Assembly (NCBI RefSeq): GCF_004010195.1
Contig: NC_057719.1
Coordinates: forward strand, 22,521,062 to 22,583,242
Source: Chiloscyllium plagiosum
Taxonomy: Eukaryota
Reading direction: 5' to 3'
Length of the DNA: 62,181 nucleotides
Under the pieces are notes generated by a model, which ran no database searches, was not told the origin of the DNA, and saw only the letters and a program-made list of their open reading frames with translations. Below are positions 1 through 62,181 of this stretch, piece by piece. Both the position numbers and the translations under genes were made by a program. Position 1 is the stretch's first letter. Every line of letters starts with the position of its first letter.

Positions 1-300
1 AAAGAGGAGGACTCCTTTGTAGAGGACCTTCCAGTGGGGATCTCCACTGCTGGGGGGCAAAACATCATGACAGGGCGTCTGCAGTGAGCAGGTGAAAGCA
101 CTGCGGTGGAGAGAATGCAGCATCAACCCATATAGTTAGTACCTCAACTGGGAGGATATCCCTAAGACAGCTCTGATCGTGAGGCACCATGTCGTGCGGT
201 AGAGTCTACAGCATGGGGACCACTGTCGAATTCCAGAAGGGGAGGGGTCAGTTCAAATGGATGCCCACTGCATGTTTGAGGTGTTGGTGCAGAGTGCCTT

Positions 301-662
301 GCCCATTGACTTAAGTCTCTATTTCCCTGGCTTTTCCTGACAGCATTTCTTCAATAATGGCACCACATTAGCCAACTTAGAGTCTTCTGGCACCTCATGG
401 CTGTCAATGGTACAAATATCTCAGCAAGCAGCCCAGAATTCTGAGAATCACCCAATCAGGTCCTGGGGATTTATCTACCTTTATGCATTTTGAGACCTCC
501 AGCATCTCCTCTTATGCAATATGAACTCTTTTCAAGACATCATTATTTACTTCTTCAAGTTCCCTAGCTTCCATGTCCTTCTCCTCAGTAAATCCTAATG
601 CAAGATATTCTTTTCATATCTCACCCATCTCCTGTGGTTCCACATGAACAGAGTTGATCTTT
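301..662 (-). mobile_element. CR1 LINE ORF2 fragment
   Basis: Reverse strand reads EVPEDSKLANVVPLLKK, matching EVPEDWRLANVVPMFKKG in the CR1 copy at 38154-38552. Confidence 0.75.
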
Positions 663-666
663 AAGG

Positions 667-870
667 CAGAGCAAAGTACAGCAGATGCTGGAATCTGTAC
701 AGAAAACAACCAATGCTGGAGATCACAGTCGTTCAGGTAGCATCCATGGAGAGAGAGCAAGGTACATTTTGGGTCTAGATGACTCTTCGTCAGAGCTTAT
801 GCTATAGTGGGAGGGAGGAAGATTGGAGTGCTGGGGGAGAAAGAATGTTGATAGCTCAGATTAAGTGGCA
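667..870 (-). mobile_element. Penelope-like element terminal-repeat fragment with degenerate hammerhead
   Basis: cagcagatgctggaatc... terminus; reverse strand has CTGACGAAGAGTCATCTAGACCC; same family as 33630-34290. Confidence 0.7.
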
Positions 871-962
871 AAGGAATTAATGAATAACAAAAACAAGAAG
901 TTTGTGAAAGCCAATGAATCCTGTCGCCACCCAGTATTCTCAAAACTAATTGATTGCATCAT

Positions 963-1321
963 CGGCACAGTGGCACAGTGGGGCGGCACGGTGGCACAGT
1001 GGGGCGGCACGGTGGCACAGTGGTTAGCACTGCTGCCTCACAGCGCCAGAGACCCGGGTTCAATTCCCTCCTCAGGCGACTCTCTGTGTGGGGTTTGCAC
1101 ATTCTCCCCGTGTCTGTGTGGGTTTCCTTTAGGTGCTCCGGTTTCCTCCCACAGTCCAAAAATGTGCAGGTTAGGTGAATTGGCCTGCTAAATTGCCCGT
1201 AGTGTTAGGTGAAGGGGTAAATGTAGGGGAATGGGTCTGGGTGGGTGCGCTTCGGCGGGTCGGTGTGGACTTGTTGGGCCGAAGGGCTTGTTTCCACACT
1301 GTAAGTAATCTAATCTAATCT
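963..1321 (+). mobile_element. tRNA-derived SINE (HE1/V-SINE type), full length, with triplicated 5' end
   Basis: A-box tggcacagtgg, B-box ggttcaattcc, conserved core, CR1-like tail ending in (taatc)n. Confidence 0.9.
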
Positions 1322-2549
1322 TATAAATGCTGAGGTTACCTACAATAGTTTTTTCTTTAAAATCCCCTTCTGATGCTCCGACTAATACATTCATGAGATC
1401 TCATGATGTTTGTCCCATTGTTTCTGAATTAAAATATCAATAAGGCTTATAATTTTGAAATCAGTGTCTTTAGAAATCAGTGTCTTCGGAAACCACTTAG
1501 AGAAAATCCTTTATTATTAAATTCACAAGGTAGTTGTGTGTAACGAGAGCCTTCCTTCAAAAATTATATCCATTGTCCATTAGCCAGCTTCTTCACCACA
1601 AATTACTAAAATGTATCAGCTTCAGCAGAAGTCAGGCTGATCCTGAAGGCAGATGATTACACATGTCTAACTATAATGCATAACAAATACAGGCACAACA
1701 GAAAATGTTAACAATGCCCCTTTTATTATCAGATAGGAAAGGCTGAAAACCAGATTGTCATTGATATAAGGTCAGAATAGGCTTACATAGCTTCATGTTA
1801 ATTTGACAACTATAATCAATTCAACGAGTTTTATCATGTCTTTTATAACTACTGTATAGTGCTCTGAGTTGCGTTACATTGCATAGATATGAGTAAGTCT
1901 AAGATTAAGACGTGACTGCAGTTCTAAAAGATTGTGTTAGTTTAAGTTCTGATTTATGGCTAAGTGACAAGTTGCTTCTGTGGATCATTCCTTTCTGAGA
2001 ATTTACATCCTCATAGATTTTCCCACAACTGCTTTCAATCATCTTCTTACAGTCCGACAGGCCCGTAAATGTCAGCCCCCTTTCAGTAATTTCTCTGTAA
2101 ATTTTGAACCACCTGTAGCCAGCTGGGATCTCACAAACCTCTCCCCCTTTGACTCACTCTCATCAAACAGATTGGCAGTAAGAATCAATAGTGAAATGAA
2201 TTGAACACAAAAGTGGTTAAAAAATACAATTCGAGGTATTTGCAAATGTTCAGACATACAAAACTGATTCTGATTCAAATACACTTCTCTTTTTAAAAAG
2301 ATATAGCATTATGATTTTACAGAGTAGCAATATGGCTGGTTGGGCATTTTTTTTACTTTTGACTTCCATCAGTATGAATGTACAGACAAACAAAAATATC
2401 AGATTCCTTGTTCATGCATTTTGGATAGCCATCAGATGACAGGAAGTCTGACTTGGCTTGTGATGAACTTAGCTTGATGCGTACTTCAGATCATTATCTG
2501 ATATAAAGTGTTTTGATTATTAAATTATTTGATATGAAGAAAGTCAATC

Positions 2550-2660
2550 AAAAGCAAAATGCAGCTGCTGCTGGAAATCTGAAGTAAAAGTAGAGGAGGC
2601 CAGAAACACTCAGCATGTCAGGCAGCATCTGAAGAGAAGCAGAAACATTTCATCAGAGCT
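2550..2660 (-). mobile_element. PLE terminal-repeat fragment
   Basis: gcagctgctgctggaaatctgaa...tcaggcagcatct...tcatcagagct, like the other PLE termini in the window. Confidence 0.6.
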
Positions 2661-2665
2661 GGTGA

Positions 2666-2945
2666 GATTTAGTTAGATTCCCGTATAGTATGGAAATAGG
2701 CCCCACAAGTCCACACCAATCCTCTGAAGAGTAACCCACCCAGACCCATTCCCCTACCTTGGATTTATCTCTGACTAATGCATCTAACACTAGGGGCAAG
2801 TTAGCATGGCCAATTCACCTGGCCTGCATGTCTTTGGATTGTGGGAGGAAATCTCATGTATAAACTCCACACAGTCACCTGAGGTGGGATTCGAACCCAA
2901 GTCCCTGGCACTAGAAGGCAGCTGTGCTAACCACTGAGCCACCAG
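2666..2945 (-). mobile_element. HE1-type SINE
   Basis: Reverse complement of the 963-1321 SINE. Confidence 0.85.
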
Positions 2946-3883
2946 GCTACTCCAGTTGGAAGGCCACTGAGACATTGGGTCAGATGTGAAGAGCCACTTT
3001 GTCAGTTTGCAAAATATTAATTAAAGCTATTTGTCGGTCAGGACAGATGCCAGATGGCTATTAAAATTCATACGTTTTTGAAAACCTCACTTAGTACCTT
3101 AACTGTTTAAGTTATTCTTCAAAATTATTGTTTCCTTCTTATGCCAGTTTTCTTCAGAGCAAAGTGTTTTCATGGGTATGTGAAGATCCGTTGGAGTGAT
3201 ATTTGGTCTCTGCCTAAAAATGTGTGTCAATCTGGCTTCTTCCTGGAATCCCCAGAAGCACCATCACGAATAATATTAAAACAGGGGGAATGTTAAGGGT
3301 ATTTATCAGAAGTCTTCAAAACCATGATTTGTTTCGTAAAGTCAACAGGTCAAAACTGTTTCCAGTGACAGAGGGTTTGAAAAAAGACACCATTTTAAAG
3401 GTCTTGGCAGTGTACCAGAGGTGAGATGAGAATTTTTTTTAAATGCAGTGATTTGAATGCACCTTCTGTGCATTGCCTGAAAGATCCACTGGGGGAGAAA
3501 TTAGCTTCACCTTGAAAATGTACATTGGGTTCAAATACTATTAGCAAGTACTGATTCATGGTTATGGAGGCTGGATGTTAAATCCTCGCTTTCTTTCTTG
3601 AATGATTGCTACATACCAAGTAATATTCTCCACATTGTTCATTGATCGTACACATTAAGTGGAGGCCCAATCTCACAAGTAGTTGGTTTAACTTTAAGGC
3701 AGTTGGCATCTAATAAAAGGGAAGTGTACGCCTGCAAAAAAGATCTGGGAGGTTTTTCAAGTATTAATCTGTGCCTTGACACTTTGAGGAGTTGGCTCAA
3801 TGTGTCAGAGCATAGATATCATGGTTTAATGCAATGAAAATATCAGTGCATGGAAGGAGAGGCACCTATATTTTCAAGGGGAA

Positions 3884-5100
3884 AAAGTCAGAAGTCACAC
3901 AACACCAGATTATAGAAAACAGATTTGTTTGCAGTTACAAGCATTTGGAACACTGCTTCTTTATCAGGTGAAGTGAATGAAAGTGCACAGGCACAGAATA
4001 TATGGGTGGAGAGATAATGCCAAGTTAATTCCAGGAATTAAGAGTGTCAACCGATAAGCACAAATAGTGTTCATCATCCAGTACTCCTCCAGAGCACAGA
4101 AACTACGCCATGTCCTTCGTAGCCTTCAGCATGTCATTGATGATGAGGAACATCTCGATAAGGCCATCCCTACAGCTTCAAACAGCCTCCTAACTTTAAA
4201 CAGACCGTTGTTTGCAGCAAACTACTCAGTCTTCAGGAGAACAGCGCCCACAACACCACACAATCCTGCCATGGCAACCTCTGCAAGACCTGTCAGATCA
4301 TCAACATGGATACCACCATCACATGTGGGGACACCACACATCCCATGCATAGTACGTATTTAAGTGACTTGGCTAACATTGTCTACCTCATATGCTGCAG
4401 GAAAGGATGTCCTGAGGCATGGTATATCAGCGAGACCATGTAGGTGCAACAAAAATAGATGAACAGATACTGTGTAGCAATCACCAGACAGGAATGTTCC
4501 CTCCCAGTCAGAGAACACTTCAGCAGTCAGGGACATTCAGCCTCCAATCTTCGGATAAGTCTCCTACAAGGCAGCTTTGGAGAAACTGTTTTGTTTTGCC
4601 ATCATTACCTTCATTACTTGTTATGATCTCCCTACCTTAATTAGTTTGTATAGTCTTTTATTACTTGTTACTTTACCTCATATGCCACTCTGACACCAAC
4701 TCATGTTATTTGAGCCACTTGATTCGTCTCGAGCATCATCTTATTTTTGGTTATTTGTCACGATCTCTCTGCCTTAATTAATCAGTTCATAGGTCAACCC
4801 TTCACTTGTTATTCAGCTGTTGACACTTTACTCACACCATTCAACACTTTTGTCATCTGCAAAGACTTGTTATTCAGCTTGTTGACACTCCAGTCACAGT
4901 ATTTGTTCTTATCGGTTGACACTCTGAATTACTGGGAATTATCTTGCTATTATCTCTCCACCAATATATTCTGTGCTTATGCACTGATGAAGGAACAGCA
5001 TTCTAAAAGCTTGTGATTTCAAATAAACATGAAGGACTATAACCTGGTGTCATGTGACTTCTGACTTTGTCCTCCCCAGTCCAACACCAGCACCTCCATG
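3884..5100 (+). mobile_element. Penelope-like retroelement remnant: GIY-YIG endonuclease end flanked by inverted terminal repeats
   Basis: Frameshifted CHGNLCKTCQII...NIVYLICCRKGCPEAWYISET...REHFSSQGH; ~3886-3975 is an inverted copy of ~4980-5067; hammerhead-like CTGATGAAGGAACAGCATTC at 4984. Confidence 0.85.
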
Positions 5101-5124
5101 TACAAAGGGACAGGAAACTTCCAG

Positions 5125-5580
5125 ACATGGAGCAATGGGAGCAAGTAGAGGTGAAGATCAGTGCCAAGTGATCCAATCGCTGGAAAGTAGTCAATCTGAC
5201 ACAAGTTGTCAAAGTGAGTGGTTGCATCTTCCAATAGAATATCCACCAAATGCACAACTAGCCACATCCACTTCTCAATTCACCACAATCACACCATCCA
5301 ACTCCTAGCAATTTTTATCAGAGTGCCTAACACTTCAATTCATAATCTTTATCTAATTCTCACTAATGTTCCAATACTGAAAGCCTTACACTCACAACTT
5401 GCTTTACACATACACACAACTATGACAGCCACATTAACCAACATGTCACAGGACATTCACTGACACATCCAACTTCTCTCCAGGAGAAAGTTGCACATAA
5501 TATCAGGCAACGAGAAGGACAAGCAGTTCTATATGTTTTAGTACCATGGAAAAGCCAATGCTGGTCACTGAGGGAAAGGA
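5125..5580 (+). mobile_element. Probable PIF/Harbinger Myb/SANT-protein gene remnant with intron
   Basis: WEQVEVKISAK...NLTQVVK|gtgagt (5214) ... ctccag|EKVAHNIRQRE (5484), resembling Harbinger Myb-like NDLTR..K / EKLAHNRRE. Confidence 0.45.
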
Positions 5581-6194
5581 TTTTTTGTGAGGCCATGGGT
5601 CTAAAGGGAATGAATATGAGGCTAGCGACACACCTAATCATCTTCCTCTCTTCCCACTTCTATCAGCCATATTCGAGTGGCAGAGCAGACTAGATAGGCC
5701 GATGGCCTAATTCTTCTCCTATACCTTATGGTTTTATGGTGTCTCCCAACCAATAGTTAGTTTACACTCATAAGTTGTAGCTAATGTAATGAGGCAATTC
5801 TTATTTTCTTCTCCCCTCTTAATGAAACACAACTCTTGTCTTTTTTCACAACTAAGGCAATGACTACAAACAACCAGCTCAAACTTAAAAAATACATAAC
5901 ACATCTACGTAATTTGCTAATTGGACAACAGACTCATTGACACATACAGCTTGGAAACAGACCGTTCGGTCTTGAATGAGTGAATAATTATACTGATAAC
6001 CAAACTGGGATCGCCAGTTAGACTCAAAGTGTGGCACACATCAGTAAGTTGGAAATGATATGTGTTAATTCATAAGACCCCATGCTTTTTGCAAACAGAA
6101 TAGACATCAATATGCAACCTTGCCTGTCTCAATTCAACAAAATAGGTGATAGTCATTTGCTGTCCATCGCAGAGGGCAACACTTTGACCAATCA

Positions 6195-6415
6195 GGGCAG
6201 CATGGTGGCTCAGTGGTTACAGTGCCAAGGACCCAGGTTGGGTTCCTGCATCGGGCGACTGTCTGCATGGAGTTGTCCCATTCTCCCTGTGTCTACAAGG
6301 GTTTCTTCCAGGTGCTCTGGTTTCCTCCCACAATTCTAAGATGTGCAGGATAGGTGAATTGGCCATGCTGAATTGCCCATAGTGTTCAGGGATGTATAGT
6401 TTAGATGCATTAGGC
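6195..6415 (+). mobile_element. HE1-type SINE, 3' truncated
   Basis: gggcagcatggtggctcagtggtt head plus core. Confidence 0.8.
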
Positions 6416-7197
6416 AGAGATAAAATTGCCCTGACGAATGCAAGATAATATGCTTCGATAAAATGTGTATTTTCTTTAGCAAAACAAAGGTGAATTCAGG
6501 AGTTGGCTCATGCATGTAAATTACTAATTACTAGTTCACTTAGAATAATGAAAAATAAGTCACATACCTTTCATCAATTTTCAAATGAAACTATTGAGGA
6601 CTAGAAGGGTTTTTCTCTCCTGACTATTTGCAGTTCATTTCAGTTTGGAATTTTCTGCATTTTCAAAGAGCATGGTTGCTGAGTTTCTGTAGAGAAAATA
6701 TAATCTTGTCAGTGAAAACAAATTAGTTCATCTGCATACTGTTTGGGCAGGAGTCCTTTTTTCTGGTTGAGGTAGTGCTGATCTCTCTATCCTAACTAGC
6801 TTGCCATGGCTTCTCCTTAGAATAGTACAATTTGCTGTCTCAAGCCAATTTGTATCATGTCACCAACGAATCAATATATGTACTTCCAGTATCCACACAA
6901 CTAATCCAATATCATTAACTATTGATACATGGGGGCTATTTGTTCCTGCTTGTGACAATATGGTTTCCACACAACTCTGTTAGATAGTGAATTTACAGAC
7001 ACCATGGATAATAAAGTACACAAAAAATGTTCAGCTCATGTACAAATTTTTATTTTTCAATGCTATTTCCTTGACTCAATTTCTATAGGAGCAATTCATG
7101 CTTTATTAATTACTTCCTGTTTGCAATATTTAAAGATTGTCTTAATATCTGTTTTATATTCTCAACTAGCTTTCTCTCATATTCAGTTTAATTTTCT

Positions 7198-7512
7198 TTA
7201 AGATTTCCCACAGCACGGAAACAGGCCCTTCAGCCCAACAAGTTCACATCGACCCTCTGAACAGTAACCCAACAAGACCCATTCCCCTACGCCATATTCA
7301 CCCCTGACTAATGCACCTAACACTATGGACAACTTAGCATGGCCAATTCACCTGACCTACACATCATTGGACTGTGGGTGGAAACCCACGCAGACATGGG
7401 GAGAATGTGTAAACTCCATACAGACAGACAGTCAGTCACCCGAGCAGGAATCAAACATAGGTCACTGGTGCTGTGAGGCAGCAGTGCTAACCACTGAGCC
7501 ATTGTGCCACCC
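7198..7512 (-). mobile_element. HE1-type SINE
   Basis: Reverse complement of the SINE consensus seen elsewhere in the window. Confidence 0.85.
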
Positions 7513-7979
7513 CCTTTCCCTGTCTATGTTAAGCTATAGGTAAAGGGAGATTTCCACAATATCAACCTGATCATAAAGAGAAAAAGGAACAATTGAGAGA
7601 TTCTGGGGAATGATCAGAGTCTTGGGATTAGCTAAGTGGTTCTTAAGAGAATTGGCACAAAAATAGTGGGCAGAATGACCTCCTTTTTTGTAATAGCTAT
7701 ATTAAGTCAGGGCTGTCACTTACATTTGAGTTTATTAAAACATCCAGATGATTGGAGTTATGAGTTCTACAAATAAACTAGTATTCTGATTTTTATTTAA
7801 AAAGGACAGTCCTCCATTGGACATTTCTATCTTAGCAACTATCTGGAGACATGAATTAACTCCTATCTGTACAGCAACTACAAAAGGGAATTTGATCCCT
7901 GGACTGCATCGAGGGTCAAGGTAAATTGTCCACATTGTAAAACATTTTTCAAAAAGTATAACAATCATTATCTTCATTC

Positions 7980-9505
7980 TCATATTTAAAAAGGGAAGTA
8001 GACAAAAGATGAGGATTTATAGACCAGTGAGCATCTGTAGTAGGGAAGATGCTTGAGTCTATTATGAAGGAAGAAATAGCAGCGCATCTCAAAATAATTG
8101 TCCCATTGTAGAGACGCAGCTTGGATTCATGAAGGGCAGGTCATGTTTCACAATTTTTTTGGAATTCCATGGAGACATTTCAAGCAAGGTGGACAATGGG
8201 GACCCAGTTGATGTGGTGTACCTAAACTTCCAAAATGCATTTGACAAGGGGCAGCACATGAGACTGCTGCATAAGATAATGATGCATGGTGTTAGAGTTA
8301 GAGTATTAACCTGGATAGAGGATTAGTTACTAACAGGAAGCAAAGAATGGGGATACATGAGTGTTTTTCTGGCTGGCAATGAGTGACTAGTGGTATGTTT
8401 CAGGGATTGGTGTTGGGACCACAATTATTTGCAATTAATATCGATGATTTGGAATTGGGATCCACATGTATGGTGTCAAAATTTGCCGATGACACTAAGA
8501 TGAGTGGCAGAGCAAAATGTACAGGGGGACTGTGAAACTTTGCAAAGGAACATAGATACATTGAGTGAGTGGGCAAAGGTCTGGCAGATGGAATACAACG
8601 CTCGTAAATGTGAAGTCATACATTTTGGTAGGAGTAACAGCAAAATAGATTATTACTTGAATGGTAAAAAAGTTGCAGCATGCTGATTTGCAGAGGGACT
8701 TGGGTGTCCTTGTGCATGAATCACAGAAAGCTGGTCTGCAGATACAACAAATAATTAGGAAGATAAATGGAATTTTGTCCTTCATCGCTAAAGGGATTGA
8801 GTTTAAAAGTAGAGAAGTAATGTTACAGCTGGACAAGTGCTGGTGAGGCCACACCTGGACTACTGTGCAGATTTGGTCTCCTTACTTAAGAAAGGATGTA
8901 GTAGCACTGGAGAGGGTGCAGAGGAGGTTCACTAGGTTGATTCCGGAGTCACGTGGGTTGGCTTATGAGGAGAGGCTGAGTAGATTGGAATTATATTCTT
9001 TGGAATTCAGAAGAATGAGGGGAGATCTTATCAAAACATATAAAATTATGAAGGAAATTGTTAAAATAGAAATAGATAGAATGTTTCCACTTTCTGGATT
9101 AGTGGTGCTGGAAGAGCACAGCAGTTCAGGCAGCATCCGAGGAGCAGTAGACTCGACGTTACGGGCAAAAGCCCTTGATCAGGAATACAGGTGAGAGTAC
9201 AACAAAAGGGCATGGCATCAAGATTAGAGGAAGCAGGTTTAGAACTGAACTGAGAAGGAATTTCTTCGCCCAGAGGGTTGATAATCAATGGAATGCCTTG
9301 CCCAGGGAAGTAGATGCATTACTTCAGTAATGGCGTTTTAAGCTAAAGTAGATACTTCTCTGAAAAATAAAGGAATAAAGGGATATGGTGAAAACGTGGG
9401 TGAGTGGAGCTGAGTCCATGAAAAGATTGGCCATTATCTTATTGAGTGGCGAAGCAGGCTCGAAGGGCCAAATGGCCTACTCCTGCTCCTGGTTCTTATG
9501 TAGTT
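7980..9505 (+). mobile_element. CR1 LINE, 5'-truncated (RT and 3'UTR), decayed
   Basis: GRSCFT..LEF, VDVVYLNFQNAFDK, VSKFADDT, WQMEYNARKCEVIHFG, LERVQRRFTRLIP; tail ttcttatg. Confidence 0.9.
9092..9188 (-). mobile_element. PLE terminal-repeat fragment inserted in CR1
   Basis: gtggtgctggaagagcacagcagttcaggcagcatcc...cgggcaaaagcccttgatcagg interrupts the CR1 reading frame. Confidence 0.8.
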
Positions 9506-10047
9506 ATGGGTATATGACCCTGAGGGTGACAAGAAGGCTTTGCGTGTGGTGAGACAGGAGATTCGGGGAATAAGATTCTGCTCATACAAGTTTCTCAGAA
9601 GGCAAGATCTGGTTTAGATTTCCAACAGCAGGCCAGAAGGAGACAGACTCATAAAAGTTAAGAGCCATCATCATCTTGGTAATTACAATCAATGTTCTCA
9701 TTGCTTTATTTTGAAGTTAAGGCTGTGGCTGCAGCTGTCGGCAGATTTTCATCCTAATCCCTTTAGTGAACGGCAGTTACCCCAAGCACTGGTTCTCACT
9801 TGAAGTAAGAGAATTATTCTGCTGAGCACCCTTTGCCTCTCATCATCCACAGGGTTCAGATTTTTTCCTGAATAGAAGAAAGATACGAGGCTACAGGGAA
9901 AGTGCAGTGGATGGAACTAGTTGCATTTATCTATCAAAGAAAAAATGTTGTTTTCTTCTCTGTTGCATCTTTCCATAATTCTACAATGAAAGATTAGTTG
10001 ATAAGAATTAGAAATCAAACAAATGCTTACTGACTGCCCCTCACACC

Positions 10048-11001
10048 ATGTGATAATGAGTCAACTCAAATATACAAAGTCAGTGACACAATGCTTCCTA
10101 CCACAACTAATCTGTGTGGTTTAAGTGTGTGATTTATATTCATTTGTTGACATCATATATATTAGAATTTGAATTTTGAACTAGTGGCATGTGAGATTTG
10201 TTCTATGTGCATGAGACACTTAACTTGTCAGTTTTTCAACAGCCATGGCTTTTATGAGAAAGTATGAGAAAGATTCCAGGGGACTGTTAATGGGAATTTG
10301 TTTGCTTTGGGATGGTTTTATTAGAGGTGGAGTAAATATTGAGGAACATTAGCTTGCTTTCTGTTGAAAAGGATCAGGAATGTTTTTAGTTGGGGGAAAA
10401 CACACAGCTTGAAAAGCTTTAGTTTTTATTTTATAGAGGTTTTATTGAAAGTTGGATGTGGGAAATACTTTGTCTTGAAGAAAGAAAATGAGTTAAAACT
10501 GTTCAGAAATAGGTTACCTCAGAGTAAAGCTTTCAGTTTGAAAGTTCCTTACTAGAATTGTTTGGTTAGAACTTGAAGGGATTACTCAAAGCTGAGAAAG
10601 TTAAAACTTAGTTGTGTGACTAATCAAGAAAGATTCTACCCATCTTTCAAAACAGGAAACGGAAAGAAATAGTTAACTCAAGCTTATAGACATAATACAG
10701 AAGTGATTTTATTTTCTGACTTTTGCGTATGGTGAAGTAATGCTGTTCAGATAGCTTAGATTATATTTTCGGTTTTGACATCTTTCAAGTTGTGTTATAT
10801 GAAATAGTTTGGTTTATTTAACTTTATCTTCTTTTCTGTTCTGTAATAATTTCTGTTTTATGGTTTAAACAAAATCTGCTGCATTGCTTGCTTAAGTTAA
10901 GTGAAAGACCACCTCATTTTAAAGAAAAATATGATCCATCAAGCCAGATTTCAGCCTAGGATATGACTTGATGAGTAATACCATGAGCTGGGATCATGAT
11001 A
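10048..11001 (+). mobile_element. Possible solo LTR
   Basis: Begins tgtgat, ends gctgggatcatgata (degenerate TG..CA), T-rich U3/R-like composition, no coding. Confidence 0.4.
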
Positions 11002-11364
11002 GATGCATCACTTCATCCCCACCAAAACTGCCATCACCATTATCAACAATTGAGTATAAAATATCATACAAATGTATTAAAATTTGTTCAGTGCTACTAA
11101 CTACATCAATTTAGAGACTGTTCAAAGAAACTAAAACACTCTTCATTTAGCCCACTCATTTGTTTAATATACAGAGCAAAATTTATATCAGGTAGTCATT
11201 GATAGAGTTAAGAATGGTTATTAATATGTCTGGCTATGCTTGATAATATTTGCATTGATTTTGGCATGAAAATATTCAAATAATATAGTGTAGAATAAGG
11301 CACAAGCTTTAAGATTTGTTTAATTAGAATCGGGAGTAAGGGTTTTCAATTTAGTTTAACTGTG

Positions 11365-11772
11365 CATGGCTCAGTGGATAGCACTGTTGTCTTGCAGCGC
11401 CAGGGACATGGGTTCAATTCCACCCTTGGGCTATGTCTGTGTGAAATTTGTACATTCTCCTTGTGTCTATGTGGGTTTCCTCCCACAGTCCAAAGATAGT
11501 CAGGTACATTCGTCAGGAGTAAGTATAGAATAATGGTATAGGGGAATGGTTCTGGGTGGGTTACTCTTTGGAGGATCGGTTTGGACTTGTTGGAATGAAG
11601 GGCCTGTTTCTACAGTGTCGGGATTCTATAATTCTATGTGCTGATTAGGTGGAGCGGCCATGAGAAATGTAGTGTTACAGGGCAGGAGGGTGGGTCTGGT
11701 GGGATGCTCTTGAGAGGATTGGTATGGACTTGATGGGCTAAATCATTTGCTTCCACCCTGTAGGGATTCTAT
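11365..11772 (+). mobile_element. HE1-type SINE plus second partial SINE 3' half
   Basis: tggctcagtgg A-box, ggttcaattcc B-box; tail gggattctataat occurs twice (~11620, ~11763). Confidence 0.8.
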
Positions 11773-11957
11773 AATCACTAATAATAAAACAATTATAAAG
11801 GTTCATTTTTGCAAGTCCACTGAAAGTCTTTTGCAGTAAAAGAGAAACATTATTTGAAAACAAAAACTTAAATTTCTGGGGCACAACACACTGAGATGCA
11901 CTCAAAAGAATCTGACAGGGGTTGTTGATGTTCTTACTGAGCTAATCTTTTAATAAG

Positions 11958-13183
11958 AGAGCCTGACGTCAGTGGTGGGCAAGTTGTTGGAGGGAATTCT
12001 GAGGGACAGGATGTACATGTATTTGGAAAAGCAAGGACTGAATAGGGATAGCTAACATGGCTTTGTGCGTGGGAAATCATGTCTCACAAACTTGATTGAG
12101 TTTTTTGAGGACGTAACAAAGAGGAATGATGAGGGCAGAGCGGTAGATGTGATCTATATGGACTTCAGTAAGGCGTTCGAAAAGGTTCCCCATGGGAGAC
12201 TGATTAGCCATTTGGATACATAACTGGCTCAAAGGTAGAAGACAGAGGGTGGTGGTGGAGGGTTGTTTTTCAGACTGGAGGCCTGTGACCAATGGAGTAC
12301 CACAAGGATCGGTGTTGGGTCTTCTACCTTTCGTCATTTGCGTAAATGATTTGGATTCGAGCATAAGAGGTACAGTTAGTAAGTTTGCAGATGACACCAA
12401 AATTGGAGGTGTAGTGGACAACGAAGAGAGTTACCACAGATTACAACAGGATCTTGACCAGATGGGCCAATGGGCTGAGAAATGGCAGATGGAGTTTAAT
12501 TCAGATAAATGCGAGGTGCTGCATTTTGGGAAAGCAAATCTTNNNNNNNNNNNNNNNNNNNNNNNNNNNNNNNNNNNNNNNNNNNNNNNNNNNNNNNNNN
12601 NNNNNNNNNNNNNNNNNNNNNNNNNNNNNNNNNNNNNNNNNNNNNNNNNNNNNNNNNNNNNNNNNNAAAGATGTTGTGAAACTTGAAAGGGTTCAGAAAA
12701 GAGTTACAAGGATGTTGCCAGGGTTGGAGGATTTGAACTATAGGGAGAGGTTGAACAGGCTGGGGCTGTTTTCCCTGGAGCGACGGAAGCTGAGGGGTGA
12801 CCTTATAGAGGTTTACAAGATTATGAGGGACATGGATAGGGTAAATAGACAAAGTCTTTTCCCTGGGGTCGGCGAATCCAGAACTAGAGGGCATAGGTTT
12901 AGGGTGAGAGGGGAAAGATATAAAAGAGACCAACGGGGCAACATTTTCACACAGAGAATGGTATGTGTATGGAATGAGCTGTCAAAGAAAGTGGTGGAGG
13001 CTGGTACAATTGCAACATTTAAGAGGCATTTGGGCTGGGCATATGAATAGGAAGGGTTTGAAGGGATATGGGCAGGGTGCTGGCAGGTGGGACTAGATTG
13101 GGTTGGGATATCTGATCAGCATGGATGGGTTGGACCGAAGGGTCTGTTTCCATGCTGTAAATCTATATGACTCTATGACTCTA
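11958..13183 (+). mobile_element. CR1 (HER1-like) LINE 3' part spanning an assembly gap
   Basis: GVPQGSVLG, SKFADDTK, LERVQKRVTRMLPG; tail (actctatg)n. Confidence 0.92.
12543..12666. other. Assembly gap (124 N)
   Basis: Run of N. Confidence 1.
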
Positions 13184-15454
13184 TTACCGTGATTGCCTTC
13201 TGCTGATTAGGAACAAAATCTCTGTCTGGATTTAAATTAGTCTCTCTCGTTCAGCTTCTTTATTAGAAAATGAATCGGAAAACATCTTTTTTCTTGCTGC
13301 GAATGCTAGCTCAACCATGATGGAAGCTGAATCATGCAGCTGCTTTTGAGAGAGAAGGAGTGGGTGGTGAGGTGGGCATTCACGAAACCTTGCACAAAAG
13401 ATAATGAACCGTGTCACATTCCGTGTAACCGTGTAAGAAAGGAAAAGATGTATAAGAATTGGCATCTTTTAATGTCTCTGTTATGTCTGACAAGTTGGAA
13501 GTTCATCCTACAGCATCAGGATCAAAACCTTGATTGAAAGACATGAGCAAAACTGTTGTGTCAATATAACATTTGCCAATCCAATTGTTTTACTGGTATT
13601 TATTTTCAAATTAGCCATGTTGATGGTTTAATATCAATCCATCTTGAATTTTAAGCCATTGAATAACGCTGAACACATTTGGTTGGAAGTCTATTTGCAC
13701 ATTAATCTATATGAGCCTTTAACACATTCAGTTTATTTTAAGAAAACACCCTCCACCGCAACAGTAGTTGCAAGTGTTAAACAGACCCATTCAGCATCTG
13801 TTTAAAATGACCACGCAATGCAAGTTCAAGGCGCCATTATGTTTGGGTAAAAAAAACTACTATACCTGCAGCCTGACTGTGATCTTTTAGAAACATTGTC
13901 TAGTCAGTTGTAACAAAGAGATTTATTTGCAAAGAACAGCTGCAGTAAGATTTAGAAGGTTAACTGGATATTTCCATTATTTATCTGCAAAACACAGGCT
14001 ACTATCTCTAATTGCAACACTAACATTCAAACCATGTAAAAAATAATTCCATCAATATTAGAAAGGAAAATAAGAATGATAATTTCACAGACATTGCAAT
14101 GTTGAAGTATAAATATATACACTGTAAATGTATATAAATATTTATAGACATATATACATACTGATTTCTTCATTTTTGATCCATCGAACTGATATCAAAA
14201 ACTGTATTACCAACTGCCAGAGACATTGAGTGCAGTGAAGGGTAACAAAGTAATCACAGTGTAACATCCTTTGGTTGGTTAATTTGGGAGTTTTAACATA
14301 GTGTTAATGGACTATTGCAAGTTCTTTCACTTTTGCAGGGTTATCTTTGGCATTGAGGTCACCGCATTGGAAATCACTGTAACTGCTCTATTCATAAGCG
14401 TATCCTGGGATTCAGACTGAAGCTGAACATTTCATGCATGTGGCAGACAAAAGAATATTGTACGCAGTAACTTGCTAATTTTGTCCCAGTTGAAATCTTC
14501 AAACATTAGGGACAAAAGTTCCAATCATGTATGACATATTCTCAAACAGCAATATTCAGGTTACAGAGGAAATGGGATTTTCAACTTGCTTTTTAATTTC
14601 AGTGTTCAGCAGAAATGTACTTCTTGACGGATGTACCTTGGGACAGACACAGGGACATGTAAAGCAGCCTGCTTGCCTCATTGCCCATAACCTATATGCT
14701 GCTTCAGTCTCTCAGCTCCCTGGAGAATTGTGCATTTCATTGGATTCCTGGTGAGAATTCCTGGTAGTTTGCTTCAAGAGTTTCTGTGCATATGGAAAAT
14801 ATGAAAATGCCACTGAGACTCTTGGAGGAAACACAATGAGCACTTTGCAGTCTTGGTAATCCCTTTGTCAGAACGCACAATGCTTATCTAAGGCCCGGCC
14901 ATGGGGGACAGAAGGACTAACAGAGCAAAGTAACACAGAGCGAACAGTAAAAGAGACAAAGGAGTGAAACGCAAGAGGAATAGATAAAGATGAATGACAG
15001 ACAAAAATATTCAAGAACAAATGATGGAACAGAGAAGAAAGAAGTGGGAAATAATGAGGGAACTTGAAAAGAAAAACTGAGCAGCACATAAAATGATAAG
15101 TGACAGACAGAATTAAACAATAAAAGGGAAGCATTGGGTACTGATAATGTACGACACTTTTATTGTGATTTTAATGTAGGAAATCATTCCAAGTTGCTTC
15201 ACAAGAGCCCAGCTAGACCAAAAGAAGCAATGAGCAAAAGCTTGGAATAATAGAGTGAATGACAAAAACTTGGTTAATGAATATTGATAGAGAGAGATGG
15301 AAATGTTAAAGAACAAATTCTTGCACTTTAGATCTACTTGGCTGAGGATAGAACTACCAATATGTGACAAATAGAGTTGAAGGTATATGTAAAGCCAGGT
15401 TTGGAACTCCACGGAGTTTGGAAAAATTCATGGGTTGTTACGGGTTTTTTTTGT

Positions 15455-15790
15455 TAACTCACAGGATGAGAATGTCACTGGGTGGGCCAGCATTAACTTG
15501 CCCAGAAAGCAGTTAACAGTCAATCACATTGTTGTGGGTCTGTAGTCACATGTAGGCCAGACCAGTTAAGGATAGCAGTTTCCTACCCTATAGGACGTCG
15601 GTGAAACAGTTTTGTTTTCCCCCAACAATCAGCAATGTATTCATGGTCATCATTAGACTCTTAATTCCAAATTTTTATTGAATTTAAATTCCATCATCTG
15701 CTTTGACAAGATTTGAGCCCAAGTCCCCGGAATGTTTCCCGGTTTCTGGATTAACAGTCCAGCAATAATGCCACTAGACCATCATCTCCC
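15455..15790 (-). mobile_element. SINE/non-autonomous retroposon sharing the 3' tail of the LINE at 55915-58215
   Basis: Reverse strand gggcaa...atgctggccc..cagtgac; homologous copies at ~46890-47160 and ~52800-53095. Confidence 0.6.
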
Positions 15791-15999
15791 TGAGTTGTAT
15801 GCATCAGAGGCTGAGGAATGACAAGAGCGTGGGTATATATCTGTGGAAGATGCAAGGCAGAATACCCCCTGCTGGTGGGTTGGGGGATAGTAGGGAATTT
15901 AGTTGCATTAGTGAGAGCAGAGCGGGAATGCAAATACCTTCACATCACTGCACAATTAAGTCTGTTTCAACTCAGTGAGGTAGTGAGTTTGAAATCAAG

Positions 16000-16591
16000 C
16001 CCCAAGATTCCCAGAGTTGTCCCAAAAGTTAAATAATTTTCTTAAAATGCAAAGTTCCCCAATTTACCTAACTTTCAGACCAAGATTCATAGAATACATG
16101 GATTGAGTTTTTGTGCTTAACAAAAACTACAATTTATGACGCAAGTAATTAGATTCTAGTTACAGGTAAACAGTTACAATCCATCGATCATTAAGACTAC
16201 TAATTAAAACTTTGATTCTTTTATAAGCTTCCCCTTATACATAGACAAAAAGTCACAGTAAAATCAGTTGTGAACAGAGGGAGAAAACTAAAAACTAAAA
16301 AGAGAGTTCAGTAAGCTTTGTTCCCAGGTTCTATGGTAGAGACGTTCTTTGTGATCCTTCTTCCTTTCTTAGGCTGCCTCTACTGGTTGAGAAGAGACTC
16401 AAGGTGGCTGCTTCACTCATAAACAGTGTCTCGCATATTAGTTAAAAGCCTTAATTTACAATAATTGTTGCAGGAATGATAAACTGGTTTACTTCAGGTT
16501 TACAGTGAGCTTTGACTGCAGAGAACAGAGAGACATCCCTGAGCTGGGAGAAAAGACAGAACACTTCTCTTTCTCTCCCTTTCTCTCTCTT

Positions 16592-16629
<38 letters not shown>

Positions 16630-16980
16630 ACTTTCTCCCAACTGTTCAGTTACCTGAGAACCAATTGTATAGTTTTGGCAGACAAAATCATCTCTGTCAA
16701 TTATAATTGGTCACCAGTTGATAAACCAATCAGTTTTCTGTTGCCAGAAAAAACTGCATCAGTACAGCCCATTGATTCCAAGTAGTCTGTAATTCAAACT
16801 GGAATTACTGCTTGTTTAGACAGCTATTTATGAGATGCCCTGCAACTGGTGTCAAGTTAGGTGCTTTCGGAACTGCAGCCACTCTGCCAAGGCACTCTTT
16901 TTTAAAAAAAACAGCTCTGTCTCATTTCACTCTGCAGATTTTTCAAAACATAAAATACACAGTCCTTCCCAGTTCATGGC
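16000..16980 (-). mobile_element. Possible solo LTR
   Basis: Reverse strand starts tgccatgaac; internal (GA)n; LTR-like composition; other end unclear. Confidence 0.35.
16563..16624 (+). repeat. (CT)n microsatellite
   Basis: Direct observation. Confidence 0.95.
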
Positions 16981-17202
16981 AAGGAGGTTCATGGATGACT
17001 GACCCATCTGGATACTAACTGAGCTCCTTAAGTTGGCAAAGGAAGAAATACCAAACACGCAGACATGGCAAAGACTGGCTTACTGATTGTAAAAAGAGAA
17101 AGGCAGGAGTCAATAAAAGTGTGTTTGGTTAAAGTCAGGGCTTTGTTGGTAGGTTGAAGTTGACTAATGATTAAAATGAATTCAGCTTGAAGTGTTGACG
17201 GG

Positions 17203-17388
17203 AGAAAGTGAGGGCTGTAGATACTGGAGATCAGAGTCGAGAGTGTGGTGCTGGAAAAGCGCAGCAGGTCAGGCAGCATCCAAGGACCAGGAGAATCAAC
17301 GTTTCAGATTTAAGTCCTTCGTCAGGAATTCCTGATGAAGGGCTTATGCCCGAAACATCGATTCTCCTGCTCCTCGGATGCCACCTGA
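17203..17388. mobile_element. Short fold-back PLE-derived element with TSD
   Basis: Inverted repeat centred on tcaggaattcctga; flanks cttgaagtgttgacggg (17186-17202) / cttgaagtgctgacagg (17389-17405). Confidence 0.85.
17332..17359 (+). ncRNA. Minimal hammerhead ribozyme motif
   Basis: CTGATGA-A-GGGC-TTAT-GCCC-GAAA-CA-TC. Confidence 0.65.
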
Positions 17389-19149
17389 CTTGAAGTGCTG
17401 ACAGGCTAATACTCATTTTGGAGAACACATGAGTCTATGTGCTATTTAAGGATCAGACCATCAACCTAGGTCAGAGATCTGCCAATGGAAAATGGAGAAC
17501 AGTTTGATCTTGCATAGGTTGATCATGGGGAATGGCAGAGATGAGTGATGGACTCAGTGATCGATAGTGCATGCTACATGGTGAATGCAACATACATGTA
17601 GGGACAAATTCATAACAATGAGAAAGAAATAACTATCATGAGCAATGGAGCAAAATCCAGTGAAGGATGAGAATCAATGGGAACAAATGAAAACCAGTTC
17701 TGATTTGATTGAAACATTCCTAGTAGAAAACTGGTGCATGTTAATTCTGTATGAGGCCCTAGCAAGATGAGTGACTCCAATATCCTTTCTTCCCCATGTC
17801 ATATAGTAAATGTAATCTATTGGCTGTAACGAGTGTAAATCTCAACAAACATTTTATGAACCAGCTGAGGTCTATCAATGGTATTTGCCTTTTGCATATT
17901 TGTTGTATTTATCAGAGGTTTCCACTGCATCTCTTCCAAAAGAGAGGTTTCAGAAGACCATTGATCTGCTTTAAAGATGAGCTGTCAATGAAGGTATTGT
18001 ATCTTCAATTTTAGTTTGCAACAAACTCAGTCTGGAAAAAGGATAACTCAGTCACATGCTGTGGGCAATGGTTCTTCTGATCAGAGAATACAATAGTCTC
18101 ATGATGTCCACAGGCTAAAGTTACTTATGGCCACAGAAAAAGCATGACTGACCTCACCTTCATTTAATTAAAGAGATAGTGTTCCTTTGCTATCTTTTAG
18201 ATCAAAGCTATGATTATCCGAGCAGTGCCTGTTGTAACATATAACTCAGTAATCCACCAGAAGGTTTGTCTTCTGAAATTTGATGGTGATGATACATGTC
18301 AGGGAAAAATAAGTCATTGAGTCGTTCTGACTGCACGGTGACAGTTATGATGTGAATGGTTCATTTTGCATAACCCAGCAGACCTTGTAGTCTATTTTAT
18401 TTACATAAGGTAGAGAATGGAATTCAGTCTATTTCTTTTTTTACTTGGGGGCTTTACAGTTGAATGTATTTATTGAGTGCATGCTGAAATAAGTACAGAT
18501 AGGTTTTCCAGCACCTTCTCATCAGTATTTGGAAATTCTAATTTCTTCTGAAAGCTGAATAACAAGGGTTTGTTGATTTGTTCATAAATGTCTGCCTTTT
18601 GATTTTGTCTCTTAGCTATTTCTGTAAAAATGTTGTGTTCTCGAAGGAAGGATCAATAGCAGGAAGAAACAATGAGGTATCACCTTTTCAAAGATTTCGT
18701 TTCCAGTGGTTACTGAAGTAAAAGCCTTTCTTTCCTCTTGTGGTTCCTACCCTGAGAACAACTGTTTCTGTAAAAGCAGTTTGACCATGTTTAGCAATAT
18801 TTGTTCATTCACGTAATACCTCTTATCTAAAAAGGACTTGAGACAATTATCTACTACAACTAATTGCTTAAAAACATTGCCTTGTTTCTTGTAGTGGATA
18901 GATATACAACAAAACAATAACCTACCATCAATGAAATGCAGGAATATAGAGGAATTTGATCATGTCCTGGGTTCTTGAAACCATCAGGATACTTCTTTTG
19001 TGGTAGGCCCAGTCAATTAAATGCCAGTTGGGACCTTAACCAGGCAGTGATGGACCTTCTCCAGGGTCAAAGGCCACCAAGGCAAATATCCTGCCTGCTG
19101 AGTGTAGTAGGTCAATCTGAGGCTGAATCCCCTCCTGCCATCTTACTGC

Positions 19150-20484
19150 CCCCTGTCCCTGCCTGTGTCAAGAAGACCAACATCATCCCTGGGCCTAAGA
19201 AGGCTCATGCAGCATGTCTCAATGACTACCGCCTAGTGGCCCTAACTTTGGTGGTCATGAAGTGCTTTGAAAGGCTGGTCATGGCATTCATCAACTCCAG
19301 CTTCCCCACTACTCTTGACCCACTTGAATTTGCCTGTTGGACCAACTGATCCACGTCAGATGCCATATCACTTGCCCTTCACTCCTCGCTAGATACAGTT
19401 CAGCCTTCAACACTCTTATCCCCTTGAGTCTGATTACTAAATTTAGTGATCTCGGACTAAGCCACATTCTCTGCAACTGGATCCTCAGTTTCCTGATCCA
19501 CAGGCCACAATCATTGAAGATTAGGGACAATATTTCATCTTCACTAACACTCAACACTGGAGCCGCCAAGGGCAGTGTACTCAGCACCCTTCTGTACTCA
19601 CTGTATACCCATGTCTGCGTCGCCAAATACCAGACTAATGCCATTTACAAGTTTGCTGATGACACCGCCATAGTCAGTCAAATCTCAAATGGTGATGAAA
19701 CAGACTACAGGCCTGGAAAAATGGTGCCCTGAGAACAAACAAGCTCTCAATGCCAGCGAAACCAAGGAACTCATTATTGACTTTTGGTGGGATGTTACTC
19801 CTGCCCCCTTCACATTAACAGCACAGAGGTGGAACGAGTGGACAGTGTCAAGCTCCTGGGAGTAGTCATCCACAACAAGCTTTCTTGGACTCTTCATGTG
19901 GACGCACTGGTTACAAAGGCCCAACAGCGTTTCTTCTTCCTCAGGCAGCTGAGAAAATTTGGCATGACGACGAATACCTTGTCAACTTTTAAAGGTGTGC
20001 CATTGAGAGCATTCTGTCTAGATGTATCACTACCTGGTATGGTAACTGTTCTATTCATGATTGGAGACGGTTACAGAGAGTGGTGAACTTGGCCAGGACA
20101 TACGCAAAGGTCAACTGCTCATCTATAGAATCCATCTACCAGGCCCGCTGTCAAGGATAGGCCACCAGCATTCTCAAAGATCCATCCCACCCTGGCAATG
20201 TTTTTCTACAACCTCTACCATCTGGGAGAAGGTACAGATGCCTGAACAAACGCGCCAGTTAGTTTCGAAACAGTTTCTACCCTACTGTTGTTAGATTACT
20301 GAATGGACTCACAAACTCCTAACATTCGCCTGTACCTGTGTTTTTGTTTTTGCCGCTGTTCACTATTATTTACTTTTCTATGCTATTTAACTCTGTGATC
20401 TGCCTGCATTGCTCACAAGACAAAGCTTTTCACTGTGCCTCAGTACACATGACAATAAATTCAATTCAATTCAATTCAATTCAA
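19150..20484 (+). mobile_element. Rex1/Babar-type LINE, 5'-truncated
   Basis: PACVKKTNIIPGPKK..CLNDYRLVALTLVVMKCFERLV, YSSAFNTLIP, KFADDT, KAQQRFFFLRQLRKF; aataaa then (attca)n tail at 20458-20484. Confidence 0.88.
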
Positions 20485-20629
20485 TGTTCTCCGCAACTAT
20501 CGGAGTGTTTTGCATTTCACCCATTCAATGGAACAAAGTAGGCCATTCAGACCCTCAAGCCAACTCAACCATTCGATGAGATAATGTCTGAGCTTATCTC
20601 AACTCCATTCACATTTCTTCATTGTATGC

Positions 20630-20922
20630 TCAAAAGCAACGTTCTGGGATTTACACATTAATCAATAAAACCTGCATCCCCATTCTAAATGGTTAAACAC
20701 TTAACAGCAATCTAGGTTTGTTCAATACATCGCATCATTTGTATGACACTTTAATCTTTTACTATAAATTCAGTGTCCTATGATCCTGCCGCACTAGTTA
20801 CCTGACTAAGAAGCAGTGCTCCAAAAGCTTGTACTTCCAAATAAACCTGTTGGACTATCACCTGGTGTTATGTGATTTTTAACTTTGTCCACCCCAGTCC
20901 AACAATGGCACCTTCACATCAC
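20630..20922 (+). mobile_element. PLE terminal repeat (family of 4980-5100), degenerate hammerhead
   Basis: cctgactaagaagcagtgctccaaaagcttg...aataaacctgttggactatcacctggtg...ccccagtccaac. Confidence 0.75.
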
Positions 20923-20994
20923 AAATATATTTGATCATAACAAAATCTGTAAAGCACACATTTAAAATAGCACACTTCATCATTAAACAAACAA

Positions 20995-21124
20995 AACCAA
21001 AGAACTGCGGATGCTGGAAATCAGAACAGAAAAATGGTCACTAGACCTGAACCGTTACCTCAGCTTTCTCTTCACAGGTGCTGCCTGACCTGTTAACCTT
21101 TCCAGCAATTTCTGATTTTGTTTT
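20995..21124. mobile_element. Degenerate fold-back PLE terminal fragment
   Basis: gaactgcggatgctggaaatcagaac ... tccagcaatttctgattttg in inverted arrangement. Confidence 0.6.
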
Positions 21125-21736
21125 GCACTTGATCATTATTTGTTTGGAGTAATATTTCCTTCATTCTTCGCTGAATGTCCTGTCTTTGATTTTAAGATAA
21201 TATTCTCTTATCTGATACTCTCTCACACCTTTGAAAGCAATTTCTCTCTGTTCTCTAAATTCTAAAAATCCCTAAATTTCATGTTAAATGCTATTTCCCA
21301 AGCCATTCAATAATCTGTGGGCTATTAGTATGCTTTGTACAATTTCTCCTCATAGTTCAATATTTGAAAAACTGGTAACTTGTTAGTGAGTTGACAATGT
21401 ATTATTTCCAAGTCCATGGCATTTTTCCCAAGTGCAGTTCCCCAAACCATACTCAATACCTCTGATGTTTAATTAAGGCATTGTACAAGTAAGGAGTTAG
21501 TTAGCTTGGATGGCTGCTTATAACACAGAGCAATACTAACAGCATGAGTTCAATTCCCATACTCTCTGGGACATTGTGTATGGTGAGAGAAGAGAGGCTG
21601 ATACAATGTCCATTCCTTGCTCGAGAAAAAAACAGTTGATTTTGTTTTCTGATAATCAGAGGATCCTTTTTTGCAGTTAGTAACATTTTTCTTGCACTAC
21701 CCACATCTTCAATATATTATCTGGGCTGACATCAAT

Positions 21737-22032
21737 TGTTAAGGTTCACTTGAGAACGTAACTTTTGAAAAAGGTTTTGCAATTTACATATGAAAGAACT
21801 GAAACCAACATGGCCATTTGAACAAATGAGAGGCTTAACAAACAATCCAGGTCTTTTTTTAATATATGATTTCAATACATCATGATTTTTCAATACATCA
21901 CACTGTAAACTTTTGCTATAAATTCTGTGTCTTTCAATCTTTTACTCCACAACCACCTGATGAAGGAGTGGCGCTCCGAAAGCTCGAGCTTCCAATTAAA
22001 CCTGTTGGACTATAAGCTGGTGTTTTTTTTTA
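21737..22032 (+). mobile_element. PLE terminal repeat with hammerhead core
   Basis: Homologous to 20630-20922. Confidence 0.78.
21954..21988 (+). ncRNA. Minimal hammerhead ribozyme motif
   Basis: CAC-CTGATGA-A-GGAGTG-G-CGCTCC-GAAA-GC-TC-GAG, with palindromic AGCT in place of stem III. Confidence 0.65.
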
Positions 22033-22454
22033 ACCTTATATTAATGAGGGTTTGCTCAGTTAATTGTCTTGGTGGTTCAACAATGGGTGTTTTTGAAACA
22101 TTTGGTGAGCTCCAGTGAATTTGAGCTCTAAATATATTCTGACTGATCCACCTTTTAGAGAGAATTTAAATATGTCTTAAGCTAAGGTAAATTTGTTCAT
22201 AGAATTCTTTAAAACCTAAGTGGCATGGAAGGCTTCATGAGTTACACGTGGATCAATATTGAAGGCATGGCCAAGGTCCCCCCTAATTTTTGAAAACTTT
22301 TCAAATTCTCTATAAAAGCTATGTAGCAATTGTAATTAGCACATTTTCCCTGCCCCACCAAAATCTGGGTCCTGCTTCACCCCATGACACTTGGGCTACA
22401 CATTAGCTATTTTAAAATCAAAACTGCAGCAAGATATTTTAGAAGTACAACATG

Positions 22455-23050
22455 AAGCATTGAGTATAGGAGATGGGAAGCTTGTTGCAGCTGTGCAAGA
22501 TGTGCCACACTTGGAGTACTATGTTTGCCCAGCATAGAAAGGATATCATTAAACTTGAAAGAGTGCAGAGAAGATTTACTGGGATACTACCTGGTCTGGA
22601 AGGCTTGAGTGAGAAGGAGAGGTTGGACAGGCTGGGTCTTTCTTCCCTGGAGTGTAAGAGACTGAGGGGTTACCTTATAGGAGTGGATACAATCATGAGA
22701 AGCATAGATGAACTAGATAGCTGACAGCTTTTCTGCAATGATAGTGCAGTCAAAAACTAGAGGGTAATAGATTTAAGGTGAGAGTGTTGGGATAAAAAGC
22801 ATCCAGAGGGGCAATGTTTCACACCAAGAGTGATGAATGTCTGGAACAGGCTACCCAGGCTACCAGTGGTGGAAGTGAGTACAATTCCATCATTTCATAA
22901 ATATTTCAGCAGGTATATGGATGGGATAGGTAGGGAGGGAGACGAACCAAACACAGGCAAATAGGAATGATTTAGTTGTGAAAACTGGGTGGCTTGGACA
23001 AGTTGGGCCAAAGGGCTTGTTTCCATGCTGTAGACATCTATGACTCTCAT
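22455..23050 (+). mobile_element. CR1 LINE 3' fragment
   Basis: KDIIKLERVQRRFTGILPGLEGL; tail tctatgactct. Confidence 0.85.
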
Positions 23051-23091
23051 TTCAGTGTGACAATTCAAATGTGGTAATAGACAAGGAATAC

Positions 23092-23341
23092 TGTGATGAT
23101 GCTGCTCCTTTAACAAGGTTATGTTGTCCTTGTTCTTTCTTCAGGGGGGTCATAAATGCAGAGGTTCTGGTTGTCTGGCTCGGATGAGTTTAAGGGCCAA
23201 TTTGATTCTATCTAAGAGGCACTACCTCAGGCAATTTCTTTCAAGTTTTATAAAACACACATCTAAAATGAAAGGGGAGTGGCCAGCTCTGCCAGCTCAG
23301 ATTTTCTCTGGTCTGGTTTGGTTTGGTTGGGTTTTTAGCAG
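23092..23341 (+). mobile_element. Probable solo LTR, 5' part (interrupted by PLE)
   Basis: Starts tgtgatg; non-coding; stops abruptly at the PLE terminus; apparent continuation at 30241-30619. Confidence 0.5.
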
Positions 23342-26300
23342 GAAAAACTGAGGACTGCAGATGCTGGAGATGAGAGATGAAAAGTGTGGTGCTGGAAAAG
23401 CACAGCAGGTCAAGCAGCATTGAGAAGCAGGAGAGTCGTCATTTCATGCATAAGCTGTTCATCAGGAATGTTGGGGGGTTGGTGGAGCGGGGAGTGTGGT
23501 GGGCAGAGGACAGAAGTGGGCTGAGAGATAAATAGGAGAGTGAGGGTGGGGGTTGGAGGGAAGGTAGCTGGCAAGGTGATAGGTAGATGCACGAGGAGGG
23601 CGGTAGTGATAGGTCAGAGGGGAGGGTGGAGTGGAGAGGTGGGAACGAAGATGGACAGGTAGAACAGTTAAAGAGGGCGGAGCTAAGTTGGATGATTGGA
23701 TCCGTGATAAGGTGGAGGGAGGGGAGATAAGGAAACTGGTGAAATTGACATTGATGCCATGTGGTTGGAGGGTCCCCAGGTGGATGATGGGATGTTCTTC
23801 CTCCAGACATCGGGTGGTTTGGATTTGGTGGTGGAGGAGGCCCAGGAGCTGTATGTCCTTGGCGGAGTGGGAGGGGGAGTTGGAGTGGTCGGCCTCAAGT
23901 TGGTGGGGTTGTTTGGTACATGTGTCCGAAAGATGTTCCCTGAAACATTCTGCGAGTTGGTGTCCTGTCTTCTCAATGTAGAGGAGACCAAATCGAGAGC
24001 AATGGACACAATGGATGAGGTGTTTGAAGGTACAGGAAAATCTAAGCTAGATGTGAAAATATCCTTTGAGGCCTTGGATACAGGTGAGGGGATAGGTATG
24101 GCCGCAGGTTTCACATTCTTGCAATGGCAAGGGCAGGTGCCAGGACTGAAGGGTGGACTGGTGGAGAGCATGGACCTAATGAGGGAGTCGCGAAGGGAAT
24201 GGTCTCTGTGGAATGCTGATGGGGTGGGGAGGGAAATATATCTCTAGTAGTAGGCTCTGACTGTAGGTGGTGTAATTGGCAGAGGATGATGCACTGTAGC
24301 CGGAGATTGGTGGGGTGGAAGGTGAGGACCAAGGCGGTCCTGTCCTTGTTGCAGTTGAAGGGGAGGGGTCAAGGTCAAAAGTGTGGGAAGTGGAGGAGAT
24401 GCGCTAGAAGGCATTGGTGACCATGTGGGAGGGGAAATTGCAGTCCTTGAAATAGAAGTCCATCTGGGATGTCCTGCGGTGGAATAGCTTCTCCTGGGAG
24501 CAGATGCAGCGGGGCAGAGGAATTGGGAATGAGGGATAGCATTTTACTGGGGGGGAGGGGGAGGGTGTGGAAGGAGGCATAGTCCAGCTAGCTGTGCGAG
24601 TCGGTGGGTTTGAAATAGTCGTCCCTGTTCAGTTGGTCTCCGGAGATGGAGATGGAGAGGTCCAGGAAGAGGAAGGAGGTATCCGAGATGGTCCAGGTGA
24701 ACTTAATGTCAGGGTGGAAGGGGTTTGTGAAGTTGATAAGCTATTCAACCTTTCATGGGAGCACAAGGTGGTGCTGATACAGCCATGAATCTAGTGGAGG
24801 AAAAGGTAGGGGATGATGTTAGTGTAACTGTAGAAGATGGACTGTTCCACATACCTGATGAAGAGGCAGGCTTAGCTGGGGACCATGTGGGGGCCCACAG
24901 TTACCCCTTTGGTCTGAAGGAAGTGAGAGGATTTGAAGGAGAAGTTGTTGAGGGTGAGGACCAGTTCTGGCAATCGAACAAGTGTGTCAGTAGAGGGGCA
25001 CTGGTTGGGTTGGCAGGAGAAGAAGAAATGGAGGACTTGGAGGCCTTCACCATAGCAGATGGGCGTGTACAATGTCCATGGTGAAGATGAGGCATTGGAA
25101 GCCAGGAGAAGGTGAATGGTGTGGGTGGTGTCCCAAATGTATGTGGGGAGTTCCTGGATCAAAGGGGACAGGACAGTGTCGAGACATGAGGAGATAAGTT
25201 CGGTGGGACAGGAGCAGGTGGAGATGATGGGTCAAGTGGGGCAATCAGGTTTTTGGGTAAGGGGTAGAACCGGGCGGTGCGGATTCTGGGACTATGAGGA
25301 TGGGGCTGTGGATGGGAGACCCCCTGAGGTGATGAGGTTGTGGATGGTCTGGGAAATTATGGTTTGGTGATGGGAGGTGAGGTCATGATCGAGAGGGCAA
25401 TATGAAGAAATGTCCGTGTGGTGGCGCCTGGCTTCAGCAGTGCAGAGGTCAATACGTGAATGTATCACTGTGCTCCGCCTGTCTGCTGGTTTGATGGTGA
25501 GATTGGGGTTGGAGTGGAGGGACTGGAGTGCTGCGCTTTATGAGGATGAGAGTTTGAAGTAGGATGGGAGGGGTGGGGAGATTAAGGAGGTTAATGTCAC
25601 GGCTGCAGTTGGAGATGAAGAGATCAGTGCGGGTAACAGACCAGCACAGGGTGTCCAAGAGGATGGGGTGTGTTGGAGGTAGGAGAAGGGGTCCTCGGAG
25701 GGTAGGTGGGAGTCATGATTGAAAAAGTAAGCTCGGAGGCAGAGGTAGTGGAAGAAAAGTTTGATGTTGCAGCGCAAATGGAATTTGTCGACCCATAGGT
25801 GGAGTAGGATGAGGATGAGACCTTTATTGAGGACTGATCCTTCATCTTCAGTGAGGGGAAGATCTGGTGTTTGGTAAAAACTCAGTAGGGCTGGGGGCTG
25901 AGGCTTGGTGCAGAGCAGGAGTTGGAAGTTGGGGCGGAGACCATTTCTGGAGTGTGTGTTGTTATGATGTCATTGGTGACGTCATGGGTGATGTCACCAG
26001 AGGAAGTGACGCAAACAGTGGTAGTCAGGGTGGCAGAGGCAGTGCGTTCAGTGGCACCTGGGGTGCTAGAAGTGACGTTCCAGGTGCAATTCATGGAAAT
26101 GGTGTTTTTGGCAGCAACGTTCCTGGAGGTGATATGGTCAGCGGGACTGAGGTGAGTGACGTCAGCAGTGGAGAGAAAATGGTAGGTGCAGCGGCAATCA
26201 TGGGGGTGGAAGTGACATTTAAGGTGGCACAAGAGGAAATGGTGCTTTCAGTGGTGTGTGGTCATTGGTGGCGTACCGGTGAATGACACCGGTGGGGACA

Positions 26301-29300
26301 GAAGTGGCATAGGGGGCGGCAATCACTGTGGCTGAAATGGCGTGGTGACAGAGTTCATGGAGGCAGTGGTGGCAGAGGTTACAGTGACGAACAAGGAGAT
26401 GGTGGTTATGGCGGTGATCATGGTCGTGGTGGACCTGGCGGCGATCACAGACCTGGTGGTTCTGGCAGTGATTACGGAGATGGTTGTTCTGGCGGTGATC
26501 ATGGATGCAGTTGTTCTGGCGGCAATCACAGCGGCAGAGGTTATGAGGGTGTCCGCGGAGGCGGTGGTTATGACAGTGATCATGTAGATAGTGGTTACGG
26601 AAGTGAACGTGGAGGTCGCAGTGATTACAGCTGTGATCGCGGAGGCAGTGGTTACAGTGGTGACCGCAGAGGCAGTGATTACAGCAGTGATCGTGGAGGC
26701 AGTGATTACAGTGGTGACCGTGGAGGCAGTGATTACAGCGGTGATCGTGGAGGCAGTGATTACAGCTGTGATCGTGGAGGCAGTGATTACAGTGGTGATC
26801 GCGGAGGCAGTGGTTACAGTGGTGACCGTGGAGGCAGTGATTACAGTGGTGACCGCGGAGGCAGTGATTACAGCTGTGATCGTGGAGGCAGTGATTACAG
26901 CGGTGATCGCAGAGGCAGTGATTACAGTGGCGATCGCGGAGGCAGTGATTACAGCTGTGATCGTGGAGGCAGTGATTACAGCGGTGACTGTGGAGGCAGT
27001 GATTACAGCTGTGATTGTGGAGGCAGTGATTACAGTGGTGACCGCGGAGGCAGTGATTACAGCGGTGATCGAAGAGGCAGTGATTACAGCTGTGATCGCG
27101 GAGGCATTGATTACAGCTGTGATCGTGGAGGCAGTTATTACAGCTGTGATCGTGGTGGCAGTGATTACAGCTGTGATCGCGCAGGCAGTGATTACAGCTG
27201 TGATCGTGGAGGCAGTGATTACAGCTGTGATCGTGGTGGCAGTGATTACAGCGGTGATCGTGGAGGCAGTGATTACAGCTGTGATCGTCGAGGCAGTGAT
27301 TACAGCTGTGATCGCGGAGGCAGCGATGACAGTGGTGATCGTGGAGGCAGAGGTTACAGTGGTGATCGTGAAAGCAGTGGTTACAGTGGTGATCACGGAG
27401 GCAGTGATTACAGCTGTGATCGTGGAGATAGTGATTACAGCTGTGATCGTGGAGGCAGTGATGACAGTGGTGATCGTGGAGGCAGTGATTACAGCTGTGA
27501 TCGTGGAGGCAGTGATTACAGTGGTGATCGTGGAGGCAGTGATTACAGCGGTGATCGTGGAGGCAGTGATTACAGTGGTGATCGCGGAGGCAGTGATGAC
27601 AGTGGTGACCGTGGAGGCAGTGATTACAGCGGTGACTGCGGAGGCAGTGATTACAGTGGTGACCGCGGAGGCAGTGATTACAGTGGTGATCGTGGAGGCA
27701 GTGATTACAGTGGTGATCGTCGAGGCAGTGATGACAGTGGTGACCGTGGAGGCAGTGATTACAGTGGTGACCGTGGAGGCAGTGATTACAGTGTTGACCG
27801 TGGAGGCTGTGATTGCAGTGGTGATCGTGGAGGCAGTGATTACAGTGGTGATCGCGGAGGCAGTGATTACAGCGGTGACCGCGGAGGCTGTGATTACAGT
27901 GGTGACTGTGGAGGCAGTGATTACAGTGGTGATCGTGGAGGCAGTGATTACAGTGGTGACCGTGGAGGCAGTGATTACAGCTGTGATCATGGAGGCAGTG
28001 ATTACAGCTGTGATCGCAGAGGCAGTGATTACAGCTGTGATCGTGGAGGCAGTGATTACAGTGGTGATCGTGGAGGCAGAGATTACAGTGGTGACCGTGT
28101 GGGCAGTGATTACAGCTGTGATCGCAGAGGCAGTGTTTACAGTGGTGATCATGGAGGCAGTGATTACACTGATGACCGTGGAGGCAGTGATTACAGTGGT
28201 GATCGTGGAGGCAGTGATTACGGTGGTGATCGTGGAGGCAGAGATTACAGTGGTGATCGCGGAGGCAGTGATTACATTGGTGGCCGTGGAGGCAGTGATT
28301 ACAGCTGTGATCGCGGAGGTAGTGATAACAGTGGTGGCCGTGGAGGCAGTGATTACAGCTGTGATCGCGGAGGTAGTGATAACAGTGGTGATCGTGGAGG
28401 CAGTGATTACAGTGGTGTCCGTGGAGGCAGTGATTACAGCTGTGATCGCGGAGGCAGTGATTACAGCTGTGATCGCGGAGGCAGTGATGACAGTGGTGAT
28501 CGTGGAGGCAGTGATTACAGTGGTGATCGTGGAGGCAGTGATTAAAGTGGTGATCGTGGTGGCAGTGATTGCAGTGGTGATCGTGGAGGCAGTGATGACT
28601 GTGGTGATCGTGGAGGCAGTGATTACAGCGGTGATCGCGGACGCAGTGGTTACAGTGGTGATCGCGGAGGCAGTGATTACAGTGGTGATCGTGGAGGCAG
28701 TGATTACAGCTGTGATCGCGGAGGCAGTGATTACAGCTGTGATCGTGGAGGCAGTGATTACAGCAGTGACCGCGGAGGAAGTGATTACAGTGGTGACCGC
28801 GGAGGCAGTGATTACAGTGGTGATCATGGAGGCAGTGATTACAGTGGTGATAGCGGAGGCAGTGATTACAGCTGTGATCGTGGAGGCAGTGATTACAGTG
28901 GTGATGGCGGAGGCATTGATGACAGTGGTGACCGTGGAGGCAGTGATTACAGCAGTGACCGCGGAGGAAGTGATTACAGTGGTGACCGCGGAGGCAGTGG
29001 TTACAGTGGTGATCATGGAGGCAGTGATTACAGTGGTGATAGCGGAGTCAGTGATTACAGTGGTGACCGTGGAGGCAGTGATTACAGTGGTGATCGCAGA
29101 GGCAGCGATTACAGTGGTGACCGTGGAGGCAGTGATTACATTGGTGACTGTGGAGGCAGTGATTACAGTGGTGATCGCGGAGGCAGTGATGACAGTGGTG
29201 ACCGTGGAGGCAGTGATAACAGTGGTGACCGCGGAGGCAGTGATTAGAGAAGTGACCGCGGAGACAGTGATTACAGTGGTGATCATGGAGGCAGTGATTA

Positions 29301-30240
29301 CAGTGGTGATCATGGAGGCAGTGATTACAGCTGTGATCGCGGAGGCAGTGAATACAGTGCTGACCGTGGAGGCAGTGATTACAGCGGTGACCGTGGAGGC
29401 AGTGATTACAGTGGTGACCGTGGGGGCAGTGATTACAGTGGTGATCGTGGAGGCAGTGATTACAGCGGTGATCGCGGAGGCAGTGATTACAGTGGTGATT
29501 GTGGAGGCAGTGATTACAGCGGTGATCGTGGAGGCAGTGGTTTCAGCGGTGATCGTGGAGGCAGTGGTTACAGTGGTGATCGTGGAGGCAGTGATTACAG
29601 TGGTGATCGTGGAGGCAGTGATTACAGCAGTGATCGCGGAGGCAGTGATTACAGTGGTGATGGCGGAGGCAGTGATTACAGTGGTGATCGCGGAGGCAGT
29701 GATTACAGTGGTGACCGCGGAGGCAGTGATTACAGTGGTGATCATGGAGGCAGTGATTACAGTGGTGCTCATGGAGGCAGTGATTACAGTGGTGACCGTG
29801 GAGGCAGTGATTACAGCAGTGATCGTGGAGGTGGTGATCCTGGTGATGATCGCGGAGGTGGTGGTCCTGGCGGTGATCGCGGAGGTGGTGGTCCTGGCAG
29901 TGACTGTGGAGGTGGTGGTCCTGGCAGTGACCGTGGATGTGGTGGTCCTGGCGGTGATCGCGGAGGTGGTGGTCCTGGCAGTGACTGTGGAGGTGGTGTC
30001 CTGGCGGTGATCGCGGAGGTGGTGGTCCTGGCAGTGATCGCGGAGGTGGTGGTCCTGGCGATGATCGCGGAGGTGGTGGTCCTGGCAGTGACCGTGGAGG
30101 CGGTGGTCCTGGTGATGATCGCGGAGGTGGTGGTCCTGGCGATGATCGCGGAGGTGGTGGTCCTGGCAGTGACCGTGGAGGCGGTGGTCCTGGTGATGAT
30201 CGCGGAGGTGGTGGTCCTGGCAGTGACCATGGAGGTGATT
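23342..30240 (-). mobile_element. Penelope-like retroelement (RT + GIY-YIG), 5'-truncated, decayed, containing an expanded minisatellite
   Basis: Minus strand: DLPLTEDEGSVLNKGL..KLFFHYLCLRAYFF (~25700-25860); RT ELVLTLNNFSF..HFLQTKGVT.GPHM.PS (~24870-24970); GIY-YIG-like LIHCVHCSRFGLLYIEKT (~23965-24025); terminal repeat at 23342-23470. Confidence 0.88.
26390..30237. repeat. 27-bp minisatellite (~140 units, two unit types)
   Basis: Core 26610-29820: (gaggcagtgattacagtggtgatcgtg)n, ~119 units; 29820-30237 and degenerate 26390-26530: (gcggaggtggtggtcctggcggtgatc)n. Confidence 0.97.
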
Positions 30241-30619
30241 GTTGCCGTCTGGCTGTTCAGAGCTACTGGTCAGTGGTTATCTGGGATCTGAAAGAAACAG
30301 CTCCATGGAAGAAGGTGTTTCTTACTGAATGTATCTGTCATTTCTCCCTCTCTTCTGTAAGACCTTGTATTTGATTTCACCTTTTTTGCCAAGGTATGTT
30401 TATGGGGATTGTGCAGGAATTTGGAACAGCATCATTTAGTTAGGATAGTCTGCTGGTACTCTGTAAACAAATTCTGTTTTATTTCAAACTGAAGAGTTTT
30501 GACCAGCTCCATCAAACCTGGGATGTCCATTCAACATCTGCTCAACACAACCAGAAAGGTTAGGGTCTGGGCTACCTTCCTGAAATGTTTCGAGGGGATG
30601 TCTGGTCTGGTCCATAATA
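30241..30619 (+). mobile_element. Probable solo LTR, 3' part
   Basis: Non-PLE sequence resumes right after the array; ends tctggtctggtccataata (degenerate ...taaca LTR end). Confidence 0.5.
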
Positions 30620-31355
30620 ATACAAATTAAGATACATGAGAGTATCAGCTCCATGTGAATATTTTTGGGTTCTCACTTGTCCCATCCATCTGCCTGGGTG
30701 GTGCTTTAGTCCCTGCTTCCTGCTCACTTGACACTCAGGGCCTGCTCACCATCCAACCGACACCTGGGGCTCCACCCCAGCGGGTGCTCAAACACTCTCT
30801 CTCTGAATAGCCACTACAGGTTGGGTGTGGGGCCATTCAGGATAACACTTCAACTCACCAATGACAGTTTGCTTCTTTCCACCATGACTCCATCTTGAAA
30901 GGAGCAGCAAGATCGGAGATGGAGCCTGTGATTGAACGAGTTGGAGCCGCCTGCATGGGAAAGACGGAAGCCCTCCTTGGAGGAACAGTTCCTCAGGGAT
31001 TCTGCTTCTCTCATGAATAGGGGTGACTATTCTCTCATTTATTATGTGAGTGAATTTTCAGGGATGATTTGGGAATTTTGGGGTTGAATTTGCACATCAC
31101 CTCCGTACATTTTAAACACTGATGTTCTCATGACCTCTCATCTTCACTCACAGACCGATGGAGAAGTGAAAACCATGAAGATATTAATAATTAATATATA
31201 TGATTTGGATTAAAAAATCCAAAAGTGCTGTGGACAAGTTTCCATATGACACAAAAATAGGTGGGAAGGCAACTGGTGAACATGACACAAAGAGTCTGAA
31301 GAGGAATATAGCCAGGTTAAGTGAGTGAGCACACGCTTGACTGATGTAACATAAT

Positions 31356-31517
31356 TGAGAGTGTGGTGCTGGAAAAGCACAACATAGTTTCCTGATGAGG
31401 GGCTTACGCCCGAAACGTCGATTCTCCTGCTCCTCGGATGTTGCCTCACCTGCTGCGCTTTTCTAGCGCCACACTGTTCGACTCTGATCTCCAGCATCTG
31501 CAGTCTTCACTTTATCC
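31356..31517 (+). mobile_element. Short fold-back PLE-derived element with TSD, inserted in CR1
   Basis: gagagtgtggtgctggaaaagc inverted relative to gctttttctagcgccacactg; flanks tgatgtaacataat / tgaaggaacataat. Confidence 0.8.
31392..31419 (+). ncRNA. Minimal hammerhead ribozyme motif (intact core)
   Basis: CTGATGA-G-GGGC-TTAC-GCCC-GAAA-CG-TC. Confidence 0.72.
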
Positions 31518-32301
31518 TGAAGGAACATAATGTGGAGACGTGAGATTATGTGTATTGGTGGGAAGACGAGAGGCAATGAATACTATTTAAATGGAAAAAA
31601 GAATGCGGAAAACTACAGAGCAGACGGATTTGGGAGTCACTGTCCATGAATAACAAAAAGCTACATTCCCAGTAAAGTGGGTAACAGGGAAGGCAAATGG
31701 AATGTTGGCCTTTATTTCAAAAGGAATTGGAGTATAAACATTGGGAGGTTTTGCTAGAACTGCACAAGGCACTAGTCAGAATGCAGCAGGAATACTGCGA
31801 TCAATTTGGGTCCCTTATTGAAGGAAATATACACTGGCATTGGAGCTGGTCAAAGAAGGTACACTCACTGATACTAGTTATGGATGGACTGTCTTGTGAG
31901 GAGATGGCCTGTAGAGGATAGGGCCTGTAAATGTTGGAATATAGAGGAATGAGAGGCAAGCGTGTTGAATCATTCTTGATAGGATAGATGCAGAAACATT
32001 GTTTCACCTCCTGGAAGAGTCTAGGACTACAGTGCACAATATCAGAATAAGTGGATGGATATTCCAGAGAGAGATTAGGAGGAATTCCTTCTCTCAGAAG
32101 ATTGTGAATCTGTGGAACGTTTTGCTACGGGGGCTGTGAAGGCTGCGTCATTAAGTGCATTGGAGGCTGAGATAGACAGGTTTCTAATCAGTAAGGAAAT
32201 CAAAGGATATGGGAAAAGGGCAGAAAAGTGGAGTTGAGGATTATCAGAACATCAAGATCTCATTGAATTGAGGAGCAGAAGATAAAATGAATGGCCTAAG
32301 A

Positions 32302-32605
32302 GACGGCAAGGCGGCTCAGTAGTTAGCACTACTGCCTCACAACACCAGGGATCTGGGTTTGATTCCAGCCTTGGGTGACAGTGTGGGGTTTGCATGCTCT
32401 CCCCGTGTCTGTGTGGGTTTCTGTCAGCTGCTCCCACAGTCCAAAGATGAACAGGTTAGGTGAATTGGCCATGCTAAATTGCCCATAGTGTTCAGGGATG
32501 TGCAGGCCACATGGATTACCCATGGGAAATGCAGGGTTTCAGGGATAGGGCAGGGAGGTGGGATCCTCTTTGGAAGGTTAGTGTGGACTTGATGGATTGA
32601 ATGAC
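32302..32605 (+). mobile_element. HE1-type SINE
   Basis: ggcggctcagtagttagcact head and core. Confidence 0.85.
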
Positions 32606-33629
32606 TGGAGGGTGGAGGAATTCTGTGGTGAGAAATCAGGAAGCACAGTCCTCAAACAGGCAGAACAACATCATTCAAACTCCAGTGGGAACACATAGAA
32701 CAAACAGAAAACTGGTTGTATTACTTTGACATTGAGAATGTAAAAGTATGACTGCCACAAACTCACAGCTCATGTGAAAAGAACTACAATTGCCTGCCAG
32801 AAAGGTAATTGTGTCACAGAACAAATTAAAGCCCATTACTCTCAATCAATGATAACAAGACAAATGTTAGGGAGAGCTGGAAAAGTAACAGAGACTTGAT
32901 CTATAATGTTCAGACTTGGCTGATGGGGCTGTGGGAATTAAATTAGGATGTAAATAGTTAAATGAAGTTGATGCATAAATTGAGGGTAAGTTGGGGGAAA
33001 TATAGTACAATGAGAATGGATCCAATGTGTAGGCAAGCTGGATTATCTTTGGTAAATGCAGGGTTATGGAGATAGGGTAGGGGGCTGGGGCTGGTTGCAA
33101 TTCTCTTCTGACTGTCAGTGCAGTCTTGATGGATCAAGTTGCCTCTTACCCCACTGTAGGGATTCTATAATCCTGAGATGGTGACGTTTATCATGATGAA
33201 ACAGAGATATCAACAGTCTGTAAGAGTCTCTGAAGAAAGGATGAAATAGTCTACACCAGTGAGAGATGTATTTACCAGAGAACAGTCTTATCTATGATAG
33301 TGTAACTAAAAGAGTTTGTAAAACCTATTAGGGTTAGAGAGCAGTCGCCTATAGATAATGGGAACCTATTACAGGTCACAAACTACCAGCTGATTAGCTA
33401 TCTCTCTCATGTACAGAAGAGAACTCTGAGCTTCATGTCATCACAATCAGTCATAGATCCAATAGATGGGTAGAAAGACAGCGGGATAATAGGATAATGA
33501 CCACAGCACTGTTCATTGTTCATGCACTGAATTATGAAGTAGCAAACAATATCACTGAATATTACCTGTACTAGGAAGAGGTGGCAAGGCAATGACATTT
33601 GCATGGCTGAAGTGAAATATGGAGGGGGC

Positions 33630-34290
33630 AGCATTTACACTATAGTGGGAGGGGGATGGTTGGAGTGCTGGAGGCGAAAGGATGTTGATAGTTCAGATTA
33701 AGTAATCAGAATGTGGGAATAGCAGAACAGTGGCATGTCTAACTGCCAGACTTTAGCTGGTCATTATACTACAGCATCCTGTTCGCATGCCCACTTGTCT
33801 GTCCTTGGCATGCTGCAGCACTCCAGTGAATCACAGCGTAAACTGGAGGAACAACATCTCATCTTCAAACTAGGTAGTTTACAACCTTTTGGGCTAAATA
33901 TTGAGTTCAACATCTTGAGGTTGTGAGCCAATTCCTTCCCTTCCTTTTAGTTTTGTTTGTTACATTCTCTGTCACCACCCTCTTCCCCCAGCACCACACC
34001 CCAGTGGGACTGTCTGCTCTTCCCAGTCTGGCAGTTAGACACACCATTGTTCTGCCATTCTCACATACCAGTCACTTAATCTGAATTTACCAACATCCTT
34101 TCTACCCCAGCGCTCCAACCACCCCCTCCCACTATAGTGTAAATGCTACACCCCTCCACATTTCACCTCAGCTCTGATGAAGAGTCACCTAAACTCGAAA
34201 CGGTAGCTTGCTCTCTCTCCATGAATGCTGTCTGACCTGCTGTGATCTCCAGCAATGGTTGTTTCCAGTTCAGATTCCCACATCTGACAT
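33630..34290 (+). mobile_element. PLE 3' remnant with inverted partial terminal repeat
   Basis: QRKLEEQHLIFKLGSLQPFGLNIEF (endonuclease C-terminus); ~33630-33752 is an inverted copy of ~34025-34147; hammerhead CTGATGAAGAGTCACCTAAACTCGAAAC at 34174. Confidence 0.85.
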
Positions 34291-36370
34291 CTCATGGCTG
34301 CTTCTTGAGAATCCACTCAGTGGTTCAGTACAGTACAATTAATTAGATAGCAGCAAATACGTTTTCCCAATTGCCATAATGAGTGATCTGTTCAAGAGAC
34401 AGTTGACAGTGGGGCAGGATTTATAGCTTTGACATTCACCTATTATCTCAATGATATCTCCTCCAACACAAGGTAAGTTTACAATTGAAGGACTACATCT
34501 GACTGGATCTTTCAGAAGAGACTTCTTATGCAGCTGACTTGCCTAAACCACAGCAGGTCTCTGATCTCTCATTAATTCCAGGGTGTCTTGCTCCAACCTT
34601 CAATGTTATCCCACCCCATTGAGCCCTTATCCCCAAATGGTCCCAAAACCAAATTCATTTTTAATGCTGAGTTCATAAAAATCAGAAATGTCCTGAATCG
34701 CATGCAAAATTGAGCGCTCTTCTATCGATAAAGGCCTATTTAATAAATTAAAACCCCTGCAAGTTCTGAATCCCATATATGACAAAAAAAAACATTTCTT
34801 TTCATGGCCCCACAGTAAAGACAGCAAATCTTTAGAAACAAGTAGAGCTGTAAATCAATTTATGGACATGCATACCCCACATAGTGATAATTTTAGTTTA
34901 TGGAAGCCATCAAACAAGCCTAATCCCAAAGTGATTATCCTCAGTTCTGCCTAGAAATTTATGGTGAAATTGCAATTATTTTGCACTGAGCATCACAGCA
35001 TGCTGTCTTTTATTTCAAACTTTAAAGGGCAGGGGATTAAATGACATTATAACTTGAGACATCCAAAGGCATTATATGTATTTTTCATTTGCACGTACCT
35101 ACTCTTAAGAATACCAAAAGGAGACCAGACCTCTCCAAAAAATTCACATTAGTTTTGAACTTTTCCCCAAATTAATAAAGCCCAAACAAATCACTTTCAG
35201 AAATCTCAATGCTGAAAATTGGTTGACTTTTAAATGTGCTGCTGCTTCTGTAAGGCCTGGATAGATAAACTATAGCATGCCTCCAATCATCCCCTCCCCC
35301 AGAGAAAATGATGGCTGTGCATCCAGAGGCGGGAGTAATGGACTTATGGCTTTAGCTAGAATTTGACTGAGATGTGAAAACTCTCCTTCTCCATGCAAGT
35401 TTAGACCTGAGCAGAAGTGCTTCTGTTAACTATGCATCAATGTTTTGTTATTTTATGAATTAGCATTAAAGCAGCAGTTTCTGACTTATGCTCATGGTCC
35501 TAACATCTTAAAATATCTGGGGGTTGTAGATGAGGTGAAGAAGAAGGGTGTTGAGATAAGTTAAATGAATTGATGCAATTAACTAACTCCGAAATTGCAT
35601 GTACGTCCAGGGGGCAAGATATGCAGTGATTTCAAAGCAGCCTTTCGTGAGATTAATTGAATAGGTTTCAGATGCATCTGAAAACCTGTATCTCTTTGCT
35701 AAATTGAAGATGACATTAACTTGTTCAAATTTAATTAATCACAATCTGTAGGTTCCATAAAATAATTGAATACAAAATGATAAAGCCACGTATGTAGCAA
35801 TTTATACATTGTGACTCTTAGAAAGTGGGCCTCACTGGCAAAACATACATTTATTGCTTGCTTCTCGTTGCCCTGTCTGAGTGACCAGCTGGGATTGATT
35901 ACATTTTATTGTCAAGTCTGTTCAAGTAGAGGAATACATCAGTACAGTGAAAAGTGTACAAAGTCACCAGCCTCCGACGCCATCTGGGTTACAAAACCAG
36001 AATCTCGAAAAAAAAAGCAGAAATAAAAGAAAACCAATAAGTAAGATAAACATTCAAAACTCAAAGACTAAGTCTTATCTCCATAAAGAGTTTTGGAATC
36101 ACTGATGCAGGCACCTGGGCCTAACCATAGTCTGTTGACTCAGTTAACCTGCAGGTCTTACATCAATGGCTGGGAGGAGTTGTATTCTTCCTGACGTTGA
36201 TGCTGATGCTGCCACCACTACATCTGATCGCTTGAGGAACATTGCCACCGCTGTTGGCCCCAGATGCCAGGAGACCATCCTTGCTGCTGCCTCCAAACGC
36301 TAGGAGGATACGTGGGGTCAGCATCCCCCCGCCCCAGACCGCTGGGAGGCTACCGCCATTCTGCTCACGA

Positions 36371-36502
36371 CATTCCTGATGAAGGGCTTATGCCCAAAAC
36401 ATCGATTCTTCTGCTTCTAGATGCTGCCTGACCTGCTGTGCTTTTTCAGTGCCACGCTTTTCGACTCTGATTTCCAGCATCTGCAGTCCCCACTTCCTCC
36501 TT
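36371..36502 (+). mobile_element. PLE terminal-repeat fragment
   Basis: cattcctgatgaagggcttatgccc...ctgatttccagcatctgcagtcc. Confidence 0.85.
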
Positions 36503-36930
36503 GTCACTGATGTGATCCCAGTCATTGGTAATACTTGTCAGATTCCAGCATGAACTCTGGTTTGATGTACCATGCATTTTATTTTATCATTTCTTTTTCT
36601 ATCAAGGAGATCAGCCACTGAACATATTCACAAGAATCTGCAAAAATACTTTTATCAAATCAAATCAGGAATTATGCAAGAACTACTGAAACTGTCTCAT
36701 ATTAAATATCTGAAAGTAAATAGATTCTGTTTATCCCAACTATAATGTTGCAGACACTTAAACCCCAGTGGAAAATATCCTTATTTCAACACTGTGGCTT
36801 TTTGTTTGGCTGATATAGCTGCAGTTAGTTTATTTCTGACAAATTTCTGTTGTGCATTTACTCAATGTATTTTCTTAGTTAATATTTCAGCACGGGGCCC
36901 TTAAAATAAACTGCTAACTCAGGTAATAGC

Positions 36931-37137
36931 TGAAAATGTGTTGCTGGAAAAGCGCAGCAGGTCAGGCAGCATCCAAGGAACAGGAGAATCGACGTTTCGG
37001 GCATAAGCCCTTCCTGAAGAAGGGCTTATGCCCAAAAGTCGATTCTGCTGTTCCTTGGGTGCTGCCTGACCTGCTGTGCTTTTCCAGCAACACATTTTCA
37101 GCTCTGATCTCCAGCATCTCCAGCCCTCACTTTCTCC
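36931..37137. mobile_element. Short fold-back PLE-derived element with TSD
   Basis: ~85-bp near-perfect inverted arms; flanks taactcaggtaatagc (36915-36930) / taactcaggcaatagc (37138-37153). Confidence 0.9.
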
Positions 37138-37454
37138 TAACTCAGGCAATAGCCTTGCAAAATGTCATCTTCCCTGACATGCCTACAGCATTTGATTTCT
37201 GGAATTGTCTTCCTTGCAGCGATTGATGTAAGACCCACAGACTGTCAGAGACTTCAGACTGTGGCTAGGTCCAGAGGCAAGTAACTCAGGACTTGCCTCC
37301 TGCCCTGACTCTTGCTTGAAGACAGCTTCCAGCAATGCCTCTGTTATTGTGGACCAACTCACTCTGAATGAACCTGTTTTTGCACTCCCTCTCTCTCTCT
37401 CTGTCTCTCCATCGGTTAAATTGGTCAAGTCAACAATCACTTTAATAATAAACG

Positions 37455-37672
37455 AAAAGAAAAGAACTGCAGGAGCTGGAAATCTGAAACAAGGAAAACA
37501 GAAATTGCTGGAGAAGTGCAGCAGGTCTGGTAGCAACTGTGGAGAGAAAGCAGAGCCAACAATTCTGGTCCAGTGACCTTTCTCCAGTTCGAAAGAAGTT
37601 CGAAAACTCTGTTTTCCTTCCACAGATGCTGTCAGACCTGTTGAATTTTTTCCAGCAATTCCTGTTTTGTTT
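37455..37672. mobile_element. Older fold-back PLE terminal fragment
   Basis: aaacagaaattgctggagaagtgcagcaggtctgg vs cagacctgttgaattttttccagcaattcctgtttt. Confidence 0.7.
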
Positions 37673-38129
37673 TAACATCTAAATAATTACCTTGCTTGGC
37701 ACATCAGTCATTTAGCTAAGTTCACAATGCTCTTAGAAATACTGTTTTAAATTGTTGAGTTTAGAAGAATGAGGAGAGTATCTCACAGGAAAGTATAAAA
37801 CTCTGACAGTACTGGACAGGGTAAACACAGGAAGATGTACCCAATGATCAGGAAGTTCAGAACCAGGGCTCACAATCTATGGATATGGAGTACGCCATTT
37901 TCTGTGTTCAAGTGTCATTATTTTAAAGCTTAGCTTATAATGGAAGAAAAATGGACTTAGCTCAAAGTTCTATGAAAGTCAGACTTGTTTTTTTAAAGGT
38001 CAGAAAGTCACTTTGAACGGTGAGTTAATAGAAACATAGAAAACTGGAATAAGAGGAAGGTATTTGGCCCTTCAATATGATGATGGCTGATCATCCAACT
38101 CATTTGAGAAGATAAACCATTTCTTTATC

Positions 38130-38752
38130 CAATGTCCATATTACAGAGAGGATGTGCTGGATATCTTGAAATGCATAAAAGTGAATAAATCCTCAGGACT
38201 TGATCAGGTGTACCCTAGAACTCTGTGGGAAGCTAGGGAAGTGATTGCTGGGCTTCTTACTGAGATATTTGTATCATCAATAGTCACAGGTGAGGTGCCA
38301 GAAGACTGGAGGTTGGCCAACGTGGTGCCAATGTTTAAGAAAGGTGGTAAAGACAAGCCAGGGAACTATAGACCAATGAGCCTGACCTCGGTGGTGGGCA
38401 AGTTGTTGGAAGGAATCTTGAGAGACAGGATATTCATGTATTTGGAAAGGCAAGGACTGATTAGGGATAGTCAACATGGCTTTGTGCATGGGAAATCATG
38501 TCTCACAAACTTGATTGAGTTTTTTGAAGAAGGTGGTACATGTATGGAATGAGCTGCCAGAAGGAGTGTTGGAGGCTGGTACAATTGCAACATTTAAAAG
38601 GTATCTGGATGAGTGTATGAATAGGAATGGTTTAGAGGGATATGGGCCAGGTGCTGGCAGGTGGCACTAGGTTGGGTTGGGATATTTGGTTGGCATGAAC
38701 AAGTTGGACCGAAGGGTGTGTTTCTGTGCTGTACATTTCTGTGACTCTATGG
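38130..38752 (+). mobile_element. CR1 LINE with large internal deletion, nested in older CR1 3' remnants (~37755-37900, ~38755-38960)
   Basis: KPGNYRPMSLTSVVGKLLE..GKSCLTNLIEFFEE joined directly to the 3' end; tail ctgtgactctatg. Confidence 0.88.
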
Positions 38753-39252
38753 TGAGCCTACAGAATTGTGTGTCACAGAAAGTGGGTCAGGCCAAAAATT
38801 GAATGTTTTCAAGAAGGAATTACATTTGGCCAAAAGGCTAATTTATATGGGGAGAAAATAGGAGCAGAACACTGAATTGAATAATCAGCCATCATCATAC
38901 TGAAGGACCAAATACCCTCCTCTTGTTTCAATTTTTGATGTTTCTATCTATGATTCTATTAACTTGCTGTTCAAAATGACTTTCTGACTTTAAGAAAAAA
39001 AACAAGTGTTACTTTCATAAAATTTTACACTAAAGTCAACTTTTCTTCCACTAAGCTTTCAAATAATATGTTGAGAGCTCTCATCACTCTTTAACACAGA
39101 AAATATAAAAAAGATATGTTTGAGGCATTTGAATTTTTTGACATAATTTCCTCATCACTATTTCCATTTTACTTGTACAGATTTCACTTCTACCATAACA
39201 ATATATTTACATTAGTTATACAGTTTCTTTATAACAATCATATTCAACACAG

Positions 39253-39411
39253 AGCTGAAAATGTGTTGCTGGAAAAGCGCAGCAGGTCAGGCAGCAACCA
39301 AGGAGCAGGAGAATCGACGTTTCGGGCTCATGCCTGACCTGCTGCGCTTTTCCAGCAACACATTTTCAGCTCTGATCTCCAGCATCTGCAGTCCTCACTT
39401 TCTCCTAGAAG
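39253..39411. mobile_element. Short fold-back PLE-derived element with TSD
   Basis: Inverted arms gctgaaaatgtgttgctggaaaagcgcagcaggtcaggca; flanks atattcaacacag (39240-39252) / atactcaacacag (39412-39424). Confidence 0.88.
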
Positions 39412-39517
39412 ATACTCAACACAGCCCCATTTTAATCATGAGATTGATTTTCCTTCATATTTGCTTTTGATACATGATCTGCTGTGCTATTGTCTCTCTG
39501 TGTGTTCCCTGAATTGG

Positions 39518-39830
39518 ATGGCATGGTGGCACACTGGTTAGCACTGCTGCCTCACAGGACCCAGGTTCAATTCCAGCCTCGGGCGATTGTCTGTGTGGAG
39601 TTTGCACATTCTTCCCATGTCAGTGTACGTTTTCATCCCACAATCCAAAGATGTGCAGGTTAGGTGAATTGGCCATGCTAAATTGCCCATAGTGTTCAGG
39701 GATATGTAAGTTAGGTGTATTGTTTGGAGGTAAAGGTAGAATAATGGGCTTGGGTGAGATACTCTTTGGAGGGTCGTTGTGGACTTGTTGGGCCAAAGGG
39801 CCTGTTTCCACACTGTAGGGATTTTATGAT
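39518..39830 (+). mobile_element. HE1-type SINE
   Basis: A/B boxes, core, tail cacactgtagggatt. Confidence 0.88.
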
Positions 39831-39834
39831 TATC

Positions 39835-40300
39835 AAATGGCATAGCCAAAACATTATTCTCCAATAACAATGCTCTCAAATTTTTGTTTAGAAATTTTCC
39901 AGTGAAAGTTAAAGGATTTTGTTCCATGTAAATAAAATTCTCTGCAATATTTATAGATATAAAAGCTTTGAAATTTTGCAGCACGAATACCAAACTCAAA
40001 ATCTATATTTTCATAGTTTAATATCTTTTCAAACCGTCAAACGTACTCTGACATTTCTCTTTCCATTCAAATTTCTTGCTATTTTCAACAAAAGCGTCAA
40101 AGAAGACCCACAATGCTAAAACTTGTATTGATGATTTCCATATAAACACTTCTTCAATGTCAGTGTGAGAGATTATGGGCTTCCTCCAGAATTGTTCTTT
40201 GATACTGACACTCATCTAAATAAGTCTTAAGAACTACGTGAATACTATTTTGCAATTCTTCAATATTGATGATTTTCCTCACATTCTCAATTTTATTTCC
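39835..40300 (-). mobile_element. Ty3/Gypsy pol remnant (RT connection/RNase H), heavily deleted
   Basis: KKFEWKEKCQSTFDGLK and LSLVFVLQNFKAFI..FIYMEQNPLTFTGKFLNKN resemble Gypsy F.W...CQ.AF..LK and VYTDHNPL motifs. Confidence 0.6.
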
Positions 40301-41178
40301 CAAAATAAAATGTTCAAAATCACTGATCTTTCAAAAATTCTTTCCTTTCTCACATATTCTGCAGACGTCTGACAGTCCTAAATTTTCATTATCAAGTTTC
40401 AGGTATAAACTCTGCAACATTGAGCATTGCCTTAGGAACAGATTCGTAGATTGCAGATTATGCTTCTGACAGATTGGTCCAGACATTTTTTTGGTATCTT
40501 TAGTAAATGTACAGATTTTAGCTGGACATTTCTTTGCCCTGTGTGTGAGAGTTGAGGAGCAATTTACAGGAAGTTAGAGTTTAACTAATTGATTTATTTT
40601 CTAGTAGTTTTTTTTTTAATGGTATCTGGAGTTAGCTTATTTGTAACAAATAGTAATTCTTGTTATGATGGAGGACGGGACAAAAATTGTGGCAGGAAGA
40701 GCTGTTCCTTGCTTGAGGTATTTTCGGTGTTGGAGGTGATTTCCTTGAATTCCAGGAGCAGCAATTACTGTTTCATAAGCTGTTGCATTGTTTTAGAAAT
40801 TTGGGGAGAAAGATAAAAAAAAAAAATGGCACTTTAAAAAAGAGGAAGACAGTGACCACAGTGAGAAGAAACCTATACTGCTCTCTGACATAGCAGTGAA
40901 TCTGCACAGTTACTCTCCTAGCTGTTTGAGTTCAAATATCTCTAGACATTGAAGTGTGTTTAGGAAAAGTTAACAAACAGCAAAATTCACGCCTGACCTT
41001 GGAAAAACCTGCTTGGGAGAGCTCACAGCACAGGAAGAGATAGGTGCACAGTCTTTAAGTGTAGCCTTGCTATAAATCTACAATAGTGAGTTGAGTGGAT
41101 TCTTTTTTGATTATACGTTTTATTGAGATCTGTCTCTTGATTAAATTTTAAAAATATAAGCCATAAATATTAAGTATA

Positions 41179-41522
41179 AGGTGACATGGTAGCTCAGTGA
41201 TTAACACTGGTGCCTCACAGCACCAGGGACCTGGGTTCGATCCAGCCTCAGGCAACTGTCTGTGTGGAGTTTACACATTCTCCCGCATCTGTGTCTATTT
41301 CCTCCACATGTTCCGGTTTCCTCCCACAGTCCAAATATGTGCAGGTTAGGTGAATTAGCCATGTTAAATTGTCCATAGTGTTCAGGGATGTGTAGGTTAG
41401 GTGCATTAGTCAGGAGACATGTAGTGTGTTAGGGGAATGGGTCTGGGTACGTTACTCTTTGGAGGGTCAGTGTGAACTTGTTGGGCCAAATGGTCTGTTT
41501 CCATGCTATAAGAGATTCTCTG
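41179..41522 (+). mobile_element. HE1-type SINE inserted in the CR1 5'UTR
   Basis: tggtagctcagtg A-box, ggttcgatcc B-box, core, tail. Confidence 0.88.
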
Positions 41523-42620
41523 AAAATACAATAAAAATACTACAAAATAAACCTGGAGCAGTGTTTTTTTTAGAGCAATAAGACAGGGTTATTTTCTGGG
41601 TCCGTAGATTGTTAAGGTGTAAAGATGGCCTTTAGTAGAATGATATGCTCATCCTGTTGGAAGTGTGAGTTTAGGGAGAGTTTCTGTGTTACTGATGATT
41701 AAGTCTGCAAGACGTGTCTTTGGTTGTGAATCCTATCAGATCACATGGATTAATTGGAGCAGCAGTTACAGCCAATAAGGAATTTACAGGAGCTAGGGGG
41801 TGTGATGGACAATAATTATAGGAAGGGAGAAAAACTGCAGATATGGTCAGGTAGCTGGGGTACCGCCAAGAAAGATAGGAGAGGGAGGCAGGTAGAGCAT
41901 GAGTCTTCTGTGGCTATCCACATCTCAAGGAAGTATGCTGTTTTAGTGTTTTAAATGTAGGGGGTGATGGACTCTCAGGGGACTGTAGCACAAACAGCCA
42001 AGTTTCTGGGGCTGATTATGGCTCGAATGTAATGAGGGGTATGTTGGGTTCCAAGCGATTGATTGTAGTAGGGAATTCGTTAAGTGTGTATAAGAAAATT
42101 TTCTGATTCAGTTTGTGGATGTACTTACTAGAGAAGGTGCAAAACTTGACCTACTTTTGGGAAATAAGACATGGCAGGTTACTGAGATGTCAGTGGGGGA
42201 GCACTTTGGGGCCAGCAACCATAATTCTATTAGTTCTAAAATAGTGATGGAAAAGGATAAACCAGATCTAAACATTGAAGTTCTAAATTGGAGGAAGGCT
42301 AATTTTGACGGTATTAGGCAAGAACTTTCAAAAGCTGATTGGAGGCAGCTATTCGCAGGTAAAGGGACAGCTGGAAAATAGGAAGCCTTCGAAAATGAGA
42401 TTATAAGAGTCCAGAGACAGTATATTCCTGTTAGGGTGAAAGGCAAGGCTGGTGGATGTAGGGAATGCTGGATGACTAGAGAAATTGAGGGTTCAGTTAA
42501 GAACAAGAAGGAAGCATATGTCAGGTATAGACAGTAGAGATCGAGTGAATCCTTAGAAGAGTATAAAGACAGTAGGAGTATACTCAAGAGGGAAATCAGG
42601 AGGGCAAGAATGGGACATGA

Positions 42621-43893
42621 GGACAAAGAACAAAGATCAAAGAAAATTGCAGCACAGGAACAGGCCCTTTGGCTCGACAAGCCTGCATTGATCCAGATCA
42701 TCTACCTAAACCTGTTGCCTATTTTCTAAGGATCTGTATACCTCTGCTCTCTGCCCATTCATGTATGTGTCTAGATACATCTCAAATGACGCTATCATGC
42801 CCACCTCTACCACTTCCGCTGCCAACGCATTCCAGACACCCACCACCCCTTTGCGTAAAGAACTTCACACGCATATCTCCCCTAAACTTTTCCCCTCTTA
42901 CTTTGAACTCGTGACCCTTAGTAATTGAGTGCTTCATTTGGGAAAAAAAACCTCTTGCTATCCAACCTGTCTATATCTCTCATGATTTTGTAGACCTTAA
43001 TCAGGTCCCTCTGAACCTTCATTTTTCTAATGAAAATAATCCTAATCTACTTAAACTCTCCTCATAGCTAGTACCCGCCATACCAGGCAACATCCTAGCG
43101 AGCCTCCTCTGCACCCTCTTCAAAGCATCCACATCCTTTTGGCAATATGGAGACCAGAACTGTGTACATTATTCCAAATGTGGCTGAACCAAAGTCTTAT
43201 ACAACTGTAACATGACCTGCCAATTCTAGTACTCAATACACCATCCGATGAAGGAAAGCATGCCTTATGCCTTCTTGACCACTCGATTGACCTGCAATGC
43301 CACCTTCAGGGAACAATGGATCTGAACACCCAGATCTCTCTGTACGTCAATTTTCCCCAGGACTTTTCCATTTACTGTCCAGTTCACTCTTGAATTGGTT
43401 CTTCCAAAACACATCACCTCGCATTTGCCCAGATTGAACTCCATCTGCCATTTCTCTGCCCAACTCACCAATGTATCGATATTCTGCTATATTCTCTGAC
43501 AGTCCCCTTCACTATCTGCTACACCATTAATCTTAGTATTATTTGCAAACTTGCTAATCAGACCATCTATACCTTCTTCCAAGTCATTTATGTATATCAC
43601 AAACAACACTGGTCCCAGCACACATCCCTGTTGAAAACCAATGGTCACAGGTATCCATTTTGAGAAACTCCCTTTCACCCCTACTTTCTGTCTTCTGTGG
43701 CCCAGCCAGTTCTCTATCCATCTGGCTAATACACCCTGGATCCCATGCAATTTCAATCTCTCCATCAGCCTACTAGGGGGAACCTTATCAAACACCTTAC
43801 TGAAGTCCATGTATATGACATCTACCGCCCTTCCCTCATCAATCAACTTTGTCACTTCCTCAAAGAATTCTATTAAGTTGGTAAGACATGACC
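42621..43893 (-). mobile_element. CR1 LINE (different subfamily) inserted antisense into CR1
   Basis: SCLTNLIEFFEEVTK..AVDVIYMDFSKVFDKV, WAEKWQMEFNLGKCEV; tail (tttgttc)n; gacatga on both sides. Confidence 0.9.
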
Positions 43894-46800
43894 ATGACAT
43901 GATAGCTTTGGCAAATAGGATTAAGGAGAATCCAAAGAGATTTTAGAAATATATTAGGGACAAAAGGGTAACTAGGGAGAGAATAGGGCCCCTCAAAAAT
44001 CAGCAAGGCAGCCAATGTGTGCAACCACAGGAAATGGGGAAGATACTAAATGAGTATTTTGCATCTATGTTTAGTGTGGAGAAATATGGGGAAATGGATG
44101 GTGAAATCTTGAAAAATGTCCACTTTACGGAGGAGGAGGTGCTGAAAGTCGTAAAACGCATAAAAGAGGATAAATCCTTGGGACCTGATCAGGTGTACCC
44201 AGAACTCTGTGGGAAGCTAGAGAAGTCATTGCTAGGCCTCTTACTGAGATGTTTGTATCATTGATAGTCACAGGTGATATGCCAGAAGACTAGAGGTTAG
44301 TTAACATAGTGCCACTATTTCTGAAATGTGGTAAGGAAAGACCAGGGAAGTATAGACCACTGAGCCTGACATTGGTGGTGGGCAAGTTGTTGGAGAGAAA
44401 CCTAAGGGACAGGATTTACAGGAAAAGCAAGGACTGATGAGGGATTGTCAACATGGCTTTGTGCATGGGAAATCATTTCTCATGAACATGATTGAATTTT
44501 TTGAAGAAATAACAAAGAGGATTGTTAAGGCAGAGTGATGGATGTGATCTATATGGACTTCAGTAAGGTGTTTGACAAGATTCCTCATGTTAGCAAGGTT
44601 AGATCTCATGGAATGCAGGGAGAACTAGCCATTTGGTTACAGAACCGGCTGGAAGGTAGATGTCAGAGGATTGTAGGGGAGAGTTGCTTTTCAGACTGGA
44701 GGCCTGCGACCAGTGGTGCGCCACAAGGATCGCTGCTGGGCCTACTACTCTTTGTCATTTATACACATGTTTTGGATCTTAACATAGGTGGTATAATTAT
44801 TAAGTTTGCAGGTGACACCAAAATATGAGGTGTAGTGGAGATTGAAGAATGTTACCTCAGAGTACAATGGGATTTTGATCAGATGGGCCAATAGGCTGAG
44901 AAATAGCAGATGGAATGTAATTTAGCTAAGTGTGAGGTGCTGCATTTTGGGAAAAAAACCTTAATGGTAAGGTCCTGGGGACTGTTGCTGAACAAAGAGA
45001 CCTTGGAGTGCAGGTTCATAGTTCCTCGAAAGTGGAGTCGCAAGTAGATAGGATAGTGAAGAAAACGTTTCGTATGCTTTCCTTCATTGGTCAGGGCATT
45101 GAGTATAGGAGTTGGGATGTCATTGTGCGGCTGTACAGGACATTGGTTAGGCCACTTTTGGAATATTGTGTGCAATTCTGGTCTCCCTCCTATTGGAAGG
45201 ATGTTGTGAAACTTGAAAGGATTCAAAAAAGATTTAGAAGATGGTGCCAGGTTTGGAGGGTTTGAGCTACAAGGGGAAGCTGAATAGGCTGGGGCTGTTT
45301 TCCCTGGAGTGTCGCAGGCTGAGGGATGACTTCGTAGAGATTGGTAAAATCATGAGGGGCATGGATAGGGTAAATAGACCAGGTCTTTTCCCTGGTGTGG
45401 GGGAGTCCAGAACTAGAGGGCATAGCTTTAGGGTGAGAGGGGAAAGATATAAAAGGGACTTAAGGGGCAACTTTTTCATGCAGAGGGTGGTGCATGTATG
45501 GAATGAGCTGCCAGAGGAAGTGGCGGAGGCTGGTACAATTGCAACATTTAAAAAACATCTGGGTGGCTATATGAATAGCAAGGGTTTAGAGGGATATGTG
45601 CCAAATATTGGCAAATAGGATTATATTAAGTTAGGATATCTAGTGGGCATGGATGAGTTGGACCGAAGGATCTGTTTTTGTGCTGTACATCTCTGTGACT
45701 CTATGACTCTAAGTTCAGAAACTTGGCCTGTGCTTACCGTCAACCTGGATCTAAGAGACAGACAAATGGCGTTTTTTGCATACTTTAAAAATATTTTGCA
45801 CATTTTTGAAAAATAGTGGGGTTTGATCTCCACCACACTACCCCATTGAGATGTAGTACAATGATAAAAATTCTAATTCTCCCCATTTTTATCAGCCCTC
45901 AAGCCAAATCACATTTTCAGATACAGCACATTTTATGCATCATGTTCTCAATGTTTAATTTGTGGCTTATTAAATAAAGAAATATTCTTCAATGTGCCAT
46001 GAAATGAGGAACTGCATTCTTCACCTACATAGCTCAGGAGGTTTTGCAAACTTTCAAGTTTAAACTAAAATATACCTTCTGGCATATCATTTTAAAGAGT
46101 CAAGATTCAGCATTACATAAGTTGCTTCTGTCAACACAAATGAAAAGCACAATGAAAACAACTTCTCTTAGTTCTCAATATCCAAATGAAACATAAGCCT
46201 ATAGGGATTCAGGAACTTTAGGTACAAATAAATAAAGATGAACATTTGTTGAAAGACTAAATAATACAAAGGTTGATCATTACGGGAAATAACTGAGAGT
46301 CTGAAAGGGCCTTTGTATCTATAGTATTGATAATTGGCTAGAAATGGCAATGAATGGTGTTAACCTTTGAAAACTTAAAGCATTCATATCAAATTCCTCA
46401 TTTGAATTAACATCCACTTTGCAATAAAGCTTGCATTATGGCAGGTTGGGCTGTCATTTCCAAGTTTATGACTTGAAAATTAAACCAGGAAAGGAAAAAT
46501 CCAACTGTCTTCTTCATGTTTTGACATGAATTAAAACAATGCACAGAAACAAATCATGAGCTTGCAGTAATCGGGTACTTCATGATGGATCAGTGGGTAG
46601 AAATTGGAATGCATTTTGTTAGGCAACTATGGGCAAAACTTAGCTTGAGGGCAACCTGGACTCAATCTTTGCAGGAAAGATATGTTTTTGAAATTTGATG
46701 ACTTCCTGTTTAAGGCATCTTGGACAGAACCCAGAAGCATTATTTCCCTCCCCAAACACCACCATCAAAATACCTGGGCAATTCCAACAGCAGAAGTGAT

Positions 46801-47989
46801 GACAGTGATATACAATAGGGAAAGAATTGCCCAGGGAGAGCTCAACATTTACCTTTCCTTCACCATGTATTGCTGACTCATTTATTGTCATCCCAAATTG
46901 CCCACATTGCTGTGGGTGTGAGATTGCATGTTGGTCAAACCAGATTATGTTGGCAGATTTCCCTCTGTAAAAGACGTTAGTAAACCAGGTGGTTTTTCTT
47001 TATGAAATTCAACAGTGGTTACATGGTCATTGTTAGGTCAGCATTTTATTTCAGATGTGTTTATTAAAATCAAATCTGCCATGGTGTAAGTTAAACACGT
47101 GCTGAGAACATTATCTTGGGGTTTTAGATTATGAATCAGTGACACCACCACAACAACCATTTTCCATTAATCTTTATTTCATGAAGCCTTATAGCACCAC
47201 ACCAAACATAGGCACAGAAATTTCCTTCTGGTTAACATCTGTACTGTGCTTTCCTCCTCTTCACCGATACCACCACCCCATCCCCCAACTAATAAATCAG
47301 TACTCCTTATTACTGAACAGAAAGTGAAGGAACCTCTGAGGGTGGCAAGTGCACAAAATGAAATCTGGATGGGGAATATCAATGTCCCTCATCGAGGGTG
47401 GCACTCCAGCACCATGACTGACTGAGCTGGCTGACTCCTGAAGGATATTACTGCTATGCCAGAGGAAAAAAAAGGTTTCAAAGCAATAATATTTGTAAAT
47501 AGACATATTGGTTGAACTGGAGCTCCATTTTAAGATATGCATAGAGGCTGAAGGGCTCTGTTTTCTTCACAGTTGTTGAATATTTACAGGCTGTGGCTGT
47601 TTCTACTGCTGAGCATTAGCTGATCTGCTCTGCAACCGTGATATAATAGTATGATTAATTAAATGACAGGCAATCATGATTGCCAACAAGAGAGAATCTA
47701 TCCCACCTATTCTTGACATTCATTGCTGAATCTCCCACTATGGACATTCTGGGGGTTAACCAGAAACTGAATTGGATGAGCCACATAAATACTGTGACTA
47801 CAAGAGTAGAGGCTAGGAATTATATGAAAAGGTTATCTCACTTCCTGTCTCCTCAGTCCCTGTCCATCTGTAAGGCACAAATTTATTGGTATAAACTCCA
47901 CTTGTGTGAATGAATGCATGTGCAACAGATGAGCATTGAGTGTTTCCTGATAGTCTTAGTTATTAAAGAGGAAATCATCATACTTCTAT

Positions 47990-48180
47990 TGGGACATAGG
48001 GCTACTCTCTCATTTGAGGAAGATGACTGGTAATGGTTTATCCTGTAGGTCACCACTCTCAGGCAAGGGGAGTGGTTGAGAAGGAGAGTCCTTCATGATA
48101 ACTCCAGCCAGTAAGAGAATTGAATCTATGCTGTTGGAATTACACTGCTTCACAAACCAGCCAGCAAAGTTAAATGACCC
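47990..48180 (-). mobile_element. Second tRNA-derived SINE family, diverged
   Basis: Reverse strand ggctggtttgtgaagcagtgtaattccaacagcatagattcaattc (B-box-like); related fragment on + at ~21495-21560. Confidence 0.5.
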
Positions 48181-49109
48181 TCATCTCAATTATTTTGTCC
48201 AGCTAGCCAAGGCAACTTGTACCTATTGTTTGTTTGCAATAAATACATTGTAGTAAGACAGACACCTCTCTCAGTAAGACCCACCCGTGAGACAATCCCT
48301 AATCAAACAGGCCCTCAGGCAGAGTATAGAAAAGAAGATTACTGGCAACATTCCACCCAATCATGAACTGTTACTAATTCATTCTGTAGAGCTGTAAGGT
48401 CAGCCAATTTTCCAGGATTGCCCTCGTGCCTTCTGGAACTGAAGATTAGTTTCTGGAAATTATGGTGAGGAGTTCAAAGGAAAACTCATGGGGGCATTAG
48501 AAATGTGTCCTTTTGTCCATTTTCTTGGAATATGTTTGTATTGTGCTTACTGGCAACTAAAACATTTGAGATGCGGAGGAATGGCTGTTTGATGTGGTGG
48601 TTTGATTGGCAGCAAATGGCCAAGTGATGCAGCATCCAGACACAGTTGGCAACTCTCAGGCCAGCCCCGCCCAAAATCTACCACAAATATTCTTGCGACT
48701 GTCATAAAACTCACTTGGAATATAATTAGGCTTCTACCTCACATAATATTCATCATGAATTTAAATAGTTTTCATTATATTTTATCAATAAAAAAATATT
48801 AGGAATTGCATTTTACTGGGCAAGCTTTCACCTCTTGGTTATTAGATAAGTGCCACGGCAAAAATCCCCCAAAGACAAATGCAAGCATTTGTAATTTCAT
48901 AGGGGGTTTCATTCCTGTTCAAGAAGCTGCTGAAAGCACTTGGATCAGTAACCATATGCTACTTAAACACTTTTTATTTAAATTCAAATTAAAGACAAGA
49001 TCTCGCCAGGACAAAATGCAGCTGTTGTTGATAAAAATCAATGGAGTTGGCACTAGCAATCACAGAAGGTAGGCTTACTGTTGAGCTTCTTGTTGGGAAG
49101 TAGGATATA

Positions 49110-49445
49110 CAGCAATCAAAAAGGAAACACTATTTCTAAACTTGCAGATGATACCAAACCGCTAGGGGCTAGTCAGAACTGGAGAGGATTGCATCTAATG
49201 ACAAGAAACGATTAACTAGCTTACAGAACAGGAATATAATTGGCAACTGAATTTCAATATCGATAAATGTGAAGTTTTATATTTTGGCAAGGAAAATAAG
49301 GAATTTAGATAACATTTAGTAAATAAATGGGATTGAGAAGCAATATCTGCAAATGCGAATGTACAAATCACTTGAAGTGGTGGCATCGATAGCAAGGCTA
49401 TAAAAGTGAATGAGCAGAATTGGTCTCTATTTTCTTGAAGAGAAG
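49110..49445 (+). mobile_element. Old CR1 RT fragment (probably continues at ~50490-50530 and ~51510-51800)
   Basis: ISKLADDTK..WQLNFNIDKCEVLYFGKEN. Confidence 0.7.
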
Positions 49446-49446
49446 G

Positions 49447-49745
49447 TTAAGATGTCACTGCTGCCTCACAGGGCCAGGGATCTGGGTTTGATTCCAATCT
49501 CGGGCAACTGGAGTTTGCACATTCTCCCCTTGTCTGGGTGGGTTTCCTTTCACAATTCAAAGATGTGCAAATTAGGTGAATTGGCAATGCTAATTTGCCC
49601 ATAGTGTTCAGGGATGTGTAGGTCAGGCGCAGTAGTCGGGGTAAATATTGGAGAGGGAAAATGGGTCTGGGTGGGTTCCTCTTCTGAGGGTTGGTATGGT
49701 CTTGTTGGGCTGAAGAGCCTGTTTCCACACTGTAGGGATTTTATG
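49447..49745 (+). mobile_element. HE1-type SINE
   Basis: cactgctgcctcacag...cacactgtagggatt. Confidence 0.85.
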
Positions 49746-50490
49746 AGTCATATAGCTGTACATAATGGAAACATACCTTTCGGTCCAATTCATCCATGCC
49801 AACCAGTCATCCTATATAATCTAGTGCTATTTGGCAGCATTTAGCCCATATCCTGCTAAACCCTTCCTGTTCAAACACACATCCAGATTCCTTTTAAATG
49901 TTCTATTGTACAAGCCTCCACCACTTCTTTTGGCAGCTCATTCCATACATGCACTATCCTCTGAAAAATCTGCCACATAGGTCTCTTTTAAATCTTTCTC
50001 CTCTTACCTTAAACGTATGTCGTCTAATTTTCAACTCCCCTAACCTGAGGAGAAAGACCTTGGCTATTCATCCTATTCATGTTCCTCATTATTTTATAAA
50101 CCTCTGTAAGGTCACCCCTCAGCCTCTGACACTCCAGAGAAAATAGCCCTAGCCTATTTAGGCTCTTCCTAAAGATGAAACTCTCCAACCCTGACAACAT
50201 CATTGCAAATATTTTCTGAACCCCTTCAATTTTCACAACATCTTTCCTTTAGCAAGGAGAACAGAATTTAACACAATATTCCAAAAGTAGCTTAACCAGT
50301 ACTCTGTACAGCCATAACATGAACTCCCAACTCCTATACTGTGCATTGGTCAATAAAGGCAAATGTGCCAAGCGCCTTCTTCACTATCCTGTCTATCTGC
50401 AACTCCATTTTCAAGGAGCTATGAACCTGTAACCCAAGGTCTCTTTGTTCGACAATACTCCCCAGTACTTTACCATGAAGTGAATAAGTC
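49746..50490 (-). mobile_element. CR1 LINE 3' fragment
   Basis: KIEGVQKIFAMMLSGLE..LGLFSLECQRLRGDL. Confidence 0.88.
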
Positions 50491-51184
50491 ATAATGATCT
50501 CAAAATGATGAAATACTTTGATAGAGTAGACTCAGACTTAATGGCCCAGACATTGTGATGGCCAGAGAACCACTGAGCTGTGTCAAATGGAGCTGCATGC
50601 TAGAACATGCAGAATGCTAGACTCACCAGGCTGGGTGGGAAATGACTGGGAATTTGAAGATTTTTATGGACAATTACCATGCATCTGCAATCCTTTGGGT
50701 GATGGCCTGTCCACACCCTCCCAACTTTCCCTGCTGCTTGACCCCACAATGTCCCCCATTGCCACTGGACCCTGCACCCTCTTCAGCCTGCTAGCCTGGC
50801 ATGCTTCCAGGATGATACCAAATTCTCTTCCCCCACACCTCACCTGTTGGATGGCCCAATACCACTCTCTTAAGGACAACCTACCTGAAGCACTCCACCA
50901 TTTACCTGGCACCTTAATTACTTGGCATTTTACTTACCAGACATCTTAAACCCTTAAATAACTACCAACCTAATGCCACACTTAATTTACATACTTACCA
51001 TTGCATTGTAGCTGTCAAGTATCTGGTTCTGCTGTCGAACTTTTAAATTGCAGAACATTATATACTGGCTGGTGCAAAGAGAACATGGTTTTTTGAAGAT
51101 TATCTTTGCTGCTGGATTTGAGAATTCTTGGCCAGGTTTGTAACAGGAGGCACCTGTCCAAGAATCTCCAGCAAATTTAATTAC

Positions 51185-51505
51185 AGAATCCCTATAGCGT
51201 GGAAGCAAGCCATGCAGCCCATTGAGTACACATCAACCCTCCAAAGAGCAGCCCACCTAAACCCAGTCCCCTATCCTGTCTTTGTAATCCTGCATTTCCC
51301 ATGGCTAACCCACCTAGCCTGAACACTATGGATAATCTAGCCTGGCCAATCCACCTAACCTGCACATCTTTGGATTGTGGGAGAAACCGGAGCACACAGA
51401 CACGGGAAGAATCTGCAAACTCCACACAGACAGTCACTGGAGAGGGGAATCAAAGCCAAGTTCCTAGCACTGTGAGGCAGCAGTGCTAACCACTGAGCCA
51501 GCATG
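51185..51505 (-). mobile_element. HE1-type SINE
   Basis: Reverse complement of SINE consensus. Confidence 0.85.
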
Positions 51506-52119
51506 CTTAAGTGGTTAGGTTTTAATCTGATCAGAAATAGAAATATGATTTGTAGTCCTGATTTAAATATCTTGAGCCATATTTCCTCTCATGTGGAGGA
51601 GCAACATTAGAGATCACATGTATAAGATAGTTGCAAAGAAATTCATTAGGATTTTGGAGATTTGTTGATCTGCTCCATAAGGAGTGTTGAGGGGGAGTTA
51701 CGGTCACATGATTAGGAAGAAAGAAGCATATAAATATAGTGATAATTAAATGATGGAAGATAGGAGAGTGGTTAGGTGGAGCATAACACCCAGGTTGAAC
51801 TTATTAAGATTTATTTTCATTGCAACACTTTCCTACCCATTTGCTCACTTACTTCATTCACCCTCCACCACGAACACACTGCAAAATTATAAAACTAGCT
51901 TTTCAGTGTGTTTGTGAATGAACGTTTGTCAGAATATTGCAGCTCTGCTCCACAATGGGTGGACAATTTGTCCTTCCCCAACTAACCTGACGTTCTGCAG
52001 AAGGACTTCAATTTCTGGTACACTTCACATTTCTGAAGAGACCATGTTTGGAAGAACTGTCACATGACCAAAAAAAAAACTCCTCTGTAATTTGATGCAA
52101 TTGCCACTGGTAGATGTTA

Positions 52120-52403
52120 CAAGATGGAAGCAGGCCCTTTGGCCCAACGAGTCCATACCGACCTCCGAAGAGCAATCCACCCTTGTCTAGTGTACCTAAC
52201 ACTATGGGCAATTTAGCGTGGCCAATTTACCTAACCTGCACATCTTTAGATTTTGGGAGGAAACTGGAGCACCCAGAGGAAACACACGCAGTCATGGGGA
52301 GAATGTGCAAACTCCACACAGACAGTCACCCAAGGTGGGAATCAAACCTGGGTCCCTGGCACTGTGAGGCAGCAGTGCTAACCACTGAATCACTGTACCG
52401 CCC
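52120..52403 (-). mobile_element. HE1-type SINE
   Basis: Reverse complement of SINE consensus. Confidence 0.85.
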
Positions 52404-54276
52404 ACATACAGCCCAAAGTAACTTGGACTTCTCCTTCCTCAAAAAAATTGGATGCATCATTTTGTGTTACCCCTGTTTCAATCGTAGAAGAAAGTAAATG
52501 TTAACTTTATATAGCACCTTCAGTCATGAAATACTTCACAATGAATGAATTGAATTGTAATAACTTTATTTATCAGCACACATGGCAGATATGGTGTGCA
52601 CAGAATGATTCCTTAAAGGTACAAGAAAATCACTGACCCATTCGTCTGTATTTTAGGGTGTTGATGGAGAGTCAAATATTAGATAGCCCGCTGTCTGACT
52701 TTCCCTGATTTCCTCATTGCTGTGTTGTAATCTCTATCTTCTGGTGGGGTATATGTGGTCCAATGTGTGGTTTTAAAATTTATGGAAATTTAGCATCAAT
52801 TGATAAATCAGCTCTTTTTGCCTATCCCTAATTGCCTCGAGGTTAGTTAAGCATCAACAACATTGTTGTGGGTCTGGAATCAGATGTAGGTCAGTCCAGG
52901 TAAGGATGGCAAATCTCCATCCTTAAAAGAACATTAGTGAAACAGATGGGGTTTTACAACAACCAGTAGTAGTTACATGGTTATCATTTCAATCCCAGAA
53001 TTTTATGTAATTCGAATTTCACTATTTTCCATAGTTTTTAACATTTACCTGAGGTTCTGGAATATTAGACCAGTGACATTACCACTGTGCCATCAAGACA
53101 GGATGTAAGGTCAGCCACTTTTTGGTTAACAAGAATAGTCTCGGTGGATTAAACGAGGTAGAATTCATTTTTTCTCTGCAACTAGTTATCAGTTATGAGA
53201 ATCTGCTCTACATTTTTACAAAGACTAATGAGAGGAATTAGCCTTAAATCTGTCTTACTCTCCTGCCAAATCTTCATGCTAACAATGGGCTGTGCTTATT
53301 ATAGTCAATCAAGTATCAAAACTTCCAGATTCTTCCAGACCCAACCACATAATTTTGAGAGATAACTATCACTGTTATACATTTGTTTATGTTATTAAAT
53401 TAAACACTATCCCATGAGGCCCAAACCTTTTGACTTTACAAATTGAAATGTTCTGCAGTGTTCACTACTCTCCCCAAATGTATTCTCATTGGACCTTGGA
53501 GAATGACAGTTTGGTGAGTAGATTTATCTTTGACAGTCCTCCCTGTGTGTGTTTCATGAAAGGCATTGCCCTTTGTGGAAGAGGAACATCTTTTTTGCAG
53601 TGTATTTAATCATAGATGGTGTTTTTTCCTTAGTGATGTTATCCATAGAGTTGCATGCATCCCATCTTATATTTGTGTCAACCGAGTTTTGATCCCAATC
53701 CTCCTCTAATCTGTAAATCCTGTTTTTCCAACTTGTTGATTAGTTTGGACATTTTAATTTGCCCTCAGTAATTGAATAATCAGTGAAACCAATTTGTTCT
53801 CTTTCTCAGTTCGATCACTTGAAAATTCCTTCTTCTTTGATTTTAATTCATATGATTCTTGACATTTCTTCTTTGGAATGTAGGGAAGTCAGATATCCCA
53901 CTTGAATCTGTCCTTTCCCATCAGCTCTGTATCTAACTTGTGCTTCAATTTTCAGAGCAATTTGCTCACTACATTGTATTGACTCAATGCATTTGCAGGT
54001 GATATCTTTACCTCAGTGGGATAGAGTGTTCTTTTGCTGTCTCTTTGTTTGCCTTTCTTTTCAAAGTTCAATTGCACTTGGAAGATTAAGTTTCAAATTT
54101 TGATAGCAGGAATATATTTCTGCCAAAACAATAGTTGCCACTTCCTTTTTCACTGATGGTATAAGGACTTCTTATTTGAATTTAATTACCTTCAGAGGAT
54201 TGTGCTTTTTGATCAGGTTTTGCCATTAGTATGAACACCTTTTTGTGTTTAACCCCTTTCAGCTTTTGCATATTTT

Positions 54277-55000
54277 TAGATTTGATTCCCTACAGTGTGG
54301 AAACAGGCCATTTGGCCCAACAAGTCCACACCAACCCTCCGAAGAGTAACCCACCTGGACCCATTTCCTTCTGACTAATGCACCTAACATGATGGGCAAT
54401 TTAGCATGGCCAATCCACCTAACCTGGCGAAAGTGAGTACTGCAGATGCTGGAGATTAGAGTCAAGAGTGTGGTCCTGGAAAATTACAGCAGGTCAGGCA
54501 GCATCTGAGGATCAGGAAAATCGACGTTTCGGGCAAAAGCCCTTCATCAGGAATGAGGCTGGGAGCCTTGTGGGTGGAGAGATAAATGGGTGGGGGTGGG
54601 GCTAGGGGGGCAGGGAAGGTAGCTGAGAGTGCAATAGGTGGAGATAAAGGTGATAGGTCAGAGGGGAAGATGGACAGAGTCATGAGGACAGTGCTGAGCT
54701 GGAAGGTTGGAACTGAGATAAGGGGAAATGAGGAAACCTATAGCGATGCCATGTGGTTGCAGGGTCCAGAGGCAGAAGATGATGTGTTCTTCCTCCAGGC
54801 ATTGGATGGTAAGGGAGTGGTGATGAAGGAGGCCCAGGACCTGCGTGTCTTTGCAATTCACCTAACCTGCACATATTTGGATTGTGAGAGGAAACCCATG
54901 CAGACACAGGGAGAATGTGCAAACTCCACATATGTTAGTTTAAACCCAGGTCCCTGGTGCTGTGAGGCAGCAGTGCTTACCACTGAGCCATTGTGCCACC
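54277..55000 (-). mobile_element. HE1-type SINE split by a PLE insertion
   Basis: SINE halves at 54277-54426 and 54854-55000. Confidence 0.85.
54427..54853 (-). mobile_element. 5'-truncated PLE with intact hammerhead core and 16-bp TSD
   Basis: LEEEHIIFCLWTLQPHGI endonuclease end; CTGATGAAGGGCTTTTGCCCGAAACGTC (54550-54523); TSD caatccacctaacctg / caattcacctaacctg. Confidence 0.88.
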
Positions 55001-55360
55001 CTAATTACAAGTGTTTTTACATCCTTGGCTGCTTGTCAACTCTCAGCTTTGAACTTTGCCACATTCCAGTTGCCAATGAGAATGAATTAAAAATCTGTCC
55101 CTATTATCATTGAGAAGAACAATGCTATCAGCAGCTTGAGAACACCACCATCTGAAAGTTGCCTTCTAAAACACACATGATCCTGACTTGGACTCACAAG
55201 CCTGATCTTTCATCACCACTGGCTCAACATGCTGAAGCTTGTTGTTGAAGTCAATACGTGACTTTTATTTAGGAGAGAGAATTCCTAGTTCTGAAGTACA
55301 AACAAGTTTTTTTTTGTGTTTGGTGTGCCCTGTGGTAGAGAGTTGCTTATATCATATCTT

Positions 55361-55688
55361 TAACGTTAAGTTCAATGCACACCTAACCCATGCAGTTGAA
55401 CTTCTGTAAATTGGAAACAGTATTTTGTCAACACAGATTTGCTCTCAGATAATATTGTGAAACGTGCTTCTGTGTCTAACAGGATACCGAAAATTTTCCT
55501 TGGGGAAATAATAATAGACCAAACATTTTGGCAAGATAACATTTTTTCAATGTATAAACTATAAACTTCTATTAAAGACAACAGCAATTTTTCCAATATT
55601 ATCAGATAACACACCTTTGTTGACAAATCACTACTTAAGACTTACAGAAGTTCAACTGCATGGACCGGGGGCATTAGACTTCACATTA
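55361..55688. mobile_element. Palindromic MITE-like element
   Basis: Perfect 22-bp inverted repeat 55388-55409 / 55642-55663 inside ~110-bp imperfect arms. Confidence 0.65.
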
Positions 55689-55914
55689 GGCCTTCCTCCC
55701 AATACAGATTTTCTGACTTCTCTGTGTGGCTGTATCTTACATAGAGACAATTTCAGAAAGTAACCTATTGTCTTACAAAAATAGCAGTTGGTTTTAAAAG
55801 CTTAGCGTTTTTCAGATCAGTGAGGTTTATTGGCAAGAACTTTTAATATCTGTCACATGTCAGTCCTGTCTCATTGGCTTTTCATATGTATCTGTGAACC
55901 TTAAGAGACATTGA

Positions 55915-58215
55915 GTGAGGGATTTCAATGTCTATAACCAAACGTGGCTCAGCAACAGTACCATTGATCAAGCTAGTCAGGTCCTAAAGGACACAGCTGC
56001 TAGACTAGTCCTGCTGGAAGTGGTGAGGGAACCAAAAAGAGGGAAAAACATACTTAACCTCATCCTTACCAGTCTGCCAGCTGCAGAAGCATCTGTCCAT
56101 AATGTGTCGGTAACAGTAACCACCAAACAGTCCTTGTGGAGACAAAGTCTTGTCTTCACATTGAGAATAACATCCATCGTATTGTGTGGTACTATCACCA
56201 TGCTAAATGGGACAGACTTCGAACAGATCTAGCAAATCAAGACAGGGCATCAATGAGGTGCTGTGGGCCATCAACAGTGGCAGAATTATACTCTGGCACC
56301 ACCTGTAACTTCATGGCCCAGCATATCCTCCACTCAACCAATACCATCAAACCAGGGAATCAACACTGGTTCAATGGAGACTACAGGAGGCCATGCCAAG
56401 AGCAGCACCAAGCATACCTGAAAATAAGGTGTCAACCTGGTGAAACCTCCAAACATGACTAATTGCATGCCAAGTAGCATAAGCAGCAAGTGATAGAGAG
56501 AGATAAGTGAGCCCACCTCCATTAGGTCAGATCTAAGCCCTGAAGTCCTGCCACATCCAGTCATGAATGGGGGTTGACAATTAAACTAGACAATTCCATT
56601 GGAATAAGAGACTCCACACATGTCCCCATCCTCAATGATGGAAAGTGCAGTACATCAATGCAAAAGGTAAGGCTGATGCTTTTGCAGCACACTTTAGCCC
56701 CAAGTACCAAATGGATGATCCATCTTGGGTTCCTCATAAGGTTCTCAGCATTACAGATACCAATCTTCAGCCAATTCTATTCAATCTATGTGATATCAAA
56801 GAATGCTTGGAGACACTGTATACTGGGCCCTGACAACATTCCAGCAATAGTACTGAAGACTTGTGCTCCAGAACTTGTCACTCCCCTGGTCAAGCTGTTC
56901 CAGTACAGTTACAATACTGACATCGACCCGACACTGTGGAAAATTGTCCAAGTATGTCCTGGAAATAAAAAGCAGGACAAATCCAACTTGGCCTAGTTCT
57001 GTCCCATCAGTCTACTCTCAATCATTAGTAAAATGATGGAAGGTGTCATCAACAAGCAGCACCTGCTCAGCAATAACCTGCTCAGTGACATTCAGTGGTT
57101 CTGCCAGAGCCACTGAGTTCCTGACTTCACTACAACCTTGGTTCAAACAAGGACAAAAGTGATGAATTCACGAGGTAAGGTGAGAGTGACAGCCCTTGAC
57201 ATCAAGGCTGCATTTGACTGAGTGTGGCATCAAGGAGTTCTAGCAATGGGTATCAGCAGGCAAACTCTCTGGTGGTAGGAAGATGATTTTTGTTGTTGGA
57301 GGTCAGTCATCCCAGCTCCAGGCCATCTCTGCAGACGGTCCTCAGGGTAGTGTCCTAGGCCCAACCATTTTCAGCTACTTCATCAATGACCTTCCCTCCA
57401 TCATAAGGTCAGAAGTAGGAATGTTCACTGATGATTGCACAATGTCCAGCACTATTCACGTCTCTTCAGATACTGAAACAGTCTGTGTCCAAATGCAACC
57501 AGATCTGAACAATATACAGGCTGGTGCTGATAAGTGGCAAGTACCATTTGCGCCACATAACTGTCAGGCTATGACTATCACCAACAAGAGACAACCTAAT
57601 AACACCCCTTGACATTCAAACATAATGGCTGCAAGAGACAGTCAGAGGCTAGGAAGACTGCGCTGAGTAATTCACCCCCTGACTCTCCACAGCCTTTCCA
57701 TCATCTATGAGACACAAATCAGGATTTTGATGGAATACTCCCCACTTGCATGGATGAGTGCAGCTCCAGCAACAATCAAGAAGCTTGACACAGTACAGGA
57801 CAAAGCAGCCTCCTTGATTGGTATTATATCCACAAGCATCCACCACAAAATGCTCAGTAGAGGGAGTGTGTACTATCTCCAAAATGCATTGCAAGAATTC
57901 ACCGATGATCCTCAAACAGCACCTTTCATTACCACTTCCATCTAGAATGACAAGGGCACCAGATACAGGGCCACTCCATCACCTTCAAGTTCCTATCCAA
58001 TCCATTCACCATCCTGACTTGGAAATATATTACCGTTCCTTCACTGTCGCTGAATCAAAATCCTGGAATTCCCTTCCAATGGCATGTGGGTCAACCCACA
58101 GCAGGTGGACTGCAGCGGTTCAAGAAGGCAGCTCACCACCACCTTCTCAAGGATAACCATGGATGGGCAATAAATGCTGGCCAGCCAGCGATGCCCACAT
58201 CCCACAAAAGGAATA
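55915..58215 (+). mobile_element. L2/CR1-group LINE (EN+RT), decayed
   Basis: DFNV..REPKRGKNILNLILT, GPDNIPAIVLKTCAPEL, PQGSVLGP..INDLP..FTDDC; tail gggcaataaatgctggccagccagcgatgcccacatccc. Confidence 0.88.
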
Positions 58216-59235
58216 AGTAATAAGAGAAGAGTTAAATTTGGAAGCTCACTTGTGCCAAATTTGATATTCTTCACTTAGTATTGATCTGTGCTGCTTCTGA
58301 ACCTTTGCTTCATTCATAATCTAAAGGCTTTCTACAGTCAGGTTTATAATGGGCAAAATAAATTTGATAAAAACTCATCAATAATACCTATAGCAACTTG
58401 ATCTCTTATAAATTATGACATTAGGTCACCATAATCGCAGCTTTCCGCTGATCTTTAGAAATTATTAATGAAATGAGCTATAGATTTTTCTGGTATTTGC
58501 ATTCTTCAATTAAATCTTTCTCTCTCAAACATATTGTTAGCTCTGGGTTGAAATAATGGTCAAAGTCTTTCATTACATTTTCAAATGTTTCATTTATCTG
58601 TGTTGTGGAATAATATCATCCTCAATATTTGCGAATAGAAGTGTAATGACTTGTGCAATTTCTGACTTAGTGTCAAGTTCAGAATACCAAAAGATCCAAG
58701 ATACTAAAAGAGCTGCTTTCTCCAGAATGTCCAATTTATATGCACTTTGGCCCATTGCTGAAATTTAATCCATTCTGGCAATAATATTTTGACACTGTGA
58801 TATTTGTCCTGAATCTCACTGCTGGCACCTTGTGATGTCTGCCACTGCTGCTTGTATTCAGTCATGTCTGACATACTGTTCTGCTCAGTATTCCTTTGTT
58901 TATACTGTGTCTACAGTCCGTGTAATTGTCATTGGTAGAGCATAAACTATTGGTGGGTCTAAGGAGAGGAATTTATTTTGGTTAGCAATATTGTTCTTGT
59001 CTAATAACAACAATCACAACTTACACCACGAAACAGACATGATTACTGAGGACTCTTAGGAGCTGTACAGATTAAATCCGCTCCGTATGAAGGCCAATGT
59101 TGAGATGCTTGTGTTGGGAAGAGTGAGTGTTATTGGGAGGATGAGCAAACTGACCATAACACCATGGTACAGGGAACCAATCAAGGGGGAGAAAAGAGAA
59201 ATATATTTGGAATCAGAGGTAATATAGTCACTGTC

Positions 59236-61810
59236 CTCAGTGTTGAAAAGTGTGGCGTTGGAAAAACACAGCAGGTCAGGCAGCATCCAAGAAGCAGGAG
59301 AGTCGACATTTCAGCCGTAAGCCATTCATCAGGAATGGTGGGGTGAGGTGGGGGGGATGTCGGTGGGATGAGAGATAAATAGGAATGTGGGGGTGGAGGT
59401 AAGGTAGCTGGGAAGGGAAACTGGTGAAGTCGACGTTGATGCCGTGTGGTTGGAAGATCCCAAGGCGGAAGAGAGGCATTTTTCTTGAGTCATCAGGTGG
59501 CTAGGATTTAGTGGTGGAGGAGGCTCAGGACATGCATGTCCTTGGCAGAGTGGGAGGGGGAGTTGAAGTGGTCAGTCACAGGGTGGTGGGGCTGTTTGGT
59601 GCTTGTGTCCCAGAGATGTTCCCTGAAACATCCCGTGAGGTAGCATCTTGGCTCCCCAATATAGAGGAGACCACATCGAGAGCAACAGACACAGTAGGGT
59701 CATAGACTGCTGGAGATGCACAGCACGGAAACAGACCATTCGGTCCAACTCGTCCAAGAAAACCAGATAACCAAAACTAACCAATCCCATTTGCCAGTCA
59801 TAGGGTCATAGAGTCATAGAGATGTACAGCATGAAAACAGACCCTTTGGTCCAACCTGTCCATGCCGACCACATATCCCAGCCCAATCTGGTCCCACCTG
59901 CCAGCACCCGGCCCATATTCCTCTAAACCCTTTCTAATCATATACCTATCCAGATGCCTTTTAAATATTGTAATTGTGCCAGCCTCCACCACTTCCTCTG
60001 GCAGCTCATTCCATACACGCACCACCCTCTGAGTGAAAAAGTTGCTCTTTAGATCTTTTTTATATCTTTCCCCTTTCATCCTAAACCTATGCCCTCTAGT
60101 TCTGGAATCCCCCACCCCAGGGAAAAGACTTTGTCTATTTACCCCGTTCATGCACCTCATGATTTTATAAACCTCTATGAAGTCACCCCTCAGCCTCCGA
60201 TGCTCCAGGGAAAACAGCCCCAGCTTGTTCAGGTGTTTGCAAGTGCAGGGAAATCTCTGGTGAATGTGAAAAAATCCTTTGTGGCCTTAGACAGAGGTGA
60301 GGGGGGGAGGTGTGGATGCAGGTTTTACACCTCTTGCGGTGGCAAGGGAAGCTGCTGGGAGTGGGTAGTGGGTTGGTGAGGAGCATGGATCTAACAAGGG
60401 AGTCATGGAGAGAATGGTCTCTGCAGAATGCTGACAGGGGTGAGGAGAGAAATATATCTCTGGTACTAGGGTCTGACTGTCAGTGGCGGAAATAGTGGAG
60501 GATAATGCACTCTATCCAAAGATTGGCGGGGTGGAAGGTGAGGAGCGGGGGACTCTATCCTTGTTGTGGTTGGAGGGGTGGTGTTCAAGGATGGAGGTGC
60601 AGGAAGTGGAGGAGATGTACTGGAGGATATTGTTGATCATACGGGAGGGGAAATTGTGGTCCTGAAAATAGAAGGCTAACTGGGATGTCCTGGTGTGGAA
60701 TGAGAGCAGATGCAATGAAGGCAGAGGAATTGGAATAAGGGATCACATTTTAACAGGGTGTTGGGAGTAGGTGTAGTTCAGGTAGCTGTGGGAGTCTGTG
60801 TGTTTGAAGTAGATGTCCATGTTGAGTCGGTTGACAGAGATGCAGACGGAGAGGTCCAGGAAGAGGATGGGAGTGTCTCAGATAGTCTAGGTGAACTTAA
60901 GGTCAGGGTAGAAGGTGTTTGTGAAGTTGATGAACTGTTCAACCTCCTCGTGGGAGCACAATGTGGCGTTGATGCAGTCATCAAGGTAACGGAAGGAAAG
61001 ATGGGAGATGGTGCCAGTGTAACTGTGGAAGATGAACTGTTCCATGTATCTGATGAAGAGGGAGGCATAGGTGGGGCCCATGTGGGTACCCATAGTTACC
61101 CTTTTGGTCTGAAGGACGTGGGAGAATTCAAAGAAGAAATTGTTGAGGGTGAGTACCAGTTCAGCCAATCAAATGAGTGTGTCGATGAACAAGTACTGGT
61201 TAGGTTGGTGGGAGAGGGAGAAATGGAGGGCTTGCAGGCTTTAGCCATGGCAGATGGATATGTATAAGGACTGGTTGTCCAGGATGAAGATGGGGCATTG
61301 CAAGCCAGGGAAATGAAAGTCATGGAGGAGGTGGAGGGTGTGGGCAATGTTCCAAAACGTTGTGGGATGCTCCTGGACCACAGGGGACAGGACAATGTCA
61401 AGGAATGAGGAGATAAGTTTGGTGGGGCTGAGGCAGGCGGAGTTGATGGGTATACCGGGGCAGTCAGCTTTGTGAATTTTGGGTAAGGGGTACAACCAGG
61501 CAGTGCGGGGTTCCGGGACTATGAGGTTCGAGGCTGTAGATGGGAGATCCCCTGAGGTGACGAGGTTGTGGATGGTCTGGGAGATGATGGTTTGGTGATG
61601 GCATGTGGGGTCATGGTTGAGGGTGCAGTAGGATGAGGTGTCTGTGAATTGGTGCCAGCTTTAGCCATGTAGAGGTTGATGCGCCAAACAACCGCTGCTG
61701 ACCCCCCTTGTCCACTGGTTTAATGGTGAGGTTGGGGCTGGAGTGGACGGATTGGAGGGCTGAGCTTTGTGAGGGTGAAAGGTTGGAGTGGGTGAGAGGG
61801 TGGACATTTG
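59236..61810 (-). mobile_element. Penelope-like retroelement (RT + GIY-YIG), same family as 23342-30240
   Basis: LTIKPVDKGG, PKIHKADCPGIPI, TMGTHMGPTYASLF, FRYLDDC, CHRKRCKTC, LLYIGE. Confidence 0.9.
59698..60230 (-). mobile_element. CR1 3' fragment plus a second short tail copy, inserted in PLE
   Basis: SRTRGHRFRMKGERYKKDL; tail (actctatg)n at ~59798-59820; extra tail fragment at 59698-59797. Confidence 0.88.
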
Positions 61811-61896
61811 AGACAAAGGAGAGCCAGTGGACATGATCTATTTGGCTTTGACTACATTCTGCACAAGACACTACGAGACAAGACCCCATGATATTA

Positions 61897-62181
61897 GGGG
61901 AGAAAGTGAGGAATGCAGATGCTGGAGATCAGAGCTGAAAATGTGTTGCTGGAAAAGCGCAGCAGGTCAGGCAGCATCCAAGGAACAGGAGAATCGACGT
62001 TTCGGGCATAAGCCCTTCTTCAGGAATGAGGAAAGTGTGCCCAGCAGGCTAAGATAAAAGGTAGGGAGGAGAGACTTGGGGGAGGGGCGTTGGAAATGCG
62101 ATAGGTGGAAGGAAGTCAAGGTGAGGGTGATAGGCCGGAGTGGGGTGGGGGCAGAGAGGTCAGGAAGAAGATTGCAGGTTA
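61897..62181 (-). mobile_element. Young PLE 3' terminal repeat (runs off the window) with intact hammerhead core
   Basis: CTGAAGAAGGGCTTATGCCCGAAACGTC on minus strand (62023-61996); near-identical to the arm at 36931-37013. Confidence 0.88.

Follow-up and report, generated by a model that had tools for sequence, protein, structure and literature searches.

Minisatellites derived from transposons are known from Alu, B1, MaLR and Gmr9/Ogre elements (PMC6947457), and at least 23% of human mini/satellites are transposon-derived (Ahmed and Liang, PMC3389668). In such cases, duplication of a short segment within a transposon copy is followed by local expansion. EN+ Penelope-like elements (PLEs) of the Penelope/Poseidon type are characterized by an RT followed by a C-terminal GIY-YIG domain, by a hammerhead-like 3' core and by 5' truncation (PMC11167929; PMC8557442), the latter being usual for PLEs (PMC8557442). 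In the gadid antifreeze glycoprotein (AFGP), homogeneous expansion between older degenerate 27-nt duplicates gave a Thr/Ala-rich proto-ORF (PMC6410882), and further de novo gene comparisons are offered by the snailfish AFP (bioRxiv 10.64898/2026.04.28.721326) and human orf143 (PMC12888051). Mucin PTS domains have long tandem-repeat frames in which Ser+Thr exceed 40% (PMC4948705; PMC9417175).

The locus described here lies in a stretch of 62,181 nucleotides from Chiloscyllium plagiosum (contig NC_057719.1, positions 22,521,062 to 22,583,242 of the forward strand), the whole of which is called the window. It carries a 27-bp array that is probably a neutral minisatellite (VNTR), grown on the spot at the 5' terminus of a Penelope/Poseidon-type copy that is old, dead and 5'-truncated, and that most likely belongs to an already known kind, the transposon-derived minisatellite. 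As in the described cases, the array lies against a transposon copy and is like it in sequence character; unlike the Alu, B1, MaLR and Gmr9/Ogre cases, its host is Penelope-like and its seed is apparently a coding-type low-complexity linker, whose 3-nt periodicity gives open frames. Literature searches listed no title on a Penelope-linker minisatellite; PLE families with tandem repeats are listed in S1 of PMC8557442. The arrangement of a homogeneous expansion between older degenerate units also resembles that of the gadid AFGP, the closest analogy being the non-transcribed homologs of basal gadids (PMC6410882). However, for AFGP, the snailfish AFP and orf143 the gain of a signal peptide, a promoter and transcription or translation is documented, in which they differ from the present array.

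Host element and spacer

The element, the spacer and the array blocks occupy the following positions in the window:
23340..23731, minus strand: element 3' end, pLTR-like (23339-23470 matches other mini-elements)
23732..24319, minus strand: decayed C-terminal GIY-YIG endonuclease region, aligning to the C-termini of P0003, P0004 and P0151
24320..25870, minus strand: decayed RT region of Penelope-like type, identical to P0154 in 327 of 505 aligned columns
25871..26376, minus strand: Thr/Ser/Ala-rich spacer of about 480 bp at the linker position, with one stop and three frame changes
26377..26622, minus strand: block C, nine degenerate units (cut at 26619-26377), consensus TTSMITAIT
26623..29835, minus strand: block B, 119 units without indel, consensus TASTITTVI
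29836..30240, minus strand: block A, 15 units including a 1-nt loss near 29998, consensus TTSAITART
30241..30260, no strand: apparent element 5' boundary, an abrupt composition switch to host-like

An earlier note on this DNA had placed the array in a decayed PLE, and a Thr/Ser/Ala-rich segment just upstream of a conserved PLE block; both points were confirmed: the RT region has accumulated 11 frameshifts and 7 stops, with loss of the DKG and catalytic DD motifs, and the DLPLTEDE..KGL block begins at 25867. P0154 is the one full-length shark family protein found, and the nearest named proteins are XP_072440417.1, XP_072438985.1 and XP_072420898.1 (Chiloscyllium punctatum). P0003 and P0004 give weak Pfam GIY-YIG matches, just under the curated cut-off. 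A candidate minimal hammerhead-like core lies at 23465 (motif scan), and Rfam returned none at gathering score. The domain order by itself, a PLE-type RT with decayed motifs followed by a C-terminal GIY-YIG, suggests an EN+ Penelope-like element of the Penelope/Poseidon clade; unlike the described EN+ PLEs, the copy is dead and not full-length, with no detectable N-terminal domain. The array sits exactly at the apparent 5' break, and no Penelope-like protein match was found upstream, at 30241-33000. For the N-terminal domain in the same interval, neither an HMM built from 13 relatives nor P0154 alignments allowing for frameshifts rose above null level (the RT control scoring 484-496 against a null maximum of 50), and tblastn of 154 proteins gave no match upstream; a by-eye resemblance at about 30600-30700 was supported by none of the alignment tests. 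Because this domain was not found upstream, the term linker is anchored on one side only.

The spacer and the array resemble the element in its strand-biased base composition, minus-strand A/C/G/T being.23/.40/.13/.25 over the body of the element and.23/.39/.15/.23 both in the spacer and in block B, against.37/.23/.17/.23 just upstream of the array. The spacer also bears a weak likeness to the unit: unit-like motifs occur in it (26110-26350) at a score that none of 200 dinucleotide shuffles but 11 of 500 codon shuffles reach, and are absent from two RT stretches and from the upstream DNA. The last 29 codons of the spacer are collinear with the end of the P0154 linker, directly before DLPLTEDE. 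The match to this linker, which is 154 aa long, rich in T/S/A/P and lacking a 9-aa periodicity, is marginal over the last 45 aa (7 of 200 shuffles) and does not exceed composition over the whole (40 of 200); spacer and array here span 4370 bp. Block C matches the same linker at a level reached by 5 of 200 shuffles and block A by 56 of 200, and a linker-versus-array score above the genomic null was dismissed as a composition effect. Neither P0154 nor 13 more distant relatives contain such an array. Contig depth is 19-110 over the spacer against 1e4-1e5 over the RT, and it already drops inside the RT start, at 25806; at 80% identity or more the spacer is, ambiguously, not a common family sequence. 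The proposal of the earlier note that the array is a runaway expansion of the linker stands as local expansion at the linker position of a decayed element, on composition and unit-like motifs, but is held back by the missing upstream N-terminal domain and the marginal linker match.

Structure and age of the array

TRF and unit cutting gave 143 tandem 27-bp units at 26377-30240 (15 + 119 + 9), where about 140 of near-constant length had been proposed; the 1-nt loss near 29998 is real, and a 3-nt in-frame extra lies at the B/C border. TRF itself reports a 27-bp array of 119.3 copies at 26618-29838, with 88% matches, 0% indels and a score of 4643, and two more at 29819-30237 (15.6 copies) and 26395-26505 (4.1 copies). 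Head-to-tail units within the 10-100 bp range and interspersed variant repeats are those of a minisatellite, and the array is far beyond chance. Block B, with 70 distinct unit types among its 119 units and a mean identity to consensus of 92%, looks like a young homogeneous expansion, along which variants are graded by position (1, 7, 7 and 13 per 30 units). The array includes a 7-unit block duplication, and rare variants are clustered (15 of 36 within 10 units, 10.5 expected, P = 0.044). Block A has a local 81-bp (3-unit) duplication and the longest exact repeat of the array, 106 bp (30035 vs 30116). Block C is the probable seed: its units are 77% identical to their own consensus, which equals that of A at 23 of 27 positions and that of B at 20 of 27. 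The array DNA has only chance matches of 13-23 bases in the rest of the window. Queried with the array translation, the ESM Atlas returned only uninformative scores of 0.79 or lower, and among 8000 scored candidates of 412-1313 aa, a protein search with the block C+B translation turned up no relative other than one phage-tail protein.

The insertion and the nine degenerate block C units are common to two related species (organisms B and C), in which orthologous contigs of single-copy depth cover 25803-26589 and 25807-26615, respectively. These contigs continue for 281 and 221 letters, and a same-species contig ends at 26446. Divergence in spacer plus block C is 5.6% vs 3.6% in the flanks for organism B and 8.4% vs 3.9% for organism C. 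The word shares of runs X11 and X18 are 0.08 and 0.06, with 0.05-0.10 and 0.02-0.09 expected from non-array words alone, an argument that leaves aside the small shares of runs X9, X10, X12-X17, X19 and X20; for organism B, the share has no room for repeated block B words, which make up 11% of distinct words. In organism C, depth reaches 335 in the last bin, where single copy would give about 9, a hint of related repeats in that organism. For CpG, the o/e ratio of block B is 0.84, compared with 0.35 for the element body and about 0.2 for the flanks, and CpG transitions are 8.9-fold above other C/G transitions (25/360 vs 11/1403), which indicates indirectly that block B is young and methylated. 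The age argument from CpG is weakened because old block C keeps its CpGs too (o/e 0.91). Overall, the array looks much younger than the element; for the epaulette shark, PMC10587355 gives the mutation rate per generation.

Reading frames and coding tests

Two open frames of the array are referred to below:
26326..29997, minus strand: Thr-rich open frame of 1224 codons; first in-frame ATG at 29772, giving 1149 aa
26588..30010, plus strand: opposite-strand frame (EAVITVVIV)n, 1140 codons, GRAVY 2.15

The suggested repeat readings, TASTITTVI on the minus strand and (EAVITVVIV)n on the plus strand, are those recovered for block B and the opposite frame. ORFs above 1100 codons had been claimed for both strands; they exist, as a minus-strand stop-to-stop ORF of 1317 aa (26323-30276) and the plus-strand frame, but the former is chimeric, its first ~92 codons being a His/Cys/Asp reading, and the Thr frame proper has 1224 codons. 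The array does not grade into the segment at 25882-26320, as had been thought: a TGA at 26323-26325 closes the Thr frame, and beyond it Thr-rich reading carries on only via three frame changes. The first ATG (30230) frameshifts and yields a 139-aa product. Two further long frames, a 942-aa His/Cys and a 752-aa GGSDYSGDR reading, are also open in the array.

The long ORFs are mechanical and follow from the letters of the unit, since 27 bp keep the frame, four of the six frames are stop-free and no Thr-frame codon of the unit is one step from a stop. None of the 9639 single-base changes in block B puts a stop in the Thr frame, and among 20000 shuffled units 95% have open frames on both strands; such frames do not exceed chance, and the plus-strand frame is a by-product. 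This is a caution for annotation: where repeats of triplet length have such a composition, kilocodon ORFs on either strand are the default outcome, and the length of an ORF is no guide to coding.

Resemblance to a mucin PTS exon, proposed earlier, was not supported. The Thr frame has 47% Ser+Thr, above the threshold of at least 40% taken from PMC4948705, but 31% Ile+Val and 3 prolines in 1224 codons (GRAVY 1.34), where proline in PTS domains is often above 5%; because proline is nearly absent, none of 113 windows has PTS composition. In contrast to mucins, no secreted precursor gene was found, and Pfam detected no mucin domain (VWD/SEA/CysD) in 269 ORFs, a set without exons below 45 aa and without 69 of the 110 longer ORFs. 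Of five frequency thresholds, two give a synonymous excess (P 0.025 and 0.037) and three do not; distinct variants include 14 synonymous ones against 13.8 expected, non-CpG variants 15 against 17.0, and five of seven common variants are nonsynonymous. No robust sign of selection on the reading frame or of codon constraint was seen: the stop test is uninformative, and a frameshift lies near 29998. Block B has no indels against 2.9-5.3 expected from the element's indel ratio (P 0.056-0.005), and 1.9 homopolymer runs per kb vs 53.9.

Origin of the array

An equally neutral origin outside the element, from host or captured sequence such as a dead mucin-like exon that happens to adjoin the truncated RT, is unlikely. 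The missing N-terminal domain, the low copy number of the spacer at 80% identity or more, the non-significant whole-linker homology and an acceptor-like TTTCTTTCAG at 30297-30288 would fit it. However, composition is identical to that of the element up to the sharp break at 30241, the spacer end runs collinearly into DLPLTEDE, each of the three frames meets a stop no more than about 30 nt from the acceptor, a GTRRG donor is absent from the minus strand at 25000-30300, and the 269 Pfam-scanned ORFs hold no mucin domain. It is improbable that a rare Penelope subfamily has the repeat as a feature of its own, or that reiterative, telomerase-like copying produced it at the truncation point when the element inserted; other copies would then carry similar arrays. 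The position of the array at the apparent 5' break, the multi-copy related sequence in organism C at 26481-26640 and the several Chlamys PLE families lengthened by tandem repeats (PMC8557442) speak for such a family feature, whereas organism B has the insertion and yet no room for block B words, block B looks much younger than the RT, P0154 and the 13 relatives have no such array, and the C+B translation search was likewise empty but for the phage-tail protein.

We regard as unsupported and highly improbable the idea, also raised in the earlier note, that the array serves as raw material for a de novo Thr-rich O-glycoprotein, as a transcribed proto-gene or exon. The 1224 open codons at 47% Ser+Thr, the indel-free 119 units, the synonymous excess at two thresholds and a trace RNA depth of 0.24-0.42 at 26292-26640 (first mates on plus; few reads, not assignable to the locus) would agree with it; but point changes cannot put a stop in the Thr frame, synonymous and non-CpG variants are close to expectation, common variants are mostly nonsynonymous, proline is scarce at GRAVY 1.34, the first ATG leads to the 139-aa product, RNA depth is zero across the spacer (25914-26291) in about 2% of one single-cell run, and the exact 1149-aa product is absent from the protein collection searched. 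No RNA data set was listed for 25900-30700, which counts neither for nor against transcription. There is equally little chance that some tissue transcribes the Thr frame, or joins it by splicing to a secretory exon, and translates it, as a mucin-like gene born from a Penelope linker whose unexpanded ancestral state could be read in sister species; if true, it would be a datable early-stage glycoprotein gene from retrotransposon linker DNA, set against unexpanded orthologues. Inflation of a short array by the assembly is hardly credible: an N gap lies elsewhere in the scaffold (12543-12666), but the 119 units of block B comprise 70 distinct types, exact repeats extend to 106 bp at most and stay below 85 bp inside B, variants follow the positional gradient, and 0.40 of the words are present in run X1 (possibly the source of the assembly), non-array words accounting for at most 0.31.

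For the neutral minisatellite grown in place, the following course may be proposed. Insertion and decay of the element predate the split of organisms A, B and C, as the orthologous single-copy contigs and the decay show. Its 5'-most part would have been a linker rich in C and in Thr/Ala/Ser codons that contained a few imperfect 27-bp repeats, namely block C, which the related species share, and probably block A; the linker origin of these repeats is presumed. Variant B would later have been amplified about 119-fold, pushing the A and C units apart; its youth is indicated indirectly, and the block duplications point to slippage or unequal exchange as the possible mechanism. The long ORFs arise from the frame-keeping, stop-free unit, and most likely the array is length-variable, methylated DNA and nothing more. 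As such, it offers a clean example of a transposon-seeded minisatellite whose probable seed is preserved in related species.

Structure and growth of the 27-bp array

The tandem array that the earlier note had described was recovered both by TRF and by cutting into units, and it is real. TRF reports a 27-bp array at 26618-29838 (119.3 copies, 88% matches, no indels) together with two further 27-bp arrays at 29819-30237 and 26395-26505, and the 1-nt loss near 29998 is confirmed. The units fall into three blocks:

29836-30240, minus strand: block A, 15 units, consensus TTSAITART
26623-29835, minus strand: block B, 119 units, consensus TASTITTVI
26377-26622, minus strand: block C, 9 degenerate units, consensus TTSMITAIT

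The outer blocks A and C are more alike (23/27) than A and B (18/27) or C and B (20/27), and block B is thus a young homogeneous core between older-type units. Its 7-unit duplication, clustered variants and positional gradient of variants point to growth by slippage or unequal exchange. The longest exact repeat in the array is 106 bp, which argues against an assembly artefact. The window's two element copies show 21 gaps per 313 mismatches, a ratio that would predict 2.9-5.3 indels for block B. The block contains none, but it is also nearly devoid of homopolymer runs. The CpG o/e of 0.84 in block B and the 8.9-fold faster CpG transitions indicate that the array is young and methylated, although block C likewise retains its CpGs.

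Host element and proposed linker origin

Next to the array lie a Thr/Ser/Ala-rich spacer (25871-26376) and a decayed Penelope-like copy (approximately 23340-25870, minus strand). A protein search with 25541-25969 retrieved two Chiloscyllium punctatum RT proteins, and a cluster look-up led to the full-length family member P0154 (XP_072440417.1). The alignment of window positions 25867-24419 to this protein has 327 identities in 505 columns and is interrupted by 11 frameshifts and 7 stops. A motif at 23465 resembles a hammerhead core; Rfam gave no support for a hammerhead there. The GIY-YIG regions of relatives align as far as 23732. RT followed by GIY-YIG, with 5′ truncation usual, is also the layout of EN+ Penelope-like elements (PMC11167929, PMC8557442), a likeness that places the element by layout.

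The earlier note regarded the array as a runaway expansion of the element's linker, a view that is partly borne out. P0154 has an N-terminal domain as well as a T/S/A/P linker of 154 aa, in which no 9-residue period is seen, and 13 more distant relatives (out of 153, the closest that carry this domain) have just 27-58 residues at this position. In favor of a linker origin, minus-strand composition is alike in element body, spacer and blocks C and B, switching abruptly at 30241, and the last 29 codons of the spacer align with the linker end of P0154 directly ahead of DLPLTEDE (score reached by 7/200 shuffles). The unit profile in 26110-26350 beats 200/200 dinucleotide shuffles, its score being reached by 11/500 codon shuffles (30/500 for the whole spacer), and no such score occurs in two RT stretches or upstream. 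However, the whole-linker match to P0154 is ordinary (40/200 shuffles), and no trace of the N-terminal domain could be detected in 30241-33000, although the RT, used as a control, reached 484-496 (null maximum 50). The copy was probably truncated inside its own linker, with the array sitting at the break.

Transposon-derived minisatellites are well known (PMC6947457, PMC3389668), and some Chlamys PLE families are lengthened by tandem repeats (PMC8557442); among the titles listed by literature searches, none concerned a Penelope-linker minisatellite. The array is probably neutral and belongs to this known class, and we consider the full model of a neutral transposon-derived minisatellite to be likely.

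Around residues 820-1170 of P0154, the RefSeq model runs from a Penelope-like ORF into a repetitive tail at the C-terminus, whose cytochrome c3 hit in Pfam is probably spurious, another repeat read as protein. A second decayed copy of the family (59520-61830, minus strand, 76% identity to the first) is truncated near 61800, lacks a linker and has a hammerhead-like mini-element ahead of it. More distant Penelope-like elements have left pieces of their endonuclease region on the plus strand at 4174-4566 (30% identity by tblastn) and 33753-33908 (37%). Repeats of ~130 bp akin to the element's 3′ end occur at 17200-17330, 21957, 31389-31517, 36371-36500, 37011-37137, 54426-54558, 59237-59337 and 61899-62028; several carry a minimal hammerhead-like core, and where compared with DNA runs the repeats are extremely deep. 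An 86-bp stretch is 100% identical between two mini-elements (36928-37013 and 61933-62018), which suggests recent activity. Note also a 21-bp triplication in a SINE-like repeat head (963-1023) and an assembly gap of 124 N (12543-12666) within a LINE-like fragment.

Related species and sequencing runs

Four of 24 listed runs were compared with 21000-26640 at 80% likeness. Single-copy-depth contigs from two related species, organisms B and C, span the RT start, the spacer and block C, and extend further by 281 and 221 unseen letters, respectively; the same-species contig ends at 26446. The contigs differ at 44/787 (organism B) and 68/809 letters (organism C), against flank divergences of 3.6 and 3.9%, and the spacer is therefore not conserved. 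Spacer depth is 19-110 versus 1e4-1e5 over the RT and reveals no family match that is abundant at 80% likeness; the collapse begins already inside the RT start, however, so this says little about the linkers of other copies. In organism C (run X18), summed contig depth over 26481-26640 is 335 versus ~9 for a single copy, which suggests that a related repeat has expanded in this species or that paralogous seeds exist. Among distinct 31-mers, non-array words account for 31% and repeated block-B words for 11%; if sampling was even, non-array words suffice to account for the word shares of runs X11 (0.08) and X18 (0.06), whereas that of X1 (0.40), possibly the assembly's source, requires array words.

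Reading frames and predicted product

Long ORFs on both strands, as the earlier note had reported, are present (1317 aa, minus; 1140 aa, plus), but two others (942 and 752 aa) had been overlooked, and the 1317-aa ORF turns Thr-rich only past the 1-nt loss. These ORFs are mechanical, a by-product of the unit. The unit has no stop in 4/6 frames; 20000 shuffles of the unit average 3.9 open frames, and in 95% of them both strands are open. None of 9639 possible single-base changes creates a stop in the Thr frame, and 21% of shuffled units have a frame that is equally immune to stops. The other open frames, a His/Cys-rich (CLHDHHCNH)n (26219-29047, minus) and (GGSDYSGDR)n (26287-28545, plus), have two stops each within block B, roughly the expected number.

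In the Thr frame, synonymous changes number 14 among distinct rare variants (13.8 expected) and 15 among non-CpG variants (17.0 expected). Contrary to the neutral reading, all 79 rare variants include 35 synonymous ones versus 25-27 expected (P 0.012-0.027), and when CpG effects are taken into account 2/5 thresholds give significance, but both counts include copied variants and are not independent.

Mimicry of a mucin PTS exon, also proposed earlier, fails in detail: the Thr-frame translation is 47% Ser+Thr (GRAVY 1.34), but because Pro makes up only 3/1224 residues, 0/113 windows pass the PTS threshold (Ser+Thr >40% with Pro >5%; PMC4948705). The first ATG (30230) yields a frameshifted product of 139 aa, and one has to go inside the frame, to 29772, for the next ATG in phase; after the best acceptor-like site (30288) stops occur in all frames, and the minus strand of 25000-30300 contains no GTRRG donor. 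Pfam revealed no host-gene domain above cut-off in 269 ORFs (41/110 of at least 85 aa, plus 228/233 shorter ones outside repeats), the hits being four RT and one ALKBH8_N in repeat-derived ORFs. With the C+B translation, 8000 scored candidates (412-1313 aa) gave one low-complexity phage-tail hit.

For RNA, ~2% of a single-cell poly(A) run was compared with a region ending at 26640, short of most of the array. Of 6478 aligned reads, 98% run on into unlike sequence and 23 reach at least 99% identity; depth is zero in 5/30 bins, including 25914-26291, and 0.24-0.42 at 26292-26640. This is weak evidence against transcription, from one sample and this region. The gadid antifreeze gene likewise grew as the stretch between older 27-nt duplicates expanded, but a frameshift and the gain of a signal peptide and promoter were needed as well (PMC6410882), and the origins of mucins in PMC9417175 begin from secreted proline-rich genes. 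The idea of a de novo glycoprotein gains no support here, and we regard it as very improbable that the array encodes a protein. Beside the array, motifs outline a possible plus-strand micro-exon at 30340-30400 (pyrimidine tract and AG, 32 bases, AAG|GTATGT).
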